From: Truepera sp.
Lineage (GTDB): Bacteria > Deinococcota > Deinococci > Deinococcales > Trueperaceae
DNA: 64,000 nt
NCBI GenBank assembly: GCA_965218435.1
Contig: CBDCKW010000009.1
Span: 1,056,001 to 1,120,000 of the forward strand
Direction of reading: 5' to 3'
Part shown: in pieces, positions 1 to 64,000 of the stretch
Position numbering within the stretch: the stretch's first letter is position 1
How the letters are laid out: every line of letters starts with the position of its first letter
Program-made: the position numbers and the translations under genes
Notes under the pieces: generated by a model
Seen by the model: only the letters and a program-made list of their open reading frames with translations
The model's database searches: none
What the model was told of the DNA's origin: nothing

Positions 1-692
1 CCGCCCCGAGCGTAGCGGTACTCTAACAGCTGAGACACGTGCAGTTCATTGTCTGAGAGTGCCGCCAAACAGTCGGTCAGGTCGCCCGGTGCTGGAATCC
101 CGTACGCTTCCCGGAGACGTCCCGACGAGCCGCCGTCGTCACTCACAGACACGACCGCGGTGATGTTCGAGGTGTAGTGCCGCAACCCCCTCAGCAGGTT
201 AGAGAGTCCGGTGCCGCCGCCGAACGCCACGACGCGCGGCCCTTTGGCGAGCGAGACGCGGCGGTGGAGCAAGACGGCGGCGTCTTTAGGTTTGGGCATC
301 CAGTTTGATAACAGCGAGCGGTTCAGGCGGCCTACGGCCCCAATCGCCAGCACGCTCCCGCCACCCACTAACAGGAGCGCCAAAAGCCCGCCCCAACGCC
401 GCCACCAAAGGCTTCCTAAGACAGAGCTACCAAACGGACCTAGCCCGTAACCCCGGCTCCAGAGCCAGAACGCGCCGACGAGCACCCCAACGAGCAGCGC
501 CCCAACGCCCGCACCGATCACCACGACGTGCCGTTTGACGCCCATTCCCGGCATGAGCCAATAGCGGAGATTGCCGAACCGTCCCCACGGTTTGAGTTCT
601 CTCTGTTTAGGCCCTGTCTGTTCAGGTGCCGTGGGGCGCAGCCGGTTGCTCGGGGAGACCGGTCTGAAGCCGCGCCCGCGCGGTCTAGCCAT
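1..692 (-). CDS. yvcK: YvcK/gluconeogenesis-morphogenetic factor (UDP-GlcNAc-binding), 3' end outside window
   Basis: Manual translation from ATG at 692: ...WLMPGMGVKRH (TM region)...GPRVVAFGGGTGLSNLLRGLRHYTSNITAVVSVSDDGGSSGRLR...PGDL; overlaps the rapZ stop. Confidence 0.9.
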   Translation of the reverse strand, partial: MARPRGRGFRPVSPSNRLRPTAPEQTGPKQRELKPWGRFGNLRYWLMPGMGVKRHVVVIGAGVGALLVGVLVGAFWLWSRGYGLGPFGSSVLGSLWWRRWGGLLALLLVGGGSVLAIGAVGRLNRSLLSNWMPKPKDAAVLLHRRVSLAKGPRVVAFGGGTGLSNLLRGLRHYTSNITAVVSVSDDGGSSGRLREAYGIPAPGDLTDCLAALSDNELHVSQLLEYRYARG

Positions 693-1554
693 GTGCGGCT
701 CCGTGTGCGAGGTCGTATTCAGCCAGAGCTTGCGCCAAGTCGCGGTGCTCGGCGTAGGTGGCGAACACGTCGGCGAGATCGGTTTTGAGGCGTTCGGCAA
801 AGGCGACTGAGCGGTGCTGGCCGCCGGTGCAACCTACTGCAACGGTGTAGCTCGAGCGCCCCGTCACCAGTGCCCGCGTCGCTAGGAGCCGGACAAACTC
901 GCGTAGTTCGGTGTAAAACGCCAACCCTTCAGCGGTAAAGACGTAGGCCGCGACTTCCGGGTCTTGACCGCTTTTAGGGCGCAAGGCTGGATCGTAGTAG
1001 GGGTTAGGAAGCGAGCGCAGGTCGAACACGTTATCCGCGTCAATCGGCACGCCCCGCTTAAACCCGAACGATGAGAGGCGCAGGCGAAATTTACGGTCGT
1101 CGCCAAAGCGTGCTCGTAACTCTTCAGTTAGCTCTCTAGCTGAGAGGCTCGAGGTGTCGAGCACGGTGTCGGCCACCGCCCGAAGGTCACCTAAAACCAC
1201 GCGTTCGCTGGCGATATCTTGCTGCAAGGGTGCAAACCCGAGCGGGTGCGTACGGCGGGTAAAGTTGTAGCGCCGGATCAGCGTCTCGTCCGTGGCGTCT
1301 AAAAAAACGACTTCAGGGATGATGCCGCGTGCGCGCAACGACCCGAGCGCCGCGCCGAGTTTGGGTAAAAAGACTGCGGTGCGCACCCCGACACCCACAG
1401 CAACTCTCGGTTGAACCGGGTCAGCTTGAGAGACCAGCTCGTCCCATAAGGCGGGCGGCACGTTGTCGGCGGTAAAATAGCCGAGGTCTTCCAAAGCGGC
1501 GAGCGCGGTGGTTCGCCCCGCCCCTGAAAGCCCTGTTAAAATGACAAACCTCAC
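685..1554 (-). CDS. rapZ: RNase adapter RapZ (YvcJ)
   Basis: TGLSGAGRT P-loop, SFGFKRG, DLRSLPNPYY, GCTGGQHRSV motifs; adjacent to yvcK. Confidence 0.95.
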   Translation of the reverse strand: MRFVILTGLSGAGRTTALAALEDLGYFTADNVPPALWDELVSQADPVQPRVAVGVGVRTAVFLPKLGAALGSLRARGIIPEVVFLDATDETLIRRYNFTRRTHPLGFAPLQQDIASERVVLGDLRAVADTVLDTSSLSARELTEELRARFGDDRKFRLRLSSFGFKRGVPIDADNVFDLRSLPNPYYDPALRPKSGQDPEVAAYVFTAEGLAFYTELREFVRLLATRALVTGRSSYTVAVGCTGGQHRSVAFAERLKTDLADVFATYAEHRDLAQALAEYDLAHGAAHG

Positions 1555-1563
1555 CCTTATACC

Positions 1564-2277
1564 TTACGGCCTGGTGAGGCTAAGCGCAAAGACATCTGCG
1601 CCTTGTTGTACGACGGCGACCCCCGCCGAACGCCAGAGCAACTTTCCGGCGGTAACAAGCAGCGACCCTCCGCCTAAGTCGGCGCGGACGAGCGGCACAC
1701 CCCGGCTCTGCGTCGCGCGAAACGTTGCGCGCAACGTTTCGCCAAGACCGGGGGATGAGGCCACTGGGAGAAGCGTGTCAAACCATTCTGAACCGGCCTC
1801 GCTAGCTGACGCGCCGCTTACAGTTTGACCCAAGGCCCAGTTTTGACCGTCAAAGGTGATGGTGCGTTTGCCGTCCGCCTCGAGCCAGAAGGTCACTCGG
1901 CTCGCCGTACTCGACTCGAGCCCCCAAGCCGCAGGTGGAACGAACCCGAGTTCGCGTTCGGCGCAGACGGTCGGTGTCGCTTCTGCTGATAAAGAAACGA
2001 CGAGTGCGTCTGCCGCGACGCGTTGCCGCACATCTTGCGCTAGTCCCTCAGCGTCCGCCCTTGCGCCAAAACAGCCGATTCTGACCTGCGTGAGTGAGGC
2101 TCCCGGTGTAGCGTCCGTATAGGCGTCGTAACCCACGTCCCGAAGCTGCGCCGCGACATCTTCAGCACGCGCGGCTTGCGAATAAGCAAACACCTGAACG
2201 GTCCACCGCTGGGCCGAAGCATAAGTGGGGGTGCTCGAGACCAGCAAAAATAAAAGACAGTATAATACAGCACGCAC
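1564..2277 (-). CDS. Secreted SPOR-domain protein
   Basis: Signal peptide followed by WTVQVFAYS...A..LR..GYDAY....QVRIGCF..RADAE SPOR-like pattern. Confidence 0.7.
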   Translation of the reverse strand: MRAVLYCLLFLLVSSTPTYASAQRWTVQVFAYSQAARAEDVAAQLRDVGYDAYTDATPGASLTQVRIGCFGARADAEGLAQDVRQRVAADALVVSLSAEATPTVCAERELGFVPPAAWGLESSTASRVTFWLEADGKRTITFDGQNWALGQTVSGASASEAGSEWFDTLLPVASSPGLGETLRATFRATQSRGVPLVRADLGGGSLLVTAGKLLWRSAGVAVVQQGADVFALSLTRP

Positions 2278-2400
2278 ACATCATCCTACCAAACTGTAAG
2301 GTGCGTAAGATGTGACTGCGTAAAATAAGTTTGTTTTTTGCTCTTTAAGAGGAATGGGTCTATATTTCCTTACGGCTCATAGCAAAGAGCACACTTGACC

Positions 2401-3322
2401 TTATAGCACATGCTCTTTCAGCCAATTCACCATAATCTGCTGATACTGGCTCGATACCGTTCCCGCATCCCGTCAACGCCACTGCTTGAAATGCTCAGCA
2501 TAAAGTGATTGGCATCTTTTACCCGTTTAACTACGAGGTTTGTCGTTTTTCCCTTTTGCCACTGTGAGATACTTTCATCTACCGGAATCCAGGGGTCTAT
2601 TTCCCCATACATGAGCAAAGTAGGAACCTCAACACGGTCTATAAAAGTACCCAGGTCAAAGTCAAGTATCTTGTGCCATTTTGTCGTCTCAACATTGTCA
2701 GGCAAATCAGTGCTCATGTATGAAAATTGAAACCAAGCTTGTGACTCGGCTTCCTTAAGTCTTTTTTGGGTAGCAGCGCGGCTCGCTTTATTACGGTAAT
2801 AGTCGTCGTAGAGCTTTCTTAAGGCACGCATCTCATCAATTTCTGCGTCTGTAAAGCCATTTTCTTCAAGGGCAAAAGTCGCACTATAAAGCATTTGCTC
2901 AGCAGGGGTTATAGTTGCGCCGGAGACGACAATTAAAAATGCGATATTTTCCGAGAGGGCTGCGGCAAACGGTGCAAGCCAACCCCCTTGACTCATACCC
3001 CATAAGCCAATTTGCTTAATATCCTGCCTTGCTTTCAAGGTGTCTTTGCAAAGAGCAAATCATCAGTGAGGTCTTCAAAAGAAGTATTGTGAGAGTTGCC
3101 CGTTGACTGCCCCTCCCCTCGACGGTCAAATACTAAGACGGCAATGCCAAGCTGTGTCAAAGTTTCAGCTAAATGCTGATAAACATCCCAGTCTCGTGTG
3201 CCACCTTGAGAGGCGTGTGCAACGATGATAGTTGGATATTCAGCAACCCTCTCAGGTTTGTACAGTGTGCCTCCAAGCGTGCTCTTCTCCTCGTTTTGAA
3301 AACGTACCTGTTCTTCAATCAT
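2401..3322 (-). pseudogene. Alpha/beta hydrolase with two single-base frameshifts (pseudogene or sequencing error)
   Basis: ORFs 3035..3349 (FDRRGEGQSTG) and 2427..3038 (GMSQGG nucleophile, DPW, ANH) join if one A is restored near 3050; a natural C-terminus (QIMVNWLKEHVL*, stop 2401) is reached if one G is restored near 2470; AT-richer than neighbours. Confidence 0.75.
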
Positions 3323-3352
3323 GGGGTTACCAACATCGCACAGAGCCAAAAA

Positions 3353-3589
3353 TTAAATCGGGTCTTGCTCGGAGTCGTTGCGCTCAGCCGGGTCGTTCGT
3401 GCCGTGCCGCCCACAACCGGGACAATCAACCGAGATGAGCGGGTCGCCGCCCCCACTTTCTGCCGGGTCGCGCTCGAGCTTAAGCTCTAAAACGCTTTCA
3501 CAGTAGGGGCAGAGTGCGCCCCCTTGAGTTTGGTACGCGACCCAGATCGCGTCCATCTGGTCAGCGGTATAGTCTTCGTGTTTGGTCAT
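3353..3589 (-). CDS. Small zinc-ribbon protein
   Basis: CPYC ... CPGC pairs in a 78-aa ORF. Confidence 0.65.
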   Translation of the reverse strand: MTKHEDYTADQMDAIWVAYQTQGGALCPYCESVLELKLERDPAESGGGDPLISVDCPGCGRHGTNDPAERNDSEQDPI

Positions 3590-3778
3590 TGTGCGCCCTT
3601 CGTCAAGCTTAGCAGGTGTCATCAAACGCTCTTTATCTAAAGTTTGCCGACTATCACGAACATTCTGTGATGATAGCTGTGAAAATTTCTGCTGGAAATG
3701 CTGGCCGCTAAAAAGTCGCTAAGGTCAAGCGCCACGTTTGGGCGTCCCGGTCTCTACGGTCTCGGTTTACAGGTCGGG

Positions 3779-4057
3779 TTACGCTGTTTCGTTCTCAGCC
3801 CAGGGTGAGATGCCTGCCTCGCCCAGTGCTTCGGCCCAGCCGTCCATACACGGATACTTCGACTTGTCGGTGGTGTCGCCGAGTACCCAGTTTAAGATGT
3901 CAACCATTTCGATAAAGCGGGTGCGGCGGGCGTGCCAGTACACGACCTTATCGCTCTGCGCAATCTCAGTTGCGCTCATCTCGATCACGTCGGCGTGCGT
4001 GTCTTCGATTTCTCGGATCATTTCACGAACTTCATCGGGGGTATGGTTAAAGCTCAT
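3779..4057 (-). CDS. Hypothetical protein
   Basis: 92-aa ORF with protein-like composition and AGGAGG/TAAGG upstream. Confidence 0.6.
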   Translation of the reverse strand: MSFNHTPDEVREMIREIEDTHADVIEMSATEIAQSDKVVYWHARRTRFIEMVDILNWVLGDTTDKSKYPCMDGWAEALGEAGISPWAENETA

Positions 4058-4126
4058 ACCTTATTTTGGCAACCTCCTGAGGGTTTGGCTGCGGCCCAGC
4101 TTGCTTTCAGGCAGGTAAGTTGTGCG

Positions 4127-4597
4127 TTACCGGGAGTTTGGAGGCGCAAAGCGAGTTTTGAGGGTCTGCTCGAGCCGTTCCAAAAAGGCCCTGGTAAAGG
4201 GCGTACCGAGAGCGGTAACGCGGGTCTGCGGCGGGTCGCTGCTGAGGCGCGTTACCTCGACGTTGATCCGGTGAACGTCCGGGGGCGCGTCCGACCCGAC
4301 GAAGCCTGCTGCTCTCGAGCGCGCCTCAGCGACGATCAGCCCGGCTTCCCGGTCACTTACCGTAATGAGCCACGGCGTTGACGCACCGCGCCGGTAACCG
4401 TTCACACCTCCTGGATTGTAAGGCGCGACGCCGGGGTCGGCGGCAATGACTTCTAAAACGGTCGTAAAAACCGCGCTATAGGGCGCGTCGTACACTGCCG
4501 GAGCGGTCTGCGCAGCTTGAACTGCGGGCGCACAGGCACTTAGAAGCCACGCTCCCAAAAAGAATATGAGCATGAGCGAACGGCGCACCGGCTTCAT
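4127..4597 (-). CDS. Putative lipoprotein
   Basis: MKPVRRSLMLIFFLGAWLLSAC lipobox. Confidence 0.7.
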   Translation of the reverse strand: MKPVRRSLMLIFFLGAWLLSACAPAVQAAQTAPAVYDAPYSAVFTTVLEVIAADPGVAPYNPGGVNGYRRGASTPWLITVSDREAGLIVAEARSRAAGFVGSDAPPDVHRINVEVTRLSSDPPQTRVTALGTPFTRAFLERLEQTLKTRFAPPNSR

Positions 4598-4602
4598 CTG
4601 CT

Positions 4603-4776
4603 TTAGCGTACAATCCCGACGATGAGCACGAGCACAAAACTTAGCACCGCGACCAGAAAGCCGTGCAGCAGTACCTGCGGGTAACGTGCGCGAACGCCTG
4701 CGAACGCTGAAGCTGTGACCATCAAGATGCCGAGTAGAAACAGTACTGAGATGCTGAAAAGTAGAGGGTCAGCCAT
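4603..4776 (-). CDS. Small two-TM membrane protein (57 aa, below ORF-track cutoff)
   Basis: Manual translation MADPLLFSISVLFLLGILMVTASAFAGVRARYPQVLLHGFLVAVLSFVLVLIVGIVR*; stop lies 5 bp before the next ATG. Confidence 0.6.
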   Translation of the reverse strand: MADPLLFSISVLFLLGILMVTASAFAGVRARYPQVLLHGFLVAVLSFVLVLIVGIVR

Positions 4777-4851
4777 GTCTAGGTAGTATAGCCGCGCAGC
4801 TATAACTGCGAACTGCGCCTTATGCTATTTGAACTTCCAGGGTTTGAACCG

Positions 4852-5109
4852 TTACTGTGAAGTATTGGTATCTTCGACGGCGTTGTCTACCGGATTCGTG
4901 TTGTCTCCGGGAACAGGCGTAGCGTTTCTAGCCGGGAGCACGAGCGCCGCGCCTAAGAACGCAATCACGAGCCCCAGCATCAGCGTGCCGAAACGTCCGA
5001 TAAAGCCCTTTTCCTTACGACCATCGTCGCGCTGCCCCTGAACCAAATTTTGTACAATCAAAAAAAGGCCGATAACCAATAAGATAATCCCTGAAACCGT
5101 CTGCACCAT
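4852..5109 (-). CDS. Small two-TM membrane protein
   Basis: Two hydrophobic stretches and an acidic tail. Confidence 0.6.
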   Translation of the reverse strand: MVQTVSGIILLVIGLFLIVQNLVQGQRDDGRKEKGFIGRFGTLMLGLVIAFLGAALVLPARNATPVPGDNTNPVDNAVEDTNTSQ

Positions 5110-5126
5110 GCCTTTATTATGAAGGT

Positions 5127-5492
5127 GTGAGCGCCGAAAAGAGTGAAAGCTATCCCGCGGAGCTGAGGCGGTTTAGACAGAAGGTATTGGGCTTAGTTGC
5201 CGAGATTCCTCAGGGGCGTGTAGCGACGTATGGGCAGATCGCGCTGTTAGCCGGTCAGCCTCGCGCGGCGCGTCAGGTAGGTGGGGTCTTGTACGGTCTT
5301 GCCGGAACGGACGCTGAGACCCTGCCGTGGCACCGAGTGATCAACGCGCGAGGCGGGATTTCAACCTACAAGGTCGGCGCGGGCGAGTTGCAACGGGCAC
5401 TGTTAGCGTCTGAAGGGGTGCAGTTCGACGCGCGGGGACGCTGCGACTTGGCGCGTTACCGTTTTGACTTTGGTTTGTCCGGTCCTACTTGA
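5127..5492 (+). CDS. Alkyltransferase-like protein (ATL, MGMT family)
   Basis: IPQGRVATYGQIA...ARQVG...PWHRVIN; Trp replaces the catalytic Cys of PCHR, as in ATL/YbaZ. Confidence 0.9.
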   Translation: MSAEKSESYPAELRRFRQKVLGLVAEIPQGRVATYGQIALLAGQPRAARQVGGVLYGLAGTDAETLPWHRVINARGGISTYKVGAGELQRALLASEGVQFDARGRCDLARYRFDFGLSGPT

Positions 5493-6436
5493 ACTGCGGT
5501 ATCGGGCGGCGTCGTTGGGTCGTAAGATTCAGGAACGAGTACCCGGACGCCGTTTGGGACGACTTCGACCTCGAGCGGCGTCCGCCCGAGTTCATCCCCG
5601 TCAATTTCGGTCGGCAGTCCCGGACGCGCACTGATTTTGATCTTTTTGGCCTTAAAGTAGCGCAGATCGCGGTCGGTGCTGTAGTCGCGGCGAAACACCT
5701 TAAAGGCGAGCCTTAGGTTGTCGCGGAGCCCCACCGAGCCGATCGTCACGACGTTCAAAATCCCGTCGTGGTGCCAGATATCGGGGCCGATCGAGATGTT
5801 AGCGTTGTCAATCCGGCCGATGTTGACGACCATGGCGGTGTGCGCCCGGACCCGCTGGCGTTTACCGTCTAAGATAAGTGTCAGCGAGCTGCGTTTAAGC
5901 CGGACGCTCTGCCGCAATCCGACGAGCACATAGGCGAGAAACCCCAACCGGCGTTTGAGCTCGCGCGGTGAGTTTTCAATCACACTTGCGTCGAACCCGG
6001 CTCCGGTAATCAGCGCAAAATAGCGGTCGGCGTTGGGCAGGTAGCCCACGTCTAAGTCCACGACTTTAGACGGGGTATCGAAAAGGAGCTCGAGCGCCTC
6101 CCCCACATTTTTAGGAATCTCTAACGCCAGCGCAATCTGACTCGCTGTCCCCGACGGCAGCTGCGCGAGCGGAATGGGGTTGCCCGCCCGAATCAGCCCC
6201 GACATCGCCTCGACGACGGTGCCGTCGCCTCCCGAAGTCAAAACAATATCAAAGCCTTCGTCAGCGGCTTCTCCGGCCCACCGTTCCGCGTCCCCTTCGC
6301 CCTCGGTGCGGCGCACCACAGCCTCAACCCCGGCTCTTTCCGCCCGTATTTCAATCAGTCCGGTGACCTTGTCCGGGTCTTGCTGCCCGGAAACCGGATT
6401 CATAATGACTAAAATCTTTTTGTAAGGTTGCTGCAC
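5456..6436 (-). CDS. Diacylglycerol/lipid kinase family protein
   Basis: NPVSG, GGDGT, LPSGT, GAGFDA, EIDGD motifs. Confidence 0.9.
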   Translation of the reverse strand: MQQPYKKILVIMNPVSGQQDPDKVTGLIEIRAERAGVEAVVRRTEGEGDAERWAGEAADEGFDIVLTSGGDGTVVEAMSGLIRAGNPIPLAQLPSGTASQIALALEIPKNVGEALELLFDTPSKVVDLDVGYLPNADRYFALITGAGFDASVIENSPRELKRRLGFLAYVLVGLRQSVRLKRSSLTLILDGKRQRVRAHTAMVVNIGRIDNANISIGPDIWHHDGILNVVTIGSVGLRDNLRLAFKVFRRDYSTDRDLRYFKAKKIKISARPGLPTEIDGDELGRTPLEVEVVPNGVRVLVPESYDPTTPPDTAVQVGPDKPKSKR

Positions 6437-6478
6437 TCCTGCCCTCTCTCCCCAGTAGGCGGGCCGTATAATAGCCCG

Positions 6479-7702
6479 ATGACGACATCATCTTATACCG
6501 AGGGCCTAAAGACTTCTGCTGGTATTTCTGCTGAAGTGGCCTTGACGCGGCGTTTAGTTAAGACGTTTAGCCCTTCAGGGCGCGAGTCACCGGCGGCTGA
6601 GGTGCTCTTGGCAGCGTTTCGGCAAGAGGGGTTTAACGAGGCGTACCTAGACCCTGCCGGGAACGCGGTCGGCATTCTTTACGGCGGCAAAGGCCGAACC
6701 GGGCGCACGGTGATGCTGAACGGGCATATTGACACGGTGCCGCTCGGTGACGAACGTGAGTGGCCCCACCCGCCCTTATCGGGTGAACTCTCTGAGAGCA
6801 GGCTCTGGGGGCGCGGCGCGTGCGACATGAAGGCGGCGCTGGCGTGTATGCTCTACGCGGCCAAAGACGCCCAAGCCGAGCTGGACGGCACGGTCGTGAT
6901 TACCGGGGTAGTGCAAGAAGAGGTCGGTGGTCTCGGCGCACGTTATGTGGGCGAAACCATGCAAGCCGACGTGGTGATTCTGGGTGAACCGAGTAAACTC
7001 AAGCTGATGCTCGGGCACCGGGGGCGCGTCGAGGTTTTAGCGAGTCTACCCGGCAAGATCGCACACGCAGCAAAAAATGAACTCGGCGACAACGCGCTCT
7101 ACCGGGCAGGGCGGTTTTTAGCGGGGCTCGAGACCCTCCCTTTGCCCTCCGGCGGGCCGCTCGGGGGTTCGTCTCTAACCCCGACGAGTTTGACCTCATT
7201 CCCGCTGGACGGCAAAAATGTCGTCCCTGGGCGCGCCGAGCTGACGGTGGATTACCGCAACATCCCCGGTGATGAACCTGAAGAGATTTTGGCGCGGTTG
7301 GGTGGGCTCGAGTCTACTGCCACCCTCACCATCCCCGACGAACACGCCGTCAGCGAAAGTGGCGAAGTTTCCTACACCTTCCCGCGTATCGTGCCGGTTT
7401 ACGCCGCGCCGAGTGACCACCCGGACGTGGAGATAGCGCGGCAGACCCTTATGCAAGTCATGCAAGACGCCGGTCAACCTTTCGGTGAAGGTCACTGGTG
7501 GTTCGGTACCGACGCGCCGCATCTAGCAAAAACCACTGTTAAAACTGCGGGCGGCGGCGTGGTCATCGGCTTTGGCCCCGGTGAGGAAGAACTCGCGCAC
7601 ACGACGCGCGAAAGTGTTCCTTTAGACCATCTGCAGCTGGCTAGACAAGGTTACGCCGCCCTCCTCCGGGCTTATCTAGGGCACAAGGATAGTGGCGCGT
7701 GA
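6479..7702 (+). CDS. M20 family metallohydrolase (ArgE/DapE/LysK-like)
   Basis: LNGHIDTV, GRGACDMK, QEEVG, GEPS, AHT motifs. Confidence 0.9.
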   Translation: MTTSSYTEGLKTSAGISAEVALTRRLVKTFSPSGRESPAAEVLLAAFRQEGFNEAYLDPAGNAVGILYGGKGRTGRTVMLNGHIDTVPLGDEREWPHPPLSGELSESRLWGRGACDMKAALACMLYAAKDAQAELDGTVVITGVVQEEVGGLGARYVGETMQADVVILGEPSKLKLMLGHRGRVEVLASLPGKIAHAAKNELGDNALYRAGRFLAGLETLPLPSGGPLGGSSLTPTSLTSFPLDGKNVVPGRAELTVDYRNIPGDEPEEILARLGGLESTATLTIPDEHAVSESGEVSYTFPRIVPVYAAPSDHPDVEIARQTLMQVMQDAGQPFGEGHWWFGTDAPHLAKTTVKTAGGGVVIGFGPGEEELAHTTRESVPLDHLQLARQGYAALLRAYLGHKDSGA

Positions 7703-8046
7703 AAGGCGACACGGTTAAAGGCAACACCGTAAGGCTTAACGGCGACCTCTGGACCGTCGTAGACGTAGCCCCGGCTGAACCCCTCGCTGAGATGGTGGCG
7801 ACAATTTTAGAAGAAGAGGGCTTCACAGTGGTTGTCCGAGTCGCGGCGGGGATGGCCGACGTGCTGACGCATCTGGGCGGCGTCAGCAGCGAAACGACCT
7901 TGGTGCTCGTCCCTGAAGGGCAGGCTGAAGCGGCGCTTGAACTTATCGCTGAAACGGTCACCGATTACGAAGGGGAAGAACTCGAGGCCCTCCTAGCCGA
8001 GGGTTTTGAAACCGAAGGTCTTGACGAGGATGCCGAAACCTCCTAG
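7699..8046 (+). CDS. Hypothetical protein (DUF2007-like fold)
   Basis: AEMVATILEEEG...LVLVPEGQAEAALELI pattern; GTGA overlap with the upstream stop. Confidence 0.6.
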   Translation: MKGDTVKGNTVRLNGDLWTVVDVAPAEPLAEMVATILEEEGFTVVVRVAAGMADVLTHLGGVSSETTLVLVPEGQAEAALELIAETVTDYEGEELEALLAEGFETEGLDEDAETS

Positions 8047-8971
8047 TACGGAGCACCCTGTCCGGCCGCTGCCGCTGACGACCGCGCAGGGCGCGTGGCT
8101 GAGCCTCGTGCTCGCGGTCGTTGTGCTGGTCCTCAAAGGGGGCGCGTACACCGCGAGCGGGTCGGTGGCGCTTCTTTCAGACGCCGCCGAGTCTCTGGTC
8201 AACGTGGCGGCGGCCCTCGGCGTGATGGTCTCGCTCCGGGTTGCCCGGACGCCGCCCGACTATCTGCACCCTTACGGCCACAGCAAAGCCGAATACCTCT
8301 CCTCCGCCTTTGAAGGCACGCTCATTCTGGTTGCAGCGGTGGTCATCATTGTGACCTCGGGGCTCCGGTTGCTGAGCCCGCAACCGTTAGCAGAACCTTT
8401 CCTGGGTGCCGGTATCGCGCTCGCTGCGACCCTCCTTAACGGCGGCGGCGCGTTCTATCTGCAACGTCTGGCACGGCAAGCGGAGTCGGCGGCGCTCAGG
8501 GCGAACGCACGCCACCTCTGGACCGACGTGTGGACCTCGGTCGGTGTGGTCGTCGCGGTTGTGCTCGTGACGCTGACGGGCTGGCTCGTGCTCGACCCGA
8601 TCATCGGTCTGCTCGTCGGTCTCAATATCGTCCGTGAGGGCTGGTTGGTTGTCTCGGGTTCATTTTCGGATTTGCTCGACGCGCGTTTGCCCGAAGCCGA
8701 AGAGCGGCTGATTATGGACGCCCTCGAGAGTCGCCCCGAGGTACTGGGCTATCACCGGTTGCGGTCACGGCGCAGCGGCTCGGGTCGTTTTGCCGAGGTG
8801 GACATCTTTGTAGACCCGCTGATGAGCGTCGGCGCAGCGCACAAACTTGTGAGTGACCTCGAGGCCGCCCTGCAACGCTCCTTGCCGGGAATCGTCACCA
8901 CCGTTCACGTCGAACCTACCGAGGTCGGGGTACGTGAAGGCCCCAGAACGCCTCGAGACGAGTTTCGCTAA
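8030..8971 (+). CDS. Cation diffusion facilitator (FieF-like) transporter
   Basis: GSVALLSDAAES, HPYGHSKAEY, HLWTD, C-terminal VHVEP. Confidence 0.92.
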   Translation: MPKPPSTEHPVRPLPLTTAQGAWLSLVLAVVVLVLKGGAYTASGSVALLSDAAESLVNVAAALGVMVSLRVARTPPDYLHPYGHSKAEYLSSAFEGTLILVAAVVIIVTSGLRLLSPQPLAEPFLGAGIALAATLLNGGGAFYLQRLARQAESAALRANARHLWTDVWTSVGVVVAVVLVTLTGWLVLDPIIGLLVGLNIVREGWLVVSGSFSDLLDARLPEAEERLIMDALESRPEVLGYHRLRSRRSGSGRFAEVDIFVDPLMSVGAAHKLVSDLEAALQRSLPGIVTTVHVEPTEVGVREGPRTPRDEFR

Positions 8972-9018
8972 GTTAGGGTGCGCTTGGCTGAGGGGTAAGA
9001 CGTAGGGCTCAGAGCGTA

Positions 9019-9050
9019 AGAAGTAGAATTGAGAATATAGAACACAGAAT
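9019..9050 (+). repeat. Heptamer tandem repeat (nnAGAAT), STRR-like
   Basis: AGAA at 9025, 9032, 9039, 9046; related arrays near 23709 and 31050. Confidence 0.5.
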
Positions 9051-9104
9051 GGAGGCGTTACTCTCTGAACGTTCAGTCTATAGATACGCTTAGCACCTCG
9101 AGAC

Positions 9105-9662
9105 CTAACGTTTCGACACCGAGCGGCTTTCCGCGTCGTAAAACCGTAGCGGCGCATCTTTCCAGGCTCCGGCATAATCAACGCCGATACGGGTCGTGGT
9201 GACGATGTGCTCCGGCGGTGGCCCGTCGCTCAGCGTTAGCGGTCTTTGGGTCAGGTCGTGGCGGTTGTAGTCTCGGGTCAGCCCTAAAGCCCGCGTCAGT
9301 TTGCCGGGGCCGTCGGTTTTACCCGTAAGGTTTGCCAGCGGTTCACCGGCGCGGATGAGCACCCCCTGTGCGTCCTCTGCAGCTCCCGTAATCACGTTTA
9401 GAAGCTCGTACACGCCGTAAATCAGGTAGAGGTAAGCGCGTCCCGGTGGGCCGAACATCACTTCAGTCCGGGCGGTGCGGCCCTTGGCAGCGTGACAGGC
9501 GAGGTCGTGCGTGCCGACGTAGGCTTCCGTCTCGACGATGCGGAGGCGTTTATCTTCAAAAACGAGCACCTTACCGAGCAACGCTTTGGCGACGGTTTCG
9601 GCGTCTCGAGCGTAAAACGAGGTTGGGAGTACGCTGAGTAGTACAGGGTTGGGCGCGTTCAC
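9105..9662 (-). CDS. DNA-3-methyladenine glycosylase (MPG/AAG family)
   Basis: RIVETEAY, MFGPPG.AYLYLIYG, VLIRA, GPGKL, RIGVDYA. Confidence 0.93.
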   Translation of the reverse strand: MNAPNPVLLSVLPTSFYARDAETVAKALLGKVLVFEDKRLRIVETEAYVGTHDLACHAAKGRTARTEVMFGPPGRAYLYLIYGVYELLNVITGAAEDAQGVLIRAGEPLANLTGKTDGPGKLTRALGLTRDYNRHDLTQRPLTLSDGPPPEHIVTTTRIGVDYAGAWKDAPLRFYDAESRSVSKR

Positions 9663-9690
9663 CCTGTTAGCTTACCCATATAGTACAGAC

Positions 9691-10311
9691 ATGGATACCG
9701 ACGTCACGAACGCCTCAACCAGCACTGACGAGCCTACTGTAAAGATCGCCGTACTGCTCTATAACGGCGTCGCCGACCTCGACGCGCTGGGTGTGTACAG
9801 CGTGCTGGGCGCAGCCAAAACCGTTTCGCCCGAAGATATAGAGCTTTACACCGTGGCCCGTTCCCGGATGTCGGTGACGACGGCGGGCGGCCTCGTCGTC
9901 ACGCCGCACTGGGCCTTTATGAGTGCGCCGCCGCCGGACGTACTGATTTTGCCGGGTGGCGACGTGGATACCGTCAAAAAAGACCGGGCGGTGATGGTGT
10001 ATCTGACCGAGCACGCGCCGAAGGTGCGCATCTGCGTAGCGGTTGGGACGGGCGCGTTTTTGTTGGGCGAGCTGGGCTTGGTCCGTGATATGGACGCGAC
10101 GACGTGGGCCGGGGCGTTGGAACGGCTCCGCGACTACGACGTTGGTGAAATCATCAATGTGCCGGTTGTTAAAAATCAGCTCGAGCACGGGAGCCGCTGG
10201 TTCGCTGGTGGCGGCGAGAAGAGTTTAACGGCTGGGTTGGAGCTTCTTAAAGAGCTGTTTGGGTCGGACGTAGCCAAAGCGGTGGGGGAGAGGCTCGAGC
10301 TTACCCCTTAA
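9691..10311 (+). CDS. DJ-1/PfpI family protein lacking the nucleophile Cys
   Basis: KIAVLLYNG, DVLILPGG, VAVGTGAFLLG where SVCTGA is usual, ATT. Confidence 0.8.
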   Translation: MDTDVTNASTSTDEPTVKIAVLLYNGVADLDALGVYSVLGAAKTVSPEDIELYTVARSRMSVTTAGGLVVTPHWAFMSAPPPDVLILPGGDVDTVKKDRAVMVYLTEHAPKVRICVAVGTGAFLLGELGLVRDMDATTWAGALERLRDYDVGEIINVPVVKNQLEHGSRWFAGGGEKSLTAGLELLKELFGSDVAKAVGERLELTP

Positions 10312-10333
10312 CCTGACGACCTATGGCAACGAC

Positions 10334-10545
10334 TTACAGTCCTAAACCACGTTTAAGGGCGCTGGTCCAGGCTCGAGTAAAGTTTTAGCTTACGGTCGTC
10401 TCTTTTACCCTCATATCACCTCATCTCAAAGGCGTGATGCACCGGGGTACACACGTAGTTCGGTGGGTACACCGGCCCGTATAAGACAGTGCGTGTACGT
10501 TAAAGACTCGTCAGCCCCGACTGCAATAAAGGTTGGGGGTAACCC
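10334..10545 (-). pseudogene. Remnant C-terminus of an HSL-type alpha/beta esterase
   Basis: Minus strand reads GLPPTFIAVGADESLTYTHCLIRAGVPTELRVYPGA/HAFE...ALKRGLGL*, with deletions, a frameshift and a stop. Confidence 0.7.
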
Positions 10546-10641
10546 TACGGCCTTGCAGTAGAACGGCCTTTTGGGTCGGTATAAGAACTGCCGGTGACGA
10601 CGCTCTAAAAGCTATATGGTAGAGCGTGAAAGAGGTGGCCG

Positions 10642-12021
10642 GTGTACTTTGAACGTGTCTATGACGCAGGGCTTGCCCAGGCGAGTTATCTCGTCGGGTG
10701 TCAGCAAGCGGGTACGGCTATCGTCGTTGACCCGCGCCGCGATGTCGGCATTTACTTGGAGCTTGCCGAAAAAAACGGCCTGTGTATCACTGCCGTCACC
10801 GAAACGCATATCCACGCGGATTATCTGAGCGGAGCGCGTGAGCTAGCCGAGCAAACGGGCGCGGCGCTCTATTTAAGTGATGAAGGCGGGGACTGGTCTT
10901 ACGACTTTCCCCACGAAGGGTTGCGTCACGGCAGTAAGCTGGGGCTCGGCAACGTCGCCTTAAAAGCACTGCACACCCCCGGTCACACCCCGGAACATCT
11001 CAGCTTTTTGATCGCTGACGGCGCACGTACCGCTGAACCCGTCCTGCTCTTAACCGGCGATTTTGTCTTCGTCGGTGATTTGGGGCGACCCGACCTGTTA
11101 GACGCAGCAGCGGGCGGCACTGATACGCGGTTCGCGGGCGCACAAGCGTTATTTAGAAGCCTAAAAGACACCTTTTTAACGCTGCCCGATTTTGTTCAGG
11201 TGTGGCCCGGGCACGGCAGCGGTAGCGCGTGCGGCAAGGCGCTCGGCGCGGTTGCGAGTACCACCGTCGGCTATGAGCGCCGTTTTGCTTGGTGGTCGCG
11301 TTATCTGGCAGATGGCGATAAAGAAGGTTTTACGCGAGAACTGCTCAGCGGTCAACCTGACGCGCCCAGCTATTTCGGGCGGCTGAAACGTCAGAATAAG
11401 GCGGGTCCGGCTCCTGTCCCGGTTGGAAAGCTAAGGCGACTGGAGCCTCGAGACCTCACCGGAAAACTCCTGCTTGATACCCGTTCACGCGAGGCGTATC
11501 ACTTAGGGTCACTGCCTGACGCGCTCAACCTCACTTCGGGTCAAACCTTTGAAACGTGGGCAGGCTGGCTGCTCGACCCGGAACTCGAGTCGCGTCCACT
11601 CGTCTTACTCGCTGAGAATGCGTCAGCAGCTCAAACGCTACGCGAAAGGCTTTGGCGCGTCGGGCTTGACAACATAGTGGGGTATCTGACGAGTTTAGCG
11701 GGTTTGCCCGTGCAAGCGGCTCCACTGCTCAACCCTGCCGAATTCGACGCCCTGCCGGATAAATTCGTGCTCGATGTGCGGACGCACGCCGAATACACCG
11801 CCGGTCACATCCCCGGTGCGACGCTTGTCTATGCCGGACGACTACCGGGGCAACTCTCCAGCTTGCCCAAAGACGTTCCTGTCGTCGTTCACTGTCAGTC
11901 GGGCGCACGTTCCCCCGGCGCGGCGAGCTTGCTCCGGGCCAACGGCTTTACAAATATCCTCGAGCTGGCCGGAGGGTACTCGAGCTGGCAACGTGCTCAG
12001 ATAGCAAAGCAACCTATGTGA
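10642..12021 (+). CDS. MBL-fold persulfide dioxygenase-rhodanese fusion (CstB-like)
   Basis: THIHADY, HTPGHT, PGHGSGSACG, C-terminal rhodanese VHCQSGARS. Confidence 0.88.
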   Translation: MYFERVYDAGLAQASYLVGCQQAGTAIVVDPRRDVGIYLELAEKNGLCITAVTETHIHADYLSGARELAEQTGAALYLSDEGGDWSYDFPHEGLRHGSKLGLGNVALKALHTPGHTPEHLSFLIADGARTAEPVLLLTGDFVFVGDLGRPDLLDAAAGGTDTRFAGAQALFRSLKDTFLTLPDFVQVWPGHGSGSACGKALGAVASTTVGYERRFAWWSRYLADGDKEGFTRELLSGQPDAPSYFGRLKRQNKAGPAPVPVGKLRRLEPRDLTGKLLLDTRSREAYHLGSLPDALNLTSGQTFETWAGWLLDPELESRPLVLLAENASAAQTLRERLWRVGLDNIVGYLTSLAGLPVQAAPLLNPAEFDALPDKFVLDVRTHAEYTAGHIPGATLVYAGRLPGQLSSLPKDVPVVVHCQSGARSPGAASLLRANGFTNILELAGGYSSWQRAQIAKQPM

Positions 12022-12200
12022 CCTTTTTGGCGCTCGCCTCACGCTGCTGGCGTCTGCTGGGGTCAATGGGTTAACGCTTGGTTACATCGGAGCGGCGGGA
12101 GCAGCTTGTACCGTACCGCGTCGCTCTCTTTTTGCTCGAGACCTGGCTTTGCTGTATGTCGCAAACCGGCGCGCTGGAAACCAACGTGCTGCCAACCAAA
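12018..12200 (+). pseudogene. Possible degraded TauE/SafE (sulfite exporter) N-terminal remnant
   Basis: GGGTTAACGCTTGGTTACATCGGAGCGGCGGGAGCAGCTTGTACCGTACCG reads GLTLGYIGA-GGSSL-TVP with small indels; directly downstream of the CstB-like gene. Confidence 0.4.
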
Positions 12201-12210
12201 TTACCTCACT

Positions 12211-12235
12211 AAAAAACCCTCCCAAACGGGAAGGC
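12211..12235 (-). terminator. Intrinsic terminator of the pyridoxamine-oxidase-like gene
   Basis: Minus strand CCTTCCC-GTTT-GGGAGGG followed by a T-run. Confidence 0.6.
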
Positions 12236-12264
12236 ATAGTTGCTTACAGCGGCTGAGCTTACGA

Positions 12265-12750
12265 CTACGGCTCGACGACGCCGTGATCCGTGCCGGTATA
12301 GGTCTCGTTAGTTACAGCAGCTTTGGCCATGCCGAAAAGCTGACCCATCTTGCTGTGGTTGTCGTCCCAGTATTCAGCGCCGGAGACGGTGATCCGTAAA
12401 AGCGCCAGGTGTGGGTCGTCTCGCCCACCGTTGAACCAAGCTTTAAGCGCTGGGTTCCACAGCTCATCCATCTTGGCCGAGTCTTTGGTGAGTTCGGCTT
12501 TGCCCGAGACCGATACAAAGAGGCTGTCTTTAGGTTCTGCGTACGCGAGGTTTACATCACGCTCTCGCTTGATTTCATCAACTTTACCTGAGTCGTCGGC
12601 GGTAAAAAACCACAGCTCGCCGCTGAACTCGGCCTGCTGCGTATACATCGGGCGGCTCCTCAAATTGCCGTCATCTTCTACGGTTGTGAGCATCGCCACC
12701 CGGACGTCTTTAATTTTGTCCCACAATTGTTGTTCGTTTTGGTCGCTCAT
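12265..12750 (-). CDS. Pyridoxamine 5'-phosphate oxidase-like FMN-binding general stress protein
   Basis: KIKDVRVAMLTT, SRPM, LWFFT, AWF..G.DDP, AEYWD. Confidence 0.88.
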   Translation of the reverse strand: MSDQNEQQLWDKIKDVRVAMLTTVEDDGNLRSRPMYTQQAEFSGELWFFTADDSGKVDEIKRERDVNLAYAEPKDSLFVSVSGKAELTKDSAKMDELWNPALKAWFNGGRDDPHLALLRITVSGAEYWDDNHSKMGQLFGMAKAAVTNETYTGTDHGVVEP

Positions 12751-12827
12751 ACGCTCGTTATAACGTGTGGGCCGAGCGGTTTCTGCAAGCTGGGCTTGAC
12801 TTGGCGTAGAGATAGGGGAGAGAACGG

Positions 12828-13250
12828 CTACTCGAGCCCCGTCTGCTCACGGACTTGCCGCTTCAAGCGACCCATAATCGCCGTCATCCCGCGCAAGCGT
12901 AAGGGTGAAATCACCTCGCCGAGTTTGAGGTCCTCGTAAAAGTTGTCGGGCGTGGCCAGCACCTCGTCCGGGCTGAGACCGTCCAAACCTGCGGACAAAA
13001 CCCCGGCGAAGCCGCGCGTGGTGGGCGCTTCAGGAGGCGCGTCGAAAAAGAAATGGACGTGGTTGTCGTCAATTTCGGTGGCAACGAAAAAGGGCGTTTG
13101 GCACTCGTGGACGCGCTCGAGGTCTTGACCCTCGAAACTCTCGGGCAGGGGCGGAACTTTTTTAGAATACTCGAGCAGCAGCTGGAGCCGAAGCTGTTTG
13201 GGGGCGCTCTGAAACGTGTTGACGATCGTTTGAAGTTTTTCGGGAACCAT
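12828..13250 (-). CDS. sufE: SufE family sulfur acceptor
   Basis: RLQLLLEYS, RVHECQTP, EAPTTRGFAG, ISPLRLRG. Confidence 0.9.
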   Translation of the reverse strand: MVPEKLQTIVNTFQSAPKQLRLQLLLEYSKKVPPLPESFEGQDLERVHECQTPFFVATEIDDNHVHFFFDAPPEAPTTRGFAGVLSAGLDGLSPDEVLATPDNFYEDLKLGEVISPLRLRGMTAIMGRLKRQVREQTGLE

Positions 13251-13427
13251 TTTTCTACTATAGAACCGCCTTTATCCGGTGAACGTACCTGAACTGACGT
13301 GCCGGTTCCTGTGCGCAAACTTCGCCCTGGGATGCCCGTCTAACCACCCGTGGATACTCGAGGTGCCCTGCTTGTAGCAAACCTTAGGGGTCATCCTCGT
13401 ACAAGGCGAGTGTTATTCTGAGCCCAT

Positions 13428-14708
13428 ATGCAAGCTTTTCCGGACGCTCTCCCGATCTCTCCTAAACCTCCCGTAGACGCCTCGCTCCGCGTTCCCGGTT
13501 CTAAAAGTCTGACCAACCGGGCGCTCACCATCGCCGCCTTAGCCGACGGCGTTTCGACCCTAAGCGGTTGCTTGGTCGCTGAAGACAGCGAGGTGATGAT
13601 CGCGGCGCTGCGGACGCTTGGGCTGAAGGTCACGCAGCGTGGCACCACCGTGACTATTGCCGGACAGGGCGGCACCATACCGGCGACGGCGGCGCAGCTC
13701 GAGCTGCGGCTGTCGGGCACTTCGGTTCGTTTCTTGACGGCGCTCGTCGCTCTCGGACAGGGCCGCTACACGCTGGACGGCAACGAGCGGATGCGCGAAC
13801 GGCCGATTCAAGACCTGCTGAACACGCTCGCAAAGCTAGGGGTCCGGGCTGAAACCGCGTTTAAAACAGGCTGCCCGCCGGTCATCGTCGAGGCTGCCGG
13901 GCTCCGGGGCGGCGCAGCGGAAGTTTCTGGCAGCAGTTCGTCGCAGTATCTCTCAGCTCTGTTAATGGCGGCTCCTTACGCGGCGGAACCCGTGACGCTT
14001 GCGGTGACCGGCGAGTTGCAGTCGAAGCCTTTTATTGACATGACTTTGGCGCTGATGGCAGATTTTGGCGTCACGGTTCAGAGAGACGGCTACGTGCGCT
14101 TTACCGTCCTGACCGGCGTCTACCGGGCACGCACCTTTGAGGTTGAAGGGGACGCGATGGCGGCGGGTTATTTGTGGGCGGCAGCGGCGATTACCGGTGG
14201 GCGGGTCCGGGTCGAAAATGTCGGTTCACGTTCAGTCCAGGGGGATAAGCGGCTGGCGGATGTGCTTGCTCAGATGGGTTGTAAGGTCAGCTGGACGGAC
14301 GAAAGCTGTGAAGTCGTCGCACCTGAGACGTTGCGCGGCGGTACCTTTGACCTCAACGATATGAGCGATCAGGCGCAGACGCTGGCCGTCGTTGCGCTTT
14401 TTGCCGACAGTCCGACGCGGATTGAAAATATCTGGAACTTGCGGATCAAAGAGACCGACCGCTTAAGCGCCCTTTACAGTGAGCTGAGCAAGCTCGGCGC
14501 ACGCGTTGAAGAAGGCCGCGATTTTTTGGTAGTTCACCCACTTTCCGCTAAAGCAGCAAAACCTGCTGAAATCGAAACGTATGGGGATCACCGGATGGCG
14601 ATGGCGTTTGCTCTGGCAGGTCTGCGTCTGCCCGGTGTCGTGATTCAAGACCCGGCGTGCGTCACCAAGACGTTTCCTGACTACTTTCAGGTTTTGGCGG
14701 CGCTGTGA
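13428..14708 (+). CDS. aroA: 3-phosphoshikimate 1-carboxyvinyltransferase
   Basis: PGSKSLTNR, SGTSVRF, SSQYLS, RIKETDR, DHRMAM, KTFP. Confidence 0.97.
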   Translation: MQAFPDALPISPKPPVDASLRVPGSKSLTNRALTIAALADGVSTLSGCLVAEDSEVMIAALRTLGLKVTQRGTTVTIAGQGGTIPATAAQLELRLSGTSVRFLTALVALGQGRYTLDGNERMRERPIQDLLNTLAKLGVRAETAFKTGCPPVIVEAAGLRGGAAEVSGSSSSQYLSALLMAAPYAAEPVTLAVTGELQSKPFIDMTLALMADFGVTVQRDGYVRFTVLTGVYRARTFEVEGDAMAAGYLWAAAAITGGRVRVENVGSRSVQGDKRLADVLAQMGCKVSWTDESCEVVAPETLRGGTFDLNDMSDQAQTLAVVALFADSPTRIENIWNLRIKETDRLSALYSELSKLGARVEEGRDFLVVHPLSAKAAKPAEIETYGDHRMAMAFALAGLRLPGVVIQDPACVTKTFPDYFQVLAAL

Positions 14709-15406
14709 CAGTAGCGTTTCGAATGCCCTCTATGATAGAGCTTGTGAAAGGGTCTGAACCTGACGGCGCTGTAAATGCGATTACCCTGGACGGCCCCGCC
14801 GCGTCGGGTAAATCGAGCGTGGCGCGGCTCGTCGCTGAGGCGCTGGGGGTGCCGTACGTCTCGAGCGGCCTGCTGTACCGGGCGGCGACCTATCTGGCCC
14901 AAGCGGGCGACGTTTCGCTCACTGACGAAGGGGCGCTCACCGGGCTGCTCGGCGGCGTGCAAGTCGGGCTCGAGACTCGCGTGGGCCTCCCTAACCGCGT
15001 CAGCGTAAACGGCGCGCTCCTAGGGGAAAGCCTGCTGCACACCGATACGGTAGATGCGGGCGTCTCGGCAGTCGCGCGGCACCCGCGCGTACGCGCCTGG
15101 GTAGACGCGCGGCTCCGCGAACTTACGGGAACGTTTGTGGTCGAAGGGCGCGACATGGGAACCGCCGTATTTCCGAACGCGGCGCACAAGTTTTACCTCG
15201 ACGCGCCCGCCGAAGTGCGGGCCGCGCGGCGCACGGGGGAGCGTCACGCCGACCTCGAGGCTGTGGCGGCGGCGCTGAGACGCCGCGACGCGCTCGACGC
15301 CGCGCAGCTGCGGCCAGCAAGGGACGCACGCCATATCAATACGGGTGCGCTTTCTCTGGCCGGGGTGGTTGAGGAAGTGTTGTGGGCACTTGGAGTCGAA
15401 GGTTAA
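14705..15406 (+). CDS. cmk: Cytidylate kinase
   Basis: DGPAASGKSS, SGLLYRA, EGRDMGT.VFP; overlaps the aroA stop. Confidence 0.95.
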   Translation: MTVAFRMPSMIELVKGSEPDGAVNAITLDGPAASGKSSVARLVAEALGVPYVSSGLLYRAATYLAQAGDVSLTDEGALTGLLGGVQVGLETRVGLPNRVSVNGALLGESLLHTDTVDAGVSAVARHPRVRAWVDARLRELTGTFVVEGRDMGTAVFPNAAHKFYLDAPAEVRAARRTGERHADLEAVAAALRRRDALDAAQLRPARDARHINTGALSLAGVVEEVLWALGVEG

Positions 15407-16302
15407 TGGCCGAATTTTCTCTGAGCGCACGCGAGCTCAGGCGTGTCATCGTCACGAGCAGCCGTTACAAACCGCAAGCACACGACCTGGTGGCGGAGAC
15501 GGCGGCGCAGCTCAGGGACCTGGGCGCAGCTGTGACCGAGGACCCGGACGGGGCGCTTCATTTAGCCGACCTCGAGGCCGACCTGGTGATCTGTATCGGC
15601 GGCGACGGGTCGCTCCTCTCGACCGCCCGCCGTTTGGTCGGCAACTGCACCCCGACGCTCGGCGTCAACCTCGGGAAGCTCGGCTTTTTGGCGGAGCACA
15701 GTGTCGCCGATTTGCGGTCGTATCTGGCCGGTGAAGACGTTCACGGCTGGCAGCTCAACCCCAAAATGATGCTCCAAGCAACCATTCAACCGGATACGGA
15801 CGAGACCACCTCAGGGGACGCCGCGAACGTTCATACTTACTACGCGCTCAACGAAGTAACGATCTCTCAAGGGGTCATTACCCGGCTGATTCATATTGAT
15901 ATGGACGTAAACGGGGCGCACGCGTCGCAGTACCGCGCCGACGGCCTGATCATCTCGACGCCGGTCGGCTCAACCTCGTATTCGCTCTCGCTCGGCGGCC
16001 CGATTTTGAGCCAAGGGCTCCGGGCTTTTGTCGTGACGCCGAACGCGCCGCACGCGCTGACCAACCGTGCGGTTGTGCTCGAGGGTTCGTCTAAGGTGGG
16101 GTTCAGAGTATCCGGCCCGGTTGATGAACTCGCGCTCGTCGTTGATTCGCATGAACGCTACCCCCTCCGCCCCGGTGACCGCTTTACCGTGTGCGCCGCG
16201 CCCACGGACTTTATGCTGATTTCGTCGGGGAAACGCAGCTACTTCGATATCTTGCGGACCAAACTGGGGTGGGGCAGTTCGCCGGGACTACGCGAAATCT
16301 AA
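15406..16302 (+). CDS. nadK: NAD kinase
   Basis: GGDGS, GVNLGKLGFL, ALNE, DGLIISTPVGSTSYSLSLGGP; TAATG overlap with cmk. Confidence 0.95.
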   Translation: MAEFSLSARELRRVIVTSSRYKPQAHDLVAETAAQLRDLGAAVTEDPDGALHLADLEADLVICIGGDGSLLSTARRLVGNCTPTLGVNLGKLGFLAEHSVADLRSYLAGEDVHGWQLNPKMMLQATIQPDTDETTSGDAANVHTYYALNEVTISQGVITRLIHIDMDVNGAHASQYRADGLIISTPVGSTSYSLSLGGPILSQGLRAFVVTPNAPHALTNRAVVLEGSSKVGFRVSGPVDELALVVDSHERYPLRPGDRFTVCAAPTDFMLISSGKRSYFDILRTKLGWGSSPGLREI

Positions 16303-16502
16303 GGGTCAGCTTAGGTTTGTTGGTGTGACGAATAAAAAGTCAGAAACTGGTAGCTCGAGCAAAAGAAAGTGCCTCGCGCACTCAAAACGTGACGGCAAAA
16401 ATGGAGCTGACAAGGTTGCTCAGGCTACCGTAAAACTGCGTAAAACGTCGTTCTTTATAGATGTTATTTGACTATCGCTGTCCAACACGTGCTTTCTTGG
16501 AG

Positions 16503-16576
16503 CGTCACAGTGAGTGTCACAATATTTGTAACAGCTTTGGCTTCTGTCTAAAACCTGTCTAGAATTTGTCTAAATC
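16503..16576. promoter_or_regulatory. Phased direct repeats (TGTCTA x3 at 11-bp period; YGTMAC x3 at 12-bp period)
   Basis: TGTCTA at 16545, 16556, 16567; CGTCAC/TGTCAC/TGTAAC at 16503, 16515, 16527. Confidence 0.45.
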
Positions 16577-16679
16577 TGTTCAGCTGAACCGCCGATCACT
16601 CGGCTGACGGCGCAGCAAAACTGCGTTAAACGTGGTGCGGCTTGCTGAGTTTATACAGCAAAAGCGTCAGGCTACGGTC

Positions 16680-17288
16680 ATGGCTAAGCTCCTCCCCGAG
16701 TTTTTTCGCCGTGACGATGAGCAGCCTGATGAACGCTTTTACGCCGCGCCGCGTTTTACGACCCACCTAGGACCCGCCGCCTCGAGCGCCGCTTTAGAGC
16801 GTTACCGCGACCTTTTACCGGCAGGCGGCTATGTCCTTGACTTGATGGCTGGTTATGTGTCTCACCTGCCGCCTGTATTCGGGCGCGTCACCGGGTTGGG
16901 CCTTAACCGCGACGAGCTGACGCACAACCCTTCCCTCGACGATTATCTCGTTTTAGACCTCAACCAAATGAGCTTTTTACCCTTTGCTGACGCAACCTTT
17001 GACGGCGTGGTTTGTACCGAAGGCGTCGCGTACCTGACGCAACCCTTGGTGACCTTTGCCGAAGTCGCCCGTAGTCTGGCAAGCGGCGCACCTTCTATCG
17101 TAACCTTTTCCAACCGGATGTTCGAGTCTAAAGCGGTGCTGGCGTGGCGTTCCGCCGATGACGCGGCCCGGGTGCGGCTGGTGCGTTCTTACTTTGAGGC
17201 GACGCCGATGTTTGGCGGCACCCACAGTATGCATTTTGAACCCGCAGACGGCGACCCGCTTTACGCAATCTGGGCGTTTAAGCAGTAA
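16680..17288 (+). CDS. Class I SAM-dependent methyltransferase (type 11-like)
   Basis: FRRDDEQPDERFYAAPRFTTH, VLDLMAG, GLGLN, FSNRMF; paralog at 35944. Confidence 0.85.
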   Translation: MAKLLPEFFRRDDEQPDERFYAAPRFTTHLGPAASSAALERYRDLLPAGGYVLDLMAGYVSHLPPVFGRVTGLGLNRDELTHNPSLDDYLVLDLNQMSFLPFADATFDGVVCTEGVAYLTQPLVTFAEVARSLASGAPSIVTFSNRMFESKAVLAWRSADDAARVRLVRSYFEATPMFGGTHSMHFEPADGDPLYAIWAFKQ

Positions 17289-17496
17289 CGTCTTTTCAGC
17301 AAATATCATCTAGTCAGCAACGCTCTCCGTCTAAGTTTTGCTGACCAGCACGCAGGTAAGGTAATGCTTGGCGCAATTCATTAAGGAAGTGCTACAAGAC
17401 TATAGTGTTGCTGCGCGTAAGCTCCGCAAGTTTTTACGGTATATCCGTAACGGAACTTTATTCGGGAGTGTTTATGCTGGCGACTGGACTCCTTTG

Positions 17497-17612
17497 TAGA
17501 AGCTGTCTCAAACACTTTTTAGGTTGAGGCCCAAAAGGGTTTGACCGAGCTAGGCGAGGTAGATAGGACGCTCCAAGTCTGGGCTAGGAAATCATTTTTT
17601 AGATAGTTTCTA
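17497..17612 (+). mobile_element. MITE-like element, copy 1
   Basis: Imperfect terminal inverted repeats TAGAAGCTGTCTCAAA ... TTTTAGATAGTTTCTA; homologous to the reverse complement of 18867..18997. Confidence 0.65.
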
Positions 17613-17690
17613 GCCAAGATACTCTGCTTAATCAGGACCGTTACTACCTTTTATAACCCTGCTAAACTCAGCCTGACTTAAACTAATCGA

Positions 17691-18869
17691 GTGCGTATCA
17701 CCCTGCTTTCTAATGGTCACGGTGAAGATACGGTAGGGGCGCTACTTGCTGAACAGTTGTGGGCGCTCGAGCCCACCCTGACCCTCCGCGCGTTTCCCAC
17801 AGTCGGCTTGGGCCGTGCGTATGAACGCGCCCAGGTTCCGCTGTTAGGGCCGCGCCGTGAACTGCCGAGCGGCGGCCTGCTGCTGCACAGTTTGGACGCC
17901 TTCTGGCAAGACCTGCGGGCCGGGTTTCTGACCCTGACGCGCCGTCAACTTGGTGCGCTCAGCCGCCTCGAGACTGACGCGCTTATCGTTGTCGGTGACG
18001 TTTACGCGCTGCTCCTCGGCAACCTGGTTAAGACCAAATACCGTTTTTACGTGCAAACGCTCATCTCGAGCTACCACAGCACTGCTGACTACCAAACTGA
18101 CGATGAAGCTGACCACAAAGCTGACGGCACAGCTAAGCGCACGTTCAACCATCCTAACCGCTACTTTATGGAGCATTTCAGCCCTTTAGAGCGGCAGCTA
18201 ATACGCCGGAACACGCATACCTATGTTCGTGACGCCCCTACCGCGTCCTTACTGGCGCGTTCAGGACTGGCGGTCAGCGCACTCGGTAACCCCATGCTTG
18301 ACGCGCTGGAGCCGGGCGCACCGCTGCCGCTCCCGCTCATAACGCCGGTCGTTGCACTTTTACCGGGGACGCGGCGTTACAAAACCGCTGCGCTAAACAT
18401 GATGCTCGGTGCGCTCGCCGTCATGCCGGAGGCGGCCGGACTCGTTGCCTGGACCGACCCTGTGCCACCCGACAGCTCGTGGCAAGTGGTTACCGACGGT
18501 ATCTGGCGGCGTGGCGAACGCGTCTGGCTGCTCAACCACAGATTTTCGGACGTTCTAAACGCAGCCGACCTCGTTTTAAGCACGGCGGGTACGGCCAGTG
18601 AGCAGGCCGCGTCACTGGGCAAGCCGATTGTCGCCTTTGCGGTGCCGCCGCTTTATACGGGGGCGTTTTTGGCCAATCAGCAGCGGCTCTTAGGGGCGGC
18701 GCTCACACGTTGCCGCGCGGAGCCGCGTGCGCTGGCCCTCGAGCTGCAGACACTCTGGCACGACCAGGCGCGTTATCAAGCCGCAGCCGCAGCGGGGCGT
18801 ACCCGGATGGGCGGGCGAGGCGGCGCTGCCGCGATCGCCACGGACATCTTAGCGCACTCACTAACTTAA
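17691..18869 (+). CDS. Lipid-A-disaccharide synthase-related glycosyltransferase-like protein
   Basis: LSNGHGED, PTVGLGRAY, LPSGG, VVGD, GNPMLD, LLPGTR, AGTASEQ..LGKP. Confidence 0.8.
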   Translation: MRITLLSNGHGEDTVGALLAEQLWALEPTLTLRAFPTVGLGRAYERAQVPLLGPRRELPSGGLLLHSLDAFWQDLRAGFLTLTRRQLGALSRLETDALIVVGDVYALLLGNLVKTKYRFYVQTLISSYHSTADYQTDDEADHKADGTAKRTFNHPNRYFMEHFSPLERQLIRRNTHTYVRDAPTASLLARSGLAVSALGNPMLDALEPGAPLPLPLITPVVALLPGTRRYKTAALNMMLGALAVMPEAAGLVAWTDPVPPDSSWQVVTDGIWRRGERVWLLNHRFSDVLNAADLVLSTAGTASEQAASLGKPIVAFAVPPLYTGAFLANQQRLLGAALTRCRAEPRALALELQTLWHDQARYQAAAAAGRTRMGGRGGAAAIATDILAHSLT

Positions 18870-18997
18870 AACCCATCTCAAAAATGGCTTTTTAGACCGA
18901 GAGCGCCGTATCTTACTCATATCTACCTCTCTACCTCGCCTAGTTCAGTCGACCCCTTTTTGGGTTGAGGCCAAAAGGGTTTCTGAGATGGCTTCTA
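18867..18997 (-). mobile_element. MITE-like element, copy 2 (inverted)
   Basis: TIRs TAAAACCCATCTCAAAA ... TTCTGAGATGGCTTCTA; shares CTAGGCGAGGTAGA and an internal hairpin with copy 1. Confidence 0.65.
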
Positions 18998-19239
18998 GCT
19001 AGGCTGTACCAGGTTTTGTTTTCGCCGTTGTGTTCCGAGTGCGTGAGCAACGCCGTTCTTTCTATCGAGCCAGCGATTGCCGATTTGTCCTTAGTGCTCC
19101 CTTATAGGACGCTATAAACGCCCCTAACAGGTTTTGGAAGGTTGGTAGAGCACGGATTTTGATTTCGGGTATACCGTCTACCAACATCTGTGCCCACTGA
19201 GTATTAGAGCAGAGAATAACTGTGTCCCGGAAAACTATC

Positions 19240-19270
19240 GTAAGATTTTATTAAGATTCCATTAAGCTTC
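19240..19270 (+). promoter_or_regulatory. Putative OmpR/PhoB-type tandem binding site
   Basis: TAAG at 19241, 19252, 19263 (GTAAGATTTTA TTAAGATTCCA TTAAGCTTC), 11-bp period, upstream of an operon encoding an OmpR regulator. Confidence 0.55.
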
Positions 19271-19370
19271 GTGCGGCATACTCATCTAAGCTTGGGCAGC
19301 GAGGGCGGCGAGGGCATAACTACCGCCGAAAAAACCGAACGAGGTTTTGGGCTACTAGTGAAAGGTTGAC

Positions 19371-20888
19371 GTGAACAGAGTTTTAGCTGCGTTTGTTGCC
19401 GTTTTAGTCGGCGCTACCCCATTCTCTTTGGCGGCAGGACTTGCCGACCAAACTCAAGTGATGATTACCGACACGAATCAGAGTGCGTTGTTGGGCTGGG
19501 GTACGGTGACAAACGGTGAGATGACCCTCGAGTTTTCGGGTGCCGCCCCCGGTACGAAAATCGACTTTGTTTTCGCCCCGCCTCAGGGTGAGGGTGAGCT
19601 CATCCCACTTTCAGGAACGGTACAAGACGACGGTACGATCAAAGTTGACGACGGTGGCCGCAAAGTTGCGCTGGCGACTTGGCTGGCGTCTAGAAACGTT
19701 GTGTTATCTCAAACGCTGGCCGACAAGCTGCAACCTGGAGTCAACGATGACAATAAGCTCGAGCGGGTCCCAGAGGCTGAAGCGCCGCTCGTTACCCCGT
19801 CAACGCCCGATATCGGCGGCGAGTCGGGGGTAGAGAGTGCGCTGCCGCGAACTGCGCCGCCTACGCAATCTCAAACTCAACCTGAAGCCAACCAGGGTGC
19901 TAATCCTTCTACCTCGCCCAACGCCGCCTTACCGCCCGCAGGGGAAGGAGCGCCCCCTACCCCCGGAACTCCGGTACCTGAGAGTGCCGCCGGAACGGAG
20001 CCGACCTTAAATAGCGGTAACGCTGCTGACGGTTCCGCCGAAGATTCAGCGGGACAGAGTACCTCACCGGACACAACGAACCCTGACACGGGTCCCGGTA
20101 CCGCAGACCCTAACACCACAGACCCTAACACCACAGACCCTAACACCACAGACCCTAACACCACAGACCCTAACACCACAGACCCTAGCACCACAGACCC
20201 TAGCACCACAGACCCTAGCACCACAGACCCCGGCACCGGTAGCGGCGCAGACGATAGTACGGATAATGGTATCAACCCTGACGCGCCGCCTGCGGAACCG
20301 GATGAGAGCACCCAACCAGCGCCTCAAGACGGTTCTCAAAATGGCGGTGCGGCCGACAGTAGTGACAGCGGCGACAACAGTGGTGGTGACAACAGTAGCG
20401 GTAGCGGTGAAAACGCGGGCGAAACGCCGCCGACCGTGCCTGATGAGGGCAGCGCAGCTGATGATCCCGGTGCTAACGATCCCGGCGGTACCGTCCCCCC
20501 CAGTGCTGATGAGCCTAGTACCGGTGAGCCCAGTGCAAGCGAGCCCAGTACCGGAGAGCCAAATACTGAACCTGAAGTAGGACCTGCTGATCCCGGTTCA
20601 CCCCCTAGTGAACCGGATACGCCGGACAACAGTAATGATGGTGAAGTGTCTCCCCCGGACAATAGTGCTGCGGGAGACACAGGTTTAGCTGAGCCGGCAG
20701 CGCCTGAACCGGCAGCGCCCGAACCCACAGCGCCCACGACGCCCCCTACTGACGAGGGTGACAGCGGGGTTTCTGCAGGTGCGGGTAGCGCGACCGGTGA
20801 GGCGGACGGTTCTCAAACCGGGAATGACGGGACAGCTGATGCGGGTGCGACCGGTGAAGAAACGCCGCCTGCGCCTAACGGTCCTTGA
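19371..20888 (+). CDS. Secreted protein with a small N-terminal domain and a long acidic Pro/Thr/Ser/Gly low-complexity tail
   Basis: Signal peptide; TTDPN/TTDPS, EPS(T/A)G and EPAAP repeats. Confidence 0.75.
   Translation: MNRVLAAFVAVLVGATPFSLAAGLADQTQVMITDTNQSALLGWGTVTNGEMTLEFSGAAPGTKIDFVFAPPQGEGELIPLSGTVQDDGTIKVDDGGRKVALATWLASRNVVLSQTLADKLQPGVNDDNKLERVPEAEAPLVTPSTPDIGGESGVESALPRTAPPTQSQTQPEANQGANPSTSPNAALPPAGEGAPPTPGTPVPESAAGTEPTLNSGNAADGSAEDSAGQSTSPDTTNPDTGPGTADPNTTDPNTTDPNTTDPNTTDPNTTDPSTTDPSTTDPSTTDPGTGSGADDSTDNGINPDAPPAEPDESTQPAPQDGSQNGGAADSSDSGDNSGGDNSSGSGENAGETPPTVPDEGSAADDPGANDPGGTVPPSADEPSTGEPSASEPSTGEPNTEPEVGPADPGSPPSEPDTPDNSNDGEVSPPDNSAAGDTGLAEPAAPEPAAPEPTAPTTPPTDEGDSGVSAGAGSATGEADGSQTGNDGTADAGATGEETPPAPNGP
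20100..20236 (+). repeat. 15-bp coding tandem repeat (ACCACAGACCCTAAC/AGC), about 9 units
   Basis: Directly visible; encodes TTDPN/TTDPS. Confidence 0.95.
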
Positions 20889-20895
20889 GGAAACG

Positions 20896-21450
20896 ATGGG
20901 AGTCGAAAAGGTCAAGTTGGTTGCTCGAGCAGGTTTTGGTATCTGTCTCGTTTATCTGCTTTGCAGCTGCGGAACCGGAAGGTTGACGCCGCCCTTTTAC
21001 GCGCTGGCCGCGTCACCACCGGTCAAGGTCGCCGGGTTCAAGAGTGCCGGACTCAAGACCTCCGGGTCAACTGAAGAGCCGAGTGTGGCTTCGGCCGAGC
21101 GCGTTGACGAGCAGCGTCTGGTGACCTTTTTCTTTTCAGAGCGTGCTTGGGGCAGCCTTCCTTTTAGTGATGCGGAAAAACAACGTGTCATGGTCGAGGC
21201 GATGGTCACCGGCAAACCGGCGCATATCGAGGCTGAAGTCACCTACCTGCTAAGTGCGCCCGAGGCCCGGGTCCGGCGTTTCGTCGCCCTTTTTGAGGTG
21301 GACGGGAGCGTACGGCCACCGGTGCTGCATTCGGGTTACGAACTCGAGCTACTTGTTCCCCACAGTCGTAAAGCCCTAAGCGTCGAACTCGAGAACGGTG
21401 AAACCGGGATTGTCAACCGGGTCGAGGTCGAACCCGAGGGCTCGTTATGA
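20896..21450 (+). CDS. Putative lipoprotein
   Basis: GAGG RBS, LLCSC lipobox-like; lies between the secreted protein and the response regulator. Confidence 0.6.
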   Translation: MGVEKVKLVARAGFGICLVYLLCSCGTGRLTPPFYALAASPPVKVAGFKSAGLKTSGSTEEPSVASAERVDEQRLVTFFFSERAWGSLPFSDAEKQRVMVEAMVTGKPAHIEAEVTYLLSAPEARVRRFVALFEVDGSVRPPVLHSGYELELLVPHSRKALSVELENGETGIVNRVEVEPEGSL

Positions 21451-21468
21451 AGAGCGCCGTGAGGTCTG

Positions 21469-22131
21469 ATGAATAAAATTTTAGTTGTCGAAGACGATCT
21501 GCGTTTAGCTACGCTGCTTAAGCAGGAGTTGTCCCAGGAAGGGTACGCGGTCAAAGCGGTGCATAACGGCACCGACGCGCTGCTCCGCGCCGACGAAGAG
21601 GTGTTCGACCTGGTGATTTTAGACCTCAACTTACCCGATATGGACGGGCTTGAGGTTGCCACGCGGCTCCGGCACGACTCGGACGTAAGTATCTTGATGC
21701 TGACCGCGCGCGGCGACGTGAGCAGCCGGGTTGAGGGTCTTTACGCCGGGGCGAGCGACTACCTGACCAAACCCTTTAGCGTCCAGGAATTGCGGGCGCG
21801 GGTCCACGTGCGGCTACGTGACAAAGGCCAACCGGCGGAGGTCTTGGCGTACGGGGAGCTGGTCTTAGAGCCCGCCGCCGGTCACTGTACGGTCGCGGGG
21901 GCCGACTTGTCCTTGACCTCGCTCGAGTTTCGGTTGCTCGAGCTGTTTTTAACGCATAAAGGCCGGATATTTTCCAAAGAAGACTTAGAGGACCGGCTTT
22001 ACGGCGCGGCTAAGCTGCCGGGGTCAAATACCGTCGAGGTTTTCGTCTCCAACTTACGGCGCAAACTCGCCGCTGCCGGGGTTGACAAGATGATTCAAAC
22101 CGTTCGCGGGATGGGCTACGTCGTGCGCTGA
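21469..22131 (+). CDS. OmpR-family response regulator
   Basis: ILVVEDD, ILDLNLP, LTAR, DYLTKPF, winged helix ending TVRGMGY. Confidence 0.95.
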   Translation: MNKILVVEDDLRLATLLKQELSQEGYAVKAVHNGTDALLRADEEVFDLVILDLNLPDMDGLEVATRLRHDSDVSILMLTARGDVSSRVEGLYAGASDYLTKPFSVQELRARVHVRLRDKGQPAEVLAYGELVLEPAAGHCTVAGADLSLTSLEFRLLELFLTHKGRIFSKEDLEDRLYGAAKLPGSNTVEVFVSNLRRKLAAAGVDKMIQTVRGMGYVVR

Positions 22132-22324
22132 GAGATGAAAAGCAAGCAGTAAGCGGTAGGGTTCGTTAAAGGGCACAAAAGAAAAGAGGGTCTTGCACGA
22201 GGCTAAAACGTTATCAAGTGAGCCTGTCTCCGGCGAGCACAAGTGGCGCTGCACCGGGCTGCTTACCTGCCGGACTGACTCTGACGCTCATCTGTGCGGT
22301 AAAGATAATCGGTAGATTGACGTT

Positions 22325-23656
22325 ATGACGCTGCGCGCCCGCCTCGGTTTACTCGTGACGGCTGCACTGCTCGCGGGCCTGGTGCTGTTCGGGACGCTCG
22401 CCTACGCTTCTTTTGGGCGGCAGCAGCGGGTCCAGCTTAATGAGCTGCTACTCCGTGACCTCGCGCGGGTGCAGACGCTCGTGCAGGCAGGACCGCAGGC
22501 GATCGGCGCACAGTTTACCTCCAAGAGCGGCGACTTTATGTTACAGTTCGTCTCTACAGCGGACGTCGTTGCGATTCCGCTGGGGGCACAGGCGCTGCCG
22601 GAGAGTACTCGTCCACAACTTACGGAACGTAACGGGCGGACCCTGCTCTATGCCTCGAAACCCTGGTTCGTAACGCAAGCAGACGGGGAAGTCAACGAAC
22701 TGGGGACGCTGCGTCTTGCGCTCGACGTCACCGCCGATCTAAGACAGCGGCAGGCTCTCCTCCGCAGCCTGCTGGTCAGTGGCGGCATTATTGCTCTCGC
22801 GGTCAGCGTCATTAACTTGGTCTTGTTGCAACGCTCGCTCGCGCCGCTCGGCCGTCTGGCGGCGCAGGCGCGGCAGGTCAACCCGGCGTCCCCGGCGACG
22901 ATTCGCTACCAAGGCCCGCACGACGAGGTGGCTTACGTCGCGCAGGCGCTTAACCGGGCGCTCCGGGGCATTCGTAAACGGCAGCAGGCGGAGCGGGCGT
23001 CTTTAGCTGAGATCGCCCATGAACTCGCCGCGCCGCTGACGCTGGTCGCCGGACACTTGGAGTCACTGACCGCGCTGCGTCCGGGGGACGCGCAGCTCGG
23101 CGCGGCGCAGGGAGCGGCCAACGAACTGCTCTACACCTCTAAAGACCTGTTGACGCTGGCACGGGGCGAACTCGAGCGCCCCCTCGACTTAGCCGTCTTA
23201 GACCTTGGTAGCGTTGCTGAACGCATCGCGTACGAGTATCCGGGGGTGCAGTTAGGTACGCTCGAGCACGCCGAAGTTGCGGGCAGCCCCGAACGGCTCT
23301 CACAGCTGACGCGCAATTTAGTTCGTAACGGGGTGCAGGCGGCGGGCGCGGAAAAAGTCTCGCTGGCGGTGACCGCCTCGGGCACGGAGGTAAGTCTGTG
23401 CGTTGAAGACCGGGGGCCGGGAGTCCCGCCGGACGAACTCGGGCACCTTTTTGAACGCTTTTACACCCGCCGTAAACAGGGCGGTACCGGCTTGGGCTTA
23501 AGTGTCGCGCAGCAGATTGCTAAGCAGCACGGCGGCCGAATTTCGGTTGTGTCCGAAGTGGGCCGGGGAACTCGGTTTACGGTGAGTTTGCCGAGCTTAG
23601 GGGCACAACTCGGCGAAGAAGATGAAGTCGCGGGAACCGATGTGACGACGGTTTAG
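22325..23656 (+). CDS. HAMP-domain sensor histidine kinase
   Basis: Two TMs, AHELAAPL H-box, NLVRNG, DRGPG, GGTGLGL. Confidence 0.95.
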   Translation: MTLRARLGLLVTAALLAGLVLFGTLAYASFGRQQRVQLNELLLRDLARVQTLVQAGPQAIGAQFTSKSGDFMLQFVSTADVVAIPLGAQALPESTRPQLTERNGRTLLYASKPWFVTQADGEVNELGTLRLALDVTADLRQRQALLRSLLVSGGIIALAVSVINLVLLQRSLAPLGRLAAQARQVNPASPATIRYQGPHDEVAYVAQALNRALRGIRKRQQAERASLAEIAHELAAPLTLVAGHLESLTALRPGDAQLGAAQGAANELLYTSKDLLTLARGELERPLDLAVLDLGSVAERIAYEYPGVQLGTLEHAEVAGSPERLSQLTRNLVRNGVQAAGAEKVSLAVTASGTEVSLCVEDRGPGVPPDELGHLFERFYTRRKQGGTGLGLSVAQQIAKQHGGRISVVSEVGRGTRFTVSLPSLGAQLGEEDEVAGTDVTTV

Positions 23657-23804
23657 GTTTTGCTGGCTCTATAAACTCAGCTGGGGTGTTTACTGCGGCT
23701 CACAAGTAAGAATTGAGAAGACAGAATCTAGAAGGTGTTAGCTCAAAAAAGAGAATAGCGTTTCTCACGTATTCAAAGATAAAGACGATATAGGTAACGA
23801 CACT

Positions 23805-24821
23805 TCAGATCGGCGCTACTTCAAGGGACGTCCCGATCAGTTCCGAAAGCCGTGACAAACAGCGGTAGTGCTTTTTAGCGTAAGCTGACCCACGGTAGTC
23901 GGCGCTAAAGAGGTTCTCGAGCTCACCGTTTAACTCGTCCGCACCTGAAAGCTGCAAGCCTTTATTCAGTTCGTAAAGTTTATCAACAAAGTGAACAAAC
24001 CGCAGCGCGTCGTTCTGATTGGGTAGCGTCTTTGCGCCTCTGACGTAAAGCGTCCCGAACTGCGCCATCAGCGCGCCGTAACGAACCGGATGAACGTCTG
24101 TCAGTAAGCTGAGCAGCTCGGCCCAGGTGAGCAGTTCTTTAGGTTCCAGCGCCGCTTCGTGGTGATAGCGGGTCTCGAGTTCAGCGTCCGTTAGCAGTGA
24201 GGCCAGCCGGTCGCGGTGGCGGTAGTCGGGACCTTCTAACACCACCACGCTGAACCGCTCGGCCACACTCTGAATCTCGCGCTTAAAATCGTCGGCGTTA
24301 AACCGCCCCTGCCCCTGCGCCTCAGGCGGCGTGTTCGAGGTGGTCATGACCGAGCCGCCCTGAGCGAACACGTGCGCCAAAAAGCTCTTGACGATCAGCG
24401 TGTTACCGGGGTCATCGAGTTCAAACTCGTCAATACAAAAGAGCTGAATGTCCCCGAGTTCTTTTTTGGCCGCTGCGACGCCCTGAGCGCCGACGATGTA
24501 CACGAGGTCTTGAAACGACAGGTAGGCTTTTTTGGGTACGTTACACGCATGAAACGCCGCGGCCAACAGGTGCGTTTTGCCGACGCCGAAACCGCCGTCG
24601 AGGTACAGCCCGCGCCCCGTTGAGATGTCCTTTTTACCCCACGGCCAGCGCCGCGTGCTTTTCGCGGGCTGCGCCGCGTCCTTGACAAAGGCTTGTACCT
24701 TTGCCAGCGCGATCTCCTGAGTAGGGTGTTGTGGCCTAAAACTTGCAAAACTTGTCTCGCTGAAGCGGGGGGGCGGGATAAAAGCGGGGAAAGCTGCTTC
24801 AGAAGGGACGTGTAGCGGCAT
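23805..24821 (-). CDS. zapE: Cell division ATPase ZapE (AFG1 family)
   Basis: GLYLDGGFGVGKTHL, IDEFELDDPG, TTSNT, LRFVHFVDKLY, RCLSRL. Confidence 0.9.
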   Translation of the reverse strand: MPLHVPSEAAFPAFIPPPRFSETSFASFRPQHPTQEIALAKVQAFVKDAAQPAKSTRRWPWGKKDISTGRGLYLDGGFGVGKTHLLAAAFHACNVPKKAYLSFQDLVYIVGAQGVAAAKKELGDIQLFCIDEFELDDPGNTLIVKSFLAHVFAQGGSVMTTSNTPPEAQGQGRFNADDFKREIQSVAERFSVVVLEGPDYRHRDRLASLLTDAELETRYHHEAALEPKELLTWAELLSLLTDVHPVRYGALMAQFGTLYVRGAKTLPNQNDALRFVHFVDKLYELNKGLQLSGADELNGELENLFSADYRGSAYAKKHYRCLSRLSELIGTSLEVAPI

Positions 24822-24991
24822 CGGCCCTAGCTTATCACTCGGCCGCAACGTCTCAAGTTGAGCGTTACCGTCCTCGGTTAAAGGCAACCATCGGTTATTT
24901 ACAGTTTGGGCGACCGGCACGAAGTTTGTGCTTTAGCAGCAAGGGCTAAGGACAACGTTGCAGCTGTGTTTGGGGCGCTGCTAAGTGAGAG

Positions 24992-25672
24992 CTATGTGCT
25001 TTTAGGTACAGGCGCGGTTTCACCGACCGGCGGTGTGACGCCTTCGCTGCTGTGCTGGTAGTTCGATACGAGCGCCGCCACGAGGCCGCCTGCCAACGGC
25101 CCGACGAGGTAAAGCCATAAGTTGCTGTAATTACCTGCGCCCACCAGCGCCGAGTAGACAATAGGGCCGACACCTACCGCTGGATTAAACGCTCCGCCTG
25201 AGATGCTCCCACCGGCAAACGCGCCGACCACTACGGTAAACCCGATAGCTAGGCCGTAAAACGAGTTGCCAGCGGTCGCGACCGTGGTGGCGCTGTTACA
25301 GACAACCAGTGCGAGCGCAAAGGTAAACAAAAACTCGACCAAGAGTGCGCTACCTGTACTTACTCCAACTCCTGGCGCAGGTGCAAAGGCCGCTCCGGTA
25401 ATCGCTGCCACAGCGAAACTGGCGACGAACGCCCCGAGAAGCTGGCTAAGCCAGTAAGCAACCACGTCGCCCCACCCAAGTTTGCCGCGCACTGCGACCG
25501 CTAAGGTAACTGCCGGGTTATAGTGTCCGCCCGAGATATGGCCGCCCATATAGACCATGATCATCAGCGCCGAGCCAATCGCCAGCGGTGCAAACTGACT
25601 TTCGCCCACGACGACCAAACCAATGGTTAAAACTAAAAAAAACGTACCGATAAACTCTGTTAGATATTTCAT
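24992..25672 (-). CDS. Aquaporin (MIP family)
   Basis: ISGGHYNPAVT and GGAFNPAV NPA motifs. Confidence 0.95.
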   Translation of the reverse strand: MKYLTEFIGTFFLVLTIGLVVVGESQFAPLAIGSALMIMVYMGGHISGGHYNPAVTLAVAVRGKLGWGDVVAYWLSQLLGAFVASFAVAAITGAAFAPAPGVGVSTGSALLVEFLFTFALALVVCNSATTVATAGNSFYGLAIGFTVVVGAFAGGSISGGAFNPAVGVGPIVYSALVGAGNYSNLWLYLVGPLAGGLVAALVSNYQHSSEGVTPPVGETAPVPKST

Positions 25673-25875
25673 CTCAGCCCTTCCCGGCTTTTATAGCGTT
25701 TGCTGCGCCTTCTACACTACCGGGTGACGACGTTTGCCCGGTATGAGAAGTTTGACATTCTCAGTGCGGGCTTATAAAGGGGTAAAACGAAAACATTGTG
25801 GGAAGTTGGGCCTCGAGTCCAAACCTTAAAACCGCACAGGTATACTCAGGCGTGAAGACAGGTGTTGATTCGGCA

Positions 25876-27153
25876 ATGCGTGGTGAGCTAGCACAGTTGC
25901 CTACGACTTTCTCCTTTGAGACTCTTAAAGAGCGCGGCGCGGCGCGGCTGGGCCGCCTAAGTACGGCGCACGGGACGATAGACACGCCCGCGTTCGTCGC
26001 AGTGGGGACACAAGCCGCTGTTAAAACCCTGACCCCACAAGAAACCCAAGAGGTCGGGACACAGGTGATTTTTGCCAACACCTATCACCTGTACTTGCGC
26101 CCCGGCGCGGAACTCGTCGCAGAGGCTGGCGGTGTCCACCGCTTTATGGGCTGGGACAAACCCATCATGACCGATTCGGGCGGCTTTCAGGTATTTTCGC
26201 TGGGGGCAGGGCTCGAGCACGGCGTCGGCAAGGTCGCCAACATCTTCCCCGGTGAAGCGGGCGGCGTGTTGACCGGCAAACGCGCTGCCAGCTCGAAGCC
26301 CCTGATGACCGTGACCGAAGAAGAGGTGCGGTTCAAAAGCCACCTTGACGGCTCGGCGCACGTCTTTACCCCGGAAAAGTCCGTGCTGGTGCAGCGAGCA
26401 CTCGGCGCAGATATCATCTTAGCCTTCGACGAATGCACCAGCCCTTTGCATGATGAAGCGTACACCGCCAAAAGTGCCGCCCGGACGCACCGCTGGGCTG
26501 AACGCTCGCTCCGCGCGTTTCAGGAGAGCGAGCCGCAGCACGGCTTTGAACAGACGCTTTACGGCATTGTCCAGGGGGGCGCGTTCGAGGCAGTGCGTAA
26601 AGAGAGTGCGCGGGTCATCGCCGGGATGGATTTCGGCGGGCTGGCGATTGGCGGCAATCTGGGCAAAACCAAAGACGAGATGCGGAGCGTCCTCGAGTGG
26701 ACGACGCCGCTGTTGCCGCCGCAAAAACCGCGTCACCTCTTGGGTATCGGTGAAGTCGCGGACATCTTTGACGGCGTAGAGCGTGGCTGCGACACCTTTG
26801 ACTGCGTGGCCCCGACCCGGAACGCCCGGAACGGCGGTATCTTGGTACGGTTTGATGAGGGTAAATCTGCGCCCAAGTTTCGGCTTAATATCCGCAACGC
26901 TCGCTTTGCCAAAGACCCCAGGCCGCTCGAGGAAGGCTGCGACTGTTATACGTGCAAAACCTTTTCTCGCGGTTACTTGCGCCATCTTTTCAAAGCCGAA
27001 GAACCGCTCGGACAGCGGTTAGCGACAGTTCACAACCTGCGGTTTATGGCGCGGCTGATGGAGGAGATTCGGGCGAGTCTCGAGGCCGGAACGTTTGCGG
27101 AGTTGAAGCGGGAGTGGTTAGGGGCTGCTGACTATACCTTGACAGGTAATTGA
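25876..27153 (+). CDS. tgt: Queuine tRNA-ribosyltransferase
   Basis: ANTYHL, TDSGGFQ, FDEC, GIVQGG, FDCV.PTR, CDCYTC...HN zinc site; start approximate. Confidence 0.96.
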   Translation: MRGELAQLPTTFSFETLKERGAARLGRLSTAHGTIDTPAFVAVGTQAAVKTLTPQETQEVGTQVIFANTYHLYLRPGAELVAEAGGVHRFMGWDKPIMTDSGGFQVFSLGAGLEHGVGKVANIFPGEAGGVLTGKRAASSKPLMTVTEEEVRFKSHLDGSAHVFTPEKSVLVQRALGADIILAFDECTSPLHDEAYTAKSAARTHRWAERSLRAFQESEPQHGFEQTLYGIVQGGAFEAVRKESARVIAGMDFGGLAIGGNLGKTKDEMRSVLEWTTPLLPPQKPRHLLGIGEVADIFDGVERGCDTFDCVAPTRNARNGGILVRFDEGKSAPKFRLNIRNARFAKDPRPLEEGCDCYTCKTFSRGYLRHLFKAEEPLGQRLATVHNLRFMARLMEEIRASLEAGTFAELKREWLGAADYTLTGN

Positions 27154-27154
27154 G

Positions 27155-27931
27155 ATGCTTTTTGAAATGTTGGCTGGTTACACCCGAAAGCCTGTCGTTT
27201 TGGGACACTCAGGCGCAGAGGTCTTTCAGCTCGTTTCTCCAGGCAAGCCGACACTCTTCGTCAAACAAGGGACAACAGTGCATAGCAACCATTTGCGTGC
27301 TGAGGCGGCGCGGCTCAAATGGCTACAGGGCAAGTCGCTGGTGCCGGAGCTTATCTATTTGCATGAAGATGCGCACGGCACAGCGTTGGTCATGACCTCC
27401 GTTCCTGGTGTCAATCTGACGCATTTCAACGATTCTAGCCCGGAGGTCAAGCGGCGGATGACGGTAACGCTTGCTCGAGCCCTTAAACAGTTTCACGCTG
27501 TAGACGCACGCGGTTGCCCGTTTGACCATCGCGTCACAAAGGAGTTGGGGCGGCTGGAAATGCAGCTTTCAGAGCGTGAGGCGTCGGCGGGCGACAGCTC
27601 TAATTTAGAGGCTGCACGGGAAAAGCTCGAGGCACTCTATCAAATGCGACCCGAAGAAGACCTCGTTTTAACTCACGGGGACGCTTGCTTACCCAATGTT
27701 TTGGTTTTAGAAGGTGAGCTTTCGGGCTTTGTTGACCTCGGCGCTATGGGGCTCGGTGACCGCACCCGTGACCTCGAGCGTGCGTGCTGGAGCTTGGGCT
27801 ATAACTACAGCGAAGGGTATGACGACGTGTTCTTGGAAGCTTACGGCGTGACTGAGCTAGACCGAAAAAAACTGGACTTTTACCGAACGTTAGAGTCTTT
27901 TTCGTTTGAAGAAGATCGACCTTTTGTCTAA
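27155..27931 (+). CDS. Aminoglycoside 3'-phosphotransferase-like protein
   Basis: GHSGAEV, EAARLKWL, CPFD, LVLTHGDACLPN, GFVDLG..GLGDR..DL. Confidence 0.85.
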   Translation: MLFEMLAGYTRKPVVLGHSGAEVFQLVSPGKPTLFVKQGTTVHSNHLRAEAARLKWLQGKSLVPELIYLHEDAHGTALVMTSVPGVNLTHFNDSSPEVKRRMTVTLARALKQFHAVDARGCPFDHRVTKELGRLEMQLSEREASAGDSSNLEAAREKLEALYQMRPEEDLVLTHGDACLPNVLVLEGELSGFVDLGAMGLGDRTRDLERACWSLGYNYSEGYDDVFLEAYGVTELDRKKLDFYRTLESFSFEEDRPFV

Positions 27932-28190
27932 GACTGAGGTATCTGCCGTCTCGAAATGAGCGTGAGTAAAACTTATGCGTGCAAGCTTGCTGCTCTTTAC
28001 GTCAGCCTGACCGCCAGAATAGTGAAGCTGGTTTGGACTGGAGTTATAAACGTTGTCTCTGTCCTTATCGGGGTTGTTACCCTGATCATTGCGCTCGTCG
28101 GCTTGATTTCTAATGTCTTGCTAACAGCACGCTTCCAAAACTGTGCCCCCGCCGCTCTCACCCCTGCAACCCGCTCCGGTATAGTGGGAT

Positions 28191-29681
28191 GTGAAGAAGA
28201 AAATTATCATTATCGGTAGCGGCTTCGGCGCACTCGGGGCCGCCGCCCGTCTCCTTGCCGCCGGACACGACGTCACGGTCTTTGAAAAACGAGACAAGCT
28301 CGGGGGCCGCGCCTACGTTTACGAGTTGGACGGCTTTAAGTTCGACGGCGGCCCGACGATTGTCACCGCGCCGTTTATGTTTGACGACATCTTCGAGGCG
28401 GCGGGAAAACGCCGCGAAGACTATTTCGAGCTGGTCAAGTGCGACCCGTTTTACCGGATTTTTGACGCGGATGGGCGGCCCTTCGACTACAACGACGACG
28501 AGATGTTTACCTTAAGCGAGATTCAGCAGCGCAACCCGAAAGATAAAGAAGGGTATCTGCGTTTTATCCGCTCGACCAAGGCGATCTTTCAAAAAGGCTT
28601 TGTCGAACTTGCCGATAAGCCTTTTCTGAGCGTCTGGGATATGCTCAAGGTTGCGCCTGATTTGGTTCGCTTGCAGTCGTATAAGAGCGTGTACAAGTAC
28701 GCGTCAGGCTTTGTTGAAGACGAATTTTTACGTAAAGTGTTTTCGTTTCACCCGCTGCTCGTCGGCGGCAACCCGTTCGATACGACCTCGATCTACGCGA
28801 TGATTCACTACCTCGAGCGCGAGTGGGGCGTGTGGTACGCGATGGGCGGTACCGGCGCAATCGTCAAGGGCTTGGGGCGGCTCATCACCGAACTCGGCGG
28901 CGAAATCTACTTAAACGCTGAAGTAGACGAGATTGTCGTAGACAAAGGTGAGGGCGAACGGCGCGTCAAAGGCGTGCGGATGCAAGACGGGAGTGTGCGC
29001 ACCGCCGACGCCGTAGTTTCCAACGCGGACGTGGCCTACACCTACCGCAGCATGATCGCGCCCGAGCACCGCCGCAAATACACCGACAAAAAAATCGAAT
29101 CCATGAAATACGCGATGTCGCTATTCGTCATCTATTTCGGGACGAAAAAGCGTTATCTGGACACCAAACTCAAACACCACAACATCATCTTGGGTGAGCG
29201 GTATGAAGAGCTGCTCCAGGACATCTTTAACAAGCATCACGTCGCTGACGACTTTTCATTGTATCTGCACATGCCGACCTATACCGACCCGAGCATGGCC
29301 CCGGAAGGGTGCGAGTCGTTTTACGTGCTTTCGCCGGTACCACATCTGGGTTCGGGGACGGACTGGAAGGCCGCTGCAAAACCCTACCGCGACCTCATCA
29401 TGCAGTTTTTAGAAGATAACTACCTGCCCGATCTGCAAGAGAACATCGTCGTCGAGCACATGATTGACCCGCTGCATTTTCAAGATACGCTCAACTCGTA
29501 TCAAGGGTCGGCATTTAGCGTGCAGCCGCTTCTTACGCAGTCGGCGTGGTTTCGGCCGCACAACCGCAGTGAGGAGTTTGGCAACCTCTACTTTGTGGGT
29601 GCGGGGACGCATCCGGGAGCGGGGTTGCCGGGGGTATTGTCGAGTTCAAAAATTGTTGAGAACTTGATTGGGGCGGCTTAA
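28191..29681 (+). CDS. crtI: Phytoene desaturase
   Basis: [48 protein letters not shown]. Confidence 0.95.
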
Positions 29682-29880
29682 GTGTCGGTTTCAAATGAGC
29701 TTGGCGCGTAGTCCGACGAGCCGTTTGCAACCTGTTTGGGCGTAATCTCAATACCGATACGTCTTGGTAAACATAGTTCTGCTCGAGCTGCTGAACTCTA
29801 TTATTCCTACTTCTTCCGCCCGATTTGCCGCCGACGTCTCGAGCTGTCAAAACCTCAGCGGCACCCAGACTCAGCATTAC

Positions 29881-30216
29881 CTAAAACACCGCTTGCAGCG
29901 TCCAGAGCGCGGCCATCCCCGCTAACAGCGTCCAGATCACGCTTTTGGTCGCCCCCGCCACGACACCTGCCAAAAGTCCGGCGATAAGTTTTTCATTGCC
30001 GAGGGTGAGCGCGAGCCGCCCCTCTTGAAAAACGAGCGCCGGAACAACGATGGCTGAAAGCACCGCCGCCGGAACGAAGCGGAGCGCCCGCGCCACCGCT
30101 GGCGGCAGTCTAAAACAGCCTGAAAGTGTGATAAACGACGCGCGTAGCGCAAAGGTGATGACGCCCATCGCAAGCATCGTCAGCCAGAGCCCCCAACCGC
30201 TCAGTGTTTCGTTCAT
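29881..30216 (-). CDS. azlD: AzlD-domain branched-chain amino acid exporter small subunit
   Basis: TFALRASF, ALRFVPAAVLSAIV; overlaps azlC. Confidence 0.85.
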   Translation of the reverse strand: MNETLSGWGLWLTMLAMGVITFALRASFITLSGCFRLPPAVARALRFVPAAVLSAIVVPALVFQEGRLALTLGNEKLIAGLLAGVVAGATKSVIWTLLAGMAALWTLQAVF

Positions 30217-30917
30217 GGTCGCTGTCCGGTGTTGGTTTTAACGACAGTCTCGGCTACGACGCCGGTGCCGATGCCGACGAGCGCCGCGACGATCAGCGAC
30301 AGGTTAAAGGGAAGCGCGTGCATGACGACAACTGTCACACTGGCGGCAAGGGCCGCTGTGACCGAGGCGCGGTCGGTGACGGCCGGGACGATGAGCGCCA
30401 TAAAGATCAGTGGAATGGCGAACTCTAAAGACCATCCTTCAGGGACCTGTGCGCCGACAATCACCCCGACAGTGGTCGCTACCATCCATACGCACCAGAT
30501 CGGCGCAGCGAAGCCCAGATAATAGAGCCCTTTATGTCGCATCTCGGGCTCACGGACGAAGCGGGCGACGCTGAGCGCGTAGGCTTGGTCGGTCATGAGG
30601 TAGGCGAGGGCGCTCCGAAAGGCCACTCCAAGCCGCGCCAGATAGGGCGCGAGCGAGGCGCTGTACATGGCAAAACGCAGGTTGATAAAAAACGTCGTGA
30701 GCAAAATGACGAATACGGGCGCACCCGAAGCAATCAGTTGTAATCCTGCAAGTTGGGACGCACCGGCAAAAACGAGCGCGGAGAGCATGACGGCCTGAAG
30801 GTTGCTCAGCCCGACACTCGCTGCGCTGACGCCTGCCACGAGGCCGAACGGGACGATGCCGAGCATGATGGGTAGACCGACCCGCACGCCGGAGAAAAAA
30901 GTGTTGAGGGGGGACAC
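30213..30917 (-). CDS. azlC: AzlC family exporter
   Basis: PFG, FAGASQ, INLRF..YSA, TDQAYA. Confidence 0.9.
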   Translation of the reverse strand: MSPLNTFFSGVRVGLPIMLGIVPFGLVAGVSAASVGLSNLQAVMLSALVFAGASQLAGLQLIASGAPVFVILLTTFFINLRFAMYSASLAPYLARLGVAFRSALAYLMTDQAYALSVARFVREPEMRHKGLYYLGFAAPIWCVWMVATTVGVIVGAQVPEGWSLEFAIPLIFMALIVPAVTDRASVTAALAASVTVVVMHALPFNLSLIVAALVGIGTGVVAETVVKTNTGQRP

Positions 30918-31122
30918 CCGTCCACTTTACGTTACTCAGCCCTCACGGTAGGGGGTAGACCCGGACTAGGCCGCGTTGCTACTGTTATCGTCATGTCTTG
31001 GTGTCATAGCTTAAGTACGTGAGAAACACCGTCTTTAGCTGGCTACCAATTTCTCAGTCCTTTATTCTGAATTCTCCTTTGCGGCACGCTGCCAACGCTC
31101 CCAGCTGAGAGGTCAGCCAAGC

Positions 31123-32244
31123 CTAAAGCCCCCGCATCGTAAACACCTGGGCAAAGGGTTTTTTAAGCGGCGTGTGCAAGATGCTCCACGCTAAGGTGTC
31201 GCGGAGCGGTGCGAGCGGCGTAGCGCGGCCCATCATGGTATTGAATTCGGCGCGGAGGGTGGCGTTTTGCGCGGCGCGGCGGTGTCCGGCGTAGGTGCCG
31301 AAGCCTTCCCCTTTAGCGAGCGTGTCCGCCAGTCGCCACGCGCCCAACCAACCGAGGTTCATCCCTTGCCCGCCGATCGGACTTACGACGTGTGCGGCGT
31401 CACCGACCAGAGCGACGCGGCCCACCGTCAAGCGGTCGGCTAAAAAATGCTGGACGCCGAAGCTCGAGACCATGGTGTTCGTCTCGAGGGGCAACGCGAC
31501 GCCCAGCCGCTCACCGATCAGCTTTCCCAATAGCTCCGGTTTCGGCCCCTTGACAAACTGCGGGGTTTTGGCTACCCAACGCCGCACGCCGCCGGGGAGC
31601 GGAAACGACTCGACGAGGCCCGCACGCGTAAAGTAGAGCCCCGCGTCGCTGCCGAGCTCAGTCGTGTCGGCAAAGTCGCCCATCACGTAGGTGTCGGGAT
31701 AGTGTTTACCGCAAAAGGAGACACCTAAACTTTGCCGGACGAAGCTGTCTTTGCCGTCGGCTGCGACCAAAAAGCGGCTCCGCAGGGCTTGGCCGGTTTG
31801 GAGCGTCACGCTAACGCTGTTTGAACCAGATTCGAGCTTCACCACCCCAGCTTTGACGAGAGCCCCAGGCGACAGCTCGTCTAACCGGCTTGCTAACAGC
31901 GCCTCGGTTCGTGGTTGAGGCAAGGTGAGGATAAACGCGTAGGGCGGCCGACACATTGAAAAGGGAAGCGTTCCCAGATGTTTGGTACCGGCAAAAGCGT
32001 GCCCGCGTGTGACCTGTACACCTTCGTTGACGAAAGCGTCGGCTAAACCGAGGACGGCAAGCCGCTCCAAAGACGGGGGATGGACGCCGATGGCCCTCGA
32101 GTGCAGGGCGGGTGTAGGGCGACGCTCGAGCACCCGTACGCTTACGCCGAGCTGCGCCAACCGGCAGCCCAAAAAGAGGCCGACCGCGCCGCCACCCACG
32201 ACGATGACCTCAGCGTCAAACCCCGGTTTAGACATCCGGGGCAT
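31123..32244 (-). CDS. FAD-dependent monooxygenase (UbiH/PheA-like)
   Basis: VGGGAVG, AADG..S.VR, GDAAH.VSPIGGQGMNLG. Confidence 0.88.
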   Translation of the reverse strand: MPRMSKPGFDAEVIVVGGGAVGLFLGCRLAQLGVSVRVLERRPTPALHSRAIGVHPPSLERLAVLGLADAFVNEGVQVTRGHAFAGTKHLGTLPFSMCRPPYAFILTLPQPRTEALLASRLDELSPGALVKAGVVKLESGSNSVSVTLQTGQALRSRFLVAADGKDSFVRQSLGVSFCGKHYPDTYVMGDFADTTELGSDAGLYFTRAGLVESFPLPGGVRRWVAKTPQFVKGPKPELLGKLIGERLGVALPLETNTMVSSFGVQHFLADRLTVGRVALVGDAAHVVSPIGGQGMNLGWLGAWRLADTLAKGEGFGTYAGHRRAAQNATLRAEFNTMMGRATPLAPLRDTLAWSILHTPLKKPFAQVFTMRGL

Positions 32245-32932
32245 CTAGGCCGTAACTCAGCAGCAGCCGGTAGGGGTAAGGGCTCGAGATATGCCAGCCG
32301 GGAGGTGTGATAGCGCGAAGTTCGTCGGATGTGTACGAGCGCAGCACCGAGGTGAGGCCGTCCGGGGTGATGTACGAACCGCGAAAAAACGGACTGGTGA
32401 GAGCAGCAAATCCGGCGTAGGCAACGTCGGCGCGGGCGATGTCGTTATGCAATACCACGCGGCCAAGGGCGGCGCTATCGTCGCACAACGCTTTAACCTC
32501 TTCGTTGGACAGGTGATGCAGCAGGTGGTTGGAGACGACGACGTCGAAGGTATCGCCACGCGCCCGTACTGTGCTCGTGTCGGTCTGTTCAAACGAAAGT
32601 CTTAGCTGAGGCGGCAGATTGTGAGCAAACGCCGCCGCGCGGGGGTCAGGGTCAATCGCCTTGATGGAAAGCTCCAATCCATCGCGCTCAGCCCAAGCGA
32701 GAAGTCGGCGCGGAATATCACCGCCGCCGAAGCCTACGTCTAACAGATAGTTTGTCCGTCCCTGCACCAAGTGTGGTCGCAAGTGCTGCCGGTAGAGCGT
32801 CCACCACCCTGAAAAGATTCGGTTGACTATAGCGAAATGGGCGTAGGTCGCCTCGAGCTTACTCAGATTGCACGCCGGGTCGTCCATCTGTTCGCGCAGC
32901 TCTGGCCTTCTGTGGCGCAAAATGAGCGGCAT
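32228..32932 (-). CDS. Class I SAM methyltransferase associated with the type III PKS
   Basis: EQMDDP, LDVGFGGGD, SNHLLHHL, DGLTSV.RSY. Confidence 0.88.
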   Translation of the reverse strand: MPLILRHRRPELREQMDDPACNLSKLEATYAHFAIVNRIFSGWWTLYRQHLRPHLVQGRTNYLLDVGFGGGDIPRRLLAWAERDGLELSIKAIDPDPRAAAFAHNLPPQLRLSFEQTDTSTVRARGDTFDVVVSNHLLHHLSNEEVKALCDDSAALGRVVLHNDIARADVAYAGFAALTSPFFRGSYITPDGLTSVLRSYTSDELRAITPPGWHISSPYPYRLLLSYGLDAPDV

Positions 32933-34026
32933 CAGCAGCGTGTTAAGAGCCCGCTTTCAACCGTCAGACCGGGGCCGAAGGCGACGGCGCAGACCCGTTC
33001 ACCCCTTGCCGAGTTCGCCAAAATCTCTTGCAAGACGAATAAAACTGTCGCGCTGCTCATGTTGCCGTAGTCGCGGAGAACGGTGCGAGAGGGTTCCAAC
33101 GCGTCATCTGCCAGCCCCAAACTCTTTTCGACCTTATCCAAAATCGCTCGCCCGCCGGGGTGAATGCCCCACCGCTCGATATCGGGGACGCCTAAACCGA
33201 ACTGTTCAAACAAGGGAGCCAACGCCGCGCCGATATTCGCCTCTAAAATCTCGGGCACATAGCTCGATAAGACAATATCGAAGCCTTCGTCGCCGACCGA
33301 CCACGCCATATCGCCCTCACCTTCGGCGGTCAGGGTGGTCGCTAGGGCGCTCAGCTCAAAAGCCGGAGCTTGAGGTTGACGCGCACTGACTAGAGCCGCG
33401 CCCGCACCGTCGGCAAACACCGAACTCGCCAGCAAGCGGTCTACGTCGCCGCCGAGTTGCAGGTGCAAGGTGCAGAGCTCTAAACACACCACCAGCACCA
33501 CCGCGCTTGGGTCGGCTTGGCAAAACGCCCGCGCCATCTTAAGTGCCGGAAACGCCGCGTAGCAGCCCATAAAGCCGACGTGAAACCGCTGCACACCGGG
33601 GTTTAAGCAGAGGTCGCGGACCAAAAAGTAATCCGGCCCCGGCGCACAAAACCCGGTGCATGAGACCGTGACGACGTGCGTGACGTCATCTGTACTAAAG
33701 CTCGAGCCCACGAAGACCTTTTCCGCCACTTCCTTAAACAGGGGCCGCGCCGCCTCGGTATAGAGGTCGTTGCGAACTTTGGTCGAAGGGGAGGTGTACG
33801 TACCGTGTTCGTCTAAAAAGAGACCGTCGGGCTGCGCGTTGTCGGGAGCAAAGTCCGGGACGACGCTGTAGCGCGTTTCAATGCCCGATTGACTATAAAG
33901 ACGGTGAACGAGGCGCTGGGCGAGGCGGTCAGAAAGCTGCGCCTTGAGGGTGTCCCGAGCATAGGTCTGAGGGATCTTATGCTGCGGCACGGCGGTCGCC
34001 AGCTGATGGATAAAGACGGGGGTCAT
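32932..34026 (-). CDS. Type III polyketide synthase
   Basis: VSCTG, MGCYAAF (catalytic Cys), FADGA, HPGG, GNMSS, FGPGLT. Confidence 0.95.
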   Translation of the reverse strand: MTPVFIHQLATAVPQHKIPQTYARDTLKAQLSDRLAQRLVHRLYSQSGIETRYSVVPDFAPDNAQPDGLFLDEHGTYTSPSTKVRNDLYTEAARPLFKEVAEKVFVGSSFSTDDVTHVVTVSCTGFCAPGPDYFLVRDLCLNPGVQRFHVGFMGCYAAFPALKMARAFCQADPSAVVLVVCLELCTLHLQLGGDVDRLLASSVFADGAGAALVSARQPQAPAFELSALATTLTAEGEGDMAWSVGDEGFDIVLSSYVPEILEANIGAALAPLFEQFGLGVPDIERWGIHPGGRAILDKVEKSLGLADDALEPSRTVLRDYGNMSSATVLFVLQEILANSARGERVCAVAFGPGLTVESGLLTRC

Positions 34027-34163
34027 CCTTTACTTTACGCGGTTCTTGGCTGTGTCCTATGAGCTTAGAAGACGCGGTACCGCTAATCAGGTACGTTTTA
34101 AGGGGGTGCGGCGCTGGAGGGCTCGAGCTAAGCTTAATCCTAAGCTCAGCTGAGGGAGGCGTA

Positions 34164-35534
34164 ATGGCGCTCAAATCTATCAACCCGGCGACCGGGGAAA
34201 CGGTTCATGAATACGACACGGTTTCGGATGACGAAGCCAAAAATATCGTTGACGCGGCGTACGAGGCGTTTTTAGGGTGGCGTGAGACAAGCTTTGAGAC
34301 TCGGGGAGCGGCGCTTAAAAAGGCGGCGTCGCTGTTAAGAGCTGAAAAAGAAACACTGGGCCGTTTGATGACCGCAGAGATGGGGAAGCCGCTCAAACAA
34401 GCCGTCGCTGAAATTGAAAAATGTGCGCTTGGCTGCGACTACTACGCCGAACACGGGGCGCGGCTTTTAGAGTCCCAGATCATCGAAACCGACGCCCGTA
34501 AAAGCTACGTCTCGTACCGGCCACTCGGGGTCGTGCTCGCTATCATGCCGTGGAACTTTCCCTTCTGGCAGACCTTCCGCTTTGCTGCGCCTAACCTCAT
34601 GGCAGGTAACGCCGGAGTGCTCAAACACGCCGAAAACGTCACCGGGACGGCGCTTGCTACTGAAGACCTGCTCTTACGCGCTGGATTTCCCGAAGGACTG
34701 TTCCGGGCACTCCTGATCGAGACGCCACAAGTTGAAAAGGTTTTAGACCATCCCAACATCGTCGCGGCGACCCTGACGGGAAGTACACGGGCGGGGCGGG
34801 CCGTCGCAGCTCAAGCGGGGGCGCGGCTGAAAAAGACGGTGCTCGAGCTCGGTGGCTCTGATCCGTACCTTATCTTGGAAGACGCCGATTTGGAGCTCGC
34901 CGTAAATGCGTGCGCCACCGGCAGGTTACAAAACAGCGGTCAGAGCTGCATCGCCGCCAAACGCTTTATCGTCGTGGCGTCACGCAAACATGAGTTTGAG
35001 GAGGCGTTAAAGGCGCAGCTGCAGACCTTTAAGATGGGCGACCCGTTAGACGACGCGACCGACCTCGGCCCCCAAGCCCGCGTTGATTTGCGCGATACGC
35101 TTCACGGGCAAGTTAAAAAAAGCCTCGAGGCGGGTGCCAAGCTCCTTTTGGGCGGCGAAGTTCCGGCAGGCCCCGGTGCGTTCTACCCGCCGACGCTGCT
35201 GACCGACGTGACGCCGGGAATGCCTGCGTTTGACGAAGAGACCTTTGGGCCGGTGGCTGCTGTGACTGAAGCCAAAGATGAAGACGACGCCATTAGGCTC
35301 GCCAACGAAACCTCCTACGGCCTCGGCGCAGCGGTTTTTACCCGGGATTTAGCAAAGGGTGAACGGATTGCCAATGAGCGGCTCGAGGCCGGAAACTGTT
35401 TTGTCAATGCGTTTGTCAAGTCCGACTCACGGCTCCCGTTTGGTGGCGTCAAACATTCAGGCTATGGGCGAGAGCTTTCCGAACTGGGGATTAAAGAGTT
35501 TGTCAACGTGAAGACGGTCTATATCGCTGAATAG
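34164..35534 (+). CDS. NAD(P)-dependent succinate-semialdehyde dehydrogenase (Sad/GabD-like)
   Basis: MPWNFPFWQ, LTGS, ELGGSD, GQSCIA, EETFGP, PFGGVKHSGYGRE. Confidence 0.9.
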   Translation: MALKSINPATGETVHEYDTVSDDEAKNIVDAAYEAFLGWRETSFETRGAALKKAASLLRAEKETLGRLMTAEMGKPLKQAVAEIEKCALGCDYYAEHGARLLESQIIETDARKSYVSYRPLGVVLAIMPWNFPFWQTFRFAAPNLMAGNAGVLKHAENVTGTALATEDLLLRAGFPEGLFRALLIETPQVEKVLDHPNIVAATLTGSTRAGRAVAAQAGARLKKTVLELGGSDPYLILEDADLELAVNACATGRLQNSGQSCIAAKRFIVVASRKHEFEEALKAQLQTFKMGDPLDDATDLGPQARVDLRDTLHGQVKKSLEAGAKLLLGGEVPAGPGAFYPPTLLTDVTPGMPAFDEETFGPVAAVTEAKDEDDAIRLANETSYGLGAAVFTRDLAKGERIANERLEAGNCFVNAFVKSDSRLPFGGVKHSGYGRELSELGIKEFVNVKTVYIAE

Positions 35535-35570
35535 GGACTTATGTGGCTGTTTGGTAAATGCCGAGCAGCC

Positions 35571-35596
35571 ATAAAAAATGCGCCCTCTCAGGCGCT
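35571..35596 (-). terminator. Intrinsic terminator-like hairpin
   Basis: Minus strand GCGCC-TGAGAG-GGCGC followed by ATTTTTT. Confidence 0.55.
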
Positions 35597-35603
35597 GATA
35601 AAA

Positions 35604-35635
35604 ATGAGTATATACTCATATGCACTATCTGTCAA
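35604..35635 (-). promoter_or_regulatory. Sigma70-type promoter overlapped by a perfect 16-bp palindrome
   Basis: Minus strand TTGACA-17 nt-TATACT; palindrome ATGAGTATATACTCAT at 35604..35619 covers the -10 box. Confidence 0.65.
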
Positions 35636-35943
35636 GATTATGCACTGTTGACCGGACAAAAGTCTGTATAACGCTGCCTGGGCTTCGCAAAAAACCTCCT
35701 TTAGCAAGGGGAAAAGGTCTATTTACGGAGATTCACGTGTAAACACCGTGCTAAACGCAGCTAATTGAGTTTTGTCCGGGTTTCAGGATGCGCCCGAAGG
35801 TTTGCTGGGAACTCGCTCGAGGTCCTTTCAGGCCGTCTAAAGCCAAGCGGTAGACGGCAAAGGGCAGAACGCAGCGGCGCTTTTTTATCCAGATTGAGGT
35901 GCGCCTTCCAGCGTCTAGCTGGGCTCGAGCCCATACTGGGGTC

Positions 35944-36582
35944 ATGACCGACCTTCCCGAAGACGCCTTTCGCCGCGCCGACGAAACGCCCGACGAGCTT
36001 TTTTATCAGCAGCCCCGGTTTGTCACCCATATAGACGACGCGGCCATCGCCGCCGTGACGCAGCTTTACCGTGACTATCTACCGGCTGGCGGCGCAATCT
36101 TAGACCTGATGAGTTCGTGGATCAGTCATCTGCCGCCCGCGGTCAGCTATAGCCGGGTTGTCGGGCTCGGGCTTAACCGAGCAGAGCTCGAGAGAAACAA
36201 CCGGCTCACCTCGTTTGTCGTGCAAAACCTCAATACCAACCCAACGCTGCCTTTTGCCGACAATGAGTTTGACGGGGCCGGGATCACGGTTTCGATTGAC
36301 TACCTGACCGATCCGGTGACCGTGCTCCGCGACCTCGGGCGGGTGCTGAGGCCGGGTGCGCCGGTAGTGATCAGCTTTTCCAACCGCTGTTTTCCGAGCA
36401 AAGCGGTGGCGCTCTGGCACCGTTTAGATGACCAGGGACACTTGGAACTGGTCGCCCGCTACTTACAAGACGCAGGGAACTGGACCGAGACCGAACAGCT
36501 TGACCGTAGCCCTACCGGACTTAAGAGAAGGCTGGGTTTCGGCGGCGACCCGCTCTACGCGGTGGTGGCGCGGGCACGCTGA
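35944..36582 (+). CDS. Class I SAM-dependent methyltransferase (type 11-like)
   Basis: FRRADETPDELFYQQPRFVTHID, LDLMSSWISHLP, FSNRCFP, DPLYAV. Confidence 0.88.
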   Translation: MTDLPEDAFRRADETPDELFYQQPRFVTHIDDAAIAAVTQLYRDYLPAGGAILDLMSSWISHLPPAVSYSRVVGLGLNRAELERNNRLTSFVVQNLNTNPTLPFADNEFDGAGITVSIDYLTDPVTVLRDLGRVLRPGAPVVISFSNRCFPSKAVALWHRLDDQGHLELVARYLQDAGNWTETEQLDRSPTGLKRRLGFGGDPLYAVVARAR

Positions 36583-36594
36583 AATGACCTGAAC

Positions 36595-38121
36595 TTATTC
36601 GCCGGTATAGATCACGCCGACTTCTGAATTACTCGAGTTCAGGCTTTGAGGTACGAACTGTGGCACGACTGGCAATGCACGTTTTTCGGGCGGCGCGTCG
36701 GCGACGTCGTATTTGCGCAAAAGCGGATTGTTGTACCGGTTCATCCGTGCGACCATCAGACTACGCATGTCAGATAGGGTGCCTTGGTACTTTGGGTCCG
36801 CCGCGAGATTGTTGCGTTCTTGTGGATCAGTTTTGAGGTCGTAGAGTTGTTCAGGAGCGACAAGGGGGGTGTCCCAGCCTTCTTTAACCCAAAGCTCTTT
36901 GGTATAGGTGAGGTCGGTGTTTGCGGGCCGAGGCTGGTCATAACCGTCGAGCCGCCGGATGTATTTGTACTGTATGGTTCTAACTGAGGCTTGCGGTTCA
37001 GGAACGGCGTGCGCCTCGTGTTCGGCAAAAACTGCGTCGTTAATTTCCTCGACTTCACCTCGGATGAGCGGCCTCAGCGACTTGCCCTGGAGCCACGCGG
37101 GTTTGGGCAGCTCTAAAAGGTCGCAAAGGGTCGGGAAAACATCTATCTGCGAGACGAGGGCGTTACTGACCTTGCCGCCGAAAAATCCGCCAGGGCCGCG
37201 AAACATCAGCGAAACGCCGAGGCCGCCGTCGGTGTGGTTGGCTTTCATGCCGGGGAGCGGGATACCGTGGTCGGTAGTAATCATGACGAGCGTGTTGTCA
37301 GAGAGGCCGTGCCGCTCGAGCGCCCCTAAAACTCGCCCGATAGCTTCATCGAGTTTGCTGGCTGCGACCCCAAAGTCGGCCATGTCACGCCGCGTTTCGG
37401 GAACGTCACCTAAGTTTGTAGGAATCTCTGCATTGACCAAATCGCCGTTTTCATAGCCAAAATACGATCCTGCGGGCATTTTAGGTAAGGCGTGAGTGGC
37501 AACAAAGCCGACGTCGAGAAAAAAGGGCTGCTTTGGAGAACTACCAAGATACTCAACGGCTGCATCTGCAACAGGTGCAACTGAATAGGGACTATTTATC
37601 TTAGGAAGTGTGTCGTAGCCAACAAGCTTCGCAGCCTCTTGTGGGTCGCCCCCGGCAATATGCTGAATCCCCGCGAGCGCCGTTGTGTAACCGCTCCGTT
37701 TCAGTGTTTGGATTAGAGTCTGCGAATAATCGTTGAGTTTCCAACCTCGGTGTGCCAGCCCCCACATGCCGTTACAACCAGGCGTCATACCAGTTAAAAG
37801 GGCGGCCCTCGAGGGCGAGCACGTCGGCGACGCACTAAACGCCTGCCGAAAGACCATGCCTTCGTCGGCGAACTTTTGCAAATGTGGTGTCGAGATGTGG
37901 TGGCCGTAAGGCTCGGTGTAGCGTCCGGTATCGTGTGAATGGATATAGACGATATTAGGACGCTTGGGGTCGGTGTTTTTAATAGGCGGTGAGTCAATAC
38001 GACAAGCTGACGCCAGCAGTGCTACCAGTGAAGTCTTACCGATCAGCCCCAGCGTGTCACGCCGCGATACTTCTTTTAGGGCACTCCGGTTCGTCAGCCT
38101 TCGCTTTTGTCCTGACGCCAC
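36595..38121 (-). CDS. Sulfatase (sulfamidase-like), Tat-lipoprotein signal
   Basis: SRRDTL twin-arginine, LASAC lipobox, PNIV...HD, CSPSRAALLTG, TTDHG; start inferred at a GTG after GGAG. Confidence 0.88.
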   Translation of the reverse strand: MASGQKRRLTNRSALKEVSRRDTLGLIGKTSLVALLASACRIDSPPIKNTDPKRPNIVYIHSHDTGRYTEPYGHHISTPHLQKFADEGMVFRQAFSASPTCSPSRAALLTGMTPGCNGMWGLAHRGWKLNDYSQTLIQTLKRSGYTTALAGIQHIAGGDPQEAAKLVGYDTLPKINSPYSVAPVADAAVEYLGSSPKQPFFLDVGFVATHALPKMPAGSYFGYENGDLVNAEIPTNLGDVPETRRDMADFGVAASKLDEAIGRVLGALERHGLSDNTLVMITTDHGIPLPGMKANHTDGGLGVSLMFRGPGGFFGGKVSNALVSQIDVFPTLCDLLELPKPAWLQGKSLRPLIRGEVEEINDAVFAEHEAHAVPEPQASVRTIQYKYIRRLDGYDQPRPANTDLTYTKELWVKEGWDTPLVAPEQLYDLKTDPQERNNLAADPKYQGTLSDMRSLMVARMNRYNNPLLRKYDVADAPPEKRALPVVPQFVPQSLNSSNSEVGVIYTGE

Positions 38122-38396
38122 TTTTTCACACTCCAGAATAAATTTTTGAAGGCAACTGTTAGGTGCTCTCTCGATGTAGAGAGTGTAGCTCAACTTACTC
38201 TCACCTGTCTACTAAAAGCCTGTGCAGAAGGGGAGAAAACGGACATTATGAGAAATTTCTGAATTAACATTCACACTTTTTGTAAATTAGACGCTTTGTA
38301 AGCCTAGATACAGTATGATGACTCCGCTGTCCCCTCATGTTCGGAGAGACCCTAAAGCTCTTTGAACGCTCAATCCAACGTGTTAAAGGGAGTGTG

Positions 38397-39946
38397 ATGC
38401 CAGCAGAAGTGTCACGCCGCAAAGTGCTAGAACTGTGTCTACGTTTGGGCGCGGGAGCGACAGTCGCTTCAGCACTCACAAGTTGTGGGTTACTGAGTTC
38501 AACGCCGAAAAAAGTCGAGACAGTCAAAAAACCACCTCTGGGACCTCGTTACCGGGGTGAACGGCCTAACGTGGTGCTGGTAGACGATTTGGCGACCGGC
38601 GTCATGGGTGAGGGGAGCCGCTACCCGTTTTTAGGGACTCCCAACGTCAGCCGGTTGCAACGCGAAGGTGCAACCTTTGACCGGGCATTCGTCTCATCGT
38701 CAATCTGTTCACCGAGCCGCGCAAGTTTACTGACCGGCGTCTACGCCCACAACAACGGGTCCGAGTCAACGATATAGAGGAGTTGCCGAGCACTATCCCG
38801 ACGTTTCCGTCACTTCTCAAAGCGGGAGGGTACGAGACCGGCTTTGTCGGTAAGTGGCATATGGACGGGACAAATTCGGAGCCACGACCAGGTTTCGACT
38901 ACTGGCTGAGTTTTGCAGGACAGGGTTTTTATACTAACAACGTCCTAAACGAAAACGGGCGCAAATTCAAAGAAGACGGTTACATCACCGATATTTTGAG
39001 CAAGTACGCTGTGGACTATATTCAGCAACCCAGAGAAAACCCGTTTTGCCTGATTGTCTCGCACAAGGCGGGGCACGTGCCATTTAAGGCGGCTCCCAGG
39101 CATCAAAACGCTTTTAAGGGTACGGTACTGCCCGAACCCGCTAACTTTCAAGACACGATGGAAGGTAAACCTGCGTGGCAGCGGCGCTACAAAAAGTGCG
39201 GCCTGGAACGCAAAAAATGGGAAGCGTGTGGTGAGGTTGCCGAACCGCTCCCGGTGGAGCCCTGGGACGCGCATAGCGAAAACCTCCTGACTCACCTGCG
39301 GACGTTGTTAGCCGTTGATGAAGGGTTGGGTGACATCTTTGAGGCACTCACCAACATGGAGCAGTTAGACAACACTGTGTTTATCTTTACCAGCGACAAC
39401 GGCTTTATGATGGGCTCGCACCGACTCAAAGACAAACGCGTGATGTACGAAGAATCAATGCGTATTCCGCTCGTTATTAGGTATCCCGAAGGGCTCAGCG
39501 CGGGCCGCCGCAGTCAGCGGCTGGTCTCAATGCTCGACCTTGCCCCCACGCTTCTGGAGTTGGGTCAGCAGCGCGTCCCCGCGACGATGATGGGCGCGTC
39601 ACTCGTGCCGCTCTTTGGGGATGAAAACGTGCCGTGGCGTGACCGGCTCTTATACGAATACTTTCAAGAAGGTCCCGGCCCAGCGGTGCCGACGATGTTG
39701 GGTGTCCGTACTGAGCGGTATAAGTACGTCCACTATCCCGACCTGCCTGACGATATTGACGAGCTTTACGACTTAGAAACTGACCCCCTAGAGCTGCGCA
39801 ATCTGATTGCCGACCCCGCCCACGCCGTCATGCTCGGTGAACTGCAGAGTTCTTTAGCGCAGTAGCTTGCCGACACCGGGTACACGCCGCAGCTGGCGAC
39901 GCCGGGGGTAACGCCTGAACCGTCCGTTGCCCAAACGACCTCGTAA
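38397..39946 (+). pseudogene. Sulfatase, disrupted paralog of 40031..41551
   Basis: SRRKVL signal, CSPSRASLLTG, GKWH, SDNG; frameshift near 38760, premature TAG at 39863, and a 2-aa deletion in the PN..VLVDD motif relative to the paralog. Confidence 0.8.
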
Positions 39947-40030
39947 GGCTGCTGCTCAACCTCGTAGGCGACGGTCTGTCTCAGTATGAGTAGGGTAATG
40001 GTCGGCTGTTTTTGCGGTACGCTGTAGCGT

Positions 40031-41551
40031 GTGATCTCCCGCCGAAAACTGCTCGCTTACGCCGGAGGACTGGGCGCGGCGACGCTCGGTGGTGCGTTGC
40101 TCGAGCCCTTCATCCGCGACCAGGGCTACCGCCGTCCGCAACTCGCCGCGCCACCACCCGGTCCACGCTACCGGGGGGAGCGCCCGAATATCACCTTAGT
40201 GCTTGTCGATGACCTGGCGGCGGGGGTGGTGGGCCGGAGCTCGAGCTTCCCCTTTTTAGAGACGCCGCATATAGACGCCTTAGCGCGTGAAGGCGCGTCG
40301 TTTCCCAACTCGTTTGTGCCGACTTCAGTCTGCTCACCGAGCCGCGCGAGTCTCTTAACCGGGACATACCCGCACACCCACGGCGTGCTCATCAACGATG
40401 TTAAAGACTTGGGCGCGGAGCCGCCCAACTTTCCGTCACTGCTCAAACGGGCTGGCTACGAAACCGGCTTTGTCGGCAAATGGCATATGGACAACGCCCG
40501 CTCCGACCCGCGTTTGGATTTTGACACCTGGCTCAGTTTTGCGGGGCAGGGTGTGTACGACAACCCGGTTTTGAACGAAAACGGGCGGGAGTATCGAGCG
40601 CACGGTTACGTCACCGACTTGCTAAGTAGCTACGCGGCAGGGTGGGTGCAGCGTCCGCGTGAGCGGCCCTTTTGCCTGATGCTGTCGCATAAGGCCATGC
40701 ACGTGCCGTTCGAGGCGGCGGCGCGGCACCGGTTTGCCTTTGCCGGGGCGCGGCTCCCGGAACCGGCCAACTTTAACGAAACCTTTGAGGGTAAACCCGC
40801 GTGGCAGCGCCGTTACAAGCTCTGCGGGTTGGGGCCGGACACGTGGGACGCGTGCAACCCTGATGATATTCCGGCATCACTACCGCTCGAGCCTTGGAAC
40901 CCACAAGATCACGAGCTTTTGACCTATTTGCGTACCTTACTCGCCGTAGATGACGGCGTAGGGCTCGTGCGGGCGGCGCTCGAAAGCGTCGGGCAGCTCG
41001 AGAACACCTTAATTATTTTCACCAGCGATAACGGGTTTTTGCTCGGTGCGCACCGGCTTTTCGACAAACGGGTGATGTATGAAGAGTCGCTCCGCGTGCC
41101 GCTTTTGCTGCGGTATCCGAAACGGATTACGGCGGGGTCGAAACCTAAGGGGATGGTCTCGAGCCTAGACCTCGCCCCGACGGTGTTAGAGCTGGCCGGG
41201 GTTGCGGTGCCGGAGACAGTGCAAGGCAGATCGCTCTGGCCGCTTTTAGAAGACGAGCAGGTAGCTTGGCGCGATACTCTCTTATATGAATACTTTCAGG
41301 AGTACGGCCCCGGCGTGCCGACGATTTTAGGCGTCCGCACTGAACGCTACAAGTACGTCACCTACCCGGATTTGCCTGAAGATATCGGCGAACTTTACGA
41401 CCTTAAAAAAGACCCCGGTGAGCTGCGCAATCTCATCGGCAAGCCGCAGTACGCAGACATCGTGCAGCTGATGCAGGGGCGGCTCGAGCACCAGCTCACT
41501 CAGACCGGTTATAGCCCCATAAAATATGAGCGGCCGACCACGGCACATTAA
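40031..41551 (+). CDS. Sulfatase (GlcNAc-6-sulfatase-like), Tat signal
   Basis: ISRRKLL, PNI..VLVDD, CSPSRASLLTG, GKWHM, SDNG, DKRVMYEES. Confidence 0.92.
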   Translation: MISRRKLLAYAGGLGAATLGGALLEPFIRDQGYRRPQLAAPPPGPRYRGERPNITLVLVDDLAAGVVGRSSSFPFLETPHIDALAREGASFPNSFVPTSVCSPSRASLLTGTYPHTHGVLINDVKDLGAEPPNFPSLLKRAGYETGFVGKWHMDNARSDPRLDFDTWLSFAGQGVYDNPVLNENGREYRAHGYVTDLLSSYAAGWVQRPRERPFCLMLSHKAMHVPFEAAARHRFAFAGARLPEPANFNETFEGKPAWQRRYKLCGLGPDTWDACNPDDIPASLPLEPWNPQDHELLTYLRTLLAVDDGVGLVRAALESVGQLENTLIIFTSDNGFLLGAHRLFDKRVMYEESLRVPLLLRYPKRITAGSKPKGMVSSLDLAPTVLELAGVAVPETVQGRSLWPLLEDEQVAWRDTLLYEYFQEYGPGVPTILGVRTERYKYVTYPDLPEDIGELYDLKKDPGELRNLIGKPQYADIVQLMQGRLEHQLTQTGYSPIKYERPTTAH

Positions 41552-41635
41552 ACTTGGCAAGTAAGTCAGCAGGTAAGTCAGACCATTTTTGTATCTTTAT
41601 ACTCGCGGATGCTACCTTATCGTTATGAGGTTCAT

Positions 41636-42787
41636 ATGTCGCTGCTAAATAAACCCCCTGCCGCACTCGCGTTAGAGGACGGCACCATCTACTACGGCTA
41701 CGCCTTTGGCTACCACGGCGAAACGGTCGGTGAGATTGTCTTTAACACCTCGATGACCGGCTACCAAGAAATCCTGACCGACCCCTCGTATTTCGGGCAG
41801 ATCGTCACCATGACGTACCCACACATCGGCAATTACGGCGTGTCGGTCTACGATATGGAGTCGAACCGGCCGTTTGCACGCGGCTTTATCGTCCGCGAGT
41901 TTTCACGTACCGCGTCGAACTACCGCGCTAATCAAGACCTCCAGAGCTTTATGGAAGAGCATCAGATTGTCGGCATCGAAGGGATTGATACGCGGGCTCT
42001 GACTCGGCGGCTCCGGCAAGGAGGCGTCGTCAAAGGTGTGATTCGGCACGGTGAACTGAGTAAGGCGGGCGGCGAGGCGCTCGTCGAACAGGCAAGGGCT
42101 CACGCCGACATTGACGGGCGCGACCTGACGCCCGAAGTGACGACGCCGCTGCCCTACGCGCGGCCGACGTTTAAGGACAACCCCAGGGTCGTCGTCATGG
42201 ATTTTGGCATCAAGCACTCGATTGTCTATAAGCTCGAGCAGGCCAACGCCGAGGTCATCGTCGTTCCGGCGCAAACAACGCCCGCGCAGATTATGGCGCT
42301 CAACCCTTACGGTTTAGTCATCGCCAACGGCCCTGGCGACCCGGCCGGGCCGAAATACGCGCACGATACGGTGTGGCAGATGTTGGGTCTGTTGCCGACC
42401 TACGGCATCTGTTTGGGTCATCAGCTTTTAGGCTTAGCCGTCGGCGGCACGACCTACAAGCTCAAACACGGCCATCACGGAGCCAACACGCCGGTGAAAA
42501 ACTTAGTAACCGGCGAGGTCGAAATCACCAGCCAAAACCACAACTACGCCGTAGACATCGCTTCAATTCCCAGCGGGCAGTTTCGCGCGACGCATGTGAA
42601 CTTAAATGATAGGACCTTAGAGGGGATGGCGCACACCCGTTACCCGGTGTTTAGCGTGCAGTATCACCCCGAAGCCAGCCCCGGCCCGCACGACGCGTCA
42701 TATTCGTTTCGGCGCTTTATCGAAGAGGTCAACGCGTTTGAGGGGGCAACGGCGCTACCCGCAGCGAAACAACTCGACGATTTATAG
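41636..42787 (+). CDS. carA: Carbamoyl-phosphate synthase small subunit
   Basis: [39 protein letters not shown]. Confidence 0.97.
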
Positions 42788-42913
42788 CATTTCCAAAAGA
42801 GACTGTACCAAGCTTCATCTCTTAGGGGTACGTGCTGGTCGGCTAAACTCAGACAGAGCGCGTTGCTGACCAGATGATACCTGCTTCTGCTGTAAGAATA
42901 TCAGCGGAGCTTT

Positions 42914-43633
42914 TTATGTAGCGCTCGAGCGGCGCACTTCGCGGACTAAAACAAACGCCTCGGCTGCTCTAAGGTTGACAGTAGAGCCGCGCAGCTGCGC
43001 GAGGGCCGTGATGGACTCGAGCGAGCGTTCATTGGGAAAGTCCCGCAGCTGACTGCTGTAAGCGCGCATCGCTGCCAGTTTGACCTCGAGCGTCCCCGTG
43101 ATGTCAAAAAAGGCCGTCGGCAAAAATCCGGGCGTAAGGAGCGGCGCGTTCCAGTTGGTTTCAGACAGCGTTTCGTAGGCGTAAATCCGTGCGGGTACTG
43201 CCACACCGTTGGGGCGCGCCGCGACCATCGCCGCGTTAAAAATAATCTGATGGTCGAGGTGAATGTCACCTAAAAAGGGAACGAAAAGCGTGGTCGGCGC
43301 GACCTTCTGCATCACCTCGGCGAGTGCTCCGTTGACCTCAGCTTGCGGAATTGTGTCCAGATAAGCTGCGGGCAACTGGTCTAAAAAATAGGTTTCGTTG
43401 ACCCCTAAAAGCTCGTGGGCGTGCGCCGCTTCTCGTCTGACGGTCTCGACCTGCTCGGGGCTAAAGTGACGCGCTTGCCCTTTACTGGTGATACAGACGA
43501 CGACGCGGTGACCCTGAGCCGCGAGGCTGGCAATGGTACCCCCGACACCGAGCACTTCGTCGTCGGGGTGAGGCGCAAAAATGAGAACGGTTTCTCGAGG
43601 CTCAGTCAAGGGTTTAATCATAGGTTTAGTCAT
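42914..43633 (-). CDS. PIG-L/LmbE family deacetylase
   Basis: APHPDDEVLG, DIHLDH, YETLSET. Confidence 0.9.
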   Translation of the reverse strand: MTKPMIKPLTEPRETVLIFAPHPDDEVLGVGGTIASLAAQGHRVVVCITSKGQARHFSPEQVETVRREAAHAHELLGVNETYFLDQLPAAYLDTIPQAEVNGALAEVMQKVAPTTLFVPFLGDIHLDHQIIFNAAMVAARPNGVAVPARIYAYETLSETNWNAPLLTPGFLPTAFFDITGTLEVKLAAMRAYSSQLRDFPNERSLESITALAQLRGSTVNLRAAEAFVLVREVRRSSAT

Positions 43634-44591
43634 GCGTCTCCTGGGTACGTGACAGCGACGTGTAGAGCTCGAGCCAGTTGATACCCAGCTGGTCGTGGAC
43701 TTTGAGAACCTCTCGAGCGGGGCGAACACCGTCAGCCGTTTCTACTTCTGAGACCAGAATGTGCTGCTTGTCGCCGCACTGAATCAGCGCCCCGTCAGCT
43801 GAGAGCTGCTGCACTTGCCCCGGCAACCCCCAATAAGGGGCCTCGCCCACCAAGGTCGCCTCCCAAAGCACCAGCTTGTCCCCTTTGTAAAAGGTAAACG
43901 CGCCCGGATACGGTCGGCTTACGGCGCGGATGAGCGTCCACACCTCGTCTGCGCCTTCATGCCAGTCAATCAGACCGTCATCGGCTGTGCGTTTAGCGCA
44001 GTAACTCGCGCCCGTTTGGGGTTGCGGGTGACGGGGCGGAGACCCACTCTCCAAAAGGGGCAACGCTGTGGCCATCAACTCACGCAGGAGCTCGAGCTGT
44101 TTGGCGTAGAGCGTGGTGACGGTTTCGTCGGGGTGTAAGGCCAGCTCGCGCTGCACCAAAATGTCTCCCGAATCAACCCCTCGGTCGAGCCAGAACAGCG
44201 TCGCCCCGGTGCGGCGCTGCCGCTGCAAGATCGTCCAGGGGAGAACGGCGCGACCGCGATTTTCCGGGATCAGGGCCGGGTGGTAACCGAGCAGCTGAGC
44301 GTCAAGCGCGAAAAATCCTTCACGCAAAATCTGCGACCAGCCGATGACCATCAGGTAATCCGGGTCCAGTTCGCGGAGCTGCGCTAGCACCTCGGGGCGG
44401 TTGACGTTGGCCGTTTCGATGACCTTGACGTTGTGCTCTGCTGCGAGCGGACGCAGGTCAACAAAGTCGGAGTGTCTGCTCGAGCGGCTGAGCGGGAGCG
44501 TCAGAAGCGCGAGCGGCGGCGTCCCATAGTCAATTAGGCATTCAAGGGCGACGCGGGTGCTGTCAACCGCGCCGATAAGTACGATGTTCAT
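43626..44591 (-). CDS. Fmt-like (sugar N-)formyltransferase
   Basis: IGWSQI, YHPALIP.NRGRA..W, GVDSGDI, RAVSRPYPGAF. Confidence 0.88.
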   Translation of the reverse strand: MNIVLIGAVDSTRVALECLIDYGTPPLALLTLPLSRSSRHSDFVDLRPLAAEHNVKVIETANVNRPEVLAQLRELDPDYLMVIGWSQILREGFFALDAQLLGYHPALIPENRGRAVLPWTILQRQRRTGATLFWLDRGVDSGDILVQRELALHPDETVTTLYAKQLELLRELMATALPLLESGSPPRHPQPQTGASYCAKRTADDGLIDWHEGADEVWTLIRAVSRPYPGAFTFYKGDKLVLWEATLVGEAPYWGLPGQVQQLSADGALIQCGDKQHILVSEVETADGVRPAREVLKVHDQLGINWLELYTSLSRTQETHD

Positions 44592-45198
44592 ATCTCTGCG
44601 CCTCCTCGAGCGCGTGCTGATTGGGTTTTTCACCGAACAAAACGACTTCGGCGGTGCGGAGTAAAATCTGCAGGTCAAACCCAAGCGACCAGTGATCCAC
44701 GTAAAAGACGTCGAGGGCGATGCGTTCGTCCCAAGTGAGTTCAATATTGCCGTTGACCTGCGCCCAGCCCGTCACACCGGGTTGAAGCCGTAAACGGCGT
44801 TTTTGAAAGGTGTCGTACAGGGCTGCTTGCTCGAGCAGGGTGGGGCGCGGCCCGACGAGGCTCAGCTCGCCCCGTAAAACGTTAAAGAGCTGCGGGAGTT
44901 CATCAATTTTCAGGCGTCTGATCACCCGGCCCGTGCGCGTGACCAGCGGGTGCGCTCCGGTCACCGTGCCCATCGTCGTGACGTCGGCGTCATTGACCTT
45001 CATACTGCGAAACTTGAAGATACTAAAGGCGGTGTCACCCCGACCGGCGCGTTTTTGGCTGAAAAAGACCGGGCGACCGTCCTCGAGCAAAATCAGCAGT
45101 ACGGTCACGAGCAGTAGGGGAGACAAAATGAATAGGACGGCCGAAGCGACGGTGAGGTCGAGTGCACGTTTGACGAACAGCGAGAGAGTACGAATCAT
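44563..45198 (-). CDS. Small phosphoglycosyl transferase (PglC-type sugar transferase)
   Basis: KRALD, KFRSM, IDELPQLFNVLRGELSLVGPRP, PGVTGWAQVNG. Confidence 0.93.
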   Translation of the reverse strand: MIRTLSLFVKRALDLTVASAVLFILSPLLLVTVLLILLEDGRPVFFSQKRAGRGDTAFSIFKFRSMKVNDADVTTMGTVTGAHPLVTRTGRVIRRLKIDELPQLFNVLRGELSLVGPRPTLLEQAALYDTFQKRRLRLQPGVTGWAQVNGNIELTWDERIALDVFYVDHWSLGFDLQILLRTAEVVLFGEKPNQHALEEAQRYEHRTYRRG

Positions 45199-45257
45199 GC
45201 TCCCCAACGCTAACATCCCAGCAACCTAAAACGGCGTACTTTTGTCCGGCACCAAGC

Positions 45258-45692
45258 TCAGTTGAGCGGCCGAACAAACTTGATCGGATCGTCCTTTGAA
45301 CGTCGCTGCCGTGCTAACAAGTACGCGCCCAACCCGAGCGGCCCCGCAAAAAGCGTGATGAGCACATAGACTCGAGGCTCCATGCCCCAGTATTTAGCGT
45401 CACGGAAAATCCACACGCCCGCGAAGAGGTCGAGGGTCAACAGATGTGCCCACACCGCCAAAAAGCCCCACTCGAGGCTCAGCCCGCGCCGTAAACCGTC
45501 AAGCGACAAATCAAAGCCTGAACCGGTAGCTAGCGCCCCTAAGAGAAGGAGCGTGTAAACTCCAGCCAGTACGATATACGGCCAGTACGCCTGCACCAGC
45601 CGCTGCGTAAAACGCGTTTTGGGAAAGAGCAGCATCCCGAGCCAGAGCGGGAGCGGCAAGACGTTGAGAAGACTAAAGACGGTTTCGGCCAT
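45258..45692 (-). CDS. ABA4-like (DUF4281) membrane protein
   Basis: PLWLGM..P..RFT, WAHLL.LDLFAG.WI..DA, FAGPLGL..YL. Confidence 0.8.
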   Translation of the reverse strand: MAETVFSLLNVLPLPLWLGMLLFPKTRFTQRLVQAYWPYIVLAGVYTLLLLGALATGSGFDLSLDGLRRGLSLEWGFLAVWAHLLTLDLFAGVWIFRDAKYWGMEPRVYVLITLFAGPLGLGAYLLARQRRSKDDPIKFVRPLN

Positions 45693-45826
45693 GCTTTAGT
45701 CTAACGGACACAGCCAGGGCAGTTGGACTAGACGTTGCGGAAAATATAGGAGTCAGTGGTAAGCATTCAGAAGTCAGTAGGTGCCTACGTTTGCCCTAAT
45801 TTCTCGTTTTGTATTTCAGCTAAAAT

Positions 45827-47188
45827 CTAAAGCGTCATAAACAGGTTGTTGAGCGATTCGCTCAGCGTCGGGTGGGCGAAGGGGGAATCGCGCAGCGCGG
45901 TGTAAGGCAGCTTGCCCAGCATCGCTACCTGCAAGACGCTCATCACTTCGCCGCCCTCGAGTCCTAAAATCGCTGCCCCTAAAATTTGGTCGGTCTCCGG
46001 GTCTACGAGCGCCTTCATAAAGCCCCGAGTCTGACCCGTTTCAATCGCCCGCGCCACGCTGCTCATCGGCAGTTTGGCGACCTTAAACGCCTTCCCCTGC
46101 GCCTCAGCGTCTCGTTCGCCTAGCCCCACCCGCCCGAGCTGCGGGTCCATAAAGACCGTGTAAGGCACGATGCGACCTTCCGTGCTGCGGTCGCCGCCAT
46201 CTAATAGATTTGCCTTAAGGATACGAAAGTCGTCATACGAGATATGGGTAAATGCCGGTCCGCCTTTGATGTCGCCGAGGGCGTACACACCGGGGACGTT
46301 GGTCTCGAGCTTGTCGCTGACCTCGATATAACCCTTGGCGTCCGTGTGGATGCCAGCCGCCCCCAGATTTAAGAAGTTGCTGTTGGGCGTGCGTCCGGTC
46401 GCCACCAATAGATGTGAACCCGAAACGCTCTCGCCGCCTTTTAGCGAGAGGGTTACACCGTTTTCAGAACTGATTTTCTCGGTTGTTGCGCCGAGCAGCA
46501 CCGTCACGCCGTCCTCACGTAAAATATCGGCTACCGCGTCCGCGACGTCTTGGTCTTCACGCGGGAGGAGCTGCTTACCGCGCTGAATAATCGTTACCTC
46601 GCTCCCAAAACGGCGGAACATCTGGGCAAACTCGAGCCCGATGTACCCGCCGCCCAAGATGACCAAGTGCTCAGGTACTTCGCCCAGTTCCATAATCGAC
46701 GTCGAGGTCAAAAAGGGTGTATCTTTAAGTCCTTCAACCGGCGGAATACTGGGCCGTTCCCCAGCGTTGATGGCAATCGTCTCGGCGCTGAGCATTCGCT
46801 GGCCGCCGCCATTAAGCGCCACCGCGACCGTCTTCTCACCTGTAAACGTCGCTTCGCCCCAGATCAGCTCGATCTGCTCATTTTTCTCAAGGCTCTTCTG
46901 GTTGCCGTCTCTAAACGACGCGACCACCTCGTCTTTACGCGCCCTCACTTGCGCCATAGCTACGCTGACCGGCCCCGTATGCACGCCGAAGTCGGTGGAG
47001 CGGCCCGCAAGATACGCGGTCTTGGCGCTCGCCACCATTGTTTTGGTCGGCGTACAGCCTTCGTTGACGCAGGTTCCGCCGACGTGTTTACGTTCGATAA
47101 GCGCGACGCGTTGGCCTGCCGCTGCCGCCGCACTTGCCAGCGGGCCACCTGCTTGCCCGGAACCGATAACAATGAGATCAAAGTCCAT
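45827..47188 (-). CDS. Pyridine nucleotide-disulfide oxidoreductase (MerA/RclA-like, no C-terminal Cys pair)
   Basis: [40 protein letters not shown]. Confidence 0.85.
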
Positions 47189-47411
47189 GTTTTACGTTAT
47201 CGCATGTCCCGGTAGTATGGATGTACGTCATTTAACGCACTAAAGGCTGACGTACGATCTTAAAGTGCGTACCAAAGGGTCTTTACCTACATTCACCGTT
47301 AGGAGGCTGCACCAGCAAAGGCAGCACGGAAGGTTGCTGCCTTTATTGATGGGTCCAGAACTGAGCTGCCTCGAGCCTTGATGCCTGCTTCTCACTTGCT
47401 ACTTCTAAGGG

Positions 47412-48599
47412 TTAAAGCCCGCTGTAAAGCAGCCGGTTGGGAGCCCCACCGGTATCATGCAGTTTGCTCTTCGTCGTTTGCGCCTCGAGAAGACGCGTCA
47501 CTAAAGCAGGGGACGCGCTCCGGTTTTTCTCCAAGATAAGCGCGGCGACCCCGGCGGCGTGCGGGGCTGCCATCGAAGTTCCGCTCATCGTCAGGCTGCC
47601 CCTCAGCCCCGCCGACGTGACGTCTTCACCGGGAGCGAAGACGTCTACACAGCGTCCACGGTTGCTGCCCTGCCAGAGTTTATCTTGACGGTTGCTGGCC
47701 CCGACCGTCAGCACTTCGGGGACGTGGGCCGGTGAAACGTTGCAGGCGTCGCTACCTTCGTTGCCCGCAGCGACGACGACCGTTACGTTTTGTGAGACGA
47801 GCGCCGCGACCGCCTCGTCAATCGCTCGAGATTTCGGAGACTCGAGGCTCATGTTCGCTACCGACGGGCCGGTGTGGTTGAAGTTCACCCAATCGATCCC
47901 GCTGATCACCGCTGAGTTCGACGATTCGCCGTTACAGCTAAATACCCGTACCGCAACCAGCTTGACACCTTTAGCCACGCCGTAAGTTTTGCCGCCGAGG
48001 GTACCTGCGACGTGCGTGCCGTGACCGTAACAGTCGGTGTAACCGTGACCGTCGTCAACCGCCGTAATCCCGCCGACCAAGCGGTCACCGAACTCGCTCC
48101 CGCCGCGAATCCCAGAGTCAATCACATACGCCGTAACGCCTCGCCCCGTCGCCCGGTAACGGTAGCGGCCGTTTAGCGGTAAACTCCGCTGGTCGAGGCG
48201 GTCGAGACCCCAGCTCGGCCGACTCTGGGTTTGAATTTGGGTACCGCTCAGTTTAACCACACGGTCGGGTTCGGCGTAGCGGACGCGCGGGTCGGACTCG
48301 AGTCGTGCGAGCGCCGCCTCGTCTACTCCAGCGGCGACGAAACCGTAAATTACCGCTAAAGTCTGAACGTTTTGCACGCCGAGCGAGGCGGCCACGGCGG
48401 TGGGCTCGAGGCTCATTTGCGGTTGTACAGTTTGCGCACCCCGTTCGGGACGCTCGAGCGCGACAATATACTGACCCGGAATCGTGGCTGCGGTGTCTGT
48501 GGCCGCTTGCGGTGCATCAGAAACACGGGCACACGCGGCTAACAGCGTAGCACTGCATAAGAGGGTGAACAAGAGGTTGGTGTAACTGGTGTGACGCAT
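47412..48599 (-). CDS. S8 serine protease (aqualysin/proteinase K-like) lipoprotein with I9 propeptide
   Basis: LAAC lipobox, WGLDRLDQ, IDSG, HGTHVAG, AAGN, SGTSMAAPH. Confidence 0.93.
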   Translation of the reverse strand: MRHTSYTNLLFTLLCSATLLAACARVSDAPQAATDTAATIPGQYIVALERPERGAQTVQPQMSLEPTAVAASLGVQNVQTLAVIYGFVAAGVDEAALARLESDPRVRYAEPDRVVKLSGTQIQTQSRPSWGLDRLDQRSLPLNGRYRYRATGRGVTAYVIDSGIRGGSEFGDRLVGGITAVDDGHGYTDCYGHGTHVAGTLGGKTYGVAKGVKLVAVRVFSCNGESSNSAVISGIDWVNFNHTGPSVANMSLESPKSRAIDEAVAALVSQNVTVVVAAGNEGSDACNVSPAHVPEVLTVGASNRQDKLWQGSNRGRCVDVFAPGEDVTSAGLRGSLTMSGTSMAAPHAAGVAALILEKNRSASPALVTRLLEAQTTKSKLHDTGGAPNRLLYSGL

Positions 48600-48787
48600 A
48601 CTTTCTCCCTGACATTTGCTCCCTGGCATCTGCTGCGCAGACCCCTACTCTATGTCAACACTGCCCTAACAGATGCAAAAAATTTAGCTTGCATCAGGAG
48701 GTTCAAGGTGAGTATAAAGCGGCTTTTGTGGCTTTGATGAGCGCCACTAGCTACTTTGATGAAGCTCTGTTTAACTGCCGGGTTTAG

Positions 48788-49231
48788 CTATTGGGCGGGA
48801 CCCAGCCACACCGTCACGGGGCCGTCGTTGAGTAAACTCACCTGCATGTCCGCGCCGAACTTACCTGTTTGTACCTCGAGCCCCTGTGCCCTGAGCTGTT
48901 CGGCAAAGTAAAGGTAAAGTGCCTCGGCTTCAGCCGGAGGTGCTGCGCCCGTAAAACTCGGGCGGTTACCCCTCGAGGTATCGGCATAGAGCGTAAACTG
49001 ACTCGCCACGAGCGCGGCGTTGCCAGCTTCTCTCACACTGAGGTTCATCTTGCCCGCGTCGTCGTTAAAGATTCTCAGTTTGGCGATTTTCACCGCGAGG
49101 GTGTCGGTGTCCTTTTGAGTGTCACCGTGACCGACGCCGAGCAAGACGAGGAGACCCGGCCCGATCTCGCCGACGGTCTGCCCTGCGACCGTCACACGGG
49201 CAAAAGTGACCCGCTGTAAAAGTGCGCGCAC
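48788..49231 (-). CDS. dtd: D-aminoacyl-tRNA deacylase
   Basis: MRALLQRV, SQFTL, GNRPSF, NDGPVT. Confidence 0.96.
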
Positions 49232-49246
49232 GGTTAGGTTGCCAGC

Positions 49247-49534
49247 TCAGCTCTCGAGCGGTGATTTGTCCGGGTGCTTGGCTGGAAACTCGGCGAGCCG
49301 CCCCTGCACGGTCTCGAGCGCGTGGTGCAGCGTACTCCGCTCGGTCTCATCTAAGTTGCCGTTCGTTTTTTGCTGGAGCATCTTGAGGAGGTCTAAACTC
49401 CGTTCGCCGGTTCGCCGCGCGAGCACGCCGTCTCGGGCGAGGTGCCGCACCATCGGGCTGTCGGCCTCGCCCAACGCGGCCTCCGCCGAGGCGAGCAGCG
49501 AATGCACCAGGCCGATAAAGCGGGGATCACTCAT
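49247..49534 (-). CDS. DUF1844-domain protein
   Basis: F.GLV.SL...A..ALG, LDLL.ML..KT.GNL...E. Confidence 0.75.
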   Translation of the reverse strand: MSDPRFIGLVHSLLASAEAALGEADSPMVRHLARDGVLARRTGERSLDLLKMLQQKTNGNLDETERSTLHHALETVQGRLAEFPAKHPDKSPLES

Positions 49535-49547
49535 CTTCTGGTACTCA

Positions 49548-50171
49548 TTAAAAAAGCCCGTCTTGCTGCGCACTGTCAATCACCAGCGAACTCGCCGGTT
49601 TCGGCCCGAGGGCGTCGAGCGTTTCTTTAAGCGTGCGGATGTCTTCCCACATAAGCCATTTGGGAGAGCCTTTTTCGCGGCTCGGGTTACGGAGCAAATA
49701 GGCGGGGTGAAACATCGGAAAGATGCGGATGTTGTGCCACTCGAACCATTTGCCGCGCGTTTTGGTGATGCCGTCTTTCGTTCCGGCAAAATACTGCGTG
49801 GGAAAGTTGCCCAGCGTCGCAATGATCTGCGGACGAATCAGCTTGAGCTGTTCTAATAAGACCGGCTCGGACGCCAAAATCTCGTCGGGTTTGGGGTTGC
49901 GGTTATTTGGCGGGCGGTACTTGAGGATATTGGTGATGTAAATGTCCTCACGTTCGATATGCCCGCTTTCTAAAATGCGGTCTAACAGCTGTCCGGCGCG
50001 CCCGACGAAGGGGCGGCCCTGCGCGTCCTCGTCTTCACCGGGCGCTTCGCCGATAATCACGAGGTCGGCGTCGGGGTTGCCTTCGCCGAACACGAGGTTG
50101 GCCGCCAGTTCTGAGAGCGCACCGGATCGGGCCGTGTCTTTGGCTTGTTGCTCTAATTCCAAAAGCGTCAT
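49548..50171 (-). CDS. Family-4 uracil-DNA glycosylase without cysteines
   Basis: [36 protein letters not shown] in place of KCRPP. Confidence 0.9.
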
Positions 50172-50286
50172 AGCCAGATTTTACCCTAGCCCCCAGCCCC
50201 AAACCACGTGTCAGGGTGCGAACTTACGCCGAAGCTAAGTTTGGTAACGCCCCCGCACGTTGCCGATATTTTTAGTGCGTGTATTT

Positions 50287-50670
50287 TTAGTGCGTACCGT
50301 TTTGGGACAGCTTGGGCCGCTGACTCCGTACCTCACGGCGAACTTTGGGCTCGAGGCCGATCATCAAAAAAAAGTTTTCCAGAGCGTTTTCTTGCCCTTT
50401 GATGTCAATATGTTCGCTTTCGCCGGTACCCGTGACAAACGGCAGCTCTTTGTAACAGTTGAGCGCGTGCATGACGACGGCGTTCGGGGGCTGCGTTTCG
50501 GCGATTTCAGCGAGGCGGGCGTAGATGCTGCGGCGCGCTTCGGCGTGCGCACAAAAGGCTTCAGGATTATCGGTCTCAGGCGCTCTCAGTACGTCTTGTC
50601 TGGCGATGCGGCGGTAGTGCTTAAGTCCTCTAAGAATCTCGTCTGAGCTTAACACAACCCTTACATCCAT
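50287..50670 (-). CDS. Hypothetical protein
   Basis: 127-aa ORF with GGGG/AAGG RBS and typical codon usage. Confidence 0.7.
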   Translation of the reverse strand: MDVRVVLSSDEILRGLKHYRRIARQDVLRAPETDNPEAFCAHAEARRSIYARLAEIAETQPPNAVVMHALNCYKELPFVTGTGESEHIDIKGQENALENFFLMIGLEPKVRREVRSQRPKLSQNGTH

Positions 50671-50913
50671 CAGTTACGCCCCCTTGTGTAATGCCGAAGC
50701 TTTTGTTGACATAATTGCCCCGGATTATAGCAGGTCTGTCTTAGCGTAGCGGTGTTCGCCAAACAAGTCAGCTGGCTCCTAAGCTAAACGCCTCGAGCAG
50801 AAGTGGTGGCGTTCTCGAGCCGTAAAACTTACAAGCTGATAAAAAACTTGCAACCCGACACCGCCAACTGACAAGACCGAAAACTTAGCTGTTGGTCAAA
50901 TCAAGGCGGCGGT

Positions 50914-51156
50914 TCACGCCTCGAGCTTTTTAATCGGGATAGGCGGCGTTACTAGGTTTTCAGTCCGCGCTTCTTTGAGGTCACCGCAAAAACGGGCGAG
51001 GTCGGAAATCTCTAACGCCTCCGAGGTGTAGGCGCAGCGGCGGCACTCGAGCTCGGAAAAGCCTTCGGTGTACATATACGTGACGGTATCGCTGCCCCCA
51101 CACTGCGGGCACAGTTCGCCGAGCTCGAGACCTTCAGCGTCAAAATTCACGGTCAA
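50914..51156 (-). CDS. Small zinc-ribbon protein
   Basis: CPQC ... CRRC; AGGGAGG upstream. Confidence 0.65.
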   Translation of the reverse strand: MTVNFDAEGLELGELCPQCGGSDTVTYMYTEGFSELECRRCAYTSEALEISDLARFCGDLKEARTENLVTPPIPIKKLEA

Positions 51157-51811
51157 CCTCCCTTAATGGTCATTCTAAACCCAGCGTAGAACGAGCGGTG
51201 TTTTGAAAAGGTGACTTAACCCGCTTCCAGGTAAAATCAGTTGGTTCGGTACACTTATGAGTATGAAGCTGACGCACGCGCCGCCGGGTTACCGAAGTCC
51301 CTTTTTAGATGTCGTGGAAGGACTCGAGCCTCCCACGATATTAGACTTGTTCCCGAATAGACATCAAGTGAGCCAGAGGTTCCATAAACCTGCTGAGACG
51401 ACGAGCACATCGTCTTCAAAGTTGTCTCTATGGTTGCGGTAAGGAGTCGTAAGAATACGAAACCGTTTCATTCCGCCGATAGCGTGCTCGATAAAAACTC
51501 TCAACTTGGCTAAGGCACGGTTGTCTTGCTTCTGTTCGGGGCTAAGGTGCGGGTCAGGCTTCTTTTTGCTTTTGCGCGGTTTCTTGTGGGGAATGCGAAT
51601 ACTGAGACCTTGATAGTCTGTCTGTATCCCTTGATAGCCCAAGTCGAGTAGTACTTCAGTGTCTGCAAACCAAGCCTTTTCCGAAGGAAACTCTGTTTTA
51701 AGCATGGTGTAGTCATGCGTTTTACCCGGGAAAGTCTGACCCAAGAACAAAATGACCTTGTTCGCTGAGGAGAAAACGGTGTTCTTCAAGGTATGGCGCT
51801 TTTTTTACCAC

Positions 51812-51847
51812 GTCTTGGACAAAACGGCACCTCCCGGGCCTGTCCGC
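51812..51847 (+). repeat. 36-bp hairpin micro-insertion A
   Basis: GTCTTGGACAAAACGGCACCTCCCGGGCCTGTCCGC; its removal restores HYSGKK of the transposase. Confidence 0.85.
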
Positions 51848-52031
51848 TATAGTGTTCACGTTGTTTTTCGTCATCACTTGGACGTTGATAGAGACGCTCA
51901 GTTACATCAACTAGCAGATGCTCTAGGTCTACGTTTGCCAGGGTGATTTTAAGTGCTTCGGCATTAGCAAACGTGCGTTCAGGCAAAACTCCCAAGCTTG
52001 CCAAAGTCTTAGACATGATAGGGGTCAGTCT

Positions 52032-52069
52032 GCGGACAGGCCCCTTTCGGGTGCCGTTTTGTCCAAGAC
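52032..52069 (-). repeat. 38-bp hairpin micro-insertion B
   Basis: Minus strand GTCTTGGACAAAACGGCACCCGAAAGGGGCCTGTCCGC; its removal restores the frame ENVH-RLTPIMSK. Confidence 0.85.
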
Positions 52070-52819
52070 ATGGACGTTTTCACAAGCTTTTGAACGCGCC
52101 ATATCAAAGTGGGTTCCCAGCACATCAAACGTCGGATAATTCTTGAAGTAGTAAAGCATGAACAACAGCTTTGCCTCGGCACTGGCTAACTTGCCTTTTT
52201 GCCCTCCACCCGACCTACGCTGTTTTAGCCCTTGTACATACGCTTGCTCCTGCTCAGCCTGGTGGATTTTCGCAAACACTTTCGCCAGAACCTTGAACTT
52301 CTCGCTTGATAGACCTGTCAGTGCTTTTAATTGTCGCTCGTCTCGTATCTTCGCTAGCATTTCGCTACTTTAGCAGCTTCTCCTCACTATTAGGGAACTA
52401 CTCTATTGACCCAACAGAGTGACGTTTTTTACCGGGACGCACAGCTGACAGCGTTTATCTCTGCGGCGCGGTGCCAAGCTGTTGGCGGCAACGCGCTCAT
52501 CGTTCCCAATATCCCTTACGAAAATTTCTACGCCATGCCCGACACTCTGCTCGGCACACTACACGCGTTCTCTAAACGCCTCGCGCTGGCGTTTAAGACG
52601 GTCTACGGTTGTGACGGCGTACTTTTACGGCAGCACAACGAACCGGCGGGCAGTCAAGATGTGTGGCACTATCATCTGCACGTCATTCCGCGCTTTACGG
52701 ATGACGAGTTTTACGCTACAAAGCCGCAAAAAGTCTGGACGACCCCGGAAGAGAGAGCTCCTTACGCTCGAGCCCTAAAAAATTACTTTGCCGAGAGCAT
52801 TTAAGCCGTCTAAGTCTTA

Positions 52820-53224
52820 CTAGAGTGCGAAAAGCCCTTCAAAGACCCTGACGTCTTCTTCAAACGTCGGCTGCAGCTGTCTCAGCTCTGCCAATGTAAC
52901 CCACGCAATCGCTTCTACTTCGTGACTGTGACTGCCTGTCCCGGCTTCGCCTACAATGATTTCAGTTGTCCAAAAGTGCAACACGAATTGTCCGTCATGT
53001 GAGAGGATTTCAGCGACTTTCTTGACTGCAGTGACCTCGAGGCCGACTTCTTCCATGACTTCACGCTTCAGCGCGTCCTCTTGCGTCTCGCCTTTTTCTA
53101 TGCGTCCGCTGACCGGACACCAGTACCCGCTCGCCGCTTCGGTGTAATTGGAGCGTTTGACGAACAAAAAAGCGTCGGACTTCTGAAGAATCGCAACGAC
53201 TGCGTGGATACGGTCAGCTGACAT
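52820..53224 (-). CDS. NUDIX hydrolase
   Basis: G.IEKGET..DAL.REV.EEVG Nudix box. Confidence 0.9.
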   Translation of the reverse strand: MSADRIHAVVAILQKSDAFLFVKRSNYTEAASGYWCPVSGRIEKGETQEDALKREVMEEVGLEVTAVKKVAEILSHDGQFVLHFWTTEIIVGEAGTGSHSHEVEAIAWVTLAELRQLQPTFEEDVRVFEGLFAL

Positions 53225-53272
53225 GTTCAGTTAGATTATAGTAAAGAAGTCCATTTTGGCGTGTCTGGAGGC

Positions 53273-54913
53273 TTAATTTGAGGGGACACCCGCTCGAGCC
53301 TCTTCCAAGAGTTCTCGGGCGTGGGCGAGCGCAGTTTTGGTCTTCGCGCCCGAGAGCATCCGGGCGAGTTCGGCCACGCGGTTTGCTCCCCCTAACCTCG
53401 TGACACGCGTGACGGTGCGACCTGCCTGCTCGAGTTTTTCAACCTTAAAGTGCGCGTCGGCAAAGGCGGCGACTTGCGGCAGGTGCGTGACGACCAAAAC
53501 TTGGTGGTGTTCGGCCAAACGCTTTAAGAGGTGCCCGACGGTGCGGGCCGTCTCGCCGCCCAAACCCGCGTCTACTTCGTCGAAGACAAGGGTCGGCTGT
53601 TGTGAACCGGTGACGACATTTAAGGCGAGCATCACCCTTGACAATTCACCGCCTGAAGCAACAGCCGAGAGTGGCGCAGGCGGTTCGCCTAAGTTCGCGC
53701 TTAAAAAGAAGGTCACCTTGTCGCGGCCCGTCGCGGTGGGTTCAGGCAGCGCGTCTAACTCGGCGCTGAACTGGGCATGGGTCAGTCCGAGCGGGCGCAG
53801 CTCACGGGTTACGTCTTCAGCTAGTTTTTTGGCAGCTTTGCGGCGAGCTTGGGTGAGCGTGCCGGTCAGTTTAGTAAGTTCTGTATTCAGCGCTGTTTGC
53901 TCGGCTTGGAGCCGCTCTAAATCGAACTCAGCGTTGTGGAGCCGGGTCATCTCAGCTTCAGCGGTGGCGTAAAACTCTAAAACTTCGGTAATAGAGCCCC
54001 CGTATTTGAGCTTGAGCGTCTCCAACTGGCTGAGGCGGCGCTCGAGCCGCTCGAGCGTCGCCGGGTCACCACTAAAGTCAGCTAAGAAACTCTCGACTTC
54101 GGCGCTCGTCGCCTGAACACTTTCTAACGCGCCGCGTAACTCGGCGGCGAGCGCCGCCGGAACCTCGTGATAGCGTCCGGCACTCTCTAAACTGCTTACA
54201 GCCTCAGCCAAAAGTGCCAACGCGTTGGGCTCACCTTCGCTCAGGCGCTCCAAGGCTCCGGCACTGCCTTGCAAAATACGTTCGGCGTGGCGGTGGCTCT
54301 CGAGTTCAGCGCGGAGCGTCTCCTCCTCGCCGGGAACGAGGTTGGCCGCTGCGATTTCTGAAACCTGAAACTGCAACACGTCGAGCTGCCGCGCCCGCTC
54401 GCGGAGTGCGCTCTGCAAGTCGCTCAGTTCTTTGGTTACCTGCGTCAACCGGCGGTAGCGTTCACCGACCGTGTGGAGCGTGTCCTGCGCGTGAACGTCC
54501 AACTGGTTGTCCAAAAGCCGCCGCTGCTCGCCCGCGGACAGTAGCGTCTGCGAGGCGTGCTGACCGTGAATGGCGAGCTGCGCCGCACCTTTGTCTGAGA
54601 GTTCGGCAAGCGTTACGACTTCACCGTTTAAGCGGGCACTGCTCCGGCCCGACGCCTGCACGCGGCGTGTCAGGGCCTCGGCGTTATCTTCAGCTTCTCC
54701 TGGAGTGCCGAAAAATCCCTGGATGAGTGCGCTGCTTGCGCCCGCCCGAACTGCCCGCGACTCGGCGCGGCCTCCGAGTAATAGGGTCAGCGCGTCAACC
54801 AAGATAGACTTGCCCGCGCCGGTCTCGCCGGTCAAGACGTTTAAGCCGGGGGCGAAGGTGACGCGCAGGGCGTCTACGATGGCAAAGTCAGCTAGCTCGA
54901 GCGCAAGTAGCAC
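53273..54913 (-). CDS. recN: DNA repair protein RecN
   Basis: TGETGAGKS, IHGQH, ASGGELSR, FDEVDAG, VTHLPQVAA. Confidence 0.96.
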   Translation of the reverse strand: MLLALELADFAIVDALRVTFAPGLNVLTGETGAGKSILVDALTLLLGGRAESRAVRAGASSALIQGFFGTPGEAEDNAEALTRRVQASGRSSARLNGEVVTLAELSDKGAAQLAIHGQHASQTLLSAGEQRRLLDNQLDVHAQDTLHTVGERYRRLTQVTKELSDLQSALRERARQLDVLQFQVSEIAAANLVPGEEETLRAELESHRHAERILQGSAGALERLSEGEPNALALLAEAVSSLESAGRYHEVPAALAAELRGALESVQATSAEVESFLADFSGDPATLERLERRLSQLETLKLKYGGSITEVLEFYATAEAEMTRLHNAEFDLERLQAEQTALNTELTKLTGTLTQARRKAAKKLAEDVTRELRPLGLTHAQFSAELDALPEPTATGRDKVTFFLSANLGEPPAPLSAVASGGELSRVMLALNVVTGSQQPTLVFDEVDAGLGGETARTVGHLLKRLAEHHQVLVVTHLPQVAAFADAHFKVEKLEQAGRTVTRVTRLGGANRVAELARMLSGAKTKTALAHARELLEEARAGVPSN

Positions 54914-54998
54914 GCGTATAGTTTAGCAAGTTGTGCCCTGAACGTTGGCGTCAGGGCACGCCAATTGCTCTATAAATATAGACGCTTGCTATATCGGT

Positions 54999-55520
54999 TT
55001 AAGGCTCTATCACGCTTAAGAGATTGTAGAAAGCACCGTCATCTTGTTTCTTCGTATCTTTGAGTATGGGGCCATCTATCAGCGCATCGTTGACGTAAAA
55101 ATCATCTCCTCGTCTGCTAATGGCTAAGGTATCGCCGTTGAGATTTTTGAAACTCAGGTTGTCAGTTTCAAACAGCGTTTTAGGATAGTAGTTGCCTGGT
55201 GCAATGTAGGTGCGAATAAACTCGGGTAACTCACTACTTTCCATAAACGCTTCTTCGGTAATGCCTCGAGCTTTGAAGTACGTTTCAAACGCCGTGTTGG
55301 TTGGGACGAACGCTGTATAGGGACCATCTGCTTCTATAAGAAGCTTTCGTACATCGGCAAGGCTGTCTTGCCTAAGAGCAGTAGAAAATGTTCCTGCGCC
55401 TTCGTCTTCGGGTACGCTGTCAGTCAATATCATAGCGAGAGACGGAGCCCGGTCAACGACAAGCGTCGAGCCACAAGCGGTTAGCATCAAGATGAGTGCA
55501 AGAGTGAGGTAATATTTCAT
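54999..55520 (-). CDS. Fasciclin (FAS1)-domain lipoprotein
   Basis: LTAC lipobox, GPYTAFVPTN.AF H1 motif; AGGAG RBS. Confidence 0.8.
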   Translation of the reverse strand: MKYYLTLALILMLTACGSTLVVDRAPSLAMILTDSVPEDEGAGTFSTALRQDSLADVRKLLIEADGPYTAFVPTNTAFETYFKARGITEEAFMESSELPEFIRTYIAPGNYYPKTLFETDNLSFKNLNGDTLAISRRGDDFYVNDALIDGPILKDTKKQDDGAFYNLLSVIEP

Positions 55521-55537
55521 GTGAAATCTCTCCTAAC

Positions 55538-57702
55538 CTAGTATCTGATAAACATATCTACACTACCGCTATCGCTACGGTCTGCGACATGGACGTACCA
55601 CTGATAGCTACCCGGTGCTAGATTGCCTGAAGCGAGCTGATAGTACCCGTCCTTCGGAATAATCTTGTATTGAAGATTTTGATACGTGCCGTCAGCTTTT
55701 CGCTTGTTCAAGCCTGCTGCGATAGGCACCTGATTTCCTTGAACAGCCATAAACCTTTGACCTGACGAGCTCAAAGTAAACTCGTAACTTCCCCCCTTGG
55801 TGGGTGTGAGGTTGAATCCACGCCATGTGCAGTTCGGTAATCCGACGCTATTTACACAAGGCGACTGATCACGGTAATAACCGAAAATGCTTGAGGCGTC
55901 TCTACTAGTAAGTCTTTCGCTTTCCCCCATACGGTTTTTGTCAATACCGGAACCCGCTCTAGGTAAAATCGTACATGCTGAGTCAATATTGTTGAATAGG
56001 CAGTCACGTTGGGCCTGTTCGGTCTTACCAAGTGCCCATTTTGGATAGTAGACCTCCGGCGAAAGTCACACAATGGCTTGTAGATCATGGTTGTAGAGAG
56101 CAGCAATGAGATTAAGCCGAAGTCCAAAGCGCCTGCGCCGATGACGATAGGTTTCTTTGAGGATACGCCAGACCTTAAGCTTACGAATGACGTGTTCAGC
56201 GAGGATGCGTTCTTTAGCTAGGATGCGGTTATGTAGCTGTTGCTCTGGGGTAAGTACGTTACCCTTCCAACGTTTATGCGGGGTACGGCTTTTGGGATGA
56301 AGCTTAGCCACGCCCTGAAAGCCGCTATCAGAAAGAAGTTCGGTGTTTGGCGCGAGCACCGTAGCGCAGCGGCTTTGTGTCAATAACTTGAAGTCGTGTG
56401 CTCGGCCTTTGCCATAAGCCGTACATAGGATGCGCTGACTGTTTTGTGCAACAAATACTTGGCTCTTTTGCGTGTGTCGTTTCTTCTTACCCGAGTAGTA
56501 ACGCCGCTACCCTGCCGCTGCGCTTGGGGCACTTTGTTTTTTTGGGACGTTCAACCGGCGACTCGGCAATATCCACTACCACAACTTCTAGCGTCTGGTC
56601 GTCACGCAACGCTTTGCGTCCCGGCAGTGTGAACTTACCCGAGCTGATGAGGGCGTCTTCGACGCGTTCTATGGTGCGCCGCACGGTGCTCTCGTCTACG
56701 CCCCAATCTTCTGACAAGTGAAAGTGGGTTCGGTATTCTCGTAAAAACGATAGGGTCAGTACAAGTTGGTCTTCAAGACACAGCGCGGGAGTTCGTCCGC
56801 GTTTCTTCTTCCGCCCCTCTCTCGCTTTAAGTAACTCCAGCATCGTTCTGAAAGTGGTGGGCTTGACCCCAAGTTTGCGTTTGAACTTCTCAGGTGACAA
56901 CTTTAGACTCCGTGCTGTTTGTTCGCGCATCTTTACATGTTGTCATCTTCGAGCTACTTTCGCCGGAGGTCTAGTGCATAATGGAGTAAGGATCATAAGT
57001 TGAAAGTTGTGCGCCGGTAGAGCAATTCTTGTTTAATTGACCTTTTGGGTCATATGCACGCCCGCCATAGACATTTATGAAGTTGTCCCGGTCGCACCGA
57101 GAGTGTTCGTGATTCAAAGCAACCGCGTGTCCGATCTCGTGGATCGTATTTGCTAAGTCACATCTTGTACCGAGATAGGTATTAACAGTTCCTCCAGAGT
57201 ACCCTACATAAGATGAGCAGTCGGTCTCTTCTGCAGCTCTCTGGAAGACAATACGTGCCCCACAACTGCGCGGATAGAAGCGTAGCATCGTTGCATCTTG
57301 CCAATGCTCAATAGCTGTATTGAGGTTTGCACGCTGTGAAACAGTCAAATTAGTTTCATACGCGTAATAAACTTGACCATGAGGCCAAAACTTATAGTTA
57401 CCTAAAATATCGGTAGCTCCAAACGCTTGGGATGAGAGCGAGCCGTCATTGGCCTTTTCAATTTTAGCTTCTACCTCTTCAACTGGTCCGAGAATCATAT
57501 CACCGCCGATAACTGCTAAACCGTCCACAACTCGGTAAGTGAACGTTTCACCATCTATCTCAGCTGACCTAATCTCCCCTGGTTTGTTGGGAGCATATTC
57601 GCCAATGAATGGTTCTGGGTTTTCGATACTGTTGATTACTAGAGGTGCGTCTGCAGTCTTGCTACAGGCAACTAACGTTAGTATAAACGCGAGACATAAC
57701 AA
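55538..57702 (-). pseudogene. Astacin (M12A) metalloprotease lipoprotein interrupted by an IS
   Basis: LVAC lipobox, GDMILG, CSSYVG, HEIGHAVALNHEHSRCDRD, YDPYSIMH|Y; rejoins in frame to the 55538..55930 ORF after IS removal. Confidence 0.88.
56051..56971 (-). mobile_element. IS5-family (ISL2-like) element with a split transposase
   Basis: Perfect 16-bp TIRs GACCTCCGGCGAAAGT, TA duplication; REYRT.FHL, ERPKK, YYSGKKKRHT, HDF, DSGFQG, EHVIRKLK.WRIL. Confidence 0.92.
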
Positions 57703-57927
57703 CTTACTTAGCGAGGGGGGTAGATTGCGTATTTGTCTCCTATACTCTTACTCTCTGGTACAAAATCGCTTACAACAACTGGTTGACCTTCACGTAATGA
57801 ATATAGGTGACTTAGCCCAGATTGTAACTCCTAGAAGGTAAGATAGCGGGAGTATAGGGTTTCTCATTCCCCCTTAATATAAGACTCAGGTTAAGGTTTC
57901 TTAATTCAACAATGTCGTTTAGGCTGT

Positions 57928-58821
57928 TTAGGCCAGCTCGAGCGTGTACGCCACCACGCCGTGTGAGAGCCTGAAGCCGACGGCCTCGAGCGCAAACGAC
58001 GCTGAGCGTTCATCGTCGTGCGCCCGCGCCAAGACCAGCTCGATCTGCTCGTCTTGGAGTGCTTCGGCCAGACCCCGTAAAAGGAGGTCGCGGCCCAACT
58101 TGCGGCCACGTGCGGCGGGCAGCACCCCGAAGTAGGCGATTTCAGCGTAACCTTCGTCGGGGAGTTTCTCGAGTTCCAAATGCCCGACCGGAACCCCGCC
58201 CTCGTAAACAACCGTCAGACTTACCTGCGGGTCGTTAAAACGTTCTAACAGGTCTTCATCAGACCACGCGAGCCGTGTGGCCCAGTTGTCGCTCGTGTCG
58301 CGGTAAAGGTCGCGGTAGAGCCCCACATCAATCTTTTGGTTTGTCTCAAACCTGAATAGGCTTGGGCTGACGGGGCGAAGCGGCGTCTCGCGCCGAAACT
58401 CGTAGATATAGGTCGTGCGAAACGGCTCGAAGGTGCCTTCAGCGAGGGCGTCTTGGGCGCGCCGATTCTCCTGGTCTACAAACGCCTCGAGGTAGCTGTA
58501 CCCGTGTACTCTGGCCTCGGCGACAAGCCGCTCTAAGAGCGGCTTGGTATCTACATTGACCTCGGGGTGCAGCAGCGGTCCTTCTAAAAAGACTTCGCCT
58601 TCGTAGTTGCAGAGCGCGGCGTAAGCGGCGAGCAGGCCACCCTCCTCGAGCACCAAAGGCACCATCTCGGTATAGGGGCTCAGCTCCCCGAGTTCTAAGG
58701 CCAACTCTTCAACGCTGCGGCTTTCCGGCGTCATACTGCGCTGCGACGCCCGCTCGTCTTGAGCTTTAAGCAGCTCTAACAGCCCCGGTAAGTCGCGGTT
58801 TTCAAACGGACGGACAGTCAT
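57928..58821 (-). CDS. Tandem GNAT acetyltransferase
   Basis: YFGVLPAARGRKLGR acetyl-CoA motif; two GNAT-like halves. Confidence 0.8.
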   Translation of the reverse strand: MTVRPFENRDLPGLLELLKAQDERASQRSMTPESRSVEELALELGELSPYTEMVPLVLEEGGLLAAYAALCNYEGEVFLEGPLLHPEVNVDTKPLLERLVAEARVHGYSYLEAFVDQENRRAQDALAEGTFEPFRTTYIYEFRRETPLRPVSPSLFRFETNQKIDVGLYRDLYRDTSDNWATRLAWSDEDLLERFNDPQVSLTVVYEGGVPVGHLELEKLPDEGYAEIAYFGVLPAARGRKLGRDLLLRGLAEALQDEQIELVLARAHDDERSASFALEAVGFRLSHGVVAYTLELA

Positions 58822-59280
58822 GGTTTATGCTACTGCAAAACTGCCTAAGCTCTGCTGTCCCTGTTCGCCCCTACGCCCGCCTAAGCCGTTCCACCTTAAG
58901 CCGTCCCACCTGTAGACCAACTGCTCGAGCAGGTCAGTCCGACAATAGTTTCGACAAACCTTTAGAGATTTTGAAAGTAGATGATCTGAAACACCGTATA
59001 AAACTCCCAAAAACCGGCTAAATTTTAGTTGTCGGTCGTGCCGGGGTCTGAACCGCTTCAGTCGAAAACGAGTCAGCGGCGGGTGTTGCCGACGCCGCGC
59101 TTAAATTTGGATAACGAGTTTCGCTTGTTGGAGCCCAAAACGGCAACGGCTCGCTCGGCTTGTATCAAGCTGCAACGTGTTGACACCTCCGCTGCAAACC
59201 ACAGCTACTATCTAGTGTCCGAGTAAAGTTTCACCGATTAATGTCTGAACAAAGGTTTATTAACTCATAGGAGGATAACT

Positions 59281-60252
59281 ATGCCGAGGTTTGTATTTGC
59301 TTGTATGTTGGTTTTTGGCTCGCTCGGGTCAGCGCAGACGCTTCGGGCGTCACACCAGTGGCCGCAGGGTGATTTGCGTGACGAAATGGTTCAGCTCATC
59401 AAAACCGAGGTCGAAGCGGCGGACGTCGGGCTTGATATCCGCGTGTTCCCGGGTAGCTCGCTTTTCGGTGCGGACGAGCAGTGGGACGCCGTAACGCAGG
59501 GCCAGTTCGACATTACCGCGTTGCCGCTCGATTACGCCAGCGGTGACCACCCAGAATTTAGCGCGACGCTGATGCCGGGTCTGGTTAAAAGCTACGCGCA
59601 CGCGCAGCGGATTGACAAGTCGGAGTTTATGAACCGGATCAAAGCGATCATTAACGATGCGGGCGCAGTGGTGCTCGCCGATACCTGGCTCGCAGGCGGG
59701 TTTACCTCGAGCAAAAACTGCATCTTGGTACCTGAAGACATCAAAGGGCAAAACTACCGCGCCGCTGGACCCTACTTTGAGAAGATGCTCGCAGGTGCGG
59801 GCGCGTCCATCGTTTCGATGCCGTCATCTGAAGCGTACACCGGGTTACAGACCAAAGTCATTGACGGCTTAAACACTTCCGACGCGTCGTTTCTCTCGTA
59901 CCGCATTTACGAACAGGTCAAGTGCTTGACGCCTTCAGGTGACAACGCCTTGTGGTTTATGTACGAACCCATCTTGATGAGTAGCCGCACCTTCGACCGG
60001 CTTTCGCCGGAGCAGCAAAACGCGCTGATGGCGGCGGGCAAAAAGGCCAGCGAGTACGCGTACAGCGCCTCGGCCGACCTCGAGCAGACTTTAATCAACA
60101 CCTTCAAAGAAAACGGGGTCGAGATTGCCGACATGGACCGCGAGCAGTGGCAACAGTGGATTGACCTCGCGCAAAAAACGGCCTACGCTGACTTTATGAG
60201 TGAGGTTCCGGACGGCAAAGAATTGATCGAGTTGGCCCGTCAGGTCGAGTAA
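59281..60252 (+). CDS. dctP: TRAP transporter substrate-binding protein
   Basis: Signal peptide, SHQWP, FPGSSL, SMPSSEAY.GLQT.VIDG; AGGAGG RBS. Confidence 0.9.
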   Translation: MPRFVFACMLVFGSLGSAQTLRASHQWPQGDLRDEMVQLIKTEVEAADVGLDIRVFPGSSLFGADEQWDAVTQGQFDITALPLDYASGDHPEFSATLMPGLVKSYAHAQRIDKSEFMNRIKAIINDAGAVVLADTWLAGGFTSSKNCILVPEDIKGQNYRAAGPYFEKMLAGAGASIVSMPSSEAYTGLQTKVIDGLNTSDASFLSYRIYEQVKCLTPSGDNALWFMYEPILMSSRTFDRLSPEQQNALMAAGKKASEYAYSASADLEQTLINTFKENGVEIADMDREQWQQWIDLAQKTAYADFMSEVPDGKELIELARQVE

Positions 60253-60818
60253 TGCCCAAGGCTGCCAGATACCCTAAGCCTGCCAGATACTATGTAGGTT
60301 TCGTCGGGGGTCTGTCAAAGACCCTCGGCGCGTTTGCGGTGGTGATGATCTGCGCCGCTATTTTGCTGATTATTCAGGTTATCTTGTACCGCTACGCGCT
60401 GGGCCGTTCGACGAGCTGGCAAACCGACGTTATTATCTTTTTAGTCGTCGCTGCGACCTTTATCGGGAGTTCTTACGTGTTGCAGCGGCGGGGGCATATC
60501 AACGTAGATTTAGTGGCAACCTTGCTTAATGACCGGGGTAAGTGGTGGCTCGAGCTGCTCGGCGGCGTGTTGTCGCTCGTTTTTTGTGTGCTGATGGCCT
60601 ATTACAGTGCGCTATGGTGGTATGACGCTCTGGAGCGCGGCCGCACCACCGCGACCATGATCCGGATTCCGCTGTGGCTGCCTTACTTGTCGCTGCCCGT
60701 CGGGATGGCCGGATTGTCATTACAATACGTGGCGAATTTGCTCGAGCACCTCTATACCGGCCGTGAAATCGAGTACGAAGAACCTGCGGTCGTTACGGCT
60801 GTAAAGCGGACCAACTGA
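60252..60818 (+). CDS. dctQ: TRAP transporter small permease
   Basis: Four TMs, GHINVD; TAATG coupling. Confidence 0.88.
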   Translation: MPKAARYPKPARYYVGFVGGLSKTLGAFAVVMICAAILLIIQVILYRYALGRSTSWQTDVIIFLVVAATFIGSSYVLQRRGHINVDLVATLLNDRGKWWLELLGGVLSLVFCVLMAYYSALWWYDALERGRTTATMIRIPLWLPYLSLPVGMAGLSLQYVANLLEHLYTGREIEYEEPAVVTAVKRTN

Positions 60819-62113
60819 TGGAAACTGCGGTCACCCTACTCATCACCTTTGCCCTGATCGGCACCTCGATGCCGATCGCTTTTGCGCTCGGTCTCAGCGC
60901 ACTTTTAGCACTGCTGCTCTTCGACGGCTTTTTCTCGTTACAGTTCTTGCCGAATATCCTCTTCGGCGGCCTGACCGACTTCGGCCTGATCGCCATCCCG
61001 ATGTTTATCGTGATGGGCACCGTAATCGCCTCGACCAAAGCGAGCAGCGACCTTTACGAATCGCTCCATCAGTGGCTCTACCGCGTTCCCGGTGGGCTCC
61101 TCATCTCAACTATTTTTGCTTCGATGATCTTTGCGGCTCTCTCGGGTTCGTCCCCGGCAACGAGCGCCGCCGTCGGCAAGATTGCCATTCCTGAAACCAA
61201 AAAACGTGGGTATCCCGCGCCGCTTTCAGCGGGAACCGTCGCCGCCGGGGGTACTTTGGGTATCTTGATTCCGCCCTCGGTGACGATGATTGTGTACGGC
61301 GTCGCCGCCGAAACGTCAATCGGCCGCCTGTTTATCGCTGGAATTATCCCCGGTCTGATGATGGTCGCGCTCTTTTCGTTATGGATTGTCGTCCGGATAC
61401 GCTGGCTCGGTATCGGCAAAGACATCAAAGCTGAGCGGGTTCCGCTCCGCGAACGTTTGCGCTTTTTGCCGCGCGTGCTGCCCTTTATGTCAATTATCGT
61501 GCTGATCTTGTGGGCGCTTTACGGCGGCGTTGCGACCCCTTCAGAGGCGGCGGGGGTCGCGGCGTTCGCTGCGTTTATCTTTGCAGTAGTACTCTACCGC
61601 ATCTGGCAACCTGCGGCTATCAGCCGGATTTTGACCGAAGGGGTCCGTGAATCGGTCATGCTGATGCTAATTATCGGAACGTCGGCGTTATTTGCCTATG
61701 CGCTTTCGTCTCTGTACATCACCCAATCGGCGGCCGAGGCGATTATTGCGATGAACCTGAGCCCGGTCATGCTGATGATTTTAATCAACATCTTTTTGCT
61801 GATCGCCGGATTTTTCTTGCCGCCCGTTTCGGTTATCGTGATGGCGATTCCCATCTTGCTGCCGATTATTGACGCCGCCGGGTTTAACCGTATCTGGTTC
61901 GGTGTGTTGATGACGCTCAATATGGAGATCGGGCTGATTACGCCGCCGGTCGGCCTCAACCTGTACGTCTTAAAAGGGATTGCGCCCGACCTCTCGTTCG
62001 GCGCGATCGTCCGGGGGTCGTATCCGTTCATGCTGCTACTGATTTTGGGAATGGCGCTGCTCTACTTGTTTCCAAGCTTGGCGACTTGGCTACCCACTAC
62101 GCTGATGGGCTGA
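60818..62113 (+). CDS. dctM: TRAP transporter large permease
   Basis: AIPMF, SGSS.A, GTLGILIPPS, ATPSEAA, ITPPVG.NL. Confidence 0.92.
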   Translation: METAVTLLITFALIGTSMPIAFALGLSALLALLLFDGFFSLQFLPNILFGGLTDFGLIAIPMFIVMGTVIASTKASSDLYESLHQWLYRVPGGLLISTIFASMIFAALSGSSPATSAAVGKIAIPETKKRGYPAPLSAGTVAAGGTLGILIPPSVTMIVYGVAAETSIGRLFIAGIIPGLMMVALFSLWIVVRIRWLGIGKDIKAERVPLRERLRFLPRVLPFMSIIVLILWALYGGVATPSEAAGVAAFAAFIFAVVLYRIWQPAAISRILTEGVRESVMLMLIIGTSALFAYALSSLYITQSAAEAIIAMNLSPVMLMILINIFLLIAGFFLPPVSVIVMAIPILLPIIDAAGFNRIWFGVLMTLNMEIGLITPPVGLNLYVLKGIAPDLSFGAIVRGSYPFMLLLILGMALLYLFPSLATWLPTTLMG

Positions 62114-62114
62114 G

Positions 62115-63461
62115 ATGAAGGTGGATTTCAGCACCTTTGGGCGTATTGCGCGGGACGTTCTGGGCTCGAGCCGCGACTACCTGACGCGGTTTAGAGACAG
62201 TTCGGGCGAGGCTGAAGATGAATTGACGGCGCTTCTCTCCACCCGCGGCGAGGTGGCGGGTATCGTCCTCGCGCAGGACATCTTGCAACGGTATCAAGCT
62301 CTGGACGACGCCGAAAAAAAACGCTTTTTACACCACTTAGCTGAAGATTTTGCGGCGGACGCCGCTGAGATTATCAGCGCGTCGCAGCGTTACCTGAAAG
62401 AACCTTCGGCGCGGCACTACGAAACGCTGATGAAAACGAGCGAACCGCCTCGCCAAGAGGTGTTGCGGCGGCTTAATACTGCGCCGGGCGGGACGCTGGC
62501 ATTGGTGCGGATGCGTGAAGACCTGCTCCGTTACCTGCGTGAAGCGAAGAGCGAGACCTTGGCGGCGCTCGATCTCGACTTTAATCACCTCTTCTCGAGC
62601 TGGTTTAATCGCGGCTTTTTGGGTGTCGAACGCATTGATTGGAATAGTCCAGCCGAGCTCTTAGAACGCATCATCCGCTACGAAGCCGTTCACGACATCG
62701 CCGACTGGGAAGATTTGCGGGGCCGGGTCAACGCGCCCGACCGTGCCTGCTATGCTTTTTTTCACCCGGTTTTAGGGGAAGAGCCGCTGATCTTCGTCGA
62801 GGTGGCCCTGACCAAAACCGTACCGAACAGTGTCCAGGCGCTCCTCGCCACTGACCGTGATATCATCCGGCCGCACGAGGCGAAAACGGCGGTGTTTTAC
62901 TCGATTTCAAACTGTCAGCCCGGTCTTAAAGGCATCTCGTTTGGCGCATTTTTGATCAAACAAGTTCTTCAAGAGCTGAGCCAAACCTATCCGAACCTAA
63001 CGACTTGGGTGACGCTCTCGCCGGTACCCGGGTTTACGCGCTGGCTGGCGAAGGGTGACGCTGGTGACGCCGACGAGGGCGCTGAAGCAGATGCGGCAGC
63101 GAAAGTGACTGAGTTGCAGGGAGATTTAGAAGGTGTTTTGGCAACTCCGTTGAGAGAACGCAGCGAGCAGCTAGCGCCTTATGACCGTGACCTCGAGACC
63201 TTGGCGCTTCGCTACTTTACCCAGGCCAAACGCGCTTCGGGTGTCCCGGCGGTTGACCCGGTGGCCCGCTTTCACCTAAATAATGGAGCCAGGCTGCTCC
63301 ATATCCATCCTCGAGCCGACCTCTCAGCCAAAGGGCTTAAAGAAAGCCTCGGCCTGATGGTCAACTATCAGTACGAACCCAAAAAGATGCTCGAGCACCA
63401 CGAAGCTTACGCGACCAAACAGCAGGTCGTGCTGGCAAGGGAGCTGGCCAAACGGCTTTAG
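62115..63461 (+). CDS. Malonyl-CoA decarboxylase (MatA/MCD type)
   Basis: SWFNRGFL, YEAVH.I..W.DL, EPLIFVEVALT, FYSISNCQ.GL.GISFG, TLSPVPGF, DPVARFHL.NGA, MVNY. Confidence 0.93.
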   Translation: MKVDFSTFGRIARDVLGSSRDYLTRFRDSSGEAEDELTALLSTRGEVAGIVLAQDILQRYQALDDAEKKRFLHHLAEDFAADAAEIISASQRYLKEPSARHYETLMKTSEPPRQEVLRRLNTAPGGTLALVRMREDLLRYLREAKSETLAALDLDFNHLFSSWFNRGFLGVERIDWNSPAELLERIIRYEAVHDIADWEDLRGRVNAPDRACYAFFHPVLGEEPLIFVEVALTKTVPNSVQALLATDRDIIRPHEAKTAVFYSISNCQPGLKGISFGAFLIKQVLQELSQTYPNLTTWVTLSPVPGFTRWLAKGDAGDADEGAEADAAAKVTELQGDLEGVLATPLRERSEQLAPYDRDLETLALRYFTQAKRASGVPAVDPVARFHLNNGARLLHIHPRADLSAKGLKESLGLMVNYQYEPKKMLEHHEAYATKQQVVLARELAKRL

Positions 63462-63537
63462 CAGCGTTTAGGACGGCTGAACCCGTCTCTCGCTAAGCGT
63501 ACAGTCACCACTACAATTCCAAACGGTAGGTACCGCT

Positions 63538-64000
63538 ATGAAACCTCTTGAAAATTTGCGCGTTTTAGACCTCTCCCGTATTTTGAGCGGTCCTTACTGC
63601 ACGATGGTCTTAGCCGACTTCGGCGCAGATGTAGTCAAGATCGAGCGCCCCGGTAGTGGCGACGATACCCGGAGCTGGGTGCCGCCATTTATCGGCGACG
63701 AATCGGCCTACTTTTTGTCGGTCAACCGCAACAAACGCAGCCTCACTTTGGACCTCAAAACGCCTGCAGGTAAAGAGGTCCTCTTGCGGCTAGCTAAGTG
63801 GGCGGACGTGGTTGTCGAAAACTTCCGCCCCGGTACCGCTGAAAAGCTCGGCATCGGTTACGACACGCTTAAAGAACTTAATCCCCGCCTGATTTACTGC
63901 GCGATTTCCGGGTTTGGGCAGACCGGCCCCTACCGCGATAAACCGGGGTACGACGCGGTGGGGCAGGCGATGGGCGGACTGATGAGCGTAACCGGCTACC
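63538..64000 (+). CDS. Class III (CaiB/BaiF) CoA-transferase, runs off the window
   Basis: Manual translation MKPLENLRVLDLSRILSGPYCTMVLADFGADVVKIERP..GDDTR...NRNKRS...ENFRPG...GYD. Confidence 0.92.
   Translation, partial: MKPLENLRVLDLSRILSGPYCTMVLADFGADVVKIERPGSGDDTRSWVPPFIGDESAYFLSVNRNKRSLTLDLKTPAGKEVLLRLAKWADVVVENFRPGTAEKLGIGYDTLKELNPRLIYCAISGFGQTGPYRDKPGYDAVGQAMGGLMSVTGY

Follow-up and report, generated by a model that had tools for sequence, protein, structure and literature searches.

A 35–39-nt mobile hairpin family of Deinococcota with two copies in an IS5-type transposase gene of Truepera sp.

Described small elements and the Deinococcota hairpin

Mobile units shorter than 40 nt are known from cyanobacteria. 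Elhai et al. reportedly described in 2008 the small dispersed repeats SDR1-8 of Nostoc and its relatives. These elements are 21–27 nt long, have a covarying structure, nest in themselves, and insert into short tandem repeats and mini-transposons, and we know of no enzyme that moves them. They are the closest known kind to a family of Deinococcota, two copies of which (A and B) lie in a transposase gene in the window, the stretch of 64,000 nucleotides from a Truepera sp. contig that we analysed. Like SDR elements, the Deinococcota units are non-coding, shorter than 100 nt and dispersed as sharp-ended copies that inserted precisely without duplication; they also show compensatory stem changes and nest both in themselves and in other repeats. 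They differ in their size (35–39 nt versus 21–27 nt) and phylum, in their fixed GTCTTG and CGC ends, in an optional extra base at one junction, and in the recurrent filling of transposase codons. PMC4390886 gives a precise insertion of SDR5 into HIP1, and SDR elements are also cited in PMC2884548. We found no description of the Deinococcota family in the open-access literature.

As the systems are defined, the family belongs neither to the IS200/IS605 derivatives nor to REP/RAYT or CGTC/NTS-Ssn. IS200/IS605 derivatives likewise leave no duplication, carry a hairpin with an extrahelical base, and have an end that resembles the target. However, the Deinococcota unit is one hairpin rather than two ends and has no fixed target of 4–5 nt; no cognate TnpA was found for it, and the end hairpins of 19 resident Y1 loci are not shared with the unit. 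Integron attC sites resemble it in their folded single strand, stem, asymmetric bulge, extrahelical base, variable tip and head-to-tail arrays, whereas the unit has no GTT/AAC core pair at its foot, carries no gene, and was seen in no integron context.

According to PMC3116915, PMC6006769 and PMC3733652, REP and REPIN sequences with their RAYT share with our units a short bulged hairpin, an unpaired tag at one end, tandems, and a presumed handling as a single strand. The Deinococcota tag is GTCTT, not GTAG (GT[AG]G); single units are gained one at a time rather than as doublets, and they lie inside transposase genes and other repeats, whereas the REP doublet is mainly extragenic. The RAYT motif is Y-x-x-x-NP (PMC6006769), and no class 2 Y1 gene with this motif was found flanked by the unit in the genomes searched, which are incomplete. 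CGTC REP and NTS-SRM sequences with Ssn are similar in having Y-GTC at the tagged end (CGTC or TGTC like) and a hairpin with a short tail, and PMC3733652 and PMC11893778 present CGTC-tagged repeats as likewise having no dedicated transposase. In the Deinococcota units, by contrast, the pyrimidine belongs to the target (empty sites keep it), the stems are bulged and of 5+3+2 bp rather than 8–9 bp, and no single-domain GIY-YIG gene was found flanked by the unit, one small gene having been read in context. The name Deinococcus has 0 occurrences in the accessible text of PMC3733652 and PMC11893778.

Two inserts in an IS5-type insertion sequence

The host insertion sequence (IS) of A and B, whose features are listed in Table 1, is of the IS5 type and presumably ISL2-like. 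An earlier note on this DNA had described the two inserts, and their sequences, coordinates, opposite orientation and 184-bp spacing are all as it gave them. A and B have 18 left bases and 10 right bases in common. The left-end 14-mer of the inserts has exactly two exact occurrences in the window and three matches at up to two mismatches, against 0.42 expected. A scores 61.4 bits against R1, a model made from members of the family. Individually, the two inserts fold weakly (DNA z of −1.35 and −2.16); both nevertheless form the bulged hairpin that had been drawn for them, and we accept this structure because of the covariation found across the family.

Table 1. Features of the host insertion sequence and its inserts (window positions)
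Feature	Position	Strand	Remarks
Host insertion sequence, IS5-type	51342..52405	-	HTH_Tnp_4 and DDE_Tnp_4
Terminal inverted repeat of host IS	51342..51360	+	19 bp, 15/19 matching other end
Terminal inverted repeat of host IS	52387..52405	-	
Transposase, N-terminal part before B	52070..52360	-	HTH_Tnp_4
Transposase, part between B and A	51848..52031	-	184 bp
Transposase, C-terminal catalytic part	51364..51789	-	DDE_Tnp_4
A7 run, -1 frame change of emptied gene	51800..51806	-	Next to site A
Micro-element A	51812..51847	+	36 nt, simple unit; antisense to transposase, in frame with it
Micro-element B	52032..52069	-	38 nt, simple unit; sense to transposase, shifts frame
Four bases preceding A	51808..51811	+	C at -4, C at -1; CCA not conserved in family
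Four bases preceding B, on B's strand	52070..52073	-	C at -4, T at -1

The window IS was compared with contigs from four public metagenome runs (X1, X3, X5 and X6). Near-identical IS copies in contigs of X5 and X6 omit exactly 52032–52069, which is B, and retain A. In contigs of X3, X5 and X6, position 51811 is joined to 52070 with 184 letters between, and both inserts are absent. The empty sites that had been sought in other IS copies are therefore found, lacking either B only or both inserts, and their exact junctions bear out insertion without target duplication. Since some IS copies have A and lack B, A was inserted first. In contigs of X1, both inserts are present and show 0 differences; as X1 could itself be the source sample, this match argues against an assembly slip and nothing more. 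A second copy of the window IS is located between other flanks in the same genome (G000:C9:1477898-1478964) with both inserts present, and no empty copy was found in this genome. Both copies are filled and their flanks differ; therefore, the IS moved after it had been hit. One X1 contig joins across the entire IS (window 51339–52405), so the IS insertion is missing in part of the X1 sample or in a close strain.

The claim that clean removal of A and B restores the transposase holds for the frame across both junctions (ENVH|RLTP and HY|SGKK, where homologues read ENVHKLTP and REHYSGKK), but even without the inserts the gene occupies two frames. Many of 112 homologues stop at 172–178 aa, at the position of the A7 run; for this reason, the break at A7 is a trait of the transposase family rather than damage by the inserts, and the run is likely a natural frameshift site. 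Inserts can indeed break IS genes, as B does by shifting the frame. Inactivation of the IS, as had been suggested, is a possible outcome, but many inserts are in frame and sit on IS copies that continued to move. A second IS5-like transposase in the window (56066–56930, minus strand) is in two frames as well, with the change near an ERPKK motif, and contains no micro-element.

Family, fold and target of the hairpin

A and B are copies of a non-coding family of mobile hairpins of 35–39 nt in Deinococcota, built as GTCTTG, stem, bulge, stem, variable tip, stem and CGC. Further copies, which the earlier note had proposed to look for, were found both in the window's genome and in relatives. The genome holds 14 loci at 10 independent sites, which range from 25 to 75 nt and all start with GTCTT and end with CGC; the longer forms have extra tip sequence. 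The tip grows by nested insertion (51-, 54-, 60- and 75-nt forms); in the 75-nt form, the loop of a 36-nt unit has taken up a 38-nt relative and one T. A 75-nt unit that is atypical in its left part is located at G000:C9:2724520-2724594, in an unassigned host sequence. An IS630 gene contains a unit shortened to 25 nt by an internal deletion (G000:C9:216876-216900, minus strand), with the loss apparently between TGTTCG and TGTCCG.

A pattern blind to pairing matched 62 of the 364 genomes of the phylum, with up to 169 copies per genome and near-zero matches of the reversed-pattern controls. By taxonomic family, the positives were 52/125 in one family, 4/127 in that of the window, and 3/19, 0/23 and 2/68 in others; three of the five genomes of the window's genus were positive. 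When each species was represented by one genome, 62 loci were obtained, of which 60 are in Deinococcota records. The other two are on 2-kb contigs (L058 and L091) filed under Coleofasciculus; they resemble the IS of the window's genome and are probably contamination. At least 132 loci were obtained from a metagenome scan (33 passed the pairing filter among the matches listed) and at least 120 from a viral scan, in which the three that passed among the matches listed are chance-like. According to the record names, the family is also present on plasmids of cultured Deinococcus grandis, D. psychrotolerans, D. wulumuqiensis and D. taeanensis.

Units are arranged in head-to-tail tandems, with the joint CGC-G-TCTTG in 47 of 58 cases, and in nests several deep. 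The genome G165, read nearly whole, contains 112 units in 71 arrays, which are decayed and include chimeric units and recombined arrays; one IS630 site in it holds 0, 1 or 2 units among 21 copies of the flank. Cousin units of 40 to 76 nt keep the foot (G/T-TCTTG, lower stem, bulge and CGC) and have a changed upper part. Cousins of 40, 45 and 76 nt with different upper stems were read at L335:1772 (minus strand), L625:13199-13347 and 28620-29481, and L623:269-308. Some cousins start with TTCTTG; their five initial bases are then identical to the target, which gives the appearance of a 5-bp duplication.

The earlier note had left a choice between a very small non-autonomous mobile hairpin and the scar of a larger element. 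The former describes the family well: it has empty and filled sites, no duplication, and a location in dispensable DNA. The latter is not supported, with no left end lacking a nearby right end, save the one internally deleted copy, and no gene shared beside the units. Of 165 candidate frames, 137, among them three of the window, were compared with Pfam and gave no shared neighbour gene, and only IS3 proteins recurred as neighbours when 20 Deinococcaceae loci were compared all against all. No autonomous long version was found in the window's genome, and inverted pairs of units 1–2 kb apart had pieces of IS or ordinary genes between them.

The units form stems of 5+3+2 bp with bulges. Among 53 aligned units, 96.0% of 530 cells are paired, and in 40 cells both partners differ; none of 500 shuffles and none of the slid controls reached this level. 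Because this set was partly chosen by pairing, the count was repeated on 157 distinct units from the pairing-blind pattern, in which 836 of 942 stem positions are Watson-Crick. The unpaired GTCTT (53/53 aligned units), the last C of the bulge and a bulged A are invariant. On the complementary strand, 56 of 60 four-base loops are GNNA, 19 of them with a pyrimidine at the third position, whereas the longer tips (97/157 units) are not GNNA. GNNA loops form mini-hairpins in DNA, and the corresponding loops in RNA are GNRA; the tips with a third pyrimidine thus fit DNA mini-hairpins better. Together with the bulged T, the GNNA tips suggest that the strand complementary to the one read here folds, as DNA. 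Neither wobble pairs (32 G.T and 31 A.C) nor DNA folding energies, which are equal for the two strands, gave a signal for the choice of strand.

Nine of the 10 sites in the window's genome are within transposase frames, although a rough count puts repeated DNA at about 8% and non-coding unique DNA at about 14% of it. Pfam confirms IS630, IS3, IS1 and the window IS as hosts; the other host IS labels in this genome are presumptive and based on motifs. Across the genus, Pfam matches a transposase at the site in 14 of 29 loci; transposase motifs were recognized by eye in several others, and at least three are outside IS. In element-rich genomes, many units instead occupy intergenic or short tandem repeats. 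Where elements are few, as in the window's genome, copies would survive and travel mainly inside IS genes. An IS element that we take to be ISAs1-like (G000:C9:933086-934345 and 1482843-1484102) is present twice, with a 51-nt unit that keeps the frame and introduces no stop; the genome has no copy of it with the site empty.

The same codons recur as sites: Y-x-P-x-x^N and SWLN^MAEIE in IS630, TLRQ^RL in IS1, and HSDQ^G, EAKR^L and KKAxA^FF in IS3. At KKAxA^FF, the IS flanks are 62–94% identical and the units 84–100%. A tree of 24 IS rows has 10 filled rows and 14 without a canonical unit; the filled rows are not a clade (p-AU 3.8e-10), and at least four changes are forced, with one filled row being very long-branched and one "empty" row holding a 45-nt cousin at the same spot. 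One ancient insertion followed by loss is rejected under the tree model, and filling of this IS3 codon was repeated in separate IS lineages. The insertion adds 38+1 bases and OrfA stays open; therefore, filled IS copies remain able to move and to take the unit with them. Of 10 matches on the Deinococcus grandis plasmid, the two that were read are each within a gene annotated as IS3 orfA. At the IS3 site in L333, L318 and L626, the hairpin lies 8–9 nt after the A6G run of orfA, the place expected for a stem that stimulates frameshifting, and it might influence OrfAB synthesis. The hot spots may result from targeting, selection, or transfer between related IS copies. The family forms a layer of parasites on IS; its members can either break the transposase or travel with it, and they confuse the annotation of IS.

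Target preferences were counted on 98 of 193 sites after homologous sites had been collapsed and the decayed arrays of G165 excluded; some 10 of these 98 derive from loose matches to metagenome or viral sequences and could have arisen by chance. A pyrimidine is present at −1 in 92 and at +1 in 78 of them, and C is present at −4 in 54 (55%, against a background of 28%). CCAC and CCAT do precede A and B, as had been reported, but a fixed CCAY target does not extend to the family: CCA stands ahead of the last base in 3 of the 98 independent sites, and in 3 of 123 in a looser set. Given a pyrimidine at −1, the flanks match CCG (−4 to −2) at 1.15 positions versus 0.82 and TCTT (+2 to +5) at 1.40 versus 0.96, with 0 of 2000 resamples as high in either case. 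The flanks therefore resemble the unit's own joined ends, CCGC^GTCTT, loosely; the likeness is weak (about 1.15–1.4 of 3 and 1.4 of 4 matches), and hot spots such as IS630 Y-x-P-x-x^N have a right side unlike TCTT. No preference for hairpin tips was detected among 123 sites with G165 excluded (35% versus 28% on one strand, p 0.19; 28% versus 24% on the other).

The two junctions are not equivalent. The CGC junction is exact, and the GTCTT junction often gains one T; in the insertion products, the bases of the target are unaltered as far as the junction. Among 29 nested insertions into the tip of another unit, of which two rows are one event, 15 were exact, 10 had an extra T, two had an extra C and two were unresolved. 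Six of the extra-T cases are at C^C sites, so the T is an added base, and a one-base T duplication as the rule was rejected. Of 21 T|T junctions for which an empty site could be aligned, 15 gained one base; several of the alignments were poor. The commonest self-nesting site is GGCAC^C.

Candidate mechanisms and enzymes

A covarying alignment across the phylum, a target rule that can be measured, junctions of marked polarity, an ordered pair of insertions and hosts in culture make the mechanism of this family testable. Mobility, fixed ends, the fold, a bias in the target and the polarity of the junctions are observed; on this basis we tentatively favour, with somewhat less than even confidence, a model in which the unit moves as a folded single DNA strand that is cut and joined in trans by a predicted phosphotyrosine-type single-strand transferase; the strand, the circle and the enzyme class are predictions of this model. 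The complement of the strand read here would fold, and the unit would be released as a closed dumbbell with the junction CCGC^GTCTT. This junction would be reopened and joined to a look-alike target, after a pyrimidine and without duplication, and the optional extra base would be either a flanking base carried along or an untemplated base. Empty sites, covariation, GNNA tips, target likeness, junction polarity, tandem joints and the scarcity of reverse transcriptases (RTs) count for the model. Against it stand the failure to find an enzyme, the longer tips that are not GNNA, the missing strand signal in wobble pairs and folding energies, and the weak likeness of the targets. Moreover, no circle or excised form was observed, and we know of no precedent among IS200/IS605 for one hairpin that serves both ends. 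A wider reading, which we regard as doubtful, takes the whole mobile element to be a 36-base, gene-free single-stranded DNA dumbbell that has no dedicated transposase, is moved by a host or unnamed phosphotyrosine enzyme into sites mimicking its junction, and as a parasite of IS hits conserved codons, killing IS or riding them between Deinococcus species. If this were true, cultured and transformable hosts would open the question of what moves units of SDR size to direct test.

No mover enzyme was found among the classes searched. The unit might instead be moved in a side reaction of a housekeeping enzyme that acts on single strands, with a type IA topoisomerase the most plausible candidate. 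It would cut by the hairpin, close the unit and rejoin it to a different single-stranded site with no dedicated gene, which would account for the lack of a linked gene in every element-rich genome. Bacterial topoisomerase I favours C four bases upstream of the cut, according to PMC3467081, and both the C at −4 of the targets and the right end of the unit (CCGC) are in keeping with this. We nevertheless consider this explanation unlikely. C at −4 is present in only 55% of the sites, and the commonest self-nesting site has G there. Moreover, the pyrimidine at −1 and the invariant unpaired bases suggest specific recognition, and a universal enzyme leaves the patchy spread (52/125, 4/127 and 2/68) unexplained.

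Mobilization in trans by a known IS200/IS605 TnpA or a RAYT, as the earlier note had proposed, now seems quite unlikely. The peel-and-paste pattern of IS200/IS605 (no duplication, a hairpin, and an end resembling the target) is matched by the bulged unit, whose complementary strand has AAGAC against AAGAA, and the window's genome has 22 Y1 matches. However, the 15 that were translated are IS200-type and none has the RAYT motif, and the end hairpins of 19 Y1 loci of this genome and three from relatives are simple and unrelated to the unit. There is no fixed tetranucleotide target, and none of the 137 scanned frames is a Y1 gene beside a unit. Four of 10 element-rich genomes, G041/G165 (95% complete), G042, G147 (97%) and G069 (99%), have no Y1 match; they may have lost the gene or be incomplete. 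A motif screen of 2365 frames of G165 gave no HUH candidate, and this genome has no match to Y1, IS110, RT or small GIY-YIG; as its arrays are decayed, the mover gene may have been lost. A known HUH enzyme is thus not the evident mover. IS91-type Y2 transposases were matched in 0 of 15 genomes, in a search whose control matched nowhere. GIY-YIG matches in eight element-rich genomes were only of UvrC length, and a small GIY-YIG gene read in the window's genome has no unit beside it.

A decidedly unlikely alternative, in our judgement, dispenses with a unit-specific enzyme: single-stranded fragments from tandems or filled IS would anneal by short homology, with the hairpin looped out, and be fixed in repair or replication, which would also spread filled alleles. 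The resemblance of targets to the tandem junction on both sides, the recurrence of the same IS codons, and the chimeric units and recombined arrays of G165 are in its favour. The homology amounts to a few bases, however, and the target's own bases are kept up to the junction; different unit types, including the 45-nt cousin, occupy the same IS3 codon, and invariant unpaired bases are not expected from such a process.

An IS110/IS1111-type or tyrosine recombinase that uses the joined ends (short inverted repeats with a 7-nt spacer) as a donor site would fit the absence of duplication, the subterminal inverted repeats, the likeness of donor junction and target, and the presence of IS110 in several element-bearing genomes, but is very unlikely, because IS110 is patchy and unlinked to the unit, has no match in G165, G121, G069, G127 and G119, and would face targets too varied for one guide, and because DNA stiffness forbids the closing of a 36-bp double-stranded circle. 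The earlier note's suggestion of Y1 or IS110 genes flanked by the hairpin thus led to none linked to the unit; the one unit near an IS110, in G005, sits inside the neighbouring IS630 gene and not at the IS110 end, and this adjacency is coincidental.

It is highly improbable that the unit is a tiny retro-element whose transcript is copied by an RT at a nick, with an untemplated base left at one junction and the other exact. The asymmetry of the junctions suits this idea, 10 of the 29 nested insertions having an extra T that would be an A on the strand copied, as do seven RT matches in the window's genome. However, these RTs are in ordinary group II introns without sequence link to the unit, RT matches are present in two and absent in 11 of 13 other element-bearing genomes searched, the loops are GNNA rather than GNRA, and both orientations occur in one gene. 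There is also no Rfam match over window 51300–52500, which counts against both a retro-element and a group II intron remnant; the latter was rejected, the resident introns being unrelated. These group II introns are near-identical and have intact RT frames (G000:C9:775347-777782, with copies on C4 and C5), and the copy on C9 is located inside an integrase-like gene, beside a tRNA-like end.
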